Below are positions 1 to 64,000 of a DNA stretch of 64,000 nucleotides, in pieces. Within the stretch, counting starts at the first letter, position 1, and each line of letters opens with the position of its first letter. The DNA comes from Paraspadella gotoi (lineage: Eukaryota > Animalia > Chaetognatha). The notes below the pieces were generated by a model. It was given only the letters and a program-made list of their open reading frames with translations. It made no database searches and was not told where the DNA came from. The DNA is taken from positions 5,268,740 through 5,332,739 of the forward strand of contig CM119263.1 in the NCBI GenBank assembly GCA_051294375.1, written 5' to 3'. Both the position numbers and the translations under genes were made by a program.

Positions 1-191
1 CACTGCACCCAATATCACAGCCTGCATTATCCACTGAAATGGGACAGAAAATGTTCGTTGTTTATATTTAATGTCCAAATAGTTTCTCACTCCTAGCCCT
101 AAATGGTTCTAAAAATTCTAGATCTAAAAATTCGCAGTCAATGATACCCAACACTTAAAACATTCAACAGGAGAAATGAAAAGCGTGAGAA

Positions 192-2650
192 CTACAACTG
201 AACTGTGCCATAATAATCGTCCTCGTCCTTGGCCTCTTGCAAGTACCAACTCTGCATCTTTGACGGCATCTTGGTAAGGATGAGGCTGCCGTCTGGATTC
301 TTGAGTTCATCGTTGGCCGGCATGTGGCCCGTGTCCCCGAGTTCCCTGACGAAGACGAGGCCGTCGGGGCGGATGGAGAGCCACGTGATGCTTCCGTTGT
401 GGAGACTCATACGCAGCCAGGCCTCGGGTGGCAGTTGCAGGGCGCGGCAGACGAAGTAGCGGATCACGTTGGCGTGGGTCACAACAACTTCGTACGAGTC
501 GCTCTTCTGAATGGGGACGAAATGAAGGCGGTTAAAACGTCGGTTAAGAAAGAGAAACATTGAAACAAAATTTTCTCTTACCTGATTTAAATCGGCCCGA
601 TGAAGGTATTTCCTGTAGGCGGCTTCAATTCTAGCGCCGTCCTCGTAAAACGACGACGACGACGACGACGACGAGTTGGCGCCGATGCTGAACTTTTGAT
701 TAGAGACGAAGGACTCGGGAGCGCACTCGAGCAGCAGGTCGTCCTCGAGGGTCTCCATGTCGGGTAGATGTCCGCGGAGAATCGAGACGGACTGCTTGCA
801 CCGCAAGGCACTAGAGTGGATGATCCTAAGAAAAAGATTAATTTTGAAAGTCATCAAATTGGCTAGATAGGATAAATATTATATCATTTTTAGCAAAAAT
901 GAATTTGAGATTCAACAACGATTTATTTATGAACGGACATGTTTCTGTTGGACTCAAATTCTTGAAGAATCACTGAAACTGTCAACGTCTCTCCTATTTG
1001 TGGCTTGTTTAATAAAGAATTGGTTTATACTCTAATTAATTTTAATTGATGATCATTACGTATTAATTTTATACAGATCACGTGATATTATTATAAAAGC
1101 CAGAGTCGGGGTTTTTATAAGAGTCATTTTTTAATAATTTTATAATAAGCCCGCTCTTGATCGCTTGATTAGTGCTAAATATAAGGTGATGCTCATGGCT
1201 GCTCGAATATGTGTTGCAGGTTATGAATCATTATATCAGAACTGTCTATGAACAACTGACAAACTTCAAGCCGATCTATGCCGTATCAAGGTAAGCCATC
1301 CTACAAAAATTACCGCTCATCATTTCGACTTTGTTTTCAAGTTTTCATCAGCGTTTTGAGAATAATATGAAATTTTTGTGCAAAAGAAGAGTGTGAGAGT
1401 GAGAAAGAAAAGGTGAAAGTTTTCAAACATAGTGGTGAGATAGGATAGTGGTCAGAGGTGAGGGCAGGCGTAAGGTAAGGACAGATTGAGTTAGTTTTTG
1501 AAAGTAAGTGAAAATGGTCAGAGAGAGAGAGAGAGAGAACATAAATGATAAATTTGTTCAATGTATAAGTGCTGGAGGCCTTAACCCACCAAAGCCTGTC
1601 CAAAGTCAGGGGCTTATTTATTAAATGATTGGATAATTTTTATACGGGTTGTACCAATTTCATAAAATTCAGCTCCTTGTATTTTGATGCTGGTCGGAGT
1701 ACAATATAGTATTCCCCGATCTAATACTTAAGGGAGAAGTCTTTTCATACAATTGAAACATTCTTTGAAATATTATACCACTTCATTGATAGGGAATCCA
1801 GGAACTCTGGGAGTGAATAAACGAGACTGTGAAAGAGTCTTGATTGAAAGCTTGCAGGGACCTGCTATGTCATTATCTTGTAAGAGTGATGGAGGCCTGA
1901 AACCAAAGCTTGTCCAAAGTCAAAGATAGCTTATTTATTAAATTAATGGATAATTTTTATATTGGTTGTACCAATTTCATAAGTTAAATATTAAAGTTGA
2001 TTAAACAATCGGCATATAAAACTTTCCAAGTGCACCTTTCAAAAACCGACCCTCCCAATACTAGACTGTTCCCCATCACCACACCTTTTAAAGGGCAACC
2101 CCAGAGTGACCAGACGCTTCCCCGTCAACTCGAGCTGCGTTTTTCCCAACGAACTGAGAAAGTGAAGGTTGGTCTCCCCGTTGGTGATGTAATGCCCGTG
2201 AAGGATGAAAAAGAGGTGGCGGGTGTGCTTGGGCCGCGCCCGATTGGTGAAGCTGGGGTCCCTCAGATCCCAATTGTAGTTCCACTTGGTCGGTCTGTCC
2301 ACCACCTCGGCAAAGTCGGCCAAATCGCCACTGAACGAGCTACTCCCCCCTTGCTGCTGCTGCAGGTCCCAGCTGCCGGAGGCGCAGCCGCCGCCTAGAC
2401 TTAGATCGGAGTTGTTTTGTCGCTTGAGTCCGAGGGAAGACGCGGAACCGAAGCCCGAAAGGGCGTTGCCGGATGATGATGTTGTCGAGGCCGACAAACC
2501 GACAACGGGCGTCTCTTCACCGACGCTTCTAACTGGCGACGCCGCTCGCACACGACGCATGGAAAAAGTGAAGACGGCGGCGCCAATAGCGACTCCGGCG
2601 CCGGCCAACGCCACGCCCTTGAAAACTTTGCGACACAGCGCCTCGCCCAT
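192..2650 (-). CDS. PGAM5: PGAM5-like mitochondrial histidine-phosphatase-family protein, about 3 exons (2650-~2089, ~827-583, ~509-192)
   Basis: N-terminal TM segment; WNYNWD (WDxNWD motif); RHLFFILHGHY; FYEDGARIEAAYRKYLHRA; THANVIRYFVCRALQLPPEAWLRMSLHNGSIT; LGDTGHMP. GT-AG introns join the ORF fragments. Confidence 0.93.
905..946 (-). repeat. Fragment of the hammerhead/Penelope-like family seen at 41252-41452 (3' part only)
   Basis: Minus strand reads GAAACATGTCCGTTCATAAATAAATCGTTGTTGAA, similar to 41387-41427. No CTGANGA core upstream. Confidence 0.5.
960..1322. repeat. Dispersed intronic repeat; second copy at ~3410-3985 is interrupted by an insertion
   Basis: Colinear similarity, e.g. 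agcccgctcttgatcg, gctcatggctgc, gcaggttatgaatcatt, agccatcct...ttaccgctcat in both copies. Confidence 0.8.
1573..1985. repeat. Short repeat unit (~90 nt) at ~1573-1665 and ~1891-1982, with a third partial copy at ~8865-8910
   Basis: Shared ggaggcct..aacc..caaagtca...ttatttattaaa...ggataatttttata...gttgtaccaatttcataa. Confidence 0.7.
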
Positions 2651-2905
2651 GGTGCCGTACAGTGACTTATCAAAAATTATTTTCTTTTTTTTTATTTGGT
2701 GAAATTTTTATCCACCGTTCGCTTCGCCAGTCCACACGACCTTACCCAAGGAAATCATAAACATTGTAACTCGCAATAGCTAAAAGCTTTGCGAGCTTTC
2801 GTGGCTCATAACCTTGAAAACGAAAGAAAGGGGCGAGGATATATAGGAGCAAGCAAATATGGCTCATCGCACAACAGAACAAGAAAGTAACAAAGAACAA
2901 AACTT

Positions 2906-4714
2906 TTATTTCGCTACGTCTTCTTCGAGGATTCGTCCTAACTTGTCCAATGCAAAGTTATATTCAATGAGTTGAGCCTCCAACGCCTCCTCCACTTTCG
3001 CCTCCAAATTGTCAAGTGTCACAAACTCTGGCGCCTCCATTTCCAGGCGTCGGGCGTGGGCGAAGGCTCGATCTCGCTCCCCCTTTCGGGCGGCGAGGGC
3101 GAGACCAGCCTCCACTGAGATACGCCTCTCGTTCTCTTTCCGTTTCTCTTTCATCTCGAGCTCCCGGATTTCGCCCACCTGGATAATTAAAAGCGGATCG
3201 AGGGTGTGGGGATCATAAGGGAAAAAATATGTTGATACAACAACAACGATATCCTCTGTCGTCACTGAATGAATTCCATGACTTCAGTCAAATAATTAGT
3301 GGCGCTTAATTACTATTATTTTTAAATAAATACATGTATTATATATATTTTTTTGACCCATGTCTTCCCCTTCTCCATTGAACAAAATATTTTCTCATCA
3401 ACGAATTTTTGAAGAATCAGCATCTCCTATTTGTAACTTTAATAAAACATTGGTTTATATTCTAATTGATTTTATTTAATTATCCTTTTACGCAGATCAA
3501 GTGATAATATTGTGATAGCCAGTGTCGGGATTTCAAGAGGTTTTAAGGCGTTTTATATTCAGCCCGCTCTTGATCGTTTGATTGGAGTTAAATATATGGT
3601 GATACGGTGGCGAACCCTAAATTCGCCTCTCGAATAGCTTGGTGAAATTTAGCTCATCCTATTGGCTTGAACAGCTAAGTACTCGTTCACCAACCCCGAG
3701 TTCCGGGTTCAATCCCCTCCCGGTCACGCTAGTTTAGTGTGATGGTGAGGGGATAAAAACGCCAGGGACACGGGGTGGTCACTACAGGTCCAAAGCCCTA
3801 AGCGCCTGCTGTCGGGAGATGTCTCACACCCCGGGCATAACACGTCTCCACGTTGCCATAATGCTCATGGCTGCGCGTATATTTGCTGCAGGTTATGAAT
3901 CATTGAATCTTTGATCCACTGACAAACTTTAAGCCTATCCATGTCGTATCAAGGTGAGCCATCCTGCGAATATTACCGCTCATTACCTCTTTGTTCCACA
4001 TGTCATTGATCTGCATCATCCTCTCGTGATGCTTGTGCTCTTCATAAATCCATCGTTTCTCCACTCCCGTGTCTAAGCTATCCAGTCGCGTCTTCTCTCT
4101 CATCAGGCCCACCGCTTGCTCCATGTCCACCTGAATTAGATATTTTAAAATTACATGTATAAATTTATATTTATTTTGAATTAAAATCCAGCAACCGTTC
4201 ACGACAATCATTGGAATCGGAGGCAAGTCATTCGCCTCTCAAACAAAAGGTTCAAACCGAGTTACCGCCTACTCCGAGGGGTTAAGTGGAACAGGGCTGG
4301 AAGCAATCGGCGACAGCCTAATCCGAAGATCAGGAACAGCTAATTTATGAATTTATTTAACCAAATCATAACCATAAATTATGGCATAATTCTGTCTTTT
4401 CACAATCAAATTTAAAATAACATCGCTTTTCTCACCAGATACTGTTTTTCCCAATCAGCCTTGAGCTTTTCCTCTTCGGGATCCAGAGTGGGATCGGGGT
4501 CGACTACCTCCAACTTGGTCGGGGCGCGGCCGAGCGATCGAGGCTTTCGCCCTTTCAGTTTCCTTTTGTCGAAACTCTTCAAACTCTCTGTCGGCGAGGA
4601 GAGAGAAAAGGCGCGATGGAATGAGGAGGGAAGGAGAGTCTGGGCTTCGCTCGACTCGCGGAGAGAGAGGGAGGAGCCGCGGCGGGCGATCGTAAATAAT
4701 ATTAATTTATTCAT
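2906..4714 (-). CDS. MRPS26: Mitochondrial ribosomal protein mS26, 3 exons
   Basis: Arg/Ser-rich presequence, RKPR...DPEEE, MQINDMWNKE and C-terminal FVTLDNLEAKVEEALE...YNFALDKLG, all typical of MRP-S26. Confidence 0.85.
3604..3860 (+). mobile_element. Short SINE-like element (family A), full-length copy nested in an older repeat
   Basis: B-box-like GGTTCAATCCC at 3706-3716; ends GTTGCCATA; absent from the paralogous site at ~1185-1195; further copies at 57728-57912 and 58834-59035. Confidence 0.8.
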
Positions 4715-5111
4715 TCTAAAAAGTTTAAATCAATGATCTAATCTTTAACGAGAAAGAATAAAACAGCAACAAACAGAATGACAAGGAAGTTCGGGACTAT
4801 TCGCAACATGCCTGAATGTGGACGGAGAGAAGGCTTTATATATGCGATTTTATTCGAATTACCTTCGTCTACATTCAGAAATTCTCAGTGGCTCAAAGAG
4901 GAAACGCACCATCCAAATGTATAATTCCACAGTATAATCATCGTCACTAATTGGACGAAATGGTTGAGCCTTGAACCAGACCAAGTCCGCATTTGAATTA
5001 AAAACTTCATTTCTTTGCATGGATTGCTTGGGACCCGCGATTTTTAATAATTTACTCTTTACTAAAGGGTCTTTAGTCTATAGCCTATAGTATAGGCTTG
5101 AAAAACAAGCT

Positions 5112-8100
5112 CTACCCAGATACATTATGAATAAGATTTTCAACATCCGAATGATCTTCCACTCTCACAACCTTCTCCCTATTTTTTAAGTTTTCTATCA
5201 GGGCTCCCCAATGGTCGTTGCTGCAGAGTTTTCGGGAGTTCCCCACAATATAAAGTCCGCGTCTCGCTCTCGTGAGGGCCACGTTTAATCTATGGAGGTC
5301 GCTCAAAAATCCAATTCCATCGTCGTCGCAGTTCGATCTCACGCAGCTAATTATCACGTAATCTCGTTCGCCTCCTTGATAAGAATCGATGGTCTGAATC
5401 TCAGCGTCTACTTCTCTATCCCCATGAGAAATGGTCAGCGCGTCTGAAATGGCATCGACTTGCGCTCGGTAAGGAGTTATGATGCCGACGCTGGACAAAG
5501 GCTCTGTCTTTCTGATTTTGAAATAGAGGGTAGCGACAAGGCGGGATTCGTCCTCGTTAAAGCGGGAGCCTGGGTATACCGTGGAAAAACTCTCTTCGCT
5601 CGACGTTAAATCGAATAATAAAAGAGGGCGAAGATTTCCCTCCTCATTTGTCGACTCGTCCGATAATAGGCGATCCTTATAAACGTAGGAGGAAGGAAAA
5701 CACGCAATTTCCGGATTCATTCGGTATTGCGTGGTCAGCATAAGACTTTTGTCATCAGGCAAAACATTAATCAATCTTTCGAACAGGGATCGCCTCAGCT
5801 GAGTGGAGGACGCAAAGGAAGAACATACGAAGGGAGGAAGTTGAAGATGATCGCCGACGAGAAGGATTTTCGAGGTCTTCGCCACAACGATGGGGATCAA
5901 CATGTCTAGGTCTGTGCCCTGCGAGGCTTCGTCAACGATCAAACAATCGAATTTTTTAGAAACGCAAGCGGTTTTTATAACATCAGTTCCGACGCAATTT
6001 AAAGTGCAGGCAATAATGTCGGCATGCTTCAGGGCATGTTCTACTTTTTTCTGCGGTCTCAAATACGTGATATCAGCGGAAATTTTATCCGATTTTCCCC
6101 ATCGAACGATTTTAAGCTGTTTCGCCCAATCGCAGCTCAAGAGTCGACGAAGAAGATGATCGATGGCGACGTTGGAAGGCGCACATAGAAGGATTGCGTC
6201 TTGTTTTCCATCGGGTTCGTCTCTCGTAAATATCGACTCCAAGATTCCAAGAATGACGTGAGATTTTCCGGTGCCTGGTGGACCATGAACAAGCACCATT
6301 TCGGGATATTCCGCGGCTGAATTTTTGTCCTTTAAAATCATTTCGACGGAGGAAAATATGGCTTTTAGTTGATTTGTGTTGAATCGATGATCATCAAAGT
6401 CCATTTTATTTATGGCGAAGATATTGGCTTTCACTGGGTCTAAAACAGCATCTTTAAAAGAAGATGTGTTCATATTGTATAAGGCATGGAAGTTACGCGA
6501 ATAAGACTTTACGGAGGATATTTCCTTATATATCACGTGTTCAGCTTTTCTTAAAAAAGTTCGAGATGAATTATCGAGGGATGTTTTGGCTATTTTTAGA
6601 ATTACCTTGAGGACATGGCCTTTTCTCTTGGAACAACTGACGTACGAGAGAAAAGGGTGCATTTTATCGATACAAACAACTGCGATGCTCTGCTCGCGCA
6701 GACTGCACTCATCCACCATTTGCTCCAACGAGATTTCACAAATTAGACTCAACAGCTGGAAATCATCTTTTAAATGCAGCAATGTCAGTTGCAATTCAAG
6801 TTTTATCTCATGGTCTGACAAATATTTCGCAATGCAATTAGCAGATTCGTGCAAAAGGCAAAAGGTCATCAATCGTTGGTATTCGGACAAATCGTTAAAT
6901 TTACCACCGCTTAAGTCTGGACTGGTAATTTGAGGGAGGGAGAGTTCTGTGTTGTTCATATTCAACTCGTCGAAACTCAATCTTAAAAGAGGCGACACAA
7001 TTTGGCTCTCGAATGCATTTTCACAATTTTCAACTGTCATGGATTTCTGGCTCGAAAAGCAGAAATCGTGGGAAGAGAAATGTCTAATAAAAAATTCTCT
7101 CCAAGCTGGTAAAGCGCTTGAAGGTATTTCTGCAGAAAGCAGACAATGAGGTATGATCGGGTCGTTGCAAAACTCGGTTACTTCACCATGATTTTTTATC
7201 AATTCCTGCACCTGATAAACAATATAAAAAGAGTTACATAAATAGTTATTAATTATAAAAAGGTCTTGAAAAAATTAAGCCTCGACACGACTTTACCTTT
7301 TTAGCATCCGCATTACGAACGGAAATCTTAAACTGGAGTTTTGGCTCTACAAGCTGAAGCGCCATTTTTCTCAAAGCACCTTTAACTGTATTGGAGACGA
7401 CGTCTGCAATGCCTCCGTTTAAATCCTTAATTGCTTTAACGTTTCTGACTCGGATATTTAATCCCTTCACAGGATTACCAATCAATGGGCCACTATTTAA
7501 AGCTTCGAAAATGCCTTCCAATATTAGTTCGATTACCATTTCGTTAGCCAAGCAGTCGTCAAAAATTACATCATTACAAATGCTTTTAGTTTGAGGTTCT
7601 AACTTTAACTTAAAATACGTATTTTCAAAGACAACTGTCTCGGACAACACAACAGAGTCATCAGCAGGTACCTCAGGAAATATAAACTTTGTGGTGCCAA
7701 AAGTTACTTTGTTAAACAATACCCTTATTTTATCTTTAACCTTGGATAGATGATTCTCAGATAAACACCACAGCTCATAATCAGAATCCCAATTCAACTT
7801 TATCTGTAGGAAGGGATCCTCAAACGAAATAACGCGCAATATCGAATCTAAATGAATTGCAAAATTATTGGCTTGAACGGTGCATTTCACAAGCGTGTAT
7901 ACCGATTCATTTTTCAGGGCGCAAATTCTTTTGATCGAAGAATCTCTCGGAAAATAAGCAATTCCGTCCCCAACAGCCACATTCAACCATTCGACGACGA
8001 CAAAATCGTTAGCTTTTAAATCTGAGTTCACTTTCACAGAGTTCGGATTTATCTTGAGGCCCCGTTTCGCCTCGAGATTGAACTTCCGGGCGTGGCGAAT

Positions 8101-9438
8101 GAAATCCTGACCGTTCATTCCACCCGACAAGACTCTCAAATATGACGAAGGAACTTGGTCTTTGCCGCGAAAAACGTTTTTTAAAACAAGAGCTTCGAAG
8201 GGAAACTGACTCGAACGCGGCGGCGAATTTAATAAGATTGGAATGAGGGATGCGAGCCCTTTCAAACTTTGTCTCCGACTCGAGTTGAAGAATACGAGAG
8301 GGATGCCGAGACCTGAGATCGAGACACGGCGTAACGCGTTTATCAATTCACTTTCGTTGGAAAAACAATCGAGGGAAAGAAAGACGTCATCCAACTCCGC
8401 CAGAGCCATCACTAAATCCGTGCGGCGAAAATCCAACTCTTGCTTCAACTTTCCAGGAAAGTATTTGGAAGAGATCAAATCGTAGATATGGTAATCATTT
8501 TCAAAATATTTAAGGTATTGTAATGAGAGCAATTTAACTCTTGACATTTGAGAAAAGGCCGTCACGAATTCCTCAATCGACTTTTCCTAAGTACGAAGGA
8601 TTTAAAAGATAATATTTTTTTTTCAAAGCAGAACGTCATGAGCTTGCGACAAAAAAAGTATTACCGCCCCTCTCACGTCCAGCGCCATCAAAGAGGGTTT
8701 CCCAGATTTGACTGCGAGGCCGACGTTTCTGAGTAGAACGGGATCGATTCCATTGGCAAGATTTCCGACTAATAACGTTGCATCCATCGCCGTGATCGCC
8801 ATTGACACATCCGCGCCGTAAAACCCGCGTTCTATTTAAAAGATAACAAGACTAAGAGTAAGAGGGAGGCCTTAACCCACAATAGCCTTTGCAAAGTCAA
8901 GGGGCTAAATAGCTATTATTGGTTGGCCCACAGAGCTAATTAATGTTTTTTGTCCCGGTTTTATAGGGAATTTTTACGAATTCCATAATCGAGAAACTGC
9001 TAAATTACTCCTAAACCCGTATGTATCCTTACCGCAAAGTTCCATTACATTCAAAATTAATTACTAGTGCTTCTAGCCATTGGTCCATCGAAAGTTTTCT
9101 CAGAAATGTATGAAGTTTCACCACAAAGTTTGGCTCTACCTAAACCCGTACGTATCCTTACCGCAAAGTTCCATTACATTCACAGTCGTCCTACCGCGAA
9201 CAAAAGAATCAAGAAAAGGCATTTGATCGCAATCAACGCGAGAGAAAACCGACTTAAACACATCTTTACGACCGACCAGACAAGGAAGAAGGGACTTGTC
9301 GGTAAAATGATCGGCTCTGACGATGGCGACGGCGCTTGAACGTTTTTCACGTTCTTTCGTGAGGCCGGAAGCGAAACGGAAAAGTCGGAATCGATTGTTT
9401 TTATTAGAAACCACAATTATTCTCAATAACGAATTCAT
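5112..9438 (-). CDS. Chimeric protein of about 1277 aa: degenerate EF-G/GFM2-like domains I-V fused to a Upf1/Sen1-like SF1 helicase. Exons 9438-9162, 8831-8665, 8586-7297, 7211-5112
   Basis: Three GT-AG introns join in frame (277+167+1290+2100 nt). EF-G-like segments: ADVSMAITAMDATLLV, LINALRRVSI..IPLVF, YLRVLSG, ISFEDPFL..SENHL, EGIFEALNSGPLIGNPV, LVEP..AEIP. Helicase motifs: GPPGTGKS, CAPSNVAID, DEASQ, GDHLQLPP, QYRM, TIDSYQGGE, RLNVALTRAR. Confidence 0.85.
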
Positions 9439-9531
9439 ATTTCTAAATTAAAAACAATGAGCCAATTATCATCGGTAAATAAAAAATTGACTAGACGGCG
9501 CACTAACGTGGTCGTTTCCAAATACATAGAT

Positions 9532-11360
9532 TCAAGAGAAATTAAGGATGAGATCAAAGGCGGTAAGTTCTTCGTCTTCCATGTGCGTACGGAATAGTTG
9601 ACCGTGCTGCCAAGCGTTGGATCCAACACCTCCGGAAATAGAAGCTTTGATTTCGAAAGAGATGCAGTCTTTTAGGTCCACCTCCGTCCATGGCTTAATT
9701 AAAACGAAATGTTTATTTCTAAAAAACGAATTAAAACGTTGACTGATATTTCACTTTTTTTAAGGTAACTACTAACTATCATGACGGTGGTTTCGCCGTC
9801 CTGGGGTGAAAGTGTGGTGGAAAAGGATTCGGTGCTCAGAGTCCACGAAATCGAGGCGTTTTCGAAGATTTTCTCGGATCGACGGATTTGCAACAGTTTT
9901 ATTTTAAACCCGCTGCCTGTCAAAACGATTTATACGTAGAAGGAAATGGTTGGGATATTTCTTCTTCATCCCCTTCTCGCTCCCTATGATGATGATGATA
10001 ATTAATGATTGATAATGATAATCATCTGAATTCAGATGATCCTCTCTTTCGTCATACATGTATCATTTTGTCTTATAATCTTTTTCCTCTTTCCCATGAC
10101 CCAAATCCTCTCCGTCCCACTTCTCCCTTCTCTTCTCTATAACTAATCTCCCCCCCCTTCCATCAATCCATCCAATTCCTACCCAGACGCGACAAACCTT
10201 CGAGATTGAATTTCCAAGAAATTGTTCCCTCCTCGGTCCCTTTCGCCCTCGCCAAGTACACCATTCGCCAATCATTCTCCACTTTCCTCACGACGTTTTT
10301 GCTCTCGAAACAAAGGGAATACCATCCGGTGATTAAGTCTCGCTTTTCGTCGTCGCCGCCGCGGATGTAGAGGTCGCCGACGACGAAGTATCGGATTCGC
10401 ATTCGACGGCGGCGGAATTCGCGCTTCGTCGGTCGAATCTCTTTCCCCGCAACCGAGTCGAGACTCGCTTCCCCGCGGGAGATTCGCCAAGAGAGGGAGC
10501 CAGACTCGCGACCGCTAAGTTCTCCCTTTGGGATAGGATTAGAGGATGGATTAGATGAAGGATTAGGGAAAGAAAGAAATGGATTACGGACGAGGGACTG
10601 AATATCCAAATTGAATGGAATATGGATCAGAATATCTCGACGAATTCAAATCAATTAAGGGATACATTTAAAATAAAGAGATCACGGCGGCCGTTTTTAG
10701 GTCACACTAAAAAATAGCGTGAGGTCATCCCGGCCGACTGTCGGTCTTTAAAGTTGACGGCATGGACGACGAGAAGACCCTAACGCCTTTTCTTGTTTAT
10801 CATTATTTGGCATCACAAAGATTTCTTCACCTTTTTGACTTGGCGAGAATCGCAGGCAGAAAACTCGGCCAACTCTTTAATGCAACGACGAGTCAGTTCC
10901 TCTTTTCGAGAAGGAGAGACCGATGATTGCAGCTTAGCGCGCATGCGCAAGATGACAGAGACGAGATTCTGAGAGAAGTTAAGAGAGCAATGATGGAATT
11001 GTAGAAATTTGAAAAGGAGAAAAACTCATTGAAAACACTTATAATTATTCTTCACATAACGTGTTGAGTGAAAAGAAAAGTCGTAAAGTTATCAAGAAAA
11101 CAAGAAAAAAGTTTGGAAGGAAAAAAAAAGAAGGTCAATGAGCTCTCACCGCTTCGTCAATCTCCGTTCTACGCCAAAGGACTTCCCGCTGTTTGGTCGT
11201 GTAGCGCCAAGTCACGTCCTGAATGTCGTCGACGCTGAAAGCGAAGACGTAGGTGAGTTTCTTTCCCCACCCGTGCTCGTAGAGGAGGGGCTTGTCGTGT
11301 CCCTCTTCGCAAGTGTCACCGTGGACCCAACGATCCTGATCGAGAGGGATGGAGGAGATT

Positions 11361-11412
<52 letters not shown>

Positions 11413-13703
11413 TCTTCACCGACCTGCGACTTGGAATAATATTCCGTCCAGACGTGATCCGTCCAGTCGAGAACGTAACGCGTCTCGAATCCGCAGGCGC
11501 GGGAGATGAGGCCGAAGCAGTTGGCCCACTCGCCGCAGCGGCCGCGCCGCGTCTCCAGCAGCTTGCCAGGATTGTTGTAGCGAGGGAATCGCGTTTCCTC
11601 GTGGCAGTCGTCGCAACTGTTGTTTGGGGAAGGGAGGTCCAAGACGTCGTGACTTAATATCTTATTCTTGTGTCAAACGATAACAAAAATATGCTCAGTC
11701 GAACGAGAGAGAGCGAGATCAAGGATACGTGTTAATCAACTTAATCAACTCATTTTAATCTTTACACAACCAAAATAATTAGACTCCGTCTCTGTTACTC
11801 TCTTTTTTTCCTACGACCCCAACTCCTCTTGTCCAACCTGTAAATCTCCACTTGTCCCGCGTCCCACATCATCTCGGCGTCATTGGGCGTGGAAACGCCG
11901 AATGACGAGGTGCTGGAGCCGCACCAGTCGCAGGCCGGCTTGTTGACCCACTTGAAGAAATCGCGTTTGAACCATCGAATCAGCAGCAGCATCTGCAAGT
12001 CCTCCAGGGCGAGGGCCGGCGCCGCCTCGGCAGTAGCCGACGCCGAAGCCGCCTCGACAGTAGCCGACGCCGAAGCCGCCTCGACACGTTGACTGATATT
12101 TCACTTTTTTTAAGGTAACTACTAACTATCATGACGGTGGTTTCGCCGTCCTGGGGTGAAAGTGTGGTGGAAAAGGTTCGGTGCTCAGAGTCCACGAAAT
12201 CGAGGCGTTTTCGAAGATTTTCTCGGATCGACGGATTTGCAACAGTTTTATTTTAAACCCGCTGCCTGTCAAAACGATTTATACGTAGAAGGAAATGGTT
12301 GGGATATTTCTTCTTCATCCCCTTCTCGCTCCCTATGATGATGATGATAATTAATGATTGATAATGATAATCATCTGAATTCAGATGATCCTCTCTTTCG
12401 TCATACATGTATCATTTTGTCTTATAATCTTTTTCCTCTTTCCCATGACCCAAATCCTCTCCGTCCCACTTCTCCCTTCTCTTCTCTATAACTAATCTCC
12501 CCCCCCTTCCATCAATCCATCAAATTCCTACCCAGACGCGACAAACCTTCGAGATTGAATTTCCAAGAAATTGTTCCCTCCTCGGTCCCTTTCGCCCTCG
12601 CCAAGTACACCATTCGCCAATCATTCTCACTTTCCTCACGACGTTTTTGCTCTCGAAACAAAGGGAATACCATCCGGTGATTAAGTCTCGCTTTTCGTCG
12701 TCGCCGCCGCGGATGTAGAGGTCGCCGACGACGAAGTATCGGATTCGCATTCGACGGCGGCGGAATTCGCGCTTCGTCGGTCGAATCTCTTTCCCCGCAA
12801 CCGAGTCGAGACTCGCTTCCCCGCGGGAGATTCGCCAAGAGAGGGAGCCAGACTCGCGACCGCTAAGTTCTCCCTTTGGGATAGGATTAGAGGATGGATT
12901 AGATGAAGGATTAGGGAAAGAAAGAAATGGATTACGGACGAGGGACTGAATATCCAAATTGAATGGAATATGGATCAGAATATCTCGACGAATTCAAATC
13001 AATTAAGGGATACATTTAAAATAAAGAGATCACGGCGGCCGTTTTTAGGTCACACTAAAAAATAGCGTGAGGTCATCCCGGCCGACTGTCGGTCTTTAAA
13101 GTTGACGGCATGGACGACGAGAAGACCCTAACGCCTTTTCTTGTTTATCATTATTTGGCATCACAAAGATTTCTTCACCTTTTTGACTTGGCGAGAATCG
13201 CAGGCAGAAAACTCGGCCAACTCTTTAATGCAACGACGAGTCAGTTCCTCTTTTCGAGAAGGAGAGACCGATGATTGCAGCTTAGCGCGCATGCGCAAGA
13301 TGACAGAGACGAGATTCTGAGAGAAGTTAAGAGAGCAATGATGGAATTGTAGAAATTTGAAAAGGAGAAAAACTCATTGAAAACACTTATAATTATTCTT
13401 CACATAACGTGTTGAGTGAAAAAAAAGTCGTAAAGTTATCAAGAAAACAAGAAAAAAGTTTGGAAGGAAAAAAAAAGAAGGTCAATGAGCTCTCACCGCT
13501 TCGTCAATCTCCGTTCTACGCCAAAGGACTTCCCGCTGTTTGGTCGTGTAGCGCCAAGTCACGTCCTGAATGTCGTCGACGCTGAAGGCGAAGACGTAGG
13601 TGAGTTTCTTTCCCCACCCGTGCTCGTAGAGGAGGGGCTTGTCGTGTCCCTCTTCGCAAGTGTCACCGTGGACCCAACGATCCTGATCGAGAGGGATGGA
13701 GGA

Positions 13704-13777
<74 letters not shown>

Positions 13778-15877
13778 TCACCGACCTGCGACTTGGAATA
13801 ATATTCCGTCCAGACGTGATCCGTCCAGTCGAGAACGTAACGCGTCTCGAATCCGCAGGCGCGGGAGATGAGGCCGAAGCAGTTGGCCCACTCGCCGCAG
13901 CGGCCGCGCCGCGTCTCCAGCAGCTTGCCAGGATTGTTGTAGCGAGGGAATCGCGTTTCCTCGTGGCAGTCGTCGCAACTGTTGTTTGGGGAAGGGAGGT
14001 CCAAGACGTCGTGACTTAATATCTTATTCTTGTGTCAAACGATAACAAAAATATGCTCAGTCGAACGAGAGAGAGCGAGATCAAGGATACGTGTTAATCA
14101 ACTTAATCAACTCATTTTAATCTTTACACTATGGCAACAGCCGGGTTGCCTGTGATGCCATTGGGATGGGGCATCTCACTGTTGGCTTTGGGGGCTTCCG
14201 ACCTCAGTGACGCTCAGTCACTGGCGCGGTTACCCTAGGACGGTCTCGCTTTGCCAACGCAGAGGGAAGTCGTTAGGACTGTGGATGGAACACTACGCCT
14301 GGGATGGTGTGTTCCCCTCTGAGCCAATGGATTTGGCTGAAGGATGGTGGACGTGAGGCGGTGGAATATACCGCCACAGGATCCCCGAGTCAAGACATCA
14401 CTCAGGTTCCTCAAGCCTGAGAGGTGTCTGACAAGACTGTTACCATAGTGGGAGAGAGAGAGAGCGCGAGTTGTGGGGCATAGGCGTTTGTCGTAGCGTA
14501 CCCAGGGGCATAGCATTTGTAGCGTACCCTGAGAAGGTTGGTGTTCGATAGTAGGGCTCACCACTTATGGCAACAGCCGGGTTGCCTGTGATGCCCATTG
14601 GGATGGGCATCTCACTGTTGGCTTTGGGGCTTCCGACCCTCAGTGACGCCTCCAGTCACTGGCGCGGTTACCCTAGGACGGTCTCGCTTTGCCAACGCAG
14701 AGGGAAGTCGTTAGGACTGTGGATGGAACACTACGCCTGGGATGGTGTGTTCCCCCTCTGAGCCAATGGATTTGGCTGAAGGATGGTGGACGTGAGGCGG
14801 TGTGAATATACCGCCACAACACAACCAAAATAATTCGACTCCGTCTCTGTTACTCTCTTTTTTCCTACGACCCCAACTCCTCTTGTCCAACCTGTAAATC
14901 TCCACTTGTCCCGCGTCCCACATCATCTCGGCGTCATTGGGCGTGGAAACGCCGAATGACGAGGTGCTGGAGCCGCACCAGTCGCAGGCCGGCTTGTTGA
15001 CCCACTTGAAGAAATCGCGTTTGAACCATCGAATCAGCAGCAGCATCTGCAAGTCCTCCAGGGCGAGGGCCGGCGCCGCCTCGGCAGTAGCCGACGCCGA
15101 AGCCGCCTCGACAGTAGCCGACACCGAAGCCGCCTCGACAGTAGCCGACGCCGAAGCCGCCTCGACAGAAGCCGACGCCNNNNNNNNNNNNNNNNNNNNN
15201 NNNNGAAGCCGCCTCGGCAGTGGCCGACGTCGAAGCCGCGCCTTCTTCATACATTTTGACGCCGGCTAAAAGATTACGAGCGTTTGTCTCGATGTCTTTG
15301 ATTGGGACAAGAGCGCGGGCTCGTTTTTGAAGGAAAGGATCTTCGTATCTTCTCGCTGTGGCCAATCCCGACTCGAGTTTGCGAACGAATTTCAATTCCG
15401 ACAAGGGAGAAGGCGGAGGGGCGGCGCGGGCGGGAAGAGACGGAGGAGGGGCGGTGGGGGCTGGAGCGGCTGGGAGAGACGGCGGCGGATTGGATCCAGC
15501 GCGAAGCTTCTCTAAATCGTCGTGCACTCTTTTCAAGTTGTCAAGCGGATCGTCGAGAGGTAGGATGAGGGCCTCCACATCGCCCTCACATTCCTTGAAG
15601 CCCATAGCGAAGAGACACTCCATCGCCCCCGCCGCCGGAAGAAGTTGGGTCGTCACCACAGAAGATGAAATCTTTAAGTATCATAATTTATAAGAAATTA
15701 TTATTGTTTATTAAAGACACATCTCTAAACGCGGCGACGTACTTTAAGCGAACGGAACTTTTGCTCCGTCGGCTTGGAGAGAATGTTGCGGGAAATTCGG
15801 AGCAAAGCGTCGCAGGCGGAATTGCAAATGTCCGCCTCGTTCTCTTTCAGTTCGGAGACGCAATCAAAATTTTCCAT
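9532..15877 (-). CDS. NGLY1: Peptide:N-glycanase (PUB, transglutaminase core, PAW domains); internal exons appear twice in this assembly
   Basis: PUB-like N-terminus ([15 protein letters not shown]); [15 protein letters not shown]; [25 protein letters not shown]; [12 protein letters not shown]; [14 protein letters not shown]; [14 protein letters not shown]; [12 protein letters not shown]; stop at 9532. Confidence 0.95.
9737..15150. repeat. Near-identical ~2.35 kb tandem duplication of NGLY1 internal exons (9737-12086 vs 12087-~15150; the second copy carries a 689-nt insertion)
   Basis: Near base-for-base identity; junction at ~12087 (cgttgactgatatttc). The second copy has two 1-nt deletions (~12178, ~12628) and lies next to an N gap. 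Confidence 0.92.
14130..14818 (-). mobile_element. Non-autonomous element (family B) with a ~250-nt direct repeat (A-B-A' layout) and a probable ACAC target duplication
   Basis: Empty site tttacacaacc at 11761 vs filled tttACAC-tatggcaac...ccgccaca-ACAC-aacc. 14130-14378 repeats at 14566-14818. Another copy lies at 58425-58583 in the opposite orientation. Confidence 0.88.
15070..15240 (-). repeat. Coding 27-nt minisatellite (ASATVEAAS)n in NGLY1, spanning an N gap
   Basis: gaagccgcctcgacagtagccgacgcc units; also at 12020-12086. Confidence 0.85.
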
Positions 15878-16163
15878 CGTCTCAAGGCTCAACGAATTAA
15901 TGGCACTTAAAAGTAAATAAAAATGGACGAACGATCCCTAAAAGGTAAGGCAAAGTAACGAGCCTAAAAAAATTAAAGTGTATTTTCCTAGATCTGCTTT
16001 TTAAATTCACAGTAGAATCAATTTAAAAAGGAATCTTTCTCCTCCTCTTCTCGAACCATTGATGGAATATTAAGATTCAATTCGTTCGACGTCGAAATTC
16101 GATTCTCCTTCTGTCGACGAAAAAAAAATTTAATTCCATTTTCGTCCCGAGAATTGTTTCGTC

Positions 16164-19100
16164 CTAAGTCGAGTCGAGGATTTGAGGACGAAGAAAGACT
16201 TTGTCGTTAGATCGTCGCGATTCGTCATTGGATCGCCGTAATTCGTCATTGGATCGCCGTGATTCGTCATTGGATCGCTGTAATTCGTCGTTGGACCGTC
16301 GAGATTCGTCGAGACTGGATCGTCGAAGCGAAATCACTTCCGGAGACTTGGTCGATGAACGGGCCGGCGCGGCCGCGGGACTAAAAAAGTTCTATTGCAA
16401 CTTATTTCTAATTCTGTCAACAACAAATACTATTTGAAATAGGCAACGTCGTTAAAATGATCGGAATCAATGAAAAATCGCGATCTGACCTAGACATCGG
16501 AAATTCTGCTTCGATCGTCGTCGTGGTCTTCATCGTCGCGATTTTTGACCGAAGGTTGGACGAAAATCGTTTTGGTTGGCGTCGGAGGAAGAGGAGGAGA
16601 AACTCGGCGATCCAGAGTCTAGATTAAGCGATTAAAATAATTTATAATAAACTAATAAACCGTGGTAAGCCTCTCACCATCGTTGAATGATCCACTGTAG
16701 GACTCTGCGACAGAATATTGCCCCCAGGAATGAAATCAAAAACTTTTCCCGAAAGCGAATAATGACGAGGACTGCTATTTTTTCTTTTGAAAGCCTTGTC
16801 ATCCACTGCCAAAAATGAATAGTAGCTAAACGTCAACGTAACTTAGGTTTTTAAAATCATATTGCATTACTGTTAAAAACACAACTTTTCAAACCTAATT
16901 CGCCCGAAGGTTTTCGATACGACGAGGGATTCGCGGCCAAGATCTCCCCTACCTCGGCCGACTTCACTTCCCCCGTGCTCTCCGAGTCTATCAAAAGTGA
17001 ATCCTCGAGGGGACCCGATTCTAGGGACGAGTCCATGGATTTCACCGTGTCGTCGGCGCCGATGACTCCGGCACCGCCGATAACTCCGGCGCCGCCGATA
17101 ACTCCGGCGCCGCCGATAACTCCGGCGCCGCCGATGACGCCGCTTTCGAATTGCTTTGGAAAACGAAGGCCTTCGACGCCGGATTCTCGAAGCGGAACGA
17201 AGGCGAACGCTCCGGGCGAATGGGATACAATTTGACCTGAGAAAGGAAATGTATGATGAGAAAGATAAGTAGAAAGATATTCGTAAAACTTTTAGCGTAA
17301 AATATGACGAAATAGATACCTTCAGAAATTGAGTTCACGTGTTCCACATCGACGGACGTCGAAAAAGTAGAGAGAGAAGAGGCGTCGTTTTGCGACGCTG
17401 AGACGGCGGTAGGTGGCGTTTGAGCGCCGGGAATGGCAGCGGGCGACCGGAGCGGCGGGGGTTCGTCGCGGGACGACGGTTGGGAAATCAAAGATTCTCG
17501 CGCGAGGGAAACTTGGACGGAAATGCTGCGGACTTCGTTGATGAGGCTACAGAGTTGAGAGGCCAAATCTTCGTCCGAAGGCGGTGACGTTAAATCGGGA
17601 GTCGGAACTGAAAGAGAAAAACATCGTCAGTTTAAACCAAATTTGGATTTCGACGCCAAATTCTTGACTTGGAAGTTGGAACCTTTGATGTTAGGAATTG
17701 GGTCAGCGGAAGGTAAGGGCGGAGGTACTGACGGCGGTAGAGACGGCGGTGGGGAAGAGGGCGGCGTCGCCATAGGAACTTCTTCTTTTAAAATTATTTT
17801 GGATGGAGTTTCGATGGGAAGCGAAGCAATATTTTCGGACATATCCTAAGTCATAGAATACAAAACAAGTATTACAATTACTGTTTTTATCAAAAATAAA
17901 ATTAATTTATGATCTTTAATCTCATTTACATAATGCAGCATTTAGAAATACATGTATATTGTATAAGTCTTTCCCTTCTCACTAAGAATCATCAAAACTC
18001 AATAAGTCCTGCTTCAATTTTATTTTCTCTATTTGTACGTTGAAGCCAAAAACTCTTCCCAGACTAACCGGAAATGATTCGTCCTCGTACTCCACTTTCT
18101 CCGTCAATGACGGCGTGGACAAAGTCGGAGACTCTTTCAAACGTGGCGTCGTCATCGCCGATGTAGCTCGAGGGGAATTCGCAGGCGTTGGGATCGGCGT
18201 CGCTACGGGCGTTCTCCGGGACATGGGAATCCTTTTATCGAAATCCTCGTCGTCGTCGGCTACGGCGAAATCTTCCAACAATTGGACCTCGTCGAACAAG
18301 CCTCCATCCGCCACAGTCGACGACGGACCCTCTTTTCTTTTGACGTCAACCTCAGCTTCCCTCGCCAATTCCTCCGCTGAGCACACCTCATTGCCCTCTT
18401 CTACGCCCCCTCCTCTTCCTCCCTTCGAACTGATGAGTTCGCTTAAGCCGAAGAAAGAACGAACTTTTTCTCTGATCGCTTCTTCCGTCAAAACTTTCAA
18501 ATCTTCTCCTCCGAGTTGATCTTCCGATTCTAAATTTGGGTCGATGAGAAGGCGGACGACGGAGGCGCCATCGTCGGGAGGAGGGTCGACTGCGAGGACG
18601 GCCTTTTCAAGATCCCTCGTCCTCTTCCTCCTCTCGTTCAAAGCTGAAACGATCCTCGCCCTCAACCCTTCCTCAACCAACTCCTCCACGCGGCTTCGTC
18701 TGGCGGCATCGTTGACGCGGTCCAGCAGCGTCGAACAGCTGTCGGGGTAGTCGGCGTAGGGATCTCGCGGTTCAGATGGTTTCGGGGCGGGTCTTTTTGT
18801 AAAAAAAAAGAATAAGATAAAACCATTAAAAAATTATGTTTAAAATATCCCGATCATTTTAGCAATAAGAAATTACTTATTCCAGTCGCTCACCGTCTCG
18901 CCGGTCTCCGATGGTACCCAGGCAATTGGACTAGACTAGTGGCAAAAGTCTCTTCGACGTCTTCCTGCGCTGAAACGTCGATTTCGCTTAACATCTCTTC
19001 TCGCGAATCTTCTCGCTGCTCCCCCCGCTCCTGCTGTTCCCCCTGCTGCTGCTCTAGATCCTCGTCGACTTTCTCGTTTTTTTCTTTTTCATTGGTCTGA

Positions 19101-20517
19101 AGACTCACGCTTGTCTCGGAAGTTGAAGGGTGCGGAACCTGCAGCTTTTGCTGCGGCGGCTTATCAGTCTCCTGCTCCGACGCTGCGGGCGGCGGCTTCA
19201 ATATGAGATCGTTGACGAAATCTACGTCGTCGAATCGATATCGAGGGACGATTTGTGGTTTGACAGAAAGTGGAAAGGCGGCGAAAGAAGACGGGTTGTT
19301 TACGCGAAGGGGCAAAGACAAAGGGACGGCGCGAGTGGGGGTGACAGGCACAGCGCGAGCGGGCGTGGCCGACACAGTTTCTTCTTCCTCGATCGAAGGA
19401 GGCGCTCGCCGATTTTCCTTTTCGCTCGCGTCGCGCATCGAATCACTCGTTAGCGAGCGAAGCAAGAGTCTTCGGACCAGCTCCGTTTTAAGTTTGGACG
19501 GGACTGCGTCGCCGCCGGCCGAAGGATCTCGTCGTCGCGTCCCTGAAGATGGCGCGGGTTGTGAACTGACCATGTCATTAGCCACATTAACATCGCCGTC
19601 AACTTACTCATCGATTTATCAGACGATTTCGGATCGGCTTTGAATTTTTCGGTGACGCGAGCGTCACCCGCCCCGGCGTAATTCCAAGGGATCCGAGAGG
19701 CCGCGCTCATTTCCTTGGCCTTCGCTTCCTTCGCGAGTTCGTTTCTTCGCGTCGCTTTCGTCTTCCCTCCTCTGACGACGAGAGAGACGCGCGGCTTCTT
19801 TTTCTCCACGATTTCTTCAAGATTTTCTTCGTTTTCGACGTCAACGTTTTCTGAAAGCACGAATGAATTGATGAATAAAATGAATAAATCGCTGAATGAG
19901 TGAATAAATAAAGAGAATAATGATAAGTAAATGAATCGATGAATGAATAAATATTAATTCAATCTTTTATCTAAAATCAACTTCTTGGGTGAGTCAAGTT
20001 CTCGCTCACCTAAAACTCTGGCAAGCTTGGTGAAGGCATCACGTCTTCCAGCCTCCAGTCGTTGGTCCATCGCTACGTTTCTCTCGACGAAGGAGATTTT
20101 TTCTTCTCTCGCGCGACGAACGAGTTGAGTTTGAGTCAAGATTTTCTTGGCCGTCGACACGGCGTCTTCATCACTCGGACGGGACGGCGCCGGCTCGATC
20201 CGATTATGATCGGCGCCGTCGTTTCTGACGATGGATGGAAAAATGTCTTCGGAATGGCGCCAGATTTCTGCTTCTCTCACGGCGGCGTCATCGGAATAGC
20301 GCCCGATTCGCGCTACCCTCGTTGCGGCGTCATTGGGATGGCGCACGATACCGGCTTGCCTCGTGGCGGCGTCACGCAATGTTCGTTTTCCGTCAGAGAT
20401 TGCGTCGTCAACAGAGTCGATCAAACGCGTTAAGGACGACGACGTCAACGTCTCGACACGAAGGCGCGCGACGCGATGCTCCTCCACGGCCAACGTCAAC
20501 TGACGCGGGGAGGACAT
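16164..20517 (-). CDS. Large low-complexity multi-exon protein, possibly a divergent TALPID3/KIAA0586 centriolar protein
   Basis: GT-AG-linked ORFs. VEELVEEGLRARIVSAL, RTPVATPIPTPANSP and SISEG segments resemble TALPID3 from memory. Identity and 3' end are uncertain. Confidence 0.5.
16201..16325 (-). repeat. Coding 21-nt tandem repeat (NDE[S/L]RRS)n; an 18-nt (VIGGAG)n repeat lies at ~17055-17140 in the same gene
   Basis: tcgtcattggatcgccgt[ag]at and ggcgccgccgataactcc units. Confidence 0.8.
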
Positions 20518-21133
20518 CGTCCTCTAAAATCAAGCCATAAATAGGTTTGCATTTTTAACACAATGTAAAACTTAGCTAGGGGCCGGAAAGAGACGCGGAC
20601 AAACGAGAGAAAATTAATTTGCTTTACAAAGTTGGTATGAACTATGTACGGTTGTAAATATTATGTATAAAACATTAACTGATTAAGCTCGAAGAAAATG
20701 GGATTTTAGTATTTAGTAAATTATAAATGGTGATATAATGCGCTAACTACACAAATTTTCGGGAGAAGCTGCATTATATGAACAAATATTAGTATGATCT
20801 AGTATTTCTTTATCGTTTAACATCCTTGATACATCCTCCTTATAAACATCCTAGTTGAATCCTATGGTAAATAAAAATGAATTCAACAGTTGGTTATAAC
20901 TAAATCTACACAAAACTATTTGGGATCAAATATTTATACATTTTTCCTACTTAAAAAATTACTGTCCTCACACAAAAGATTCAGTTGGGATAAAGTTTTC
21001 AAGCTCTGAATAATTGTCAAATTTTTCACTATTTCAACATTTTTGGTAAAAAAATTGATATAAATACACTGCAGGGACAAACTTAGTGGTTTCAACTTTC
21101 AAGTAAAAATATTAGAAAAAAATAAACAAAAAA

Positions 21134-24100
21134 TTACTGCGTATTAAAAGGTTTATGCGGAAAACCCAACTGTTTCAGATGTTGTAACTGTTGTTGTTGC
21201 AATTGTTGTTGTTGTGCTAATTGTTGGTGTTGCTTAAGTTGCAACTGTTGCTGCTGAAGTTGCTGTTGCTGCGCCAATATATATTGTTGCTGAGTAATTT
21301 GTTTAAGTTGTTGATTTAAAGTAATTCCATGATTTGTTGATGTTGGTGGCAGTTGATTAAAATGTTGGCTAGAGTTAGTTTGAACAGTAGCACCGTGCGG
21401 CACCATGCTTTGATGCGATTTATGGCTTCCTGAAACAGATGTTTTGTGGGAACTATGATGCCCACTGGGCTGATACTGATTTGAGAGCTGCGGTTTTAGT
21501 TGTAATGAACTCTGTTGCCCAGTAGCTGATTGCTTTCCAAGTGGTAATTGGGTAGGGCTTTGCAACTTGTGTTGTTGATTATCCTTCAAAAGGTGTGAAC
21601 TTGTCATAACTATTGAAGAGCTTTGTGTTGAAGTAATTATGCTAGAAGTAGATTTATTGATAGAATGATGAGACATCTTTGCAGATGCTCCTTGAAGATT
21701 TTGTCGAGCTTGAGTAGAAATGTTTTGTAAACTACCGGAAGTATTTTTGGAAACTGTATTGGAAGAATTCCCACTCAGTTGCATCATATTGATCGGCCCA
21801 TTAAATCCTTGATACAAAGACGAATTCTGAGCACTTGATGAGGAGACAACTGCAGTAGAAGTACGAGGTACTTGAGTTAATTGAGACGGATTTGTATTAT
21901 TCCACACGATGGATGATTCATTCTGGCTTCTGCTAGAATTTTTGCTATGACTGTTGGTCATCGTCGATTGACTCGATAAAGGTAAATAGGCGGCAGAAGT
22001 GGAGACCTTCAAAAGATTCAAGGGATAAGCGTCCTTGATGCCATGTTTAATTGATGAAGAATCAGAGCTTAGAGGGATTACATGACTCTTCAAGTTAAGC
22101 GAAGATGGGGATTGCTTGAAGGTATTTTGATTGAAACTTCCCATGGGAGGGGTTAGAGCCTGTGCCACTTGTTGGCTTAGCAAACCTGCCTGAGTAGATG
22201 TCATAGCAGAAAGTGAATTCGAGGATGCTTGAGATGGAAATGTGCTCTGAGTGACTTGAGGTGAAATGGCTCTGTGAGGACTTTGAGGGGAAGAATGGTT
22301 GCGCCCAATACTTGAGTTGGGCGATTTTTGCGGAGAAGAACTTTGGGCACTCATTGGGCTTGTATGAGCGGTTGGCGTTAAAGATCGTGCACTTCCAACA
22401 GGTATAGTTCCCGGAGGTGATATTTGCATAGATTTGCTTAATGGAGGAGACAACTGGCTGTGTTTAGGGACAGAACTATGAGATGATCTTTGATTTCCTG
22501 CGATTGGAGTGGGAGATAGATGAACTGTTGCATGAGGAAACCTTTGAGTAGTAGGTGCCAGTAAATTAGAAGGTGGAGGCATGGAAGTTTTTAATGGAAA
22601 AAACTTTTCCTGCGGGGAACCCGTTATTTTGTGATAATCAGTTGCATTATGTAATTTCGAATCATTACTAGTTATAGTTGGTTTATAATCATTAACAGTG
22701 GTTTTTGGTGAAAAAGCCGAAAGTGTACTAGCGCAATTACCTAGCAGCTTTTGCAATTGCTGATGGGCAAGCTCTTGTTGAGTCAACTGAGGCTTTATAG
22801 AATTTGAGACAGGTACAGATTCTAAATAGTTTACTTCTTCCGAAAGATGAGGTTTAACATCAACTTTATAATCCATGGTCAAAGAAACTTCTTCTACATG
22901 GGAAGCTGGTGTCAAAGAAGCAATGGGATGGTGTTCCTTGGCACGGGTTTGAGTATTCAACCCCTTCTCTTCAACCTTTACAGAATTTAAAACGGACGCC
23001 GCTGTAGAAGTAGCAGTAAGCTGTTGAAGTTGAGCTTGATGCAAAGCATATTCGAGGGTCATTTGTACAGCTTTTTCAGCTTCAGAGGTAGTGGATTTCA
23101 AAACTTTCTTTGTCAAATCGATTCCATTGTCGTTTTCAATACGCTCAGTGGCGGAAGCAACTCCACTAACTTTCTGACCAACAGATTGCTTATTATCATT
23201 TTTATTCACGCTTAAGTCTATCCCTTTATTCGGATCAATATCCTTATTGACGGAAGGAGATGAAGGCATTTTTGGAGGACCTAGCGCTGAAGATTGAACC
23301 GTTACCGGGGTTGCAGCGGTGACGGGAGCGGCAGCGGGCGCGATAATGGGCTTAACATCGGGGGCAGCAATGGGCTTAACATCGGGCGTAGCGATCGGTG
23401 GCGATCCCGACAGGACGATCGGTTCGCTCGACGTCGTTTTTGTTGGCGGCAACGTTTGGAGAAACTCTTGCATGACGATTCTACTTTCCTTCAAGAGAAC
23501 CCGTTCGTTCATCCAACCCTTGGGCCAAAGATTTCTGATTTCCGACGCGAGGAATTTCTTGAGGAAGTCTTCGACGTCCGACCCCACCATTCCTTCTTTC
23601 TCCCCGCTTCCGGCTCCGCCGTTGGCTTTCGCGAATTCTTTTAATTTGGCACGAAGGATGGCGTAAAAGTTTTCCCTCATGTCTCGACGCCAGAGGAACT
23701 TTCTTCTCGGAGCGTAGATCTTTTTTTCATTCTTATCTCCTTCTTCTGCGAGAGGGGTCTCCTCTTTTTCTCCGCTTTCCGCCCCGGTGGCTGTTTTGCC
23801 CTTAAGCTCGGCGGCCTTTTGACAATCCGCTTTGTACTTGGCCACGTTTTCCGGCATCACCGCGTCGATGCCGCCTTTGAGTCTTGCGATCATGGCGGGC
23901 ATGTCGTCGGCGCTCTTTAAGTTCTTCACTCTCTTAAGGAGAGTCTCCTTGTTGCAAGGCAAGACTTCCGCTAAATTGTGGAAGACTCTGGATCTTTGAC
24001 CGCAGGTTAATCTCGATTTGCATTCGTTGTCAATTTTTAAAAGAAGTCCGTTGACTTGAGGAGTGAAAAACTTTTTCTTTCCTTCGCCGCCTTCCTTGCT

Positions 24101-25675
24101 GGCCAGAGCCAGCTGTTTCAACTTCTCCACAGCGGATTTGAGCTCTTCCGACGCGTCGAGGGGCCCCTCGGCGATGCCGAGCTCCGCGGATCCGCCCCCG
24201 CTTCCCACGGCGGGGGAGGCGGGTCTGCTGTCTCCTGACGAAGCGGCGACGGTGGAGGCGGGCGGTTTGGAAGCGGCATGCGACTCGTAAATAACAGAAT
24301 CGATGATGTTGTCCATCAAAGCCGCGGAGGTTTTTCCGGCTTCGGCGGAAGGCTGCGGCGGCGACGCCGACGCTTTTTCCGCAGCGCCCTCAACCGTTTT
24401 CGTATCGCTGCTGGGTTGCAGCTTTTCATCGACGCCGAGTTTTTTCCTAATCTTTCCTGCAGAATCCTTTTTCCCCTTCAAGGATCCGCCCTCGATTCCG
24501 ACGGCCATCAAAAACTTTTTCCTCTTGCTTATTTGTTTTTGCATCTTGAGACGCTTGTTCTTCTTGGCGAGCAGCAGCGCTGCGGAAGTTGCGGACCCGA
24601 CGCGGGGATTGACGCCGCCGTTGACACTTTTGGTTCCGTTGTCATCGTCGTCCTCGTCGTCGTCGTCGATAACGGGTCGTCGTCTCTTTTTAGACTTGGA
24701 CTCTTCCTCAACTTCCATCTCCGAAGAGGAAGAGGATTCCTCCTCATCTTCGCCTTCGCTGCCTCCATCAGAGGACGAGGTGGAGGAAGCCTCCTCCTCT
24801 TCCTCCGAAACTTCTCTCAACTCCAGCTGACCAACATTGATGTAGAATCCACCCATTTTCGTTGTCATGTTGTTCGGCAAAAGCTGGATAGTAATAATTG
24901 TAAGAGATGATTATTTAATATTATTTAATATGTAATGATTCAAAAGTTAATAAATTCAAATAAAAAGTTATACCTCGTCGCAGGCTTCAGAGTTGTCAAC
25001 AAAGGGATCGTTTTCATCGTATCCCATCCCGTAATCTTTAAAGTCGAACTTTCTCTTCTTTCCTTTTCTCTTCCCCGCCTTTGCCAAAGCCGCCCCGCCG
25101 TATTTCCTGGGGGAAAGCGAGGGAATATTTGATAGAGTTATCAAGAGTGTGTGTGGGCGTGTGTGTGAGAGAGAGAGATTCATTACCTTTCAAAGTAAGA
25201 GGCTAGTTGTTGTGCTTCAGCCTCGTCCTCTCCAGCAGCGAGAGGATCATCGGGATCTCGCATCGGCTTTAAGACTCCCGGTCCGGCGGAGGGTCCGGAC
25301 GGGGCTCCGCCAGAACCTCCGGCTTCGCCACCCATGCCTTTGGAAAACGAAAGCTACTGTAAATACTGTTACAGTTACTTACAAATTTTTTTTTTTTTTT
25401 CGCGATTTGGGTTGACATAAAACATTCAAATTTCAGCGATATGCAAATAAGATTAAATAACCCCGATTACCCTCGGCAATTTTGGCGCTCTTGACGGTGG
25501 CCTTGAGAAGGTCGGGGTAGTAGAACTCGTATCCTTCCGCGTTTTTGGTTTTGGTAGGAATTTTGATTTCTATCCTGACGGAAGAAGATTTGGAGGCAGA
25601 AGGCGACGTCTTGGCCTCTTTGTCGTCGAGTGACTTGGGGACGGAGTTAAGCGAGATTCGCCGTTGATCGCCCAT
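21134..25675 (-). CDS. UBN: Ubinuclein / yemanuclein (HIRA-complex subunit)
   Basis: HRD motif GMGYDENDPFVDNSEA...GGFYINVGQL; middle domain FFTPQVNGLLL, LPCNKETLLKR, PRRKFLW, LWPKGWM; S/Q-rich tail. Confidence 0.92.
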
Positions 25676-25898
25676 AGCGGCGAAGACGGTGTTGACGACG
25701 ATCACAAAGACGATCACAAAGACAACCAAAGTTAAAATCGATCGCAAAACGCGCGCAGAAAACTCAAAGCGCCGTTTGCGTTACGGTACAAGAGTACATA
25801 TTTCGAGGCGTGGTAAAGGAGGTGGATCCTGAAAACCATAAGGTTCAGACTGTAACGTAACCAAAAATGTACAAAACAATTCATCACAGTTAAACTTA

Positions 25899-25912
25899 GT
25901 AGCCATGGAAAC
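25899..25912. promoter_or_regulatory. RFX X-box-like palindrome GTAGCCATGGAAAC
   Basis: Close match to GTTNCCATGGNAAC; intergenic, ~225 nt upstream of the ubinuclein ATG. Confidence 0.4.
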
Positions 25913-26143
25913 GAATAAACAAATTGACCAGATAGTAATACGTTTCCACGACGTATTAAAAAGAATTATCGGTTAAAAAAGGAATTTGGTCATTAAGGCG
26001 AGAGGAAAGCGCCGACGGCAAAAAGAGATCTTTATTTTGTGTTTTGCGATAAAAACGCGATTTTCCGATTCAACAAATAAAAGAAGGGATAGTAAAAGTG
26101 ATAGAAATTCTAAGACTTGACTCAAGTCTAAAGTCTCCAGTCT

Positions 26144-28020
26144 TCAGTCTTTCCCGAATTTGTCGATGAGGGCGAGGATTTCCAGTTCCGCGTCGGCGTC
26201 GTCTTGATCGACGACTGGCGTCGCCAAAGCGGCGCTTAATTGTCTCCTGACGGCGTCAATGTCGTTAAGTTCGACGAAGCATTTGGCGATCATGAGTTGG
26301 TTTCCCTTCCACGCGTCGGGTTTGAGTTCCTCCGCCCGAAGAAAGTGACGAAGAGCTTCATCGACGGAGGCAGTGGGCGGTTCGGCGAAGAGGGCCGCGG
26401 CCGCGCGACGCTCCCACCTGGACAAGGGACGAGATATCATATTTAATTCAACTGAATTAAATATTACAGACTATGAAATGTCGCTCACCATGACAGCATG
26501 TAAACGGCGTAGCACCATCGGCCCAATAAATAGTGGAGGGTGGGATCATCGGGTCGGAGTTGAATCGCATAGCTGATGTGATCTTTGAACTTGAATCCGT
26601 TGAGAATTCGTTCTTGCATTCCTTACAAGTTAAATAATTTAACAAATAAAAAATAATAAAACAAAATCTCATGAGGTCGTTCTTTAGTCTCACCCTGGTA
26701 ATCACCGATGCTGCCTAGAGTGATGGCGAACCACTTCTGAACGTCGGCGTCGTCGGGTCGGATCTCTAGACCATTTTGAGCAATTTCGTGAGCCTAATCA
26801 AAGTTTATGATTAGAATTTGTTATCAAATTCGATTATTAAAGATATTTAGAGTATGAACCTGAACCAACAAGTCCTGCTTTCTCTCTGAGTCGCCCTTCG
26901 CTCCCTCGATCTTCGCCTTCATGTGAGACGCTTTGGCGAATCTCCAGAGAAACTCGGGGTGAGAGTCGAAGGTAGGAAGGGTTTCCTGGAGGAAGATGGT
27001 TAATGGTTAATTGTTAAGAGAGAGAGAGAGACTGAGAATGACCGACCTGAAGCATCGCGAAAGCCTTCGACTTCTCTTCCGAGTCACCCTCGAACATTGG
27101 GTCGACGGCGTCGATGAGTTCGATCAAGTCTTCCGGAAGATCGAGCAACGCGTCCACGATGTCTCTGAAGTTGTCGTCGTCGTCGTCACGAGTGCTGCCC
27201 GTCAAGACGCTAACTTCCTCGTCGCCAGAAATGACGGAGACGGCCTGACATTTTCAATATTGACTTTGCAATTCCACAAATGAAGAAATAATTTCTCCCA
27301 AGATATGACAGTAGCTTCAGACCGACCTCCTCGTAGACGCTTCCCGCGTCATCGTCCGTCGAACCGTTGGAAGATTTTGAACGCGATCGCGGCCTTCGCA
27401 TCTCGGACGCCGACGTGTAATCGGAAGATGGATCGACTTGGGATTCCGGGCGAAGACTGCGCCGACAAATGGTGACTGAAGAGCCGTAATGAAGGTTAAT
27501 GACAAAGGAAGACGATAATGACCAATAAGAAATTGAGAACCTTCGTCATCGGAAGAGCGGGACGTCGCGATCGACGAAACGCTCCGCCGTTTTCGCAAAC
27601 GATAATTCTTCTTCATTTCCTCGACTTCCGCTAAAAGAACAAAGTAAGTGGGTCTGTATTAATCTCGTGTGGACTCGTGCAACAATAACTTGAGACTAGA
27701 AATATTGTTATTAGCAAGAAAATTTCCTCGGTACTCCTTCGTTTGAAATTTGAGAATTGTTTAGAATTGTTTGAGGTTTATTTACTAAATACTAAAATCT
27801 CGCTTAGGTCTCGCAAATGGCGTCAAAACAACGGACCTTTCAAACCGTTGATACTTTGAACGACGGCATTGATCTCCTTTCCAATTTTGGAAAAGGATTT
27901 TAAGTACAGATACATGACGCCGGCGCCGAGTAGGATTCCCGCGCCGGAAGCCAGCGCCATCTTAAGGGCGTCGAGGAGTCGGGAGCGCGTCACCAGAGGC
28001 GCCTTCTCTACCGGATTCAT
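26144..28020 (-). CDS. RMDN: Regulator of microtubule dynamics (RMDN2/3-like; N-terminal TM, TPR-like C-terminus)
   Basis: TM ASGAGILLGAGVMYLYL; PEFLWRFAKA; QKWFAITLG; C-terminal WERRAAAALFAEPPTASVDEALRHFLRAEEL...LMIAKCF. Confidence 0.88.
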
Positions 28021-28597
28021 CTTTGGAAGTCGACGGCACTTGGTGTTTCTTGCATCTCATTCAATGTGACTCACAATATGAAACGGTTCTGGTCCCGTAA
28101 AAAGACTAAGTCTATTACGACATCTATGAAATGTAAGCGGTACATTAATCGGTTCACAAAAATTACAGTATACAAAAGAAAAGAATAAAAAGTTTTTTTT
28201 CAGATAAAACCATATCGTCAGTCGATTTTTTATATGTAGTAGAAAAACCAAAAAACGAAATAAAAATATAAATGAACATTGAACAATTGAACATAGAAAT
28301 ATGTCAACGCATAAAAAGTACTGATTGGGAGCTAAATATAGTAAAAAGTCGATATATTGTAGTTTTTTTTTTATGACAAAGCGACTCCTTCATTTTTGAT
28401 TATCATCGCTGAAAATTTGAATCCATTCTGCATCTCGTTTCAATTGTCCTCAGATTCTCCATTTTTCTCTTTCGTCACATCAATTTTTTTCGAACCATTC
28501 TGCGATTTTGAACATTATGTATGAAGTTTAATTAGTAAACAAGTATAACAGGGTGATATAGTTGTATGAGAATATAGTATATAGAATATAGTCAATA

Positions 28598-30680
28598 CTA
28601 TTTAACAAAGCCGTGTACCGAGCTTTTTCCAGGAGAAGAGCCGGAGCAATCCTTGTGGTGATTCTCCCAGTCTTTGTNNNNNNNNNNNNNNNNNNNGTCA
28701 ACAATAAATAATAATATAAGATGCCCCCTGTTAGATTTACGTTCTCTCTCTCTCTTTCCCCCTCTCTTCTATACTCCCTCACCTCCCGCCCGCAGTTCCA
28801 ACAGGCTGCAGTCTCGGCTCCTTTGGTCGCCACGCTCCGCAGAGCCGACGTGAGCGCGGCGGGCGTGATGACTGCGAGGGTGGCGGCGTCGTCTTCACGT
28901 TTCCTCTTGAGAAGCCTGACGCGTTGAGCATCGACGTCGGAGATGAGATCCGAGGCGGCGACTTCGACGGCGGCGACGGCCTGCTCCACGTCGGCGAGGA
29001 CGCTGGACAAAGGGCGCCGGGCATCTCCCGCTGCGCCGTCATTTGAGGCGCTATCGACCGGTCGCCGAGAGAGATCCTCCGCCTTTTCTGGCGAACGACC
29101 TCCGGGCGTTTTGGATCCCTCGGCGTCGGAGGCAGATTCGGCGGCGGGAGACGATTCCTCGGTCGGCGGCGGGTGGCGGCCTTTGATAGCGGCGAGAGAG
29201 AGGCGAGCCTTCTCCATCATCACGGAGACGGTGCTGAGCAGATTGTAGACGTAGTAGATCTCTCTATCCACTTCGGGATCAGATTCTAAAGCAGAAGAAG
29301 AAAGAGTGAAGATGAAAAGGTTTTTTCTCTCTGACATCTCTTATCCCGAAGCACACCTTGATGCAGCCCCATGTCCACTCGAGCCCCTTTGGCGTCGACG
29401 CCCTCATGTCTCTCGAAAGGATGCGGCGTCGGGGAATCGGCGTCGTTCGGTCGAGCGATGGCTTCGGCGGACGACGCCGCGAAAAGGGCCGACGACGCAC
29501 GGTCGATTTGCCGCTGCGGCCCCTGAAACGGAGGGATGTGCTGCTCCTGCGGCGGAATCTGCATCAGGGGGTTGACGGCGAGGCGTTTGGGCGGCGGAGG
29601 CTCGGGAAGGACGCCGACGACGGGAGCGGATGGAGGAGGGGAGAAGTTCGTCGAGTGACTCGGGTATCGATCTGAAATTGATAATTATTTACTATTTAGT
29701 ATCTAATAATAAAAATAATAATGATTCTCGTCATCGCCCACCTGGATACTGCCTCGCCAGCCTGGCGCAATGCAGCAACTCCCTCTGCAGGAACGGCAAG
29801 TTGGTCTTCAAGAAAGGAATGACGAAAGGACGAAGAGGGAAATTCGTCGCCTCCTGCAATTTGGCGTGAAACTCTTCAGTGGAGACGGCGGAGTTGACGA
29901 GGGCGAGGATGAGATGGCGGACGTTCTCGCCAACTTCGACGGAGATGTCGTCGCCGAACTGAGTGGGGGGGGGAAGAAAGGGAAAAAGGAAGAATGGAAG
30001 AAAAGGAAATAAGAGAAATAAGGAAAAAAGAAGAAAGGGGAAGGAAAGAGTGGAAGGGAAGAAGGGGGGAAAAGAGAAGGGAAAAGGGGAAAAAGGAACA
30101 AGGGAACAATGCAAAAGGGAAAAAAAGAGGGGGGAAAAAGAGGGGGGAAAAATAGGGGAAAACGCAAAGAAAAAAACGTAAAGAGAGTAAGAAAAAAAAG
30201 AAAAAGGGAAGATAGGGAAAGAGAAAAAAGAAAATTTAAATTAAGTTCTAATAAAACTAACTATTATTTTAACCACCGACTCTCATCACCTGCATCAACG
30301 TCGTGAGAAATCTCTTGAGCTTCGACAGCTGCCGCGCTCCGCAGGCCGGCGGCAGCGACTGAGTGGTCAAGCCCGCGTTGGCGGCGCCGGCCGGAAATCC
30401 CGGGGGCACCCCCATCGGAAACCCTAGAGCCCGCGGGTGGAGGAGCGAGGGTGGGGTGGAAGGGGAGAGGGGGACGTGAGGGCCTATCGAAGAGCATCCC
30501 GGGTTAATATTAATAGAATTAATTAATATTCAATTAGAAACACGAACCTATTCCAAAGGCTCGGCCTGCCAAGTGAGGATCGACGAGCGGCGGCGGCGAG
30601 GGCGTCCTTCCTCCGTTAAGCGAAGACCTAGGAGACACTGGTTCGACGCCGCCAACCACGTTGACGACCGGCGACGGCAT
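28598..30680 (-). CDS. CBFA2T: MTG8/ETO/nervy-family co-repressor (TAFH, NHR2, NHR3, MYND); MYND middle lost in an N gap
   Basis: [50 protein letters not shown]; NHR2-like [13 protein letters not shown]; MYND CWNCGR...[10 protein letters not shown]. Confidence 0.92.
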
Positions 30681-31010
30681 CGAGAGCCAAAAGTGGGCGT
30701 GGCAATGAAGAATTTAATTTTTTGTTCAACGATTGGATTTCCAAGTCTGACTCCAAGTGACCTAGATCTAGTGCTCACTTTTCGACTCAATGTTTATTTG
30801 CGGGGATTTAGTTTCGCGGTTCTTTTGTTTCTCGCAAATTCAACTTTCAAGTTAGCAGAACTTGGAAATGTGTCAGCCAAAAACAATTCTAAAAATAAAA
30901 ACGCTAGGTAAATAAAAATTGTTTTAAAATCATTTTAATGGATAAAATTGTAATAAAAGACCCAAAAAGGCCAAAGAATAAAAGGAAAATAATGAGGCGA
31001 GAAAAGATTC

Positions 31011-33822
31011 CTAAATTTGCGTTTCGAGTCTGTTCTTCATCATATCCGCGGGAGTCAATTGATAAGTTCTGCAAAAGAATAAAAAACAAAAGACAATGAA
31101 AATCGCTTTGGTCGCTCAGTCACTGACCAGTGACCACAGATATTAAGACTCACCTTAATCGATCTAGTCTGTGCTGGAAACTGATTCCCAATGTGGAAGG
31201 TCGAGACCGCAGCTCCGAGACGTGAGAATGCGGTTCCATCATTTGAGGGTGAAAAGGCGGCGCGGGCGGCGGCGGCGGCGGCGGCGTAGGCCCCGGCGGT
31301 GGCGGAAGCGACGGCATGTCAGCTCGGAAATTCTGGACCGGGTCTATCGCCATGGGAGTGAAGGGCGCTGGGACGTTGAGGTAGTTGGTCGGATCCCCCA
31401 ATCGACCCATCTCGGTGCGGACGTTGTACCTAAAGAAAAATAGAGATTAGGGAAAAGGGTGTGAAAACAAATGATGGAAATATTAAAAACGAAAACGAAA
31501 AATTAATACCAAGAACCCCTAAAATATTTATCTACAAAACTTCACGCACTTCAATTTAAAAAAAATTTTTGAAAATCTGCTTCGTAGTAAGTGAAAGGAG
31601 GAAAAAAGACTTACCTCCCCGCCCGACTCACTCACCTCCCAACCCGATAAGAGTCCTCTCCATCCACTGCGTCGATGGAAGCGGCCGACGCCACGGATCT
31701 CGCGTCGAAGTCGTCGTCGTCGAAGCGACCGGGTCGTTGCAGCTGCCGGATCAGGTTGAGGACCTCGTTGGCCGGACGGAATTGGAGGTGCTGCATGAAG
31801 GCGTTGCCCTCAGTCGCAGCTGGAAACGAAAAAGGGGAGGAGTTGAGGGAGATTTAAAAGAAGGGAAGATGAAAGAGAGAAATAAAGGGAACCTTGTTTG
31901 GCTTCTTTCTTTCCCTTTTGATGTTCCATCTCGGCAACGGGAGTAGATGTTTTGCCCCAAAGATTGGACGACGCCACGAGATGGAGAACGGTCGACCAAC
32001 GATGAACCAACATCGCGAAAAACTGGAGGATAAGATTTTAACCGAGGAGAGAAAGGAGTGAAACTCGGATCTTCCTTTTTCTGAGAAAGGGTTTTACCTG
32101 AACCGAGAGAATGACCCCGAAAAAGACCAAATAAATGAAGGCCAAAGGTTCCACTTTGAGAGATTCCTGCGCGCGATTCGCGGCAACGAGATTCCCGTCT
32201 GCGAAAAGAGAAAGTCCTGGAAATCCGAAACGAGAAAAGTCAATTTGATAAAAACCTGAATCTTCCGAGTCCAAAGTCTCGTTGACCTTTTTTACGTAAC
32301 CAGGGTTCCATCTGGGAAGTTTCAAATAGTAGGGCTCTAGACGTTCCTAAGGGGAGAATAATTAGCAACTTTGTTGAATGTTTACACTTCGTGGCCTTCA
32401 GTCTCGAACCTGGAGAGTCATGAGCTGCACCAAGATGAGAATCCAAATGGCGTTGCCCATGATGAGACCGAAGACGACGTTGTTCCTCAGCTCCTTCAAG
32501 TCGGACGCCACCTTCGCTTGTTGGTTAGAGTTTTTTTCCAAAGGATGCAAATATCTTAGAAAGCAAAGGAGAAAGAAAAGAATTTTTTTTACTCATATTT
32601 TTATTCACTCTTTGCCTCCGCCGAGTGATCATGGTCTGATCAATCCATTACTCACTTACTCTCTTACTCTCTCTCTCTCCAGCTCCCGAACTCCCCTTTC
32701 CCCCCTACCTGGCGATGAGATCTTTCCAGAATTTAGTCTCCTTTTCGCTGCGCATCGATCGAATGGGTCCGTCCTTGAGCGACTCGTGGAGAATCCAGGG
32801 TCTAGCCAATCGAGGCGTCGACTTGCTTGTCGGAGAAGATCCGTCCACGCGTTCCGAGCTGAGAGAACGAAGAAGAAGAGAAGAAGTAGAAAAAGAAAAA
32901 GGGAGGAAAAAGTCTCTTGAGCTGATAAATACAAAACGCCTTGTAACTCTCGCGGTTTCTGAGTAGAGGAAGAATGAGCGTAACCGTAACAGCCTCTCCT
33001 GTTTTAAATACTGACCTAACGGATCTCGTGCAATTGTCTTTCGTTATGCTGCGAGCCTCGGGACTTTTCTGCGGCGACGCTTGCGAGATGTTCGGGAGGC
33101 TTTTGAAAATATCCGCTTCGAGTCGGCGGGCAGGAGTTTCTGCGGGATACGAATGTGGAATAGGAAGAACCTTATCCTTGGAAGGGCGGGTTTTCCTTCT
33201 CCGCCTCACCTTGAGTCTGCAGCGAAGTGGAAGAAGGGAAGTAGACGGTACCGAGACTGGATGACTTGTGCAGCGGACCAGAAGGCGTCGTGATTCTCAC
33301 CGAGATGGGAGACGTGCCCAGATGATCTTGGCTTTGCTGCAGTTGGTGGTCAAAGTAAAAAGAATGAGATGCACTTTTGTTTCCCCTCAATCAGCGTCGC
33401 CGCCTACCGTTTGAGTGTCGTCGGCGGCGTTGGGATCCAAAACTTTTCGCAACATCGACTTCTCGCGTTCGAATTTTTTCCGGCCGAAATGAGGTTCCGC
33501 GGATTCGAGGGAATCCGGTAAGTCGGGTAAGTCAGGGTCTAACTCGCGGACGGTGATCGATCCAGTTTGTAGAACTAGGAGTTGCGCGGGAAACGCGGAA
33601 AAGAAAGAGGAAGAAAGAAAAGCTGGGGTATTTGTATAAGAGATGAATTATTGATTCAACCGAAATGAGATTAGCTCATAAATCTTATTTGCATATTGTT
33701 GTGTTGATATTGACTTATCATAAATTCTATTCTTTTGTCATTTCATGTTCTCGCATAATGAATACAATCTTGTCATTAGTGTAGCAATTGATGATAGTGA
33801 TTGGTTAGAGTTTGAGACATTT

Positions 33823-33861
<39 letters not shown>

Positions 33862-36800
33862 CATTTAAACAAATTTATAAATATGCTCATTGCAACCCAC
33901 ACTTAAGATTTTACTTGGAACAGGGTTGGCTTCCAATATGGCAGTCTCATTCACTCTTGTCTTCGTCCTTACTTATTGGGTTAGAAATTATGCGAGTTAC
34001 ATTATGTATTTATTGTGTTCTGCAACAGCATGTTAGCATCACTTGTTCAGCAAGTAAGTTACTTGGTATGTTAAAAAGGGATATTAGTTAAGCCAAGTAT
34101 ACATTCATTTAGAACCCCAGTTACTCTCTTAAATTTTAAAAGGTTCAAATTTTGTAGTTTGAAGCATCAAACAATTCACTTACCTAAACGCACTCATCCC
34201 CAAACTCACCCATACTCTGAGATTGGCCCCCGACCTCGGGTTGATTCTTGACGATCTTTTCCAAATTTCCGTTAATTTCGCGAAGAATTTTCAAAACTTC
34301 TGCGTCGCATTTTGAAGAGGAAGGAGATCGAACGTTGAAGATGAATCGATCCAAGGGACAACAAGTGCAGATCATTCGCCAAAATATTCCGCACAATCTG
34401 GATATCGATTAAGAGAAAAAAAGTTTAATATCCCTTTGATAGAAAACGGTGAAACGAAAACCTCACTTTTGAAACCACTGCCACGAGGTGAGTCGGTTGT
34501 CATCGATTTCGCCCGAACTAAGTTTTTCTTTTTCTTCTTTGGTAAGTTTCTTCACTTCCCTCGTTCCCCAAGAGACGACGTGGAGATTGCAAAAGGAGTA
34601 TATTGGGAGAATCAGATAACCTGAGAACGAAAGAGAATGAGGAAGGACGAATCGTTGAACAAATTTCCAACTTCAAACCAGCGGGAATGGCCAGCAGGTA
34701 TAGCAGCGCTGGAAGCAGGCAGGCGATCTCCCTCGGGTGCAGCAGCGCAGCGACGATGGTCGTGCCCGACAGCAGAAAGAAGAAGGCTGCGTTCGGCGAT
34801 GCGACAGTGTCGTGTGAAATCTCGATAATGGAGGAGACGATGACAGAGGCCATCACCAACGAGTAGAGCGTGCAGAGCACCGCCGCCGCCAAGATCTGGT
34901 TGTCGGGCTTGATTGTGAAGCCCAGCACCACCAAGGAAAGAGCGGGCAAGGCCGAGACCGCGGCCGATGTACCCATGGGAAGACCCAGCACGGTATGGAT
35001 TGCGTTAGCGATGACCATGACGATGGTGGCGGGGGTGAGTATGGTTGAGACGAGAAGGAAGACTTGATAGACGATGTATGGATAAGAGATGGTGCTGTTC
35101 TTCTTTCGCGTCTTCCTTGCATCCTCCAGCAGATTAACGATGTTGGCGATGGTGGAGGGAATCCACCGACGCCGCTGGTTGAAGAACTCGCGCATCCCCG
35201 TAGGCGCGTTGGTCCAAGCGTCCGAGGCCGCGCAGTATTCGACCCGCCAACCTATGGGCGACGCCAATTTATTTAATTGTGAGAAAATATTCTTATCGTC
35301 TTCTCACGTGTAAATCAGAGCCTTACCAGACTGCAAAAGAAGCGTACACAGCCATCTGTCCTCTCCCTGATCGTACTGGATATAATGTCTGGCTTCCGAA
35401 GATTTCATAGTGTAAGTTTTCATCACATCGTCATCCATCAAAGCTTAGGGGGGGAAAAGGAAATCCAAAAAAAAAAAGGAGAAACAAAAGGGAAAAGAAG
35501 AAAAAACAATGAAAAAAGAGAAAAAAAGGTAAACTACATTTTCGCGAATACTGATCAATCATAACAAACCCGATCCCCGAAAGAGCGAAAAACATCCCGG
35601 AGAACAAAGGACGCATCCAAGGACGTGTTCGGCCGCCTTTTGCAACCAATGGGCGACGGCGTACTCGAACATCTGATACCAGACAATGACGCCTCCGCCG
35701 ATCGGGTGGATGCGTCCGCAGGCTGCGCCGACACGCTCGTTCTTCTTGAGTCGATCGAGTAGAAGCAAAACGTTTGAGGGTTTGAAGTCGACGTCGCCAT
35801 CGAGGGCGAGGATGTACGTGTTGTGCGCTCGACGATAAACATCGTCAGGAACATCCTTGAATTATGACGGATCAGGAATAAAACTCAATTTTAATCTTAA
35901 TCTCTCTCATTTTATCTCACTTTTCCGCATCATCTCTCTTTCACTCGTTCTCTCACGAACCTTCAAAACCCTTCCGAAACCCTTGAATAGCTTGAATCTT
36001 TTCTTCTTTTCTCCCAAATCCCCAGCATCATGATCATCTTCAGCCTCTTCCGCTTCGTTTTCTTCGTCATAACCAGCGAAACCGAAGTTCAATTCGTTGG
36101 CCTCAATTTTCCCGGCGTCTTTGAGCATTCTAGGAAAGAAACAACCATTTCTAAGAAATGTAAATGGATTTTTATAAACGTTTCAGCGAATCTCGGCGAA
36201 CGGCGCCAACCTGTAACCAAGGAGAAAATACATGTACATGACTTGAGACCATCGCTTTTTGTGACGAATGAGGTCCTTGTCTTTGAGATGAACAACGAGC
36301 TTGTTGCCTCCAGGTAGGGTCCAGATTAACCGGCCCCCGTAGGGCGTCAACATCTTTGTCGGGGGTCGCACTTCGAGAGGGACGTCGTGAACTTCTGAGG
36401 CCGCCTGGATAAAAAAAAAGGGATGTGAGAAATACAACGTCAGAAATGCATTGATAGCTCTTTTTGAAGACCTGATCAATAACAGAGACAAACTGCCTGA
36501 CGAACTGATTGGGGATCTTCCCTGGTCCGCCCTCTTCCCAGTCCTCGAGAACCTCCATGCAGTCGTCGAAGAAGACATGACCCTCGAACTCGTAGTAGTC
36601 AGCATCTTGACGCTTCAACGTCTCCCGCATCAGGCGACGTGCAGTTTGATCCGCATCCATTCTGACGCACGAAACGTGGGATGTTAAGGAGACAAATGTG
36701 GCGCATAGTAAGTGGCATTTCTAAAGGACAAACACACGAGAAATAGTAGTCACCGAAAAAGAGACTTAAGCAAAGAGAGCATCTCTGACTCTGTCTCGTG

Positions 36801-39800
36801 CCAACAGGTGGCGCAGAGATAGATGACGGGAATCTCGGCGGGATCGACCGGATCTTCCGGCGCTGGGGCCGCCCCCTCCTCTTTATTCTCGGCGTTTTCT
36901 GCTTTCGCTCCTTCGCCCAGCGACGTCTCGCTGATCGCCGAGAGGACAAGGACATCAGGCGTCGGAATCGTCGTCTCAGATGGCGGAATTATGAAGCTTT
37001 TTAACTTGCGCCGTCCTTAAAAAAAAAATGAACATAAACCAAATATGAGAGTGAATAAATTCAATCAACCTAAGACTTAATTGAATAAGTAAATTTATTA
37101 AAATCAATCCAACTAAAATAAAATATTTATTGAAATCAATCTAACTAGTTCATTCATTCCAATAAATCCAATCAGTTAAAAAAAATTAATACCGAGGACG
37201 AATTCCTGTTCGATCAAAGCCGTGCTCCACATGGGATGCAGGAAGAGCTTGTCCAGTTTGGCCATTCGCTCCTCACCTGCGCGAAAAAAAAAAACGGTCA
37301 GTGATTCGAGAGCCGAAGATCACGTGACGACACGCGATCACCGACTCACCCGAGATCCAAATGTGAACCGAGGCGAGAACCTGAGGGACCCAGAGCAACA
37401 GCGCCATTACCGCCACGTGGTGATGCTCGGCGCTTGCGTCGCGTGGAAACTCCGAGTAACGGGCCCCGACCATTACTTCTTCGGGAAGGAGTAGGTGTTC
37501 AGAGAAATATCTAAAGAGGAATTCACAGGACAATGTAATTAGCGCGCTCTCTGTCTGTAGATCTTCAAAAATAGTTTTTTCCTATTTTGTTTTTAATCAC
37601 TTCTCTTTTGGGTATTATAGTTCTTAAATGACTAAACCGATTTTATTTCAACTTACACGTATACATTCCCTTTTTAAATATTTATATTTATCATTAAAAT
37701 TGTTTAAAAACACATGCATGAAACTTGCGCAATTTAAGATTGTCCTTTTATGTACAGGAAAAAATAAAGAGTGTCAATCCGCTTGGTCTTGCTTTTAATT
37801 CAATGCCCAGATTGACCCTTCAATCTTCAATTCACTAACTAATTTAATAATTTCGTTTGTTTAGGATATCAGTACTATTGACAATAGTTTCTAAAATTTC
37901 CAAAATTATTGTAAAATTTTAATTGCGAACTGTATTTGTAAATGCCTCAAAGACATGAGAATTATGCTTAAATGTATTTTGTGTTGAAATAGGTTAAATG
38001 AGATATCAACAATATATTAGCACAGCGTTACACTATCACTGGCTTCCTATTGCAGCAGCAATTTGATCAGTTTACCTTTGGAGTCGTTTTACGAGAGCCG
38101 TAATTAGAATTTTGATAAAACATATTAAAACATAATAAAACATGATAATGAAACATTTTTTCACACTCATGCTAATATTTAAGAAAAAAAAATTTACTTC
38201 TTCAAATGAAATTTCCAAATGAATTTTTCAAATGAATTTTCCAAATGAATTTTCCAAATGAATTTTCCAAATTATTCTTAAAAGAGCGCGCGGAGCCGAT
38301 ATATCTTGATCTATCCCTCTCCTCTCTCTCACCTATTGGCGAAAAGCATCGCGAATATAAGAGAAACGGGAGTGGAAACGGAGAGCGGCAGCGCAAAGGA
38401 GAAAGGTTGCATGTGAAGTTTGCAGGCGAGAGTGGCGCAATAGTAAGCGAGGACGGAGCCTAGCAGGTGACTCCCAGCGAGAGTGAAGAAGACGCGACGC
38501 TCCTCGTCAGAGAATTCCTCGGCGAAAACGAAGGAAGAGTTGTTGGGCATGGAATCATTGGTGAGCATGGCCTCATCGGAATCTAGGATAGATAGGTCAT
38601 CGTCCATCGTTGGAAATATCGAGGCGTTGACGAGCGCGGAATGGTTGGCGCTGACGGTTAAATTGATAGCGTCGCTTGTAGGAATTGAACTGTTGGTGTC
38701 GCTAAAGATGGAAACATTAGCACGAGCGGCAGAAAGAGAACTGTTAACGTCGTCCTTAAAGATGGAATCGACGTCGCCACCGGAAAAAAATGAATCATTG
38801 ATTTCGTCTGTTGACGCGGCAATGGCATTGGCATCGTCTTCAACGATGGATGCGGAAACTAGATGTTTGGGCGGAAAAGATTCAATTGGGTCCGGAGGAG
38901 CATCGATGGCGGATGAGACGGTGCCGAGACCAAAGTACATCCCGAAACTGACGATGACGACCATGCTGACGACGCTGGACGGCAATAAGGATTGCGATAG
39001 AAAACCTAACCTTTCTTGTCATAAATCCTCACCTGGAAGCGAAATTAACGTTGCTTCTTTTCTTCTTCAATCGCTGCTTCAAATTGGCGACGGCGTCGGC
39101 CGCTCTGGACGGCAAAATCCAAGAGTCGACGTAATTCTCCCACCAGGAGAGAGAGATGCAGATCATGGCGACCGGCAGATGCCACGACATTCGTGGCCAA
39201 AATTTTCCCATTTCCAGGACGAAATCCGCGACGGAGAAGGGAAAGGGTCTTTCCCAAAAGGCGGAATGTTCACGCTCGGCGGACATTCGGTCTCTGGCCT
39301 AAGAATTTTATATCGATCGAAATAATATTATTTTTTTAGATTTAGATTTATTAATACAAAAAAAAAAAAACACCTGGATCAAAGCCAAGAAAAATATAAA
39401 AACGAAAAGTTGAGCGAGAAAGGAGAGAAGACTGGCAGTTCGATGTAGCAAAGCCCAAGGACAACCGCCTGTCAATTTGTCCGTTGATCGTGGTACCGCG
39501 GAGAGAAAATTGGGAACCAAACTAGCAGAACACATGATCAAGACGCTGGAGGAAAGAGGCGCCTAAGAGCAGGGGCGTGAGGGAAAAAATCGGCAATTTA
39601 TAAATAACAAATGAAACAAACTCAAAGGCCCAGGTTAACCTCCCATTACCAAGGGACATATCTTCGCCACCAACAAGACACATCCGAAAGCGTGCAATGC
39701 GTCGATGGCGACGACGAAGACGACGAGTCCGAACGCCGGCCATCGTTCTCCGTTGAATATGAGCCGTAAGAGGGAACGAAGGAAGCTCAGTAAGTGAGGG

Positions 39801-40537
39801 AGGCAGAGCAACACCAACAAACTGAAAATGAAAAAAAAGAATCAAAATTTTCCCCCCCTGGCCCCTGGATAAAAGAACCTGCAGAGCCAAAAGAAGTTAA
39901 CGTCGTAGGATTTTTTCCGTTGTATCATGTGTTTCGACATAAAAATCAGCGAGAGTTTCGAAGAAACTGTTCCCAACAAAGTGATTCCCGCGAAGGCGAC
40001 GTAAAATATGACCTGACGGTTCCAGGGATTAGATTGAACAGAAGGTGTATTGGTGTAATAAATTCAATCATTACAGTTATGAAATAGTAAAATATATTAT
40101 TACTTATAAAAAAAATCTTAAAAGCATAAGGATCGCATAAGAAAAATCTGGATTGACGACAAATTTTGATACTAAAAAAATAAAATTTGAGAAAAGAAAA
40201 TTAATTTATAAACAGAAAGAAAAATTCAATTTTGCGATTGTCAATTAAAAAAAATAATAAAGTACCGAAGAAAATTAAAGTTAGTTTCTGAAAAAAAAAT
40301 TTTCATTGACAATGAAAACATTTTTTTTGTCATTGTCAATTGTCAAAAAAAATAATAAAGTACAGAGGAAAATTAAAGTTACAGATTCTGAAAAAAAAAA
40401 AATAAATTTTCATTGTCAAAAAATTAACCGATCAGCAGACGCAGCCCCTGAGAAAAAAAGAAAGAAATAAAAACCCGATGTTGCGATAGCAAAATGATAA
40501 CATGCACGTTCAATCCTAATTCAATTTTTTTTTTAAT

Positions 40538-40568
<31 letters not shown>

Positions 40569-40913
40569 GAGACGATGACGACGACGACGCCGCCACTTAT
40601 GTGCAAAACCACAGCAATATCGTCGCAAACGCAAAGCGATTGCGACGATAAAAAACATTAAAAACTGTAAAACTCTAAAAAAAGCAACATATTGAATAAG
40701 ACGGGTAACATATTACATTGCAATTTATTTACTAAAATATGCAAATGAGATTTAACTCGCTAAAGAAATCTCCGCGATGATTACCTTGAGAATTTTGACC
40801 CCAATGTCAAAGACATCCTGAGCTTCGGACAAATCATGATCGTAAGTGCTGGACTCTCGGAAAATATCCCAAAAGTGAGTTTGCGCTAGACGGGTATTTC
40901 TCCTTTTCTTCAT
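31011..40913 (-). CDS. CHS: Metazoan-type chitin synthase, many exons
   Basis: WDIF N-terminal motif; multiple TM helices; TPYGGRL; IRHKKRWSQVMYMYFLLG; LDGDVDF; WYQMFEYAVAHWLQKAAEHVLGCVLCSPGCFSLFR; QYDQGEDRWLCTLLLQ; FNQRRRWIPST; SWGTRE. Confidence 0.96.
33822..33861 (+). repeat. (AAT)n microsatellite; (GA)n tracts also at ~11364-11410, ~13709-13773 and ~40544-40568
   Basis: Directly visible; all intronic. Confidence 0.95.
38200..38272 (+). repeat. 13-nt tandem repeat (caaatgaattttc)n in a CHS intron
   Basis: About five consecutive degenerate units. Confidence 0.85.
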
Positions 40914-41251
40914 GGCTCGGTTTGGGAGATCATTATTATGGCCTCTAATAAAACGAAAGGTAAACTAAGATAGCAAATTCTAGGATAAGAAAAAAATTCA
41001 AATGAAAATATTAAGCAGTGGATAAAAGTTAACTAATGCTAAACAGAAACAATAACAGATAATAAAAGACGTTAATAATTGTTTTCGATGCTCAGTTCCT
41101 GTCCAGAAAAAATTTGACGCTTTTTGCTGGACTTTTCGTCAACGAACCTTCCTCCTTTCTGCAGCCTTGGAAGTGGATTTGTCAATATTTATTTACAATT
41201 ATATTATAATTCTATTGTATTATTTCTTTTTTTTTTTCGTTGAGTTTAGCG

Positions 41252-41452
41252 ATTTAGAAAAAGTTTAAAATTTGTTTTCATCAACAATTTGTTTTATTAA
41301 ATATACGGACATGTTTCGACTCTTTTGGTTGCTACTACTACATCAACTGCTATTAACGCTGATGAAGACTCGCAACCAAAAGAGTCGAAACATGTCCTTA
41401 TATTTAATAAAACAAATCGTTGATGAAAACCAATTTCAAACTTTTTCTAAAT
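41252..41452. mobile_element. Inverted-repeat (~80-nt arms) remnant of a probable Penelope-like element
   Basis: 41252-41332 is reverse-complementary to 41372-41452. Contains a hammerhead core and AATAAA. A 15-nt direct repeat atattataattctat lies at 41201-41215 and 41451-41465. Confidence 0.7.
41351..41404 (+). ncRNA. Minimal type I hammerhead ribozyme motif
   Basis: CTGATGA (41359)-A-GACTC-loop-GAGTC-GAAAC-AT-GTC (41396): conserved core, 5-bp stem II, short stem III and a GUC cleavage triplet. Stem I is weak in this copy. Confidence 0.7.
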
Positions 41453-41531
41453 ATTATAATTCTATATTAAATACTAAAACAGTTTCATAAAAAATTATAG
41501 CCTATTTCACCACCGCATTCCGATTCGAAGC

Positions 41532-42874
41532 TCATTGCAAATGTGGACCTGAGTCAGAGGAAACTGAATTCGCCCTCGTCGTAGTTGTCGTTGTATTCTG
41601 CGAGCCTAACGGACCGAAAATCGCCGCTTCGTGCGTGGTAGCGGGTTCCGCTTTTTTCGCTTCTTCCATGTCACGCGCCGCTTCTTCCAATTCCTTCTTT
41701 AACAGGGGATCCCTGCAGTACCTCGCCAACTGGAATAGTCGACCGGGGAATCCGAGGCCCCAGGAGATGGAGATGTGACTCAAGAGAAGATTCGTCATTT
41801 GTCTTCGTCGGATGTGGAACGAGTTAAGAAAATTCACTCTCACAAGTTCACAACAACCACTCACACTCACCGCGTGGATTCGCTATCCCAGTGAATTCCG
41901 TCTTTGACCCTGTAACTCTGATAACCCCTGAACCAGTAGTGGAGGTCGACCACGTCGTAGTTGTGGGCGACCACAGCGTCGGAGGCGAATTTGTTCGCCT
42001 CCAAAATGTCGAGGCGCAAATTCATTTTGTCTTCGACCGAGACTTCGGCGACGAGGAAGCCGCCGTGGATCTTTTCGGGGTCAGAACTAAATGGGGGCGA
42101 GTAGAGGATGGGAAGTGAGGAAGGAGAGAGAGCGGGCGAAAAAGAGAAGTTGAAAGAGAAAGAGTAAAAAAGGTAAGAGAGGGTGAGAGATGATAATAGG
42201 GAGAGAGAAAGACAAGGAGAGAGAAACAGATTTTTAAAAAAATCAAAAAAACAACGTAAATAAAAGGCAAAGTTACTCACCTCAGCGGCAGCGTGGTATT
42301 CCAAATAAACATGCATCTTGGCGGGAGTATCTTCCTCATCTGATCCAGCATCGTATTCAAATCCTCCTTGTAAGTCCCCACCCCGCCCTGTCGCCCGTAA
42401 CGCGTCAAATCCCAAAGACATGAATTGACGATGACAACATCCGGGGGCTCTTCATCCTTGAGCAGCGGAACGACTCGATCTTCCCAATATCGATCCCAAA
42501 CGCGCGTGATGAAGATGAAGCGGACTTGGTGATGGGGAGTTTGGAAGAGGCGGTGCTCTCTGAGGGTGAGGAAGAGAGATAGTAATTAGTATGAGAGGAG
42601 AGTCAAAGATGAGCCTAAAAATGACTCGTGTCCCTCGCCTGTAATCTGTTCCATTGTGCAAAGGCCCGCTCAGTTCACCTCCTTCGAGCAGCTCGTCGCC
42701 CATATAACTCTTTTCGCCTTTGAGTTTGAGACCGAAGTAAGTGGAAAAGTAATTCTCTTGCAGCAAAGTGACAAAGTCTTTGTAAATTGTTCTTTGAACG
42801 CTGTCGCCGATGATCCAGACGCTCTTGTTGAGTAACAAGGCCTGCATGTCTTCGCTGAGAAATAAATCTCCCAT
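41532..42874 (-). CDS. PCED1: PC-esterase domain protein (FAM113/PCED1, SGNH fold)
   Basis: LLNKSVWIIGDSVQRTIYKDFVTLLQ..KGEKSY..LHNGTDYR; DLHYWFR..DGIHW. Confidence 0.9.
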
Positions 42875-43048
42875 GACGACTGAGAATAAAAAAAACGGAG
42901 ATCCGAGTGAAAAAAAATACAACAAAACGAATCCAAATAAAATTTGATATTTTTTTGTTCGCAACAAAAACGAAAAAAAGCGAAATGGAAGAGAGTAGGG
43001 CAGTGGCAGAAGGGGGGTGGGCTCGTGGCAAAATGGGGGTATGGAGCC

Positions 43049-44978
43049 TCAAACGGAGGCGCCGCAAATTTGCGTGGAGATTCCGCACAAGTTTTTGCCG
43101 ATTCTAATGTAAGCGAAACCCGAGTCGCCGAATGTCTTGCCCCAAGAGTTTCTGACGATGAAGAAGGGAATTCGCCCTGTGACGTCGTAGCCGACGATGG
43201 CGACGGCGTGATTCACGCGTGAGCCGCAATGATGTTGGATCACGCCGCCTGGCAAATAAATTATTATCGTTATTAATGATTTTTTTATATTACTAATAAC
43301 AAAACTGGTTAGCGAACCTAAATAATCTTGCCAGGAGGCGGCGTCGACGGCGGCGCTGACCGGACCTTGTTTGAAGATTCGCCGAACAATCTCCATTTCG
43401 TCCATGAAGTCGACGCAGTAGAAATCCTGAGAAGATCGAGAGGAAAAAGGGACAAATAATCAATAAACGTGATTTAAAACTGCGGGAGTATACATGGGTT
43501 GATAATAAAATAAAGTTTCACCGTTTCGAACCCATCAATCATTTTTGTACATCAATGTTTTGGTTGTGCCAATTTCAAGGTTGAACCAATGAACGTTGTT
43601 TGTCGTTCTTCGGCTCACCTTTATTTCCACGCCCCCTTTGGGATTTTCCGCTCGGCATTCCTGATCGACGTAACGCGTGGGATAATCCCATTCTGACAGC
43701 AACGATGTACGGACGCCGGTTTTGGCGCGAGTTTTGTTTAACCAAGAGAGGACGTCTATGGTGCATCGTTTAATTATAATAATAAATAATAAGAGTAATA
43801 AATTAACAATCTGTTGAGGGAACAATAGAAAAACGAACATACCAAGAGGGTTGCCTCCTTCGCAGCCGTGGCTATCGGGTGCGCAATCGAGAACCTCAAA
43901 AATTATCATTATCGGTTAATCATGAACTTGTCAATAAATAATCGTGTTGACAAAAAATACCTGTTGCACGCTGAGTTTTTTTGGACGGCAATTAGCTTTT
44001 AAGGTGTACATGGATTCTATGACCTCTACGGTGCTGATGGCGTAGCAGGCGCCGCAAAATCCTGAGACGAGGAAAAAACTTAATCATTGATGTTCATAAA
44101 AGTAATATCAGTTTATAATTCACCTTGATTTTTAATCGGTGTTATAATATTAAAATTTCGCCAATCCCATCGGAGGGGAATACCTTGCTTTCGTAAACCT
44201 CTCCTATAAATCCAGAAAAATAATGTTTGATGACATTATTCGCAAGTTTTAATTACCTTTTTCCTTTTTTAAATTTTCTTTTCAAATATAATATTTTTAA
44301 AAATTAAGTAAACTTAGTAAACTAAGTCTTAATAAGTATACGAAACTTAAGGTCAAGAATAAAAGTTGTTCTTTTGTTTCATTCGGTTTCAAAGAACTTT
44401 TATTTGAAAATTAACTTCCCCTTCCCGTCCCGAGACCTCAACACTCGGGAGGTAAGTTTCCGATGGCGACCAACTTTAAGAACCATCTTTGGTGCCGTCA
44501 TTTTGAGGTACATTTCTTTAAATTCTTTGGGTAATAAATCAGAAAATTGATTGATTCCGTAAATGGCACTTCCTCGAAATCCATCTATCCTTGGATAACG
44601 CATACTGAATGCTTCGCCTTAATTCAAACAATAATGTTAAAACTAGTGTCGCCCCAAAGCATCCAGAAAAAGACAGGAAAAACCTTTAACGCGTCGAGTC
44701 TTTATTTTTCGTTGAAAAATTTGAAATCTGTAAAAATAGTCGTCAGATCCGTAAACATAAGTCTTGTTGTACATCTTGATGAATTGATCGAACATAAATC
44801 GTTCTCTAGAAAAGGGATCGTGCCCATTCTCGAAACCGCCCAAGCGGACCTCGTTAGAGGCTTGTTGTTGTTGTTTTTCAACATTATCGTTCGCCCCGCT
44901 AAGAATTTTTCGCTCTTCATCGAGACGCCACATAAAAACCCATAAAATCAACAACGTCACAAAAACTTGATAAAACAT
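43049..44978 (-). CDS. CTSO: Papain-family cysteine protease, cathepsin O-like
   Basis: Propeptide GINQFSDL; WDWR; CGACYA catalytic Cys; SWQDYLGGVIQHHC; NHAVAIVGYD; RNSWG; GKNLCGI. Confidence 0.9.
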
Positions 44979-45182
44979 CTCTGCGAAATGTAAAATTCGA
45001 TGTAAAGAATACGTAATTGATATCGCGATATTCGCCACAGACCAACGGCCATAGATGCTTTCTTGAAAAGCAACCGGGGCCTTTATTCTTTGGCTTGGAA
45101 CATAATTAGAAAAGGAAATGACAAGTGCGACGTGATTTACAAATGAACAAAAAAGATCATGTCATCAAGGTTGTGTCATGAT

Positions 45183-46504
45183 TTACAACAAATGAATAAA
45201 AACGAGGAGAGAAAGGAACATATAAAAAATGAGGGGAGGACGAGAGGCGGAAGCTCTGCCAGGATCGGGTGTGGTCTTGGAGTGGTCGTGATCGGCGTGG
45301 TTTCCGCGAGAGTGGGCGTGGCCGGACTGGTCCGAGTCCTCGTCTTCTGCTTCTTCGTCGTTCGGTGGCGGAGTCGGGACTTGCGATCGCTCTTTCTTCG
45401 AAGAACGTTCCTCAATTTTCTCACAAGTTTTTCTTAACTGAAAAAAAATAAAGTAAAAATACTAGCTTTGACTTAATGAATTAGTAAATATAAGATGCAA
45501 AAACCTGGTTTTTGCTGAAACCGTTCTCGCAACGGCAAACGCAGGATTCGTTCAGCGAACACTTTTCGCCAATACCATTGATGCAGGCGACGTTGTCGCC
45601 GAAGCAAGGGACTCCGCCCTTCTCGCACTCGTTATCAAGGGTTCGCTTGGAGAGGCAAAGGGAACCGACTTGAAACAAACCCAAGGCTACGGAAAATTAA
45701 ACATTAATTATTTTTCTAAAAAAAATTATATAACAAGTGAAATAAAAACCTGTTTTGCAGACGCATTTATTATCGAGGCATTCGTAAAGCAAAGAGGATT
45801 TGCAGATCATATTGTCGTCGCAATATTCGCCCAAGCTCGCAGCTTCACAGTTCGCCTTTAAAACGGGGACGGTTTAGCGACGAAGCAGAACGCAAACTTT
45901 GAAGGATTCATCGTCAATCAGCACTTACCTCGCCAATTGGTTGACCCTTGATGCAAGAGCAAAGCTTCTCTTCACCGTCGCATCTGGCGTTGATGGGGCA
46001 ATCTTGGTGAGTCTCGCATTCGGGGTTGCTCACGATTCCGCCTTCGAAACCGAATGTCGTCTTTTGGCAAGAATTTCGCTCCAAGTGGAAACCTGGAACA
46101 AATTGTGTGGTTAAAAACGTGATTTAATTAATTCAATTCTATTTCATGATAATTAGATTCACGTCATACAATCCATAATATACCTCGATCGCATGAGTCA
46201 GGCATCGTCTCATTAGAAACTAGTTCTGGGTCAGTTTCTTGGAAATCAACCCTCAATTCCATGGCAACCAGTTCCTAATAAAGTTCGGCGAATGTATAAA
46301 AATCGGTTATAATTTATAGGATACAGTCCCCAATTATTATTATTCAGTACTTACGTCTTCGGGGTCCGGAATCTTATTGCTGATGGAGAAGTTGGAGTTG
46401 TTTCCTTCAGAATCGTTTGTGGAATCGTTACTCGGAATCAGGACGCCCAAATTCAGCTCATCCAAAAGAAGAAGAGCGACGGCGATAAAAATGGAGAAAT
46501 TCAT
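45183..46504 (-). CDS. Secreted Cys-rich (EGF/EB-like repeats) protein with a His/Asp-rich linker and hydrophobic C-terminus (probable GPI anchor)
   Basis: Signal peptide MNFSIFIAVALLLL; repeated Cys modules such as CSLNESCVCRCENGF; last exon ends HAHSRGNHADHDH...PLIFYMFLSLLVFIHLL*. Confidence 0.7.
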
Positions 46505-47010
46505 TTTATGCATTTTATAAGGTCGAGCAATTTCCTGCTAAAAATGATAGAAATGTTAGACATTTAAAAGTGGCATGGTTAGGCATAAAACACATAAGTT
46601 TTTGAATGATTTGTTGGTAGCTCGAGGGATACGCGCGCAATGTAATTAAAAGAAACAATCCATTAACGTCCACTAAACAGAAGCTGGTGTTTGCATCAAT
46701 TTCTTTTGAGAATAAATCGTAAAACGCAAAGAAAACAACTAAAAATAAACACGGGGGAAAAAAATGGGTGTAAAAACTTTAAAAAAATTATCATAGAAAA
46801 GCTGCTTTTAAATAACTAGAGACACTCCCATTTTGCCCACTTCAATAAAAAATATTTCAAGCACAAAAGCACGGAATACGTTATTAAATAACAAACAAAT
46901 TCACGTCGATGGCCGAGTTCGTTGCTCATTAAAAACTTAATCTACTTTAATTGAACAGTGATAAATACAATTATTTAGAGGAATCAAAATAATTCGTTAA
47001 AAAATCACTG

Positions 47011-49048
47011 CTAATCACGCTTCTTGATTTGACACATAATTTCCTCAGTGATCGTGTCAAGAAAACGGTCTGACAAAGCTTGTCTTAAAGATTCATACAC
47101 AATGAAGAACAATCCGCAGCCCGGAAAAGATCTGAGTTGGGGGGTAAAAAAGAGAACAATTGTCATTTTAAACCAATCAGATTTCGCATGCGCGAGAATC
47201 CCTTCATCGGCGACACTGAATCTGAGTGATATTCATAATAATAAAATGTACTTAAAATTATTAACGGAATTACTTCGAGAAATTAGAGAACCAGGTCCCT
47301 TTACCGTAACATCAAGGGCCAGATTCCCTTGTAAAGCGTGAGAAAGCCTTCCTCTCTTATGATGTGAAAGGCGACGTGTCTGGCTTTGGGTCGATGTAAC
47401 GTCATGTTTTGCAATCGAGACTTGACGACATCGAGGGGGTAGGAAGAGGCCCAGTGCATGATGCCGCCGATCCCGCCTGCATAAAAAAAAGACATGAATC
47501 GCAATTATGAGAATTCTTTGCGCCTCAAACGCTAAACTAAATGACAATAGGACCTGCTAAGAAAATTCTGGGATAGCTGATTTCTGATCTGAGGCAAAGA
47601 TCTGGTTGAAGCCAGTGCAAACTGAGCTCGTAAGAGCCGATGTAGAAGAAACCGCCAATTATATCTCGAAGCAATGCGGCATGTAGGCCTATCCACAATT
47701 GTAATATTTCAATTTAAAAATGAACTTTCTCTGCATTTTATGTCTATTTGAAAAATTATAAACTTTTCACACAAATAACGCTTTGGCTTTTGTTCTCTCC
47801 GACTTTTAAAATTTACCCGCATTAATTGCGGCGCAACACTCGCTAACTTTTAATAGTAAACAAAAGATAAAATCTTGTTTTATTATTCGTTCTTTTCCTT
47901 GTAAATCATTCAATATTTTCATTAATTTTCTTTCATACTCTGATTTTTAGCCATTTTTAATAATTGACACTAAATTAAAAGCAGCTCAATTTTACTTTCG
48001 CCGATTTTGGCGTCTTTTGAAAAACCACTTAAAATACCAAAAATACTTAAAAATATAAGAAAAAGTACATTTAATTTTTTCAGAAAAGTTTTACTTCTTT
48101 CAACATAATTATAATAACAGGAAAATAAGTAGAAGACGACCTCACAGCTTTGGAAATTCGAACCTTTAAACATAGCGGATCGTCCTTCATGACTGACGAT
48201 TTCGCGAAAGACTCGATTAGCCGGCGGCTTGAAATCCACCTGACCCTTGACGTTGGCCCCGGCTCGCTCGGCCCCTTTGGCCAAAATATTTTCCCTCATG
48301 ACTTGCATTCTGCACTTAAGGACTTCGAAAGGCGTCATCGACGTTGCGGAGAAGATGGAAGCGATGCTACCCGCACAGGCTAGCAAACAACCAATCTCAA
48401 TCAAGACAAGTAATTTTGCAAGCTATAACCAGTAATTTAACGTAATTGAACCGACCAAAATGAAATGGTGTGAAATCTTGTGTTGGAACATTGAAAAACG
48501 GCGAAATAAAACTTTTCTGGGCCATTGGATAAGCGAAAAATAATACTGCGGCTTCGACAACGACGACAGCTAAATTTGGACTACAGGGATAAAAAACGAT
48601 GAAAATAATTCATAACCATACCAACATACGTAAACAACTTTCCTGAGACCAGAATAAATTCCTAATAATCCATCCAATTTCCAAGTTTTCTTCAGACAGT
48701 CCGTAGCATTTTTGTACAAATTAGGATACAACTGAAGTTTAGTTTTCACGGTATCGAGAGGTTGTCCAGCGAGTACATTTGTTGCCCCTCCGCAACAACC
48801 TGATACTATTGACTAAAACGGTAATAAAACGTAGTAATGGAGATACTAACTGAGATACCTAGGTTAATAACCATTTCAAGAGCGTAATTTTTCCTGCGCT
48901 CTCTTGCCAACTGCTGTTGTAACGCTATTTCCTCACTGGTCGCTTCATGGGGCGCACTTTTGGAAGTATCAGTTACGCTCATTTGTAAATTCGTGTCTTT
49001 TGATTTTGCAGGGAAGTAAATCAGTGAGGGATACACAAAATGCGGCAT
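47011..49048 (-). CDS. SLC25A15: Mitochondrial carrier, ornithine-transporter-like (start at 49048 or 48982)
   Basis: Three Px[DE]xx[KR] signatures: GQPLDTVKTKLQ, TPFEVLKCRMQ, YPLDVVKSRLQ; C-terminal LRSFPGCGLFFIVYE. Subfamily call is tentative. Confidence 0.75.
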
Positions 49049-49489
49049 TCTAAAGAGCTGAAAAGTTTGAAGAAGGTTCTCTAACTCGACCTTGTTTTTG
49101 GCTTAATGACAAAGCCAAGTTTCCGCAAAAAAAGTCATTTATTTAACGATTACATTGTTCCCAAAACTGATAATGAAAACATATTTTTGGCAAATAAGTT
49201 AAAAATGAAAAAACATGATTACAATCTCATAAATAAATATTTTACTTTACCCCTTAATTACTAACCTAATTACTAACGAGACTAATCGAAATATAATACG
49301 GCTAATTAATATCAAAACCGGTTAACCGTTACATATCCTTCACCGATTTGGGGCAATCGTTAATCAAAATGAGAAAAATAACAACTTAACAAAAATTAAG
49401 CAGAAAATAGATACCGAAATCAAAATACAAGAGGGAAGAAGGGGAAAAGTGTAATTTAAACCTTGACATGGGTTGAGGGCGTGGAGTAA

Positions 49490-50813
49490 TCAAATCATTT
49501 TCTTTTTCGTCGCGGTATATCGTTCCATGTACTGAAAAATTAAAAATACGAAAAAGAAACTATCGTGAAAATAAGGAAGATAATATATGTGAATTTTCAG
49601 CAAAATCAATACTCACGATATCATATCCTGGTAAATCGGAAAATTGTTTCATCGTAAACAAATTTCCGTCCAACGTTAACGTTGATACGTTCGAATCTGT
49701 TAAAACTGCGACAGGAAACGAATTGATGTCGAGACAGTTCTCTTCCAATCGTAGAACCTATAAATACAAAATGATTGATTTTTAATTGATAAAATTTAAA
49801 TTCTAAATACAATAAATATAATAACCAAACGGTTTTTACTCACTTTTAATCTGCTGCATTTAGCGATGGAACTTTCAATGTGAGAAATTTGATTTTGGTT
49901 GAGATTGAGTTCCATCGCTTGGAGATTTTCTATCCCTGGAGGAACGCTGGAAAGTTTGTTGCGGGAAAGGTTGACGCTGTCAAGCTGGCGACATTGGGTT
50001 AACCCGAGGGGAAACGTGTCAAGTCGGTTTCCTAGTGATGAAATGGGCCAGCAAGAAAGGGTAATTTTCACATTTAGTAGTACAGTTGTTTACAATCATA
50101 TCTTCGGCCCAACCTGCTAAATTGACCGTTTTCAACGCAGTAAGAGCTCCAATTGTAGGCGGTATTACTGGGATTCGGTTATCACCCAAGAGAAGCGTTT
50201 CTAAACGTTTTAACTTGTACAATTCATCGGATATTTGCTCTGTACAACGAATTGAAAATAAGTTAAACTAACAATATTCGTAAAACATTCTTTCCACATA
50301 AACATTACCTATTCTATTGCTATCACAATTGAGGCTTTTCAACATTGAATACATTGAGATGGCCGGGGGAACGGCACCTAGTTTGTTGTTCGACAAATCC
50401 AAATTTCGGAGGACCTTGGATATTCGTTCCAACTCACGTGGAAACTGGAAAAGATGAAATGCTTAAATGTGTTGTCTAGCGTGGCTTTCATATTTCACTC
50501 TTTTATTACCTCTGATAATTTACAATAGGACAAATTACAAACACCAATTCTCCCAGCGACATCTATATGTTCTTTAACTGTGGCTACTCTGAGCTCGCTA
50601 GGACTCGCGTTTCGATTCAGCTGTTTATGACTTTCACACTGATTCCTACGAGAGGAACAGCAAGAGCCCATAGTCGGCCTGTAGGGTCTAGCTTTTCCGA
50701 ATCTGGTCTGGCGAGGAATTACGAACCTCTTCGAGTTTCCTGTTTGTTAAATTACAGACGCCCGTTTTCTCGGCGGTCTCGACGTGGGCCGCCACGCCCT
50801 GTTTGTTCCCCAT
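49490..50813 (-). CDS. LRRC57: Leucine-rich repeat protein 57 with two alternative first coding exons (50813-50727 and 50671-50510)
   Basis: MGNKQGVAAHVETAEKTGV, LRR units (LDLSNNKL, LNLNQNQI) and C-terminal YMERYTATKKK. Confidence 0.92.
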
Positions 50814-51171
50814 TTCCTTTTCGCTGCTTTTTTAATTTTTGTTAGTTTTTTTTTAAATTTGTCGCCTCATATCTTCAATCATTAGTTTTTATAAAATAGT
50901 CTTGACTAGTTGCCCAAGAGCTGAAGGTAAAATTTAAAGATATAAGTCCAAAACAAAATCACAGGGATGTGCATTGTGCACATTGTGCAATGCATAGTCT
51001 CACCGAAAAACCAGCGAAACATTGTATACCACAGTACGCAAGAATTGGGTAAACAAATTTGAACGTAATGATTCTTAAGAAGTTTATGTTTAAGAATGAA
51101 TGTACGTACGAATACATTTTAATTTACAATAATACTCTAATACTATTTACAACTTTTTCTCTTTGAAAAAT

Positions 51172-54100
51172 TTAAAGGGACAACCCCGACAACACGTGCT
51201 TGACTGGACGTCGTTTGTGATGCTTGGAAATTATGTCGACGGCCTTTGCTTTGTGCTCCAACACTTTCATCATCGACTCTTTAGCTTCTTCCGTTTGATC
51301 CTTGATGAGTTTGCATCGTTGGAGATTTCCCTCGAAAAGCTCGTTGAGCGTCCGCAGGTCTTCGTTGAGGACATTGTCTTTACTCTTCTTTGCTGGAATC
51401 AACGCCTTCTGAACGCCAAGGATCCGAGAGTGAACGTCCATCACATCTTCCATCACATCCTCCAACTGAGAAGACAAGTGATAGAGACGCCAACCGGAGA
51501 CGCGTTGGGTTACGCCTCGCTAAGGAGAGTTCAGCGTTAAAATTAAAAAGGCATAAGAGGGCAAATATTCTTAAGTACCAATAGGTACAAAGGCATAACA
51601 TAATACCCCGTGAGCCAAATCCGATAATACAAAAAAAAAATAATTATACGTAAACTATATGCCAATAAGAATAATTTATAAAACCAATTGAAAGAAAAAT
51701 CATTGACGTTTTTAAAAAGTTCAAAACATTGCTTAAAAATACTTTAAAACATTCTCAAAATGCTATCAAAACCAGTACAAAAAACTCGGCATCGCTAGAA
51801 AAAAATTCTTCTTCATGGAGCAAAAGACTTTGTCCAAAAGCAGCTCTAATTTTTTACCATTGCAAAAGTTGAATGCTCATAACAACTTTGGTTTCTGCTA
51901 ACAAACCTTTCTAGTTCTAAATCACCAAAAGAAAAAAATAAGATTTTACAGGTTTGAACCTCAGGATAGCTAAGGTATAAACCCTCTTCTCGAACTGATT
52001 TTTTAAAAAAAATTAAGGTAAAAAACTTTTATGCAGCGCATGCTGTGATTCACTGGTCACTTTATCGAGCTTAAACTACCAATTTTTTAAATTTTCTTAC
52101 CATAAGCACTCCTCTTTCTTTAGTTTTTCAATATAGAACAAGCTTCGTCTTGCCAATAATCTTTTGGCACAAAAAAAGCAGTTTTGGAAATTGCTTAGTC
52201 AGCCAGCTAGAATTATTTGAATACAGGCTAGAGCATCATTCTCTCAGGAACCAAAAGGTTTATGGACTTAATAGTGGGCAAAAAAAAACCCAATATATCT
52301 GCAACACTGCCTTAAAAACTTAATACAAAATTGTTCATTGCACTCGATTTTTAACAAATATGATTTGCCGACAACTTGGCGATTTTACCATCTTTGTGAG
52401 AAAATAGTTTTGAAGTTGTTAATGAAAATTGATTAAAATAAAATTTATACACAAAAAACCTCAAATAGTTATTTATCATTTAAAAAAATCTGAGTAAGTC
52501 TATCTCAACTCAGTAAAGTACGGTAGTGGTTTCTTTCGTATCGGATTTGGCTCACGGGGTAAAAACGAGCCAAGCGTACCTGATTAGCCAATTCGGCGAC
52601 GGTGAGTTTTTTCTCCTCTTTAACTTTGATTTCGGCCAAACTCTGGAAGTGATTGTGCCTCGTCTTCCAAGTGCAGCGATAGAAGCTCAACAGAGAGACT
52701 GTGGGTTTCTTCAAAATCGCGGGTGGAGGAGGACGAGGCGGGGCGCTGTCCTCCTCGCACTCGTCGCCTCCTAGAGAAAAAGTAGCAATAAATCAAGTAT
52801 TAAAAGTCGTTAATGATTTCACCCCCTTCTCGATCTTTCTCTCCAACTTTACCTTCGTTGTCCGCGTCGTCGTCGTCCTCTTCTCCCTCAGAACTCACGC
52901 TACTCTCTTCTCCTTTGGCAGATTCGAATTCGGTGACGGGCGGCGTCGCAAGCCCCGACCAAGCCTCCTCCGCCGCCTCCGCCTCTTCCGATTCTTTGGT
53001 CCCGTTGTGTCCGTGACCTCGCGATGGATTCATGGGCGCCGTCGAGAGATTCGGTTGGAAGGAGAGCTGACGAGTGGCGCCCTTATCCGGTCTGGAGGAG
53101 GCAGCGCTTCCCGAGGCGAGGACGGGCTGGAGCGTCGTCGGCAGATTGGATCGATGAGCGCCGGAAAGAAATTGGGCAGCTGAAGTTCCGGCGACGATGA
53201 TGGGCGGAGCGGAGGAGGGGATTGATGCCGATCCGTCGTTTTTGGTCATGAGTTGTTGCTTTCGCAAACGTTTGCGCGGAGACATCTCCATGTCACGTTC
53301 GGCGACGCCCTTCTTGGCGAGATTCTCGTGCGGTCGTTTGGTGCCTGCTTCGAGGGAAATCGCTTCGTCCGGTGGCGTCTGAAGGACGGCACGCGGCTGC
53401 GGCTGGTACTGCGGCTGGTTGATGATTGGAGGCTGATTTCTCGCCAAGAGCAAAGCGTTGGAAAAGTCGGTCGGTCCTGGATGAGATCGTGAAAACCAAA
53501 ATAAGGTATTTCTTTTCTTCTAAAGCAAATGACGCAGTTTTACTCACAATGAAGTTTCTCTACTTTTACTCGGCTTACAATCTGGATTACTAACGCTTTA
53601 GCTGTCTTGTCGCCCAATGTTCAAACATAACTGCAACTAAACTTCATTTTAATGAATTGCCTAGCGACGAATAATTTATGACAATAGAATAAATCACAAC
53701 ACAAGAAAAACCAAAATGTTTTTATGCCTCTTAAACAATATTTTATACCTGTAACAACAGGATTGTGAAATTTGAAATGCGAATTCTCAAGGTCTTCTTG
53801 ATCTAAACTTCCGTCGCTCTGAGCCGAATCGGTCGACGATTGAGAACTCGTTTCTCTGTTAACCAAGAAAATTAATTAAACTATTATACAAAAAATTGAC
53901 AAAGTGAATTATAGAGTCGGGATCTGCTTATAAGCAGATCCGACTAAAAATTTATAATAGAAATTTAAAATGTCATTTTTCTTCTAACCGAATAGAACGC
54001 TCAGGAAACTTCGAGTTCGTCGCGGCTGAAGCGGCGGCGGCGGCGGCCCTTGACGGCGACACGTTGGGATTGAGGATCCTAAAGGCTGGCGGAAGGTCGA

Positions 54101-56257
54101 CCTCGGCGTCCCTATCGTTGCCGACGGCCGTGTTGAAGAGACCCTTCCTGACGGCCGGCGCCGACGCCGCCGTGATCAAGTTCGATCTCTCTTGCGGCGT
54201 GAGGGAATCCTTTGGGGCAGCGGCGGAGGACGAGGCGGAGTCGGGGCGTTTACGGAGAATGGAGGGGCGAGGGGAGAGAGTGGGGTTGACAAAGGGAGCT
54301 AATGGGAAAAGAAAAAAAGGTTGGTGGTTTGGATTAGATTTAGAATAGGATATTAAATCAATTTAAATCTAGAGTAGTAATCAAGGCACCATTCTTCACT
54401 TTTTTAATGAATCAAATCCAACAACAGCAAACCTGAACTTGCTGTCGTGGTCACCAAAATGGGACGAGAGAGTGGAATCATCCCAATCGGAGTCGACGAC
54501 AGCTGCTGCTGCTGTAGCCCGTGCTGCGCTGCGGGCATTTGGACGAGCGTCGTCGCCGGATGAATGTTGCCGACGGCGGAATGGGCGACGAGGCCCATGG
54601 CGGCGGCGCCGCCTAGTGAGCCGCTCGGTAACGAAACTTGCGGCACTTTGAGAATCGGAAGATTCTGCGCCTGAAATCCTTGGATCTGTGCGGGACAGGT
54701 GACGCCGCCCACCGAGCTCACGCAGGTCACGATTTGCGGCGCTGGACCAGTGCCTTTTTTTGAGGCGGCGGTGGCGGCGACGATGAGGGTGGCAGCCGGA
54801 GCTGCGGAGCCGCGAGAGACGCCGGGTGCGACGGCGAGAGAGGCGGAGTTTGCGGCGACCGAATTGGGAGCAGAAAAAGAACTCAACATGATGTTATTTC
54901 CATAGTAGGGAAGGAAATGTCCGGTCGGGGTCGTCAGCGGCGTCATGGAGACGGCGGACGGCGCCGCCGTTGGAAGCGTTGTCGCCGATGCCGTCGCGTT
55001 GACGGAAGAAGCGGCGATTTTGACGGCGGCGCCGCCCGAAGTTTTCGTCGCCGACGTCAATGGAACCGGAAGATAAATGCTTTGCCCCGCAGCGCCGGAT
55101 GTGGCGATAGCCGAGGAGATCGGCGCCGCGCCCGTGACGGCCAACTGGCGCTGCAGTTGTTCCTGTAGATTGATCGGCACGACAGTCGTGCCGCCGCGGG
55201 CGAGAAGCTGCGAGATGACAGCGTTGGCGTCCGTCGTTGATTGAGTCGCCGGCAGAAGCCCTTGCTTCTGGGGATAGACTTTGGCGATGGGGATCGCGGT
55301 GGCACTGGTGAGCGCCACGTTGGGCACGAGACAAACTGAAGTTGCGGGCGAACGATCGCCTTTGACCGCGGGAGACTTCGCCGGCGGATTCGCCACCGTC
55401 ACTGCGGTTTGAGTCAGCGCCTTGTTTGCTTGAATTAATTGTTGCAACTGAGCTTGCTGAATGAGTTGATGTTGAGATTGAGACAAGGCGGCAGCGGGAA
55501 TCGCAGATCCGGCGGCGTAGGAGGGGGAAGGGATCGATGATTTCAAAGCCGACGTCGTCGTCGTCGCTTGCGCGGTGGGTGACGGCGCCGGGCGAGTTTG
55601 AAGCTGAAGGATGTTTTGGGAGGAAGTTATCGAAGGTAAAGTGACGGCGGTGAGGGCGCCACCCGTCAAAGCGCCGCGAGACGGCACGATCGTCACTTGA
55701 AAAGATCCGGAGCGCGTCGTGGCGGCCTCACCCGTCGTTGATGCCGCGGCGGGAAGGCGGGTCGTCAAAGGCTGCAGAGGGTAGCGCAAGATCGTCTGAG
55801 CGGAGGCGACAGTCGTGATCGGAGTCAGATTCTTAGGAGGTGCGATTCGAGGCGAAGAAGGCGGAGGACCGATGCTCACGATGCTGGAATATCCCGATTG
55901 CGGAATTACGCCGACGACCGAAGCCCCGCCCGCGCCCGGCGCTCGAATGATAGGCGTCATACCCAAGTGGGCTGAAGCGGCGCCCAAATGTGAGGGCATT
56001 TTTACCGAGGACGATTGCGACGTCATGTTGGCCGGTGGCGCCGGAGCGATGGCGCGCGGAGACGGAGCCGAGAGAGTGTTCGGCGGCATATTTGACTTGA
56101 GGGCGAACGACTGACGAAGGATGTCGCTGCTGCTGCTCTGCATCTGCTGCTGTAGTTGCTGAGTGGAGGAAATGGAGGCGGCCAAGAGAAGCGGCTTCGG
56201 TTCTCGAGTCGTCGTCGTCGTCGAAGTCGTCGACGGTTTGTCTTTGTTACTCTCCAT
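51172..56257 (-). CDS. SAP130: Sin3-associated protein 130
   Basis: Long A/P/T/S-rich region with IPIAKVYPQ; SPRKRLRKQQ; WKTRHNHFQ..IKVKEEKK..ELANQ; C-terminal NELFEGNLQRCKLIKDQTEEAKESMMKVLEHK. Confidence 0.88.
53915..53945. repeat. 31-nt near-perfect palindrome in a SAP130 intron
   Basis: agtcgg(g)atctgctta|taagcagatccgact. Confidence 0.8.
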
Positions 56258-56357
56258 CAATTTTTTATAACAATTTTCGTCTATAAAATTCAACATAAAT
56301 ATCGTGAACGTTCGTTAAATAATACGTAATAATAAAATAAATTGCAACAAATCAAAA

Positions 56358-59181
56358 TCAGCAAAGAGTCTCAGTTTCATAAAGGCCGATAATATCGAGC
56401 ACAATGTTTTGAATTCGTCCCAACGAGATGTCGTCGGAGAGAGCGATGAACCACGGGGTTCCGTCGACGCGATTGAGCGGGACTTCGATCCCGTAACACT
56501 CGAGGGAGAGGAAGATGATGGCGATCGAGAGATGAGACGGGTCAACGTCCAGGCAGATGGAAGCGCTGTGGTAGCAATCTCGCAACACGCTCCAGCAGGC
56601 GTTGGTCAGAGCCGCCAATCGCTTGTCGGCCAGAGCCGTGGCCGACGAGTCTCGTCGGTCAACGTCGGCGAAGATCCATTGGGTGAGGCTTCGCAAGTGA
56701 TAACAGAGGTAAGTGTGGGGGAGATCGACCTGGCGAGAGGGAAACGAGCTTGTAGCCGAAATGTTAAAATTCATCAAACGTTTGAGGTCACGTGACTCAC
56801 GCGAAGATTAAAGCCCAAAACCCGGATGAGGAAGAGTTCGCATCGAACAATGGCTTCGCGAAACAACCAGTATTTCTCTCCAACTTCGAGCGGAGGCTTT
56901 TTGTCGTTCGTCGTACTGGGGTAAAAATAAGGGGAGGACAATCGATCTCTATGTTTTAAATAAAAAAAACCAATGAACTTACACATAAGTGACGTTGAGA
57001 ACGTCTCTGATCTTAACGTGTTCTTCCGTCGCCTTTCCCGCTAAATACAAGCATGTTGCCGAGACCAGAGGCGCGTCGTATTCCTTGGGGAAACTTTCCA
57101 CACCCTCCTTCGAAGAGTCCGCTCCGCATTCCCTGCATCGTGGGCATTTAGTTTAAGATTACATACTAGGGTGGAGCGATGAAAAGCTCGAGACATGTGA
57201 CAATATTTATTTGGTGACTCTATATATGTAAATTATAAAATTCAAGTCCTTTTAGTATTGTAAATTATAAAATTCAAGTCCTTTTAGAATTGTCCCCATC
57301 ACTTTACATTATTCGTATACATATATTGTAGTAACAAAAACAAATTTCTCTTTGCTAAAGTCCTTTACAAATTTTTTTGAAATAATATCCTTATAAATTT
57401 TAAAATTAGTTGTTTCTAGTCGGATTTGCTTACCAGCAGATTCCGACTCTATAATACACTTTGTCGGTCCGCCCCCACAATTTTGTCGGTCATTCACTTA
57501 AATCATGTCAGAACATTGAATTATGATAAATTATGCAAAAAAAAAAAAAAAAAAATGTCCGTCCGTCTGTAGGTCCGTCCGTCCCCCTTAGCAAAAAACT
57601 CCAATTACTGATGATTGGATGGTTGGATTGGAATGAAATTTTGTGTGTGGGTAGGAAAGTGTGTGATTCAGCAGAATATAAAGTTTGGATGGAATCCAGG
57701 AGTGGAAATGAGTTTGCATGAAAAAAACCTGCAGAGACCACCCCATGTCACTGGCGTGTTTATGCCGACACCATCACACTTTAACCAGCGTGACCATGAG
57801 GGGATTGAACCCGGAACTCATGGTTGGTGAACGAGTACTTAACTGTACTGAACTTACTGTACTTAACTGAGATTCACCAAGCTATGCGGGAGGCGAATTT
57901 AGAATTCGCCACAATGCAAGTTAAAAAAATTATTTATTTGCAGTATAAAAGGACCGACGCGGGTCTATTAACTCTCTCCTTCACCTCCTCTTCATCCTCC
58001 TCCCAGGGATTCGGGGACGCGTTCACGAGGTTCAGTTCACCTTCTCTCTCTTCTACTAGTTTCTCCCCTTTTTTACCCTCATGATTTTGTCGCCGTATAG
58101 ATTTTCCTGACGTCAACATATTATTTTCCCGCATTCTCCTGACTTTACTTCTCGTTAGGATATTACCTTTTCAGAGGTTTGTACCATAGTAACAGTTCAG
58201 TTTAATTCCTTGCAAGCATTTACATGTATTAGCGCAGCCATTGGTTTGCTAATTGCTATGGTACGATCTGGTATAATAAGTTAGGATCACAAATTGAAAG
58301 ATTATCGCCATTTATCATCTGATTAGCTGATTACCGCTTAATTATCTTAGGCAGATCCGTCATTGTTTGCTCAAACTTGTTATTTTTAAGAACAGAATCC
58401 GATTCGTCAGAAAGAAACTTTTACGTTCCATCCACAGTCCTAACGACTTCCTTCTGCGTTGGCAAAGCGAGACCATTCTCGGGTAACCGCGCCAGTGACA
58501 GGAGGCGTCACTGAGGGTCGGAAGCCCCCAAAGCCAACAGTGAGATGCCCCATCACAATGGGCATCACAGCAACCCGGCAACCCAAGGCCGCGAAAAATG
58601 ATTAAAAAGTTACGTTATATAATAGTTTCTATTACAGAAAATTGAAAAATTAGGAATTTAGTACTTTTTCCCTATTTTTAACACAGAAGACATCGGAATT
58701 TCTGATAACATGTTTTATATTTTTGGTATAACTTTTATGTAACATATTTCAAATAAAATTTTTTTTCTCAAGAGCTCCACTCTATTACAATCTACATACA
58801 TAGTTGTGCGATCTTCTAATATAAACAATCTATTATGGCAACGGGTAGACATGTATGATGCCCGGGGTGTGAGGCATCTCCCGACAGCTGGCGCTCAGGG
58901 CTTGGAAACTTTAACAAGCGTGACCATGAGGGGATTGAACCCGGAACTCACGGTTGGTGAATGAGTGCTTAGTTGTCCATTGGGACGAGCAGAGTTTCAC
59001 CAAGCTATACGGGAGACGAATTTAGGATTCGCCACACTATTTTATTTTACCGGCAAAATCGATGAAAGAAAGCGCAGGCTGTGGCCGTCGTCTTCGCTCC
59101 GAGTGAGAGTCTTACGGCACTCTGCATCAAAGTCCGAATGTGACCGAAAATTTCCTTGGAGTGCGTTGCTCGGGGTGCCAT
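56358..59181 (-). CDS. CCNQ: Cyclin Q (FAM58A / cyclin M); first intron of ~1.9 kb is repeat-rich
   Basis: LMQSAVRL..TATACAFFHRF; LVSATCLYLAGKATEEHVKIRDVLNV; YWLFREAIVRCELFLIRVLGF; LPHTYLCYHLRSL; WSVLRDCYH. Confidence 0.88.
57505..57725 (+). mobile_element. Possible Helentron/DINE-1-like non-autonomous fragment
   Basis: A-tract followed by a (GTCY)n microsatellite at 57556-57582 and a tgaaattttgt segment. Termini not resolved. Confidence 0.4.
57728..57912 (-). mobile_element. Family A SINE-like copy, 3'-truncated
   Basis: Reverse complement of ~3607-3790 including GGTTCAATCCC. Confidence 0.8.
58425..58583 (+). mobile_element. Family B partial copy
   Basis: Reverse complement of ~14575-14730. 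Confidence 0.85.
58834..59035 (-). mobile_element. Family A SINE-like copy with an internal deletion and both termini
   Basis: Minus strand begins GTGGCGAA and ends GTTGCCATA, as at 3607-3860. Confidence 0.82.
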
Positions 59182-60322
59182 TTCTCAGGCAGTGCGGCGC
59201 CGGAGAAAGACTACGGTTTGTATAAAGGTAAATAGGAATGAATGGTGGAGATGGCATTTATCAATTTTTTTTTCATAATTGATGTACACGAAATAAATGA
59301 GAACTTAATTTTTAAGATGGACCAAAAAAAAGTACATTTAAATCTAAATTTAAACAAAACCAAAATGAATTGCAACGTCCAAGACTAAAACTAAATTCGC
59401 TTATAAAAATCGACGAATGAAAATTAAATTTCACGAGAATTCCTAGTTTCTTTTTCCAACAGAAGGAAACGGCGTTTCGTATGTACCAGTAGGGCAAAGC
59501 GAGAAAGTTTTTACGCTAGTATAAAATTATTTATCATTTTGGTGACCTTTACATCTTTGGTTACCCCAACACCATACGGGGTTCAGTTAACATTATTTAA
59601 GTGAAATTGCAATAAAATTACGTCCAAATGTTTGTCAATAACGAATTGAAATTTAAGTATAATAATCCATTTAATAAAATAATTTTCGAGGTTAAATCAT
59701 CATCACAAAGACTCCTAATTCCGTCGAGGTTAAATTCGAGTTCGGTCGACGAAATTCTCTCACTGGAAAACCAGTTGATCTAAGTTTCACATATTTTTAC
59801 TATTTAGTAAATATATTTAGTATTTTACCACCACTTTTAGATGACACCTTATAAGCGAAGTAGCTTCAGAGAGTTTCTGGAGAAAACAATGACTTTTTTA
59901 CGCTTAATTAGGATTATCTTACAATGTGTTTAGTGTGAACGAACATAATCAACATTTTATGATATCTAAATGATATCTAAAATAAGAAATAAATTTTAAA
60001 AATGGAATTTATTAAAACCAAAACATATTACTTCAAATGAAAAATAATATATTACTTTTAATTAAAATAAAACTAATTAGGATGACGAGAAGATCCAAAT
60101 TAACTATCAAACATTTACAGTGTTCCATTTTTTTTAGCGAAAACAAACGGGCCAGGAGGCATATCGGGTATTTTATTTAGCATTTTTATCTCAACTTATC
60201 AAAAAATTCTGCTAAAAATTAGAAGACACTGCTTACAACACAGTTCTGAAAAAAACCTACGCAAACATTAACTAAATTCAATTCAATTCACCAAGCGAAT
60301 TTTTTTTGTCCCGAGTTTATAA

Positions 60323-61939
60323 TCAATACTTTCTCCCTCGCCTCCCTCCACGCCCCCTTTTTGAGGGGGACTTTTGAGGAGATTGGAGAATTTTCACGGC
60401 GGTTTCCTCCGCAGCGGCACCAGCTGAGACCACTGCCTCCGCCGCCTCTTTAGAATTCATGTCCGACTCGGGGTCAATCCCGTTAGCATTTTCTCGCGCG
60501 GGTTCTTCGCTGATCTCAATACCGTTCTTTTCGATTACGTTCGTTTCCGATTTTGTATTTACGTCGGCATCGGCGGCTTTGTTGGCTTTGACTTCGGCGA
60601 CAGGAACTTCGATCATTTCTTGGTCGGCAGCGGCGACTATGTCGTCGTTGGCTTCCTTGTCGTGGTTGCCTTTGTCGATTACGTCTTTGTCCACGGCTTC
60701 TTCGTTTTCGTTTTTGTCATCGTCATTTTCGTTTATGTCATTGCCGTCTTTGTCATTGTCAGCGTCTCCGTTGACGGTCTCATTGGCAGTCTTCATCTGC
60801 GAGCCTCCCTCCTCCTCTTCCTCCTCCGCGACTTTTTCCTCTTTAGAGTTTATTTCTTTTTCCTCTTCCTCTTCCCCCTCCTTCATCTTCTCCACGCTCT
60901 GTCTCTTCTCGAAAGGAATGAAGAAGAAGTGAGAGTAGAGAAGCTTCCTCCAGGCGATCATCTTCTCTCTGTACGCACGTCTCTTCTCGTCCCTCTTCTT
61001 CATGTACTGCGCGCTCTTCTTCATGTAGTGAGTGGCCTTGTTCTTGTTCTTCGGCGCCTGACGCCCGGCACCGCGCATCATTTGGGCCCGAGCCTTGGCC
61101 AGCATGGGCCCGGAGTGATAGTTAGGGTTGCGGTGGTGGTGATGGTGTTGATGGTTGCCGGTAAATGCACGGGCGGCGGGCATCATCGCCGGCAGGTGCG
61201 GCATCAGGCCTCGCCGCATCATCCCTTGCCGCGCCAAGTGGCGGGGTAGGAGATCGGCGCCGCGTTTGTTCGCTAGCTTGGCGCCGCGAGCCTTGTTCGG
61301 ACGAGGGTTGACGGGAGCTCGCCCGCGCGGGGGCGGGAGGAGAGGGGCGGTGGACGGGAAACCCCGGTATGGACGGGGAGGGAGCATGTTAGGAGCGAAG
61401 GGAGGCGGACCGTGTGGAGGGGCGACATAAGAAGGGCGTAACATCGAGGACCTCGCTCCAGTATAAAGAGATTCCGGTTGGTGCGGATAGTAGCCTCGCA
61501 TACCGGGGCCTCGGAGGCCCATCATCATGGAGGGTCGGCCTCTTTCGATTAAAGATGGCGGGCCGGGCATGAGTGGGCGTGGCATTCCAGCCTCGCGTTC
61601 GCGCCCCATCGACATTCCGTATCCGCGCTGAAAACTGGCATCCATGCCGGCCTCGAATCCGCGTTCGTACATCCCGTACGAGGATCGTGAGTGTCCCGGA
61701 CCGTCGAACATGAATCCCTGCGGGCCTCTCAGCTGGGGCAACTCGAAGCCTCGGGGCGAGTGTAGCCCGTTCCGGGCGTTGGAGCCACCTTTATGGACTC
61801 CACCGTTTCGAATTCCTTTTCGCTTGTCGCCACCGCTTCTTCCGCCGCCTCTTCCTCCTCCCCCGCGACCGCCCCCTCGGCCACGGCCGCCGCCGCCACC
61901 GCCGCGGTGGTAATCTCCGTGTTTCGTGGAGCGACCCAT
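60323..61939 (-). CDS. Intronless 538-aa low-complexity protein (RGG/RG-rich N-terminus, Pro/Met/Arg region, basic helix, acidic tail); no family recognised
   Basis: Long GC-rich ORF; acceptor-like ttttttcgttag shortly upstream of the ATG. Confidence 0.75.
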   Translation of the reverse strand: MGRSTKHGDYHRGGGGGGRGRGGGRGGGGRGGGRSGGDKRKGIRNGGVHKGGSNARNGLHSPRGFELPQLRGPQGFMFDGPGHSRSSYGMYERGFEAGMDASFQRGYGMSMGREREAGMPRPLMPGPPSLIERGRPSMMMGLRGPGMRGYYPHQPESLYTGARSSMLRPSYVAPPHGPPPFAPNMLPPRPYRGFPSTAPLLPPPRGRAPVNPRPNKARGAKLANKRGADLLPRHLARQGMMRRGLMPHLPAMMPAARAFTGNHQHHHHHRNPNYHSGPMLAKARAQMMRGAGRQAPKNKNKATHYMKKSAQYMKKRDEKRRAYREKMIAWRKLLYSHFFFIPFEKRQSVEKMKEGEEEEEKEINSKEEKVAEEEEEEGGSQMKTANETVNGDADNDKDGNDINENDDDKNENEEAVDKDVIDKGNHDKEANDDIVAAADQEMIEVPVAEVKANKAADADVNTKSETNVIEKNGIEISEEPARENANGIDPESDMNSKEAAEAVVSAGAAAEETAVKILQSPQKSPSKRGRGGRRGRKY

Positions 61940-63239
61940 CGGTTGGAGCTTCGATTATCTAACGAAAAAAAAAGGGAAAAAAGTTATGAGATAAGTTAAA
62001 GAGATCGCGATGAATGCTACAGCAGATGGGGACGCATCGAAACAGATTTCTTTTAAATCGGAAGACCTTTTTTCATTTTTTTAAATTTGTGCAAAAAGAA
62101 AACGAAGAAAGAAAAAAGTATATAACCGCTCGTCAGTTCAGAACAAACATATCGCGGAATAGGATTTATTTTAATATTTCAGATGCGTAACTCAAAAAAA
62201 AAAAAAGAATTAAAAAAAATTGACAATAAGGGCAAAACTGGAATTCGTAAACATTTTTGCACAATAATAGAAAAAACGCAAAATCAATGATGATTTGCAC
62301 GTATTTAAAAATCAAAGAGCAGTAAGCTGCTCGTGACAAGCGGAGAAAAAAATAAATTGCATGGCGATTTTTTAAAAATAAATATGAGGACAAATAAGAT
62401 CCGACGACAAATATTTAAAAATAAACGAAATCGGAAAAGAGACATGGCAATGGATAAAATTGAAATATAAATATATCATGGCCGCTTGAAATGAGATCAT
62501 TGAATTGCGAATTAGTATACCATAACTGCAAGGAGGGATAATCGAAGGAGGGAGGGGATTAAAAGTCGGAAATGAACGTTTGTGGTTCGTACATTCGTTC
62601 ATAGGGGGCAAAGGGGTTGAATGGACAAAGTGTTCCCAGTTATCGCTCCCAATTTTTTTTTGAGAGGGAGCTGGGGAGGGATTGAAGGCGAGAGTTTTTT
62701 TTTTTTAATCCTTTTGAGATTATAAAGAGCTCTGCAGTCTGCAGTACAGTGCAGTACTGTACAGGGTGGTACAGTGCAGGGCTCTGTAATCTGGATGCCG
62801 GATCTATTTTCTTTGGCTTTTCCCGAACTGACCCACGTCTCTCGTTCGGGCCTTTGAGGCGCCAGAGAGATTGGAAGGGGGTCACTTAATTGCAATGGCC
62901 ATTAAAGCGTCTCGCTGGTTTGAAAAGAAGATGGGAACAAAAAGATTAATAATGATCGGTTCCTGGCCGGCCCTCGGAGCGAGGATAATTTATTAATAGT
63001 TTAATTTTTCTGGGTATTTTAATCGTGAAGTTAAGTAAATTTTATAATAATTGCAACTTATTGAGAACCAACTTACCCGGTAATTAATCGTTATCGGCCC
63101 ACAGGGTTATCCAAACGCCAGCCTAAGAACTCAAAATGAACTGAGGATAACTTAAATAGAAGGATGCACGAACGACGATTAAAAATAAATAATATTCGGG
63201 TCGAAGCGAGGACCCGAAAGGGCCTCCCGACTCCCGACT

Positions 63240-64000
63240 TCACAAATCCTTGATGAAGTGCTGCGAGCCTTCGGTGAAGTGAAGTCTCTCGTGACGATTT
63301 CGATTGCTGCTCACGTTGAACCTTCGATGGCAGACTTTGCACTCGTAGGGCGTCGCCGTGGTGTGCACCGTCTTGAGATGGACCTGTAGGTGTCCGTACT
63401 GAGTGAAGGACTTGCCGCACTTGGGACAGGAGCAGGATTTTGGCCCGTGCACGATCTTGATGTGTCTGTTCAGCCTCGCGGCATCGTCGAAGAATCTGTC
63501 GCACTCGATCAAGGGACAACGGAACAGCTCCTCGGCGAAGGGAACTCTGCTCTTCCTTTCCACCGTCTTCTCTATGAACTCAGATTCACCGAAGGACATA
63601 GTGAGGACTTTCAATCTCCCTTCGTCTTCTTCGTCGTCGTCGTCGTCGTCCTCGTCGGAGATGGACTCGGTCAAGGCCAGGTTGTCGTAGACGCTGAAGC
63701 CGCGATCGACGGGCGACGCACTCCGCTCCGGCAGCGGCTGCGTCGTCACAATGTAAAAGCCGTCGCCGTCGGCGGGAAGGAAGAATTCCTCTCCGCCGCC
63801 GACGGGCTGTTCGATCGTCACTCGTTGTTCCTCGAAGTCGAAGTCGGCGGCAATGTCGGCGTAGGAGAGTTCGTGGGAGGAGGTGTCGCTGGAATGGCTC
63901 ATCGACGGATCGCCCGAGGACGAGGCGTCGCTGGAATGGCCCGTAGAGTGTTCCCCCGAGGAGAGTTCGCCGGAAGATGGTTCGGAAGGCGGGGGGTCTT
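63240..64000 (-). CDS. C2H2 zinc-finger protein (three C-terminal fingers); 5' end may lie outside the window
   Basis: CPLIEC..HIKIVH, CPKCGKSF..HLKTVH, CKVCHRRF..HERLH. Confidence 0.88.
   Translation of the reverse strand, partial: DPPPSEPSSGELSSGEHSTGHSSDASSSGDPSMSHSSDTSSHELSYADIAADFDFEEQRVTIEQPVGGGEEFFLPADGDGFYIVTTQPLPERSASPVDRGFSVYDNLALTESISDEDDDDDDEEDEGRLKVLTMSFGESEFIEKTVERKSRVPFAEELFRCPLIECDRFFDDAARLNRHIKIVHGPKSCSCPKCGKSFTQYGHLQVHLKTVHTTATPYECKVCHRRFNVSSNRNRHERLHFTEGSQHFIKDL

Follow-up and report, generated by a model that had tools for sequence, protein, structure and literature searches.

An EF-G2mt-like module without GTPase motifs joined in one reading frame to a prong-less senataxin-type helicase core in the chaetognath Paraspadella gotoi

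Introduction

EF-G2mt and senataxin are conserved, disease-linked proteins which belong to different compartments and do different jobs. A locus of Paraspadella gotoi in which both seem to be joined in one polypeptide raises the question of what such a fusion protein might do. The protein fails defining tests of each of the two. The locus lies in a window of 64,000 nucleotides (contig CM119263.1 of assembly GCA_051294375.1, positions 5,268,740 to 5,332,739 of the forward strand), and all coordinates given below refer to positions within this window.

Gene structure and transcript evidence

Spliced translation of four exons on the minus strand (9438-5112) yields a protein of 1277 amino acids with a single terminal stop, where all exon borders follow the GT-AG rule and the intron phases are 1/0/0 (Table 1). 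Exon 4 stays open for 699 codons across the boundary between the EF-G-like and the helicase part, with 55 and 40 stops in its other two frames. In a tblastn search with the model protein this locus was the sole match within the 64-kb window. The helicase half has no intron at all. Near the gene there are duplicated PNGase blocks, and the assembly may therefore hold errors.

Table 1. Coordinates of the predicted fusion gene and its features in the window
Feature	Position	Strand	Description
Exon 1	9162..9438	-	aa 1-92; presequence-like start, then presumably a decayed first half of a G domain
Presequence-like N-terminus in exon 1	9438-9367	-	aa 1-24
Direct repeat, 44 nt	9010-9053 and 9139-9182	.	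98% identity; duplicates the exon 1 donor site
Intron 1 (predicted)	8832..9161	-	330 nt, GT-AG, phase 1
Exon 2	8665..8831	-	aa 93-148; collinear with the EF-G stretch from switch II to G4, whose motifs are lost here
Intron 2	8587..8664	-	78 nt, GT-AG, phase 0; spliced in run X1
Exon 3	7297..8586	-	aa 149-578; end of the G domain, II, III, IV, start of V; divergent EF-G2mt
Intron 3	7212..7296	-	85 nt, GT-AG, phase 0; splits EF-G domain V; spliced in run X1
Exon 4	7211-5112	-	second half of EF-G domain V, then helicase; stop at 5114-5112
Exon 4, first part	7041..7211	-	aa 579-635; remaining half of domain V, no stop before the helicase
Exon 4, remainder	5112..7046	-	aa about 634-1277; Sen1/senataxin core: brace, stalk, barrel, RecA1, RecA2
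P-loop	6284-6261	-	exon 4
Missing subdomain 1C (prong) site	6039..6062	-	aa 962-969, about 7 residues vs about 100 in yeast Sen1 (1456-1555)
DEASQ (motif II)	5933-5919	-	exon 4

The RNA evidence consists of the contigs of one transcript-like run, X1, the kind of which is a guess. The runs X2 and X3 yielded 0 records and count neither for nor against the gene model. In these contigs introns 8587-8664 and 7212-7296 are spliced. The RNA check across 7297/7211 envisaged in the original prediction came out in favour of the fusion: one X1 contig joins exon 3 to exon 4 at a depth of 75, with a short side of 26 letters that falls below the 31-letter bridging rule of the tool, and retained pieces of intron 3 have depths of 2.4-7.9, i.e., an about tenfold excess of the spliced form. 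Over exons 3 and 4 the run differs from the assembly by three single-base differences and no indels. The two long contigs both terminate where intron 3 is spliced, and exon 4 has no joint listed within it. The junction depth of 75 compares with a mean of 163 for the flanking multi-gene contigs. X1 contigs also extend over neighbouring genes, with acceptor-like sites preceding the start codons.

For intron 1 (9161-8832) no spliced form was found among the X1 contigs. A contig that retains 8832-9022 jumps 129 nt between the two copies of the 44-nt direct repeat, and translation along its path ends after 111 codons. As the repeat has no GT-AG on the strand of the gene, the 129-nt skip was rejected as an intron; it is more readily explained by collapse of the repeat or by an insertion polymorphism. 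Between them, the two repeat copies (9010..9182) enclose a short interspersed repeat (about 9080-9120). Frame, phases, length and the splicing of introns 2 and 3 are thus as predicted by the four-exon model, whereas splicing of intron 1 was not seen in X1.

This bears on the N-terminus, for which a mitochondrial presequence had been proposed. Among residues 1-25 there are five basic and no acidic ones, with R-F-A-S at positions 21-24, and in length the N-terminus matches that of canonical EF-G2mt precursors; a simple pattern scan of the protein found no NLS-like cluster. This composition makes a presequence plausible, while no X1 contig showed exon 1 spliced to exon 2.

The EF-G-like half

The best PDB match of exon 3 is human EF-G2mt (RRF2mt; chain 7l20_w, E=2.4e-12; 30 matches at E<=1), a profile built from 16 EF-G/EF-G2 proteins gives the exon 104 bits, and a named eukaryotic match is again an RRF2mt. 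Homology to EF-G domains II-V, nearest to EF-G2mt, is therefore present, and the proposed mitochondrial EF-G2 origin is supported. As the EF-G tree contained no EF-G1mt sequence, the assignment to G2 over G1 rests on best matches. Atlas features of exon 3 point to EF-G-family clusters at 0.89, which is taken as a lead only, and its single-sequence structure model is unusable (pLDDT 33).

In the alignment all EF-G domains are in order and close to full length. However, the EF-G half retains only 32 of the 78 well-conserved columns and its terminal branch in the tree has a length of 4.8 versus a median of 1.1. No G1-like motif, no G4-like motif and no GELH could be found in aa 1-660; in exon 3, CGS at the G5 position has become FFN in a well-aligned region, GELH reads SENH, and loop 1 of domain IV reads VVFEN. 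With respect to the sequence, exon 3 is a divergent EF-G2mt without GTPase motifs, and the protein does not have the G1, G3, G4 and G5 motifs with which EF-G2mt binds GTP. The claim of a dead GTPase accordingly holds for the motifs, whereas the placement of ADHFTDKS at G1 came from a forced global alignment, and an ungapped reading puts DVRG, not ALDV, opposite G4; the motif is lost either way. Exon 1 compared with the EF-G G domain does not exceed chance (z -0.5; 260 of 400 shuffles as good), and aa 80-148 score weakly against EF-G (z 2.4; 8/400 shuffles; exon 2 by itself z 1.9). On their own, exons 1 and 2 matched no Pfam family, no relevant PDB chain and not the EF-G2 profile.

The helicase half

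Exon 4 matches both AAA_11 (E=1.8e-41) and AAA_12 (E=5.5e-52), as had been anticipated, and contains motifs Q, I, Ia, II, III, V and VI. Its structure model (pLDDT 83) has as top structural matches 8ftm_A (Z 38.0, rmsd 2.7 Å, 593 residues aligned) and 8ram_O (TM 0.76). Brace, stalk and barrel are present ahead of RecA1, and the model aligns to Sen1 from residue 1100-1102 on, whereas for the core structures of Upf1 and IGHMBP2 the alignment mostly starts no earlier than at about residue 100 of the model. Upf1 and IGHMBP2 were rejected as helicase type (Z 29 versus 34-38 for the Sen1/SETX type), so that of the original Upf1/Sen1-type assignment the Sen1/SETX part stands. The best NCBIfam model is IGHMBP2-like but below its cut-off, and the atlas clusters of exon 4 are those of generic SF1B helicases. 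There is no match to the SETX N-terminal domain (PF12726), the place of which is occupied by the EF-G-like part.

The helicase had been called intact, which applies to its ATPase motifs but not to subdomain 1C, the prong. The distance from motif Ia to motif II is 75 aa here and 80 in the homologue P0001 (see below), in contrast to 151-199 in the seven of 13 Sen1/SETX-like proteins tried in which both motifs could be located, a shortfall of about 90 aa. According to the part of the yeast Sen1 study at hand (PMC5452015), senataxin and Sen1 function in transcription termination, and deletion of residues 1461-1554 leaves RNA binding and RNA-dependent ATPase activity in place while unwinding and termination are lost, the prong being essential for termination and viability. 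By its loss of the prong the helicase half resembles this mutant, and by analogy a role as single-strand translocase or RNP remodeller therefore fits better than one as unwindase.

The fusion junction

The EF-G-like and the helicase parts lie in one reading frame, and the fusion is real. The structural match of the helicase starts at exon-4 residue 55-58, corresponding to Sen1 1100-1102 and hence to the brace, which spans 1097-1149 in yeast according to the excerpt of PMC5452015; the two halves therefore abut. Since there is no stop between them, an EF-G product cannot finish domain V without entering the helicase. With regard to the original argument that both share one ORF, the absence of a stop over 1277 aa and the splicing of the junction intron are in its favour, while the statistics for domain V homology are weak. 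The start of exon 4 scores against the second half of domain V with z 2.9 (5 of 400 shuffles as good) and is modelled as helix-strand-strand-helix at low pLDDT, and hhalign of a three-lineage profile gave E=0.036 and a probability of 1.4% at this segment, each of these signals being weak on its own.

Met636 (ATG at 7040) is situated at the module boundary, at the brace, and its position is not kept in either of the two closest homologues, P0001 and P0002. A crude charge scan in 20-residue windows finds the linker acidic in P0001 as well as in the window protein, at a net charge of -2 to -7, and about neutral in P0002. An R-H-F-S-S motif at aa 621-625 lies within domain V and is not conserved in P0001.

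Homologues and the age of the fusion

P0001 and P0002 were the top two of nine helicase matches among 3219 candidates, share 32-36% identity with the helicase half and likewise lack the prong. Separate trees of the two halves had been proposed as a check; in the helicase tree they form a clade with the window helicase (SH-aLRT 99; path lengths about 2.3 changes per site). This clade falls within neither of the supported SETX clades, that of vertebrates and that of arthropods, and its branching beside SETX is drawn open. The start of P0001 resembles domain V (Pfam EFG_C E=0.054 at 15-75; profile 23-80; z 3.2), and that of P0002 less so (z 1.6). As both thus begin with an apparent second half of domain V, albeit by weak statistics, the fusion looks old, and the homologues suggest that it is conserved.

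A degenerate EF-G2-like ORF, P0099, has 17 residues past the EP of domain V and then V, the same break as in exon 3, and P0001 resumes after Q in register with canonical EF-G2. P0099 groups with the EF-G half at 91/90, where long branches meet. However, by BLAST it does not come nearer to exon 3 than the canonical EF-G2s do, and it shares rare residues with it at 18/383 versus 19/403 for an unrelated long branch, so that its kinship to the fusion family is uncertain.

Architecture searches gave weak negatives throughout. In a search with exon 3 among proteins of 780-2225 aa, none of 7987 candidates matched; of 7993 candidates of 1356-3870 aa, 76 matched the helicase profile and none of these had an EF-G Pfam family listed, proteins of 1225-1355 aa being outside both helicase searches; and HMMER over 1.84 billion representatives gave 17 matches, the longest of 777 aa, and no full-length fusion. 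A scan of metagenome contigs (2 of 64 parts) gave at least 80 generic helicase loci among the matches listed. In line with the original claim of an undescribed architecture, a combination of EF-G2 and senataxin was not found in the protein databases or the literature searched.

Proposed function and alternative explanations

Our confidence falls from a single product of an old fusion, through import by exon 1 and a translocase activity, to a docking scaffold and finally to the replacement of GTP by ATP. It is very probable that one polypeptide is the main product and that the fusion arose long ago and has been maintained by selection. That exon 1 is joined to the rest and directs import is reasonably probable. 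Beyond this, we tentatively favour, at somewhat less than even confidence, a likely mitochondrial protein composed of an EF-G2mt without GTP motifs and a prong-less senataxin core, which docks on the mitoribosome and acts as an ATP-driven RNA translocase in rescue or recycling. Following import, the EF-G half would hold no nucleotide and serve as a scaffold that docks at the factor-binding site of the ribosome, not as a splitting enzyme. By analogy to the yeast Sen1 prong deletion, the helicase half would have RNA-dependent ATPase activity and translocate 5'-3' but unwind duplexes only little, and its ATP-powered movement along single-stranded RNA might displace bound proteins or ribosomes, be these stalled or finished. 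ATP-driven pulling of RNA could in this way replace the GTP-bound, RRF-assisted splitting by normal EF-G2mt, be it in rescue, recycling or late assembly. The gene likely originated when a GFM2 gene lost its stop and read on into a SETX core that lay next to it or had been retroposed, the joint falling exactly at the brace.

In mammalian EF-G2mt, as described in the available portion of PMC8203779, bound GTP is needed for ribosome splitting and a C-terminal extension clashes with RRFmt; canonical recycling by the fusion protein is therefore unlikely. As the EF-G half is eroded, its ribosome binding may be lost as well. It would then be an import carrier or scaffold for a senataxin-derived mitochondrial translocase in RNA turnover, R-loop or transcript handling, or RNP remodelling, which we consider rather improbable: the contrast between the eroded EF-G half and the well-kept helicase and the altered loop 1 of domain IV would suit it, whereas an ordered EF-G part of nearly full length is more than an import signal requires, and a domain V-like segment persists across three diverged lineages. 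Less probable still is a nuclear or cytosolic senataxin-like helicase of this lineage, possibly starting at Met103 without exon 1, in which a captured decaying GFM2 replaced the SETX N-terminal domain without any mitochondrial role. The unseen splicing of intron 1 and the non-significant homology of exon 1 would agree with this, as would the function of senataxin and Sen1 in termination, yet the prong that yeast termination and viability depend on (PMC5452015, in the part cited above) is absent, the pattern scan gave no NLS-like cluster and the N-terminus is presequence-like.

The locus might also give rise to two products, either by a helicase-only protein from Met636, its mRNA being trans-spliced or started at 7211, or by cleavage of the precursor after import as in yeast Arg5,6. 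Met636 is suitably positioned, contigs across neighbouring genes together with acceptor-like sites before start codons would fit operon-like transcription, the junction depth is lower than that of the flanking contigs, the R-H-F-S-S motif is present, and cleaved mitochondrial tandem precursors do exist, as stated in the accessible text of PMC8734313. Nevertheless, we regard this explanation as improbable, given that the cis-spliced junction exceeds retention about tenfold, that completion of domain V requires reading into the helicase, that Met636 is not kept in place in the homologues, and that the linker, acidic or (in P0002) about neutral, differs in this from targeting-like cleavage signals inside a precursor. 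Finally, a read-through of recent date and without selection, or else an artefact of the assembly, is very improbable and already largely refuted: the lack of a full-length fused homologue in the databases searched and the nearby PNGase duplications might hint at it, but an independent transcript-like run agrees over exons 3 and 4, the 699-codon exon is open through the module boundary, and diverged homologues have the same arrangement.

Returning to the mitoribosome-docking translocase, its furthest extension is that an animal lineage swapped GTP-dependent mitoribosome recycling or rescue for a single-chain ATP motor, in which a dead EF-G2 docks and a prong-less senataxin, relocated by the fusion from the nucleus to mitochondria, pulls RNA so as to clear or split the ribosome. 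This is doubtful; if true, it would be a mitochondrial counterpart, made from unrelated parts, of RQT and of the bacterial helicase HrpA, which splits ribosomes by pulling mRNA according to the part of PMC11419001 at hand. If the protein acts on mitoribosomes, it shows that an EF-G fold which no longer works with GTP can still provide the address of an ATP motor. The protein would then also be a natural model for the splitting of mitoribosomes stalled with peptidyl-tRNA, for which the responsible factor was unidentified as of a 2021 review (PMC8786322, in its available part). Even without such a role, a conserved and naturally prong-less senataxin core offers a test of SF1B action without unwinding. 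A further question posed by the locus is by what means mitoribosomes are recycled in this lineage if a normal GFM2 is absent.

Comparison with known systems

EF-G2mt (GFM2, RRF2mt, mtEFG2) is the best sequence match of exon 3, and its domain order and a presequence-like N-terminus are kept, whereas G1/G4, CGS and GELH are missing from the fusion protein and loop 1 of domain IV is changed; moreover, about 640 aa are fused to its C-terminus, while EF-G2mt needs a short end beside RRFmt (PMC8203779, same portion). Two unrelated modules behind one presequence are known from the mitochondrial tandem precursors Arg5,6, Atp25 and Rsm22-Cox11, which, as far as the text at hand of PMC8734313 extends, have a targeting-like cleavage signal at their junction in contrast to the short, acidic linker seen here.

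With the Sen1/SETX core the window protein shares brace, stalk, barrel and all ATPase motifs, and its top structural matches are of this type, but it lacks the SETX N-terminal domain, the C-terminal tail and subdomain 1C and has an EF-G body fused on. In eukaryotes, RQT/ASCC3 takes ATP-driven mRNA pulling as a route to ribosome splitting; like HrpA it is an SF2 enzyme. The likeness to these systems lies in ATP-driven mRNA pulling and is a functional analogy only, as neither is known to have an EF-G module and the window helicase belongs to SF1B, with 5'-3' as its expected direction. In Snu114 (with Brr2) and in Ski7 (with Ski2), an elongation-factor fold serves as scaffold beside an RNA helicase; these paralogues of translational GTPases are chains separate from the helicase, are cytosolic or nuclear, and have retained GTP binding.

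Gene structure and genomic neighbourhood

The fusion gene (minus strand, 9438-5112) is modelled with four exons whose joining, with consistent intron phases (1, 0 and 0), would give a reading frame of 1277 aa that, on translation of the window, contains a single stop at its end, as the original prediction had described it.

Exons of the fusion gene in window positions
Feature	Position	Strand	Description
Exon 1	9438-9162	minus	277 nt, GT-AG ends
Exon 2	8831-8665	minus	167 nt, GT-AG ends
Exon 3	8586-7297	minus	1290 nt, GT-AG ends
Exon 4	7211-5112	minus	2100 nt, GT-AG ends

Its same-strand neighbours are PNGase, with PUB, transglutaminase and PAW domains and a stop 94 nt upstream of the fusion gene, and, downstream at 164-4736, MRPS26 (Pfam E = 3.5e-12) and a PGAM5-like phosphatase, while ubinuclein, an ETO-like TAFH protein and chitin synthase are encoded further off in the window; the names PNGase, PGAM5 and ETO are interpretations of Pfam matches. 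This set of genes points to an animal. MRPS26 and the PGAM5-like protein are mitochondrial proteins, which is circumstantial with respect to the fusion gene. The PNGase gene has a tandem duplication of its 3' part (9736-11767 and 12086-14129, 98.9% identity), the second copy shifting frame within the PAW exon, and this represents either a recent duplication or an assembly artefact. Elsewhere in the window, about 200 nt at 41252-41452 are self-complementary, with 89% identity to their reverse complement, and there are dispersed, partly intronic repeat families that are 74-94% alike (990-1320, 3423-3983, 57727-59036; also 14140-14729 and 58425-58579).

Transcript evidence

The sequencing run X1, in the form of assembled contigs, contains 0.91 of the words. 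Its record carries no RNA label, but it behaves as RNA: of the 13 joints listed for it, 9 show minus-strand GT-AG ends. Intron 2 is spliced in this run, and two long contigs terminate at the splice sites of intron 3 (7295 and 7213), which separates the halves of domain V. In the proposed RNA check across 7297/7211, the spliced junction occurs in a contig with a depth of 75, as against 2.4-7.9 for intron-retaining pieces, but the short side of that contig has 26 letters, less than the 31-letter rule of the tool, and contigs of one run are unable to prove one molecule spanning the gene. Among the joints and indels listed for X1 none falls inside exon 4, and the run differs from the window at three coding positions (one synonymous, two amino-acid changes).

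Splicing of intron 1 was not seen in the contigs, which discard minor paths and hence provide no proof of its absence. Here the contig reads through 8832-9022, then jumps 129 nt from one copy to the other of a 44-nt direct repeat, in which the exon 1 donor site is duplicated, and its path hits a stop after 111 codons. In favour of the exon 1-exon 2 join, aa 83-140 align ungapped with the EF-G stretch that starts ahead of G3 and stops just short of G4 (aa 80-148: z = 2.4 against shuffled sequences, 8 of 400 being as good). The presequence exon is a candidate for joining to the rest of the gene. Two further runs, X2 and X3, gave no records at this locus and so speak neither for nor against the gene model. 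The 44-nt duplication (9010-9182), which leaves intron 1 with two identical donor sites, flanks a short repeat common to many other X1 contigs (their depths sum to as much as 1145 in this bin).

Two contigs cross the borders of minus-strand genes unbroken, one (7295-11616) running from PNGase into the EF-G exons and the other (2084-7213) from the helicase through to MRPS26 and the PGAM5-like gene, and T-rich acceptor-like AG sites lie just ahead of ATG 9438 and ATG 4714. Operon-like transcription with trans-splicing would fit these observations, as would overlapping UTRs.

The EF-G-like half

The best match of exon 3 is human EF-G2mt (E = 2.4e-12, residues 46-424), followed by archaeal EF-2 and bacterial EF-G. 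A search of 1.84 billion representatives gave 17 matches, each of them EF-G-like in sequence. Ten of these were looked up, and the only named animal protein is an RRF2mt. A motif scan of aa 1-660 of the fusion protein found no G1-like, G4-like, GITI or GELH motif; in the well-aligned part CGS is replaced by FFN and GMGELH by CLSENH, the domain IV tip loop is altered, and of the 78 columns that canonical rows conserve, 32 are retained. We firmly infer from the sequence that GTP binding has been lost, which supports the GTPase-dead module originally proposed; the exact placement of G1 in exon 1 found no support (exon 1 z = -0.5). The N-terminus has five basic and no acidic residues in the first 25, with R-F-A-S at 21-24, and the presumed G1 stands at position 44 (range 32-76 in seven canonical EF-G2mt-like precursors). 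A separate case of EF-G erosion, with no fusion, is the EF-G-like protein P0101 from Amoeboradix, whose G motifs are altered and whose branch is long (4.0).

The helicase half

Exon 4 encodes a complete set of SF1B motifs, and its structure model (31-sequence alignment; pLDDT 82.8, pTM 0.83) matches Sen1/SETX best, being closest to 8ram_O (TM 0.76) and 8ftm_A (Z 38.0, rmsd 2.7 Å over 593 residues), as compared with Z 29 for Upf1 and IGHMBP2. Of the "intact Upf1/Sen1-type helicase" first described, the motifs and the Sen1/SETX type therefore stand, but not the Upf1 type nor the intactness: the helicase is without the prong (subdomain 1C), a deletion overlooked in the first reading. The distance between motifs Ia and II is 75 aa, and 80 aa in the related protein P0001, as opposed to 151-199 aa in Sen1/SETX-like proteins (7 of 13, those with both motifs found), and about seven residues stand in place of Sen1 1456-1555. 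According to PMC5452015, deletion of residues 1461-1554 in yeast Sen1 is lethal and does away with both unwinding and termination, yet leaves RNA binding and RNA-dependent ATPase activity intact. The structural match begins at exon-4 residue 55-58, corresponding to Sen1 1100-1102 and thus to the Sen1-specific brace (residues 1097-1149; PMC5452015), so that domain V almost immediately abuts a minimal senataxin core.

Homologues and probable conservation of the fusion

With exon 4 residues 1-420 as query, 3219 candidates yielded nine matches, the best two being the unnamed ENA proteins P0001 (E = 1e-31; 36% identity over 637 aligned positions) and P0002 (E = 2e-28), with three members each. Both lack the prong, and in a quick tree of 26 rows (two rows without the P-loop pattern were skipped) they form a clade with the helicase of the window (SH-aLRT 99), for which the tree fixes no place beside SETX. 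Their N-termini look like the second half of EF-G domain V: P0001 15-75 matches Pfam EFG_C (E = 0.054, profile positions 23-80), the domain V profile scores of P0001, P0002 and the window are reached by 3, 104 and 65 of 1000 shuffles, respectively, the pairwise z values are 3.2, 1.6 and 2.9, and the joint profile of all three lands on domain V in hhalign (E = 0.036, probability 1.4%). Weak singly, these signals all lie at the expected place and hint at a shared domain V-like start.

A third unnamed ENA protein, P0099, covers exactly the exon 3 region and is a degenerate ORF resembling EF-G2. As in the window, 17 residues follow the EP of domain V and then a V; P0001 takes up the register of canonical EF-G2 again following a Q. 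We infer that P0099 and P0001 may be pieces that a gene caller made of one and the same intron-split gene. A tree puts P0099 with exon 3 at 91/90, with a long-branch warning, and a special link between the two is unsupported by BLAST or rare-residue count. Protein searches, including those of the 1.84 billion representatives, retrieved no full-length fused homologue, as would be expected if the lineage has no annotated genome, but this is still a gap. The fusion is real and transcribed, and it is probably lineage-wide; two decayed parent families were joined, and the product fails defining tests of both.

Possible function

To split mitoribosomes, mammalian EF-G2mt needs GTP to be bound but not hydrolysed, and EF-G1mt has a C-terminal extension that clashes with RRFmt (both PMC8203779); a protein that lacks the G motifs and continues for another 640 aa at its C-terminus is therefore unlikely to carry out canonical recycling. 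A full-length EF-G body would most simply serve for docking on the ribosome, and a prong-less SF1B core for ATP-driven movement along single-stranded RNA. For this reason we favour, at somewhat less than an even chance, a ribosome-docked translocase that would clear or split mitoribosomes or remodel their RNA; the factor that splits no-go-stalled mitoribosomes is given as unidentified in PMC8786322.

Of the other readings, a mitochondrial RNA motor for which the EF-G half is merely a carrier is unlikely, and it is rather improbable that the gene yields two products by trans-splicing or cleavage, the latter having a precedent in PMC8734313. Slightly more doubtful still is a senataxin acting outside mitochondria and carrying a GFM2 relic, while an artefact is very improbable.

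Comparison with known systems

In the literature searched, which takes in few subscription journals, a fusion of EF-G2mt, GFM2 or elongation factor G to a helicase or senataxin was not described, nor did searches for divergent or GTPase-lost EF-G2 (arthropod, Drosophila) or for pseudoGTPases find an account of such a fusion among the matches listed. The translational GTPase survey PMC4342817, which took fusion sequences out of its alignments, does not contain the word 'helicase' in its main text, and its supplements could list such a protein. As far as these searches reach, the EF-G2/senataxin architecture is new; the first reading likewise knew of no described protein built in this way. Parallels are provided by Snu114 and Ski7, elongation-factor-type proteins found beside RNA helicases. 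The analogy for the fusion protein is based on HrpA, which pulls on mRNA and in this way splits collided ribosomes (PMC11419001).
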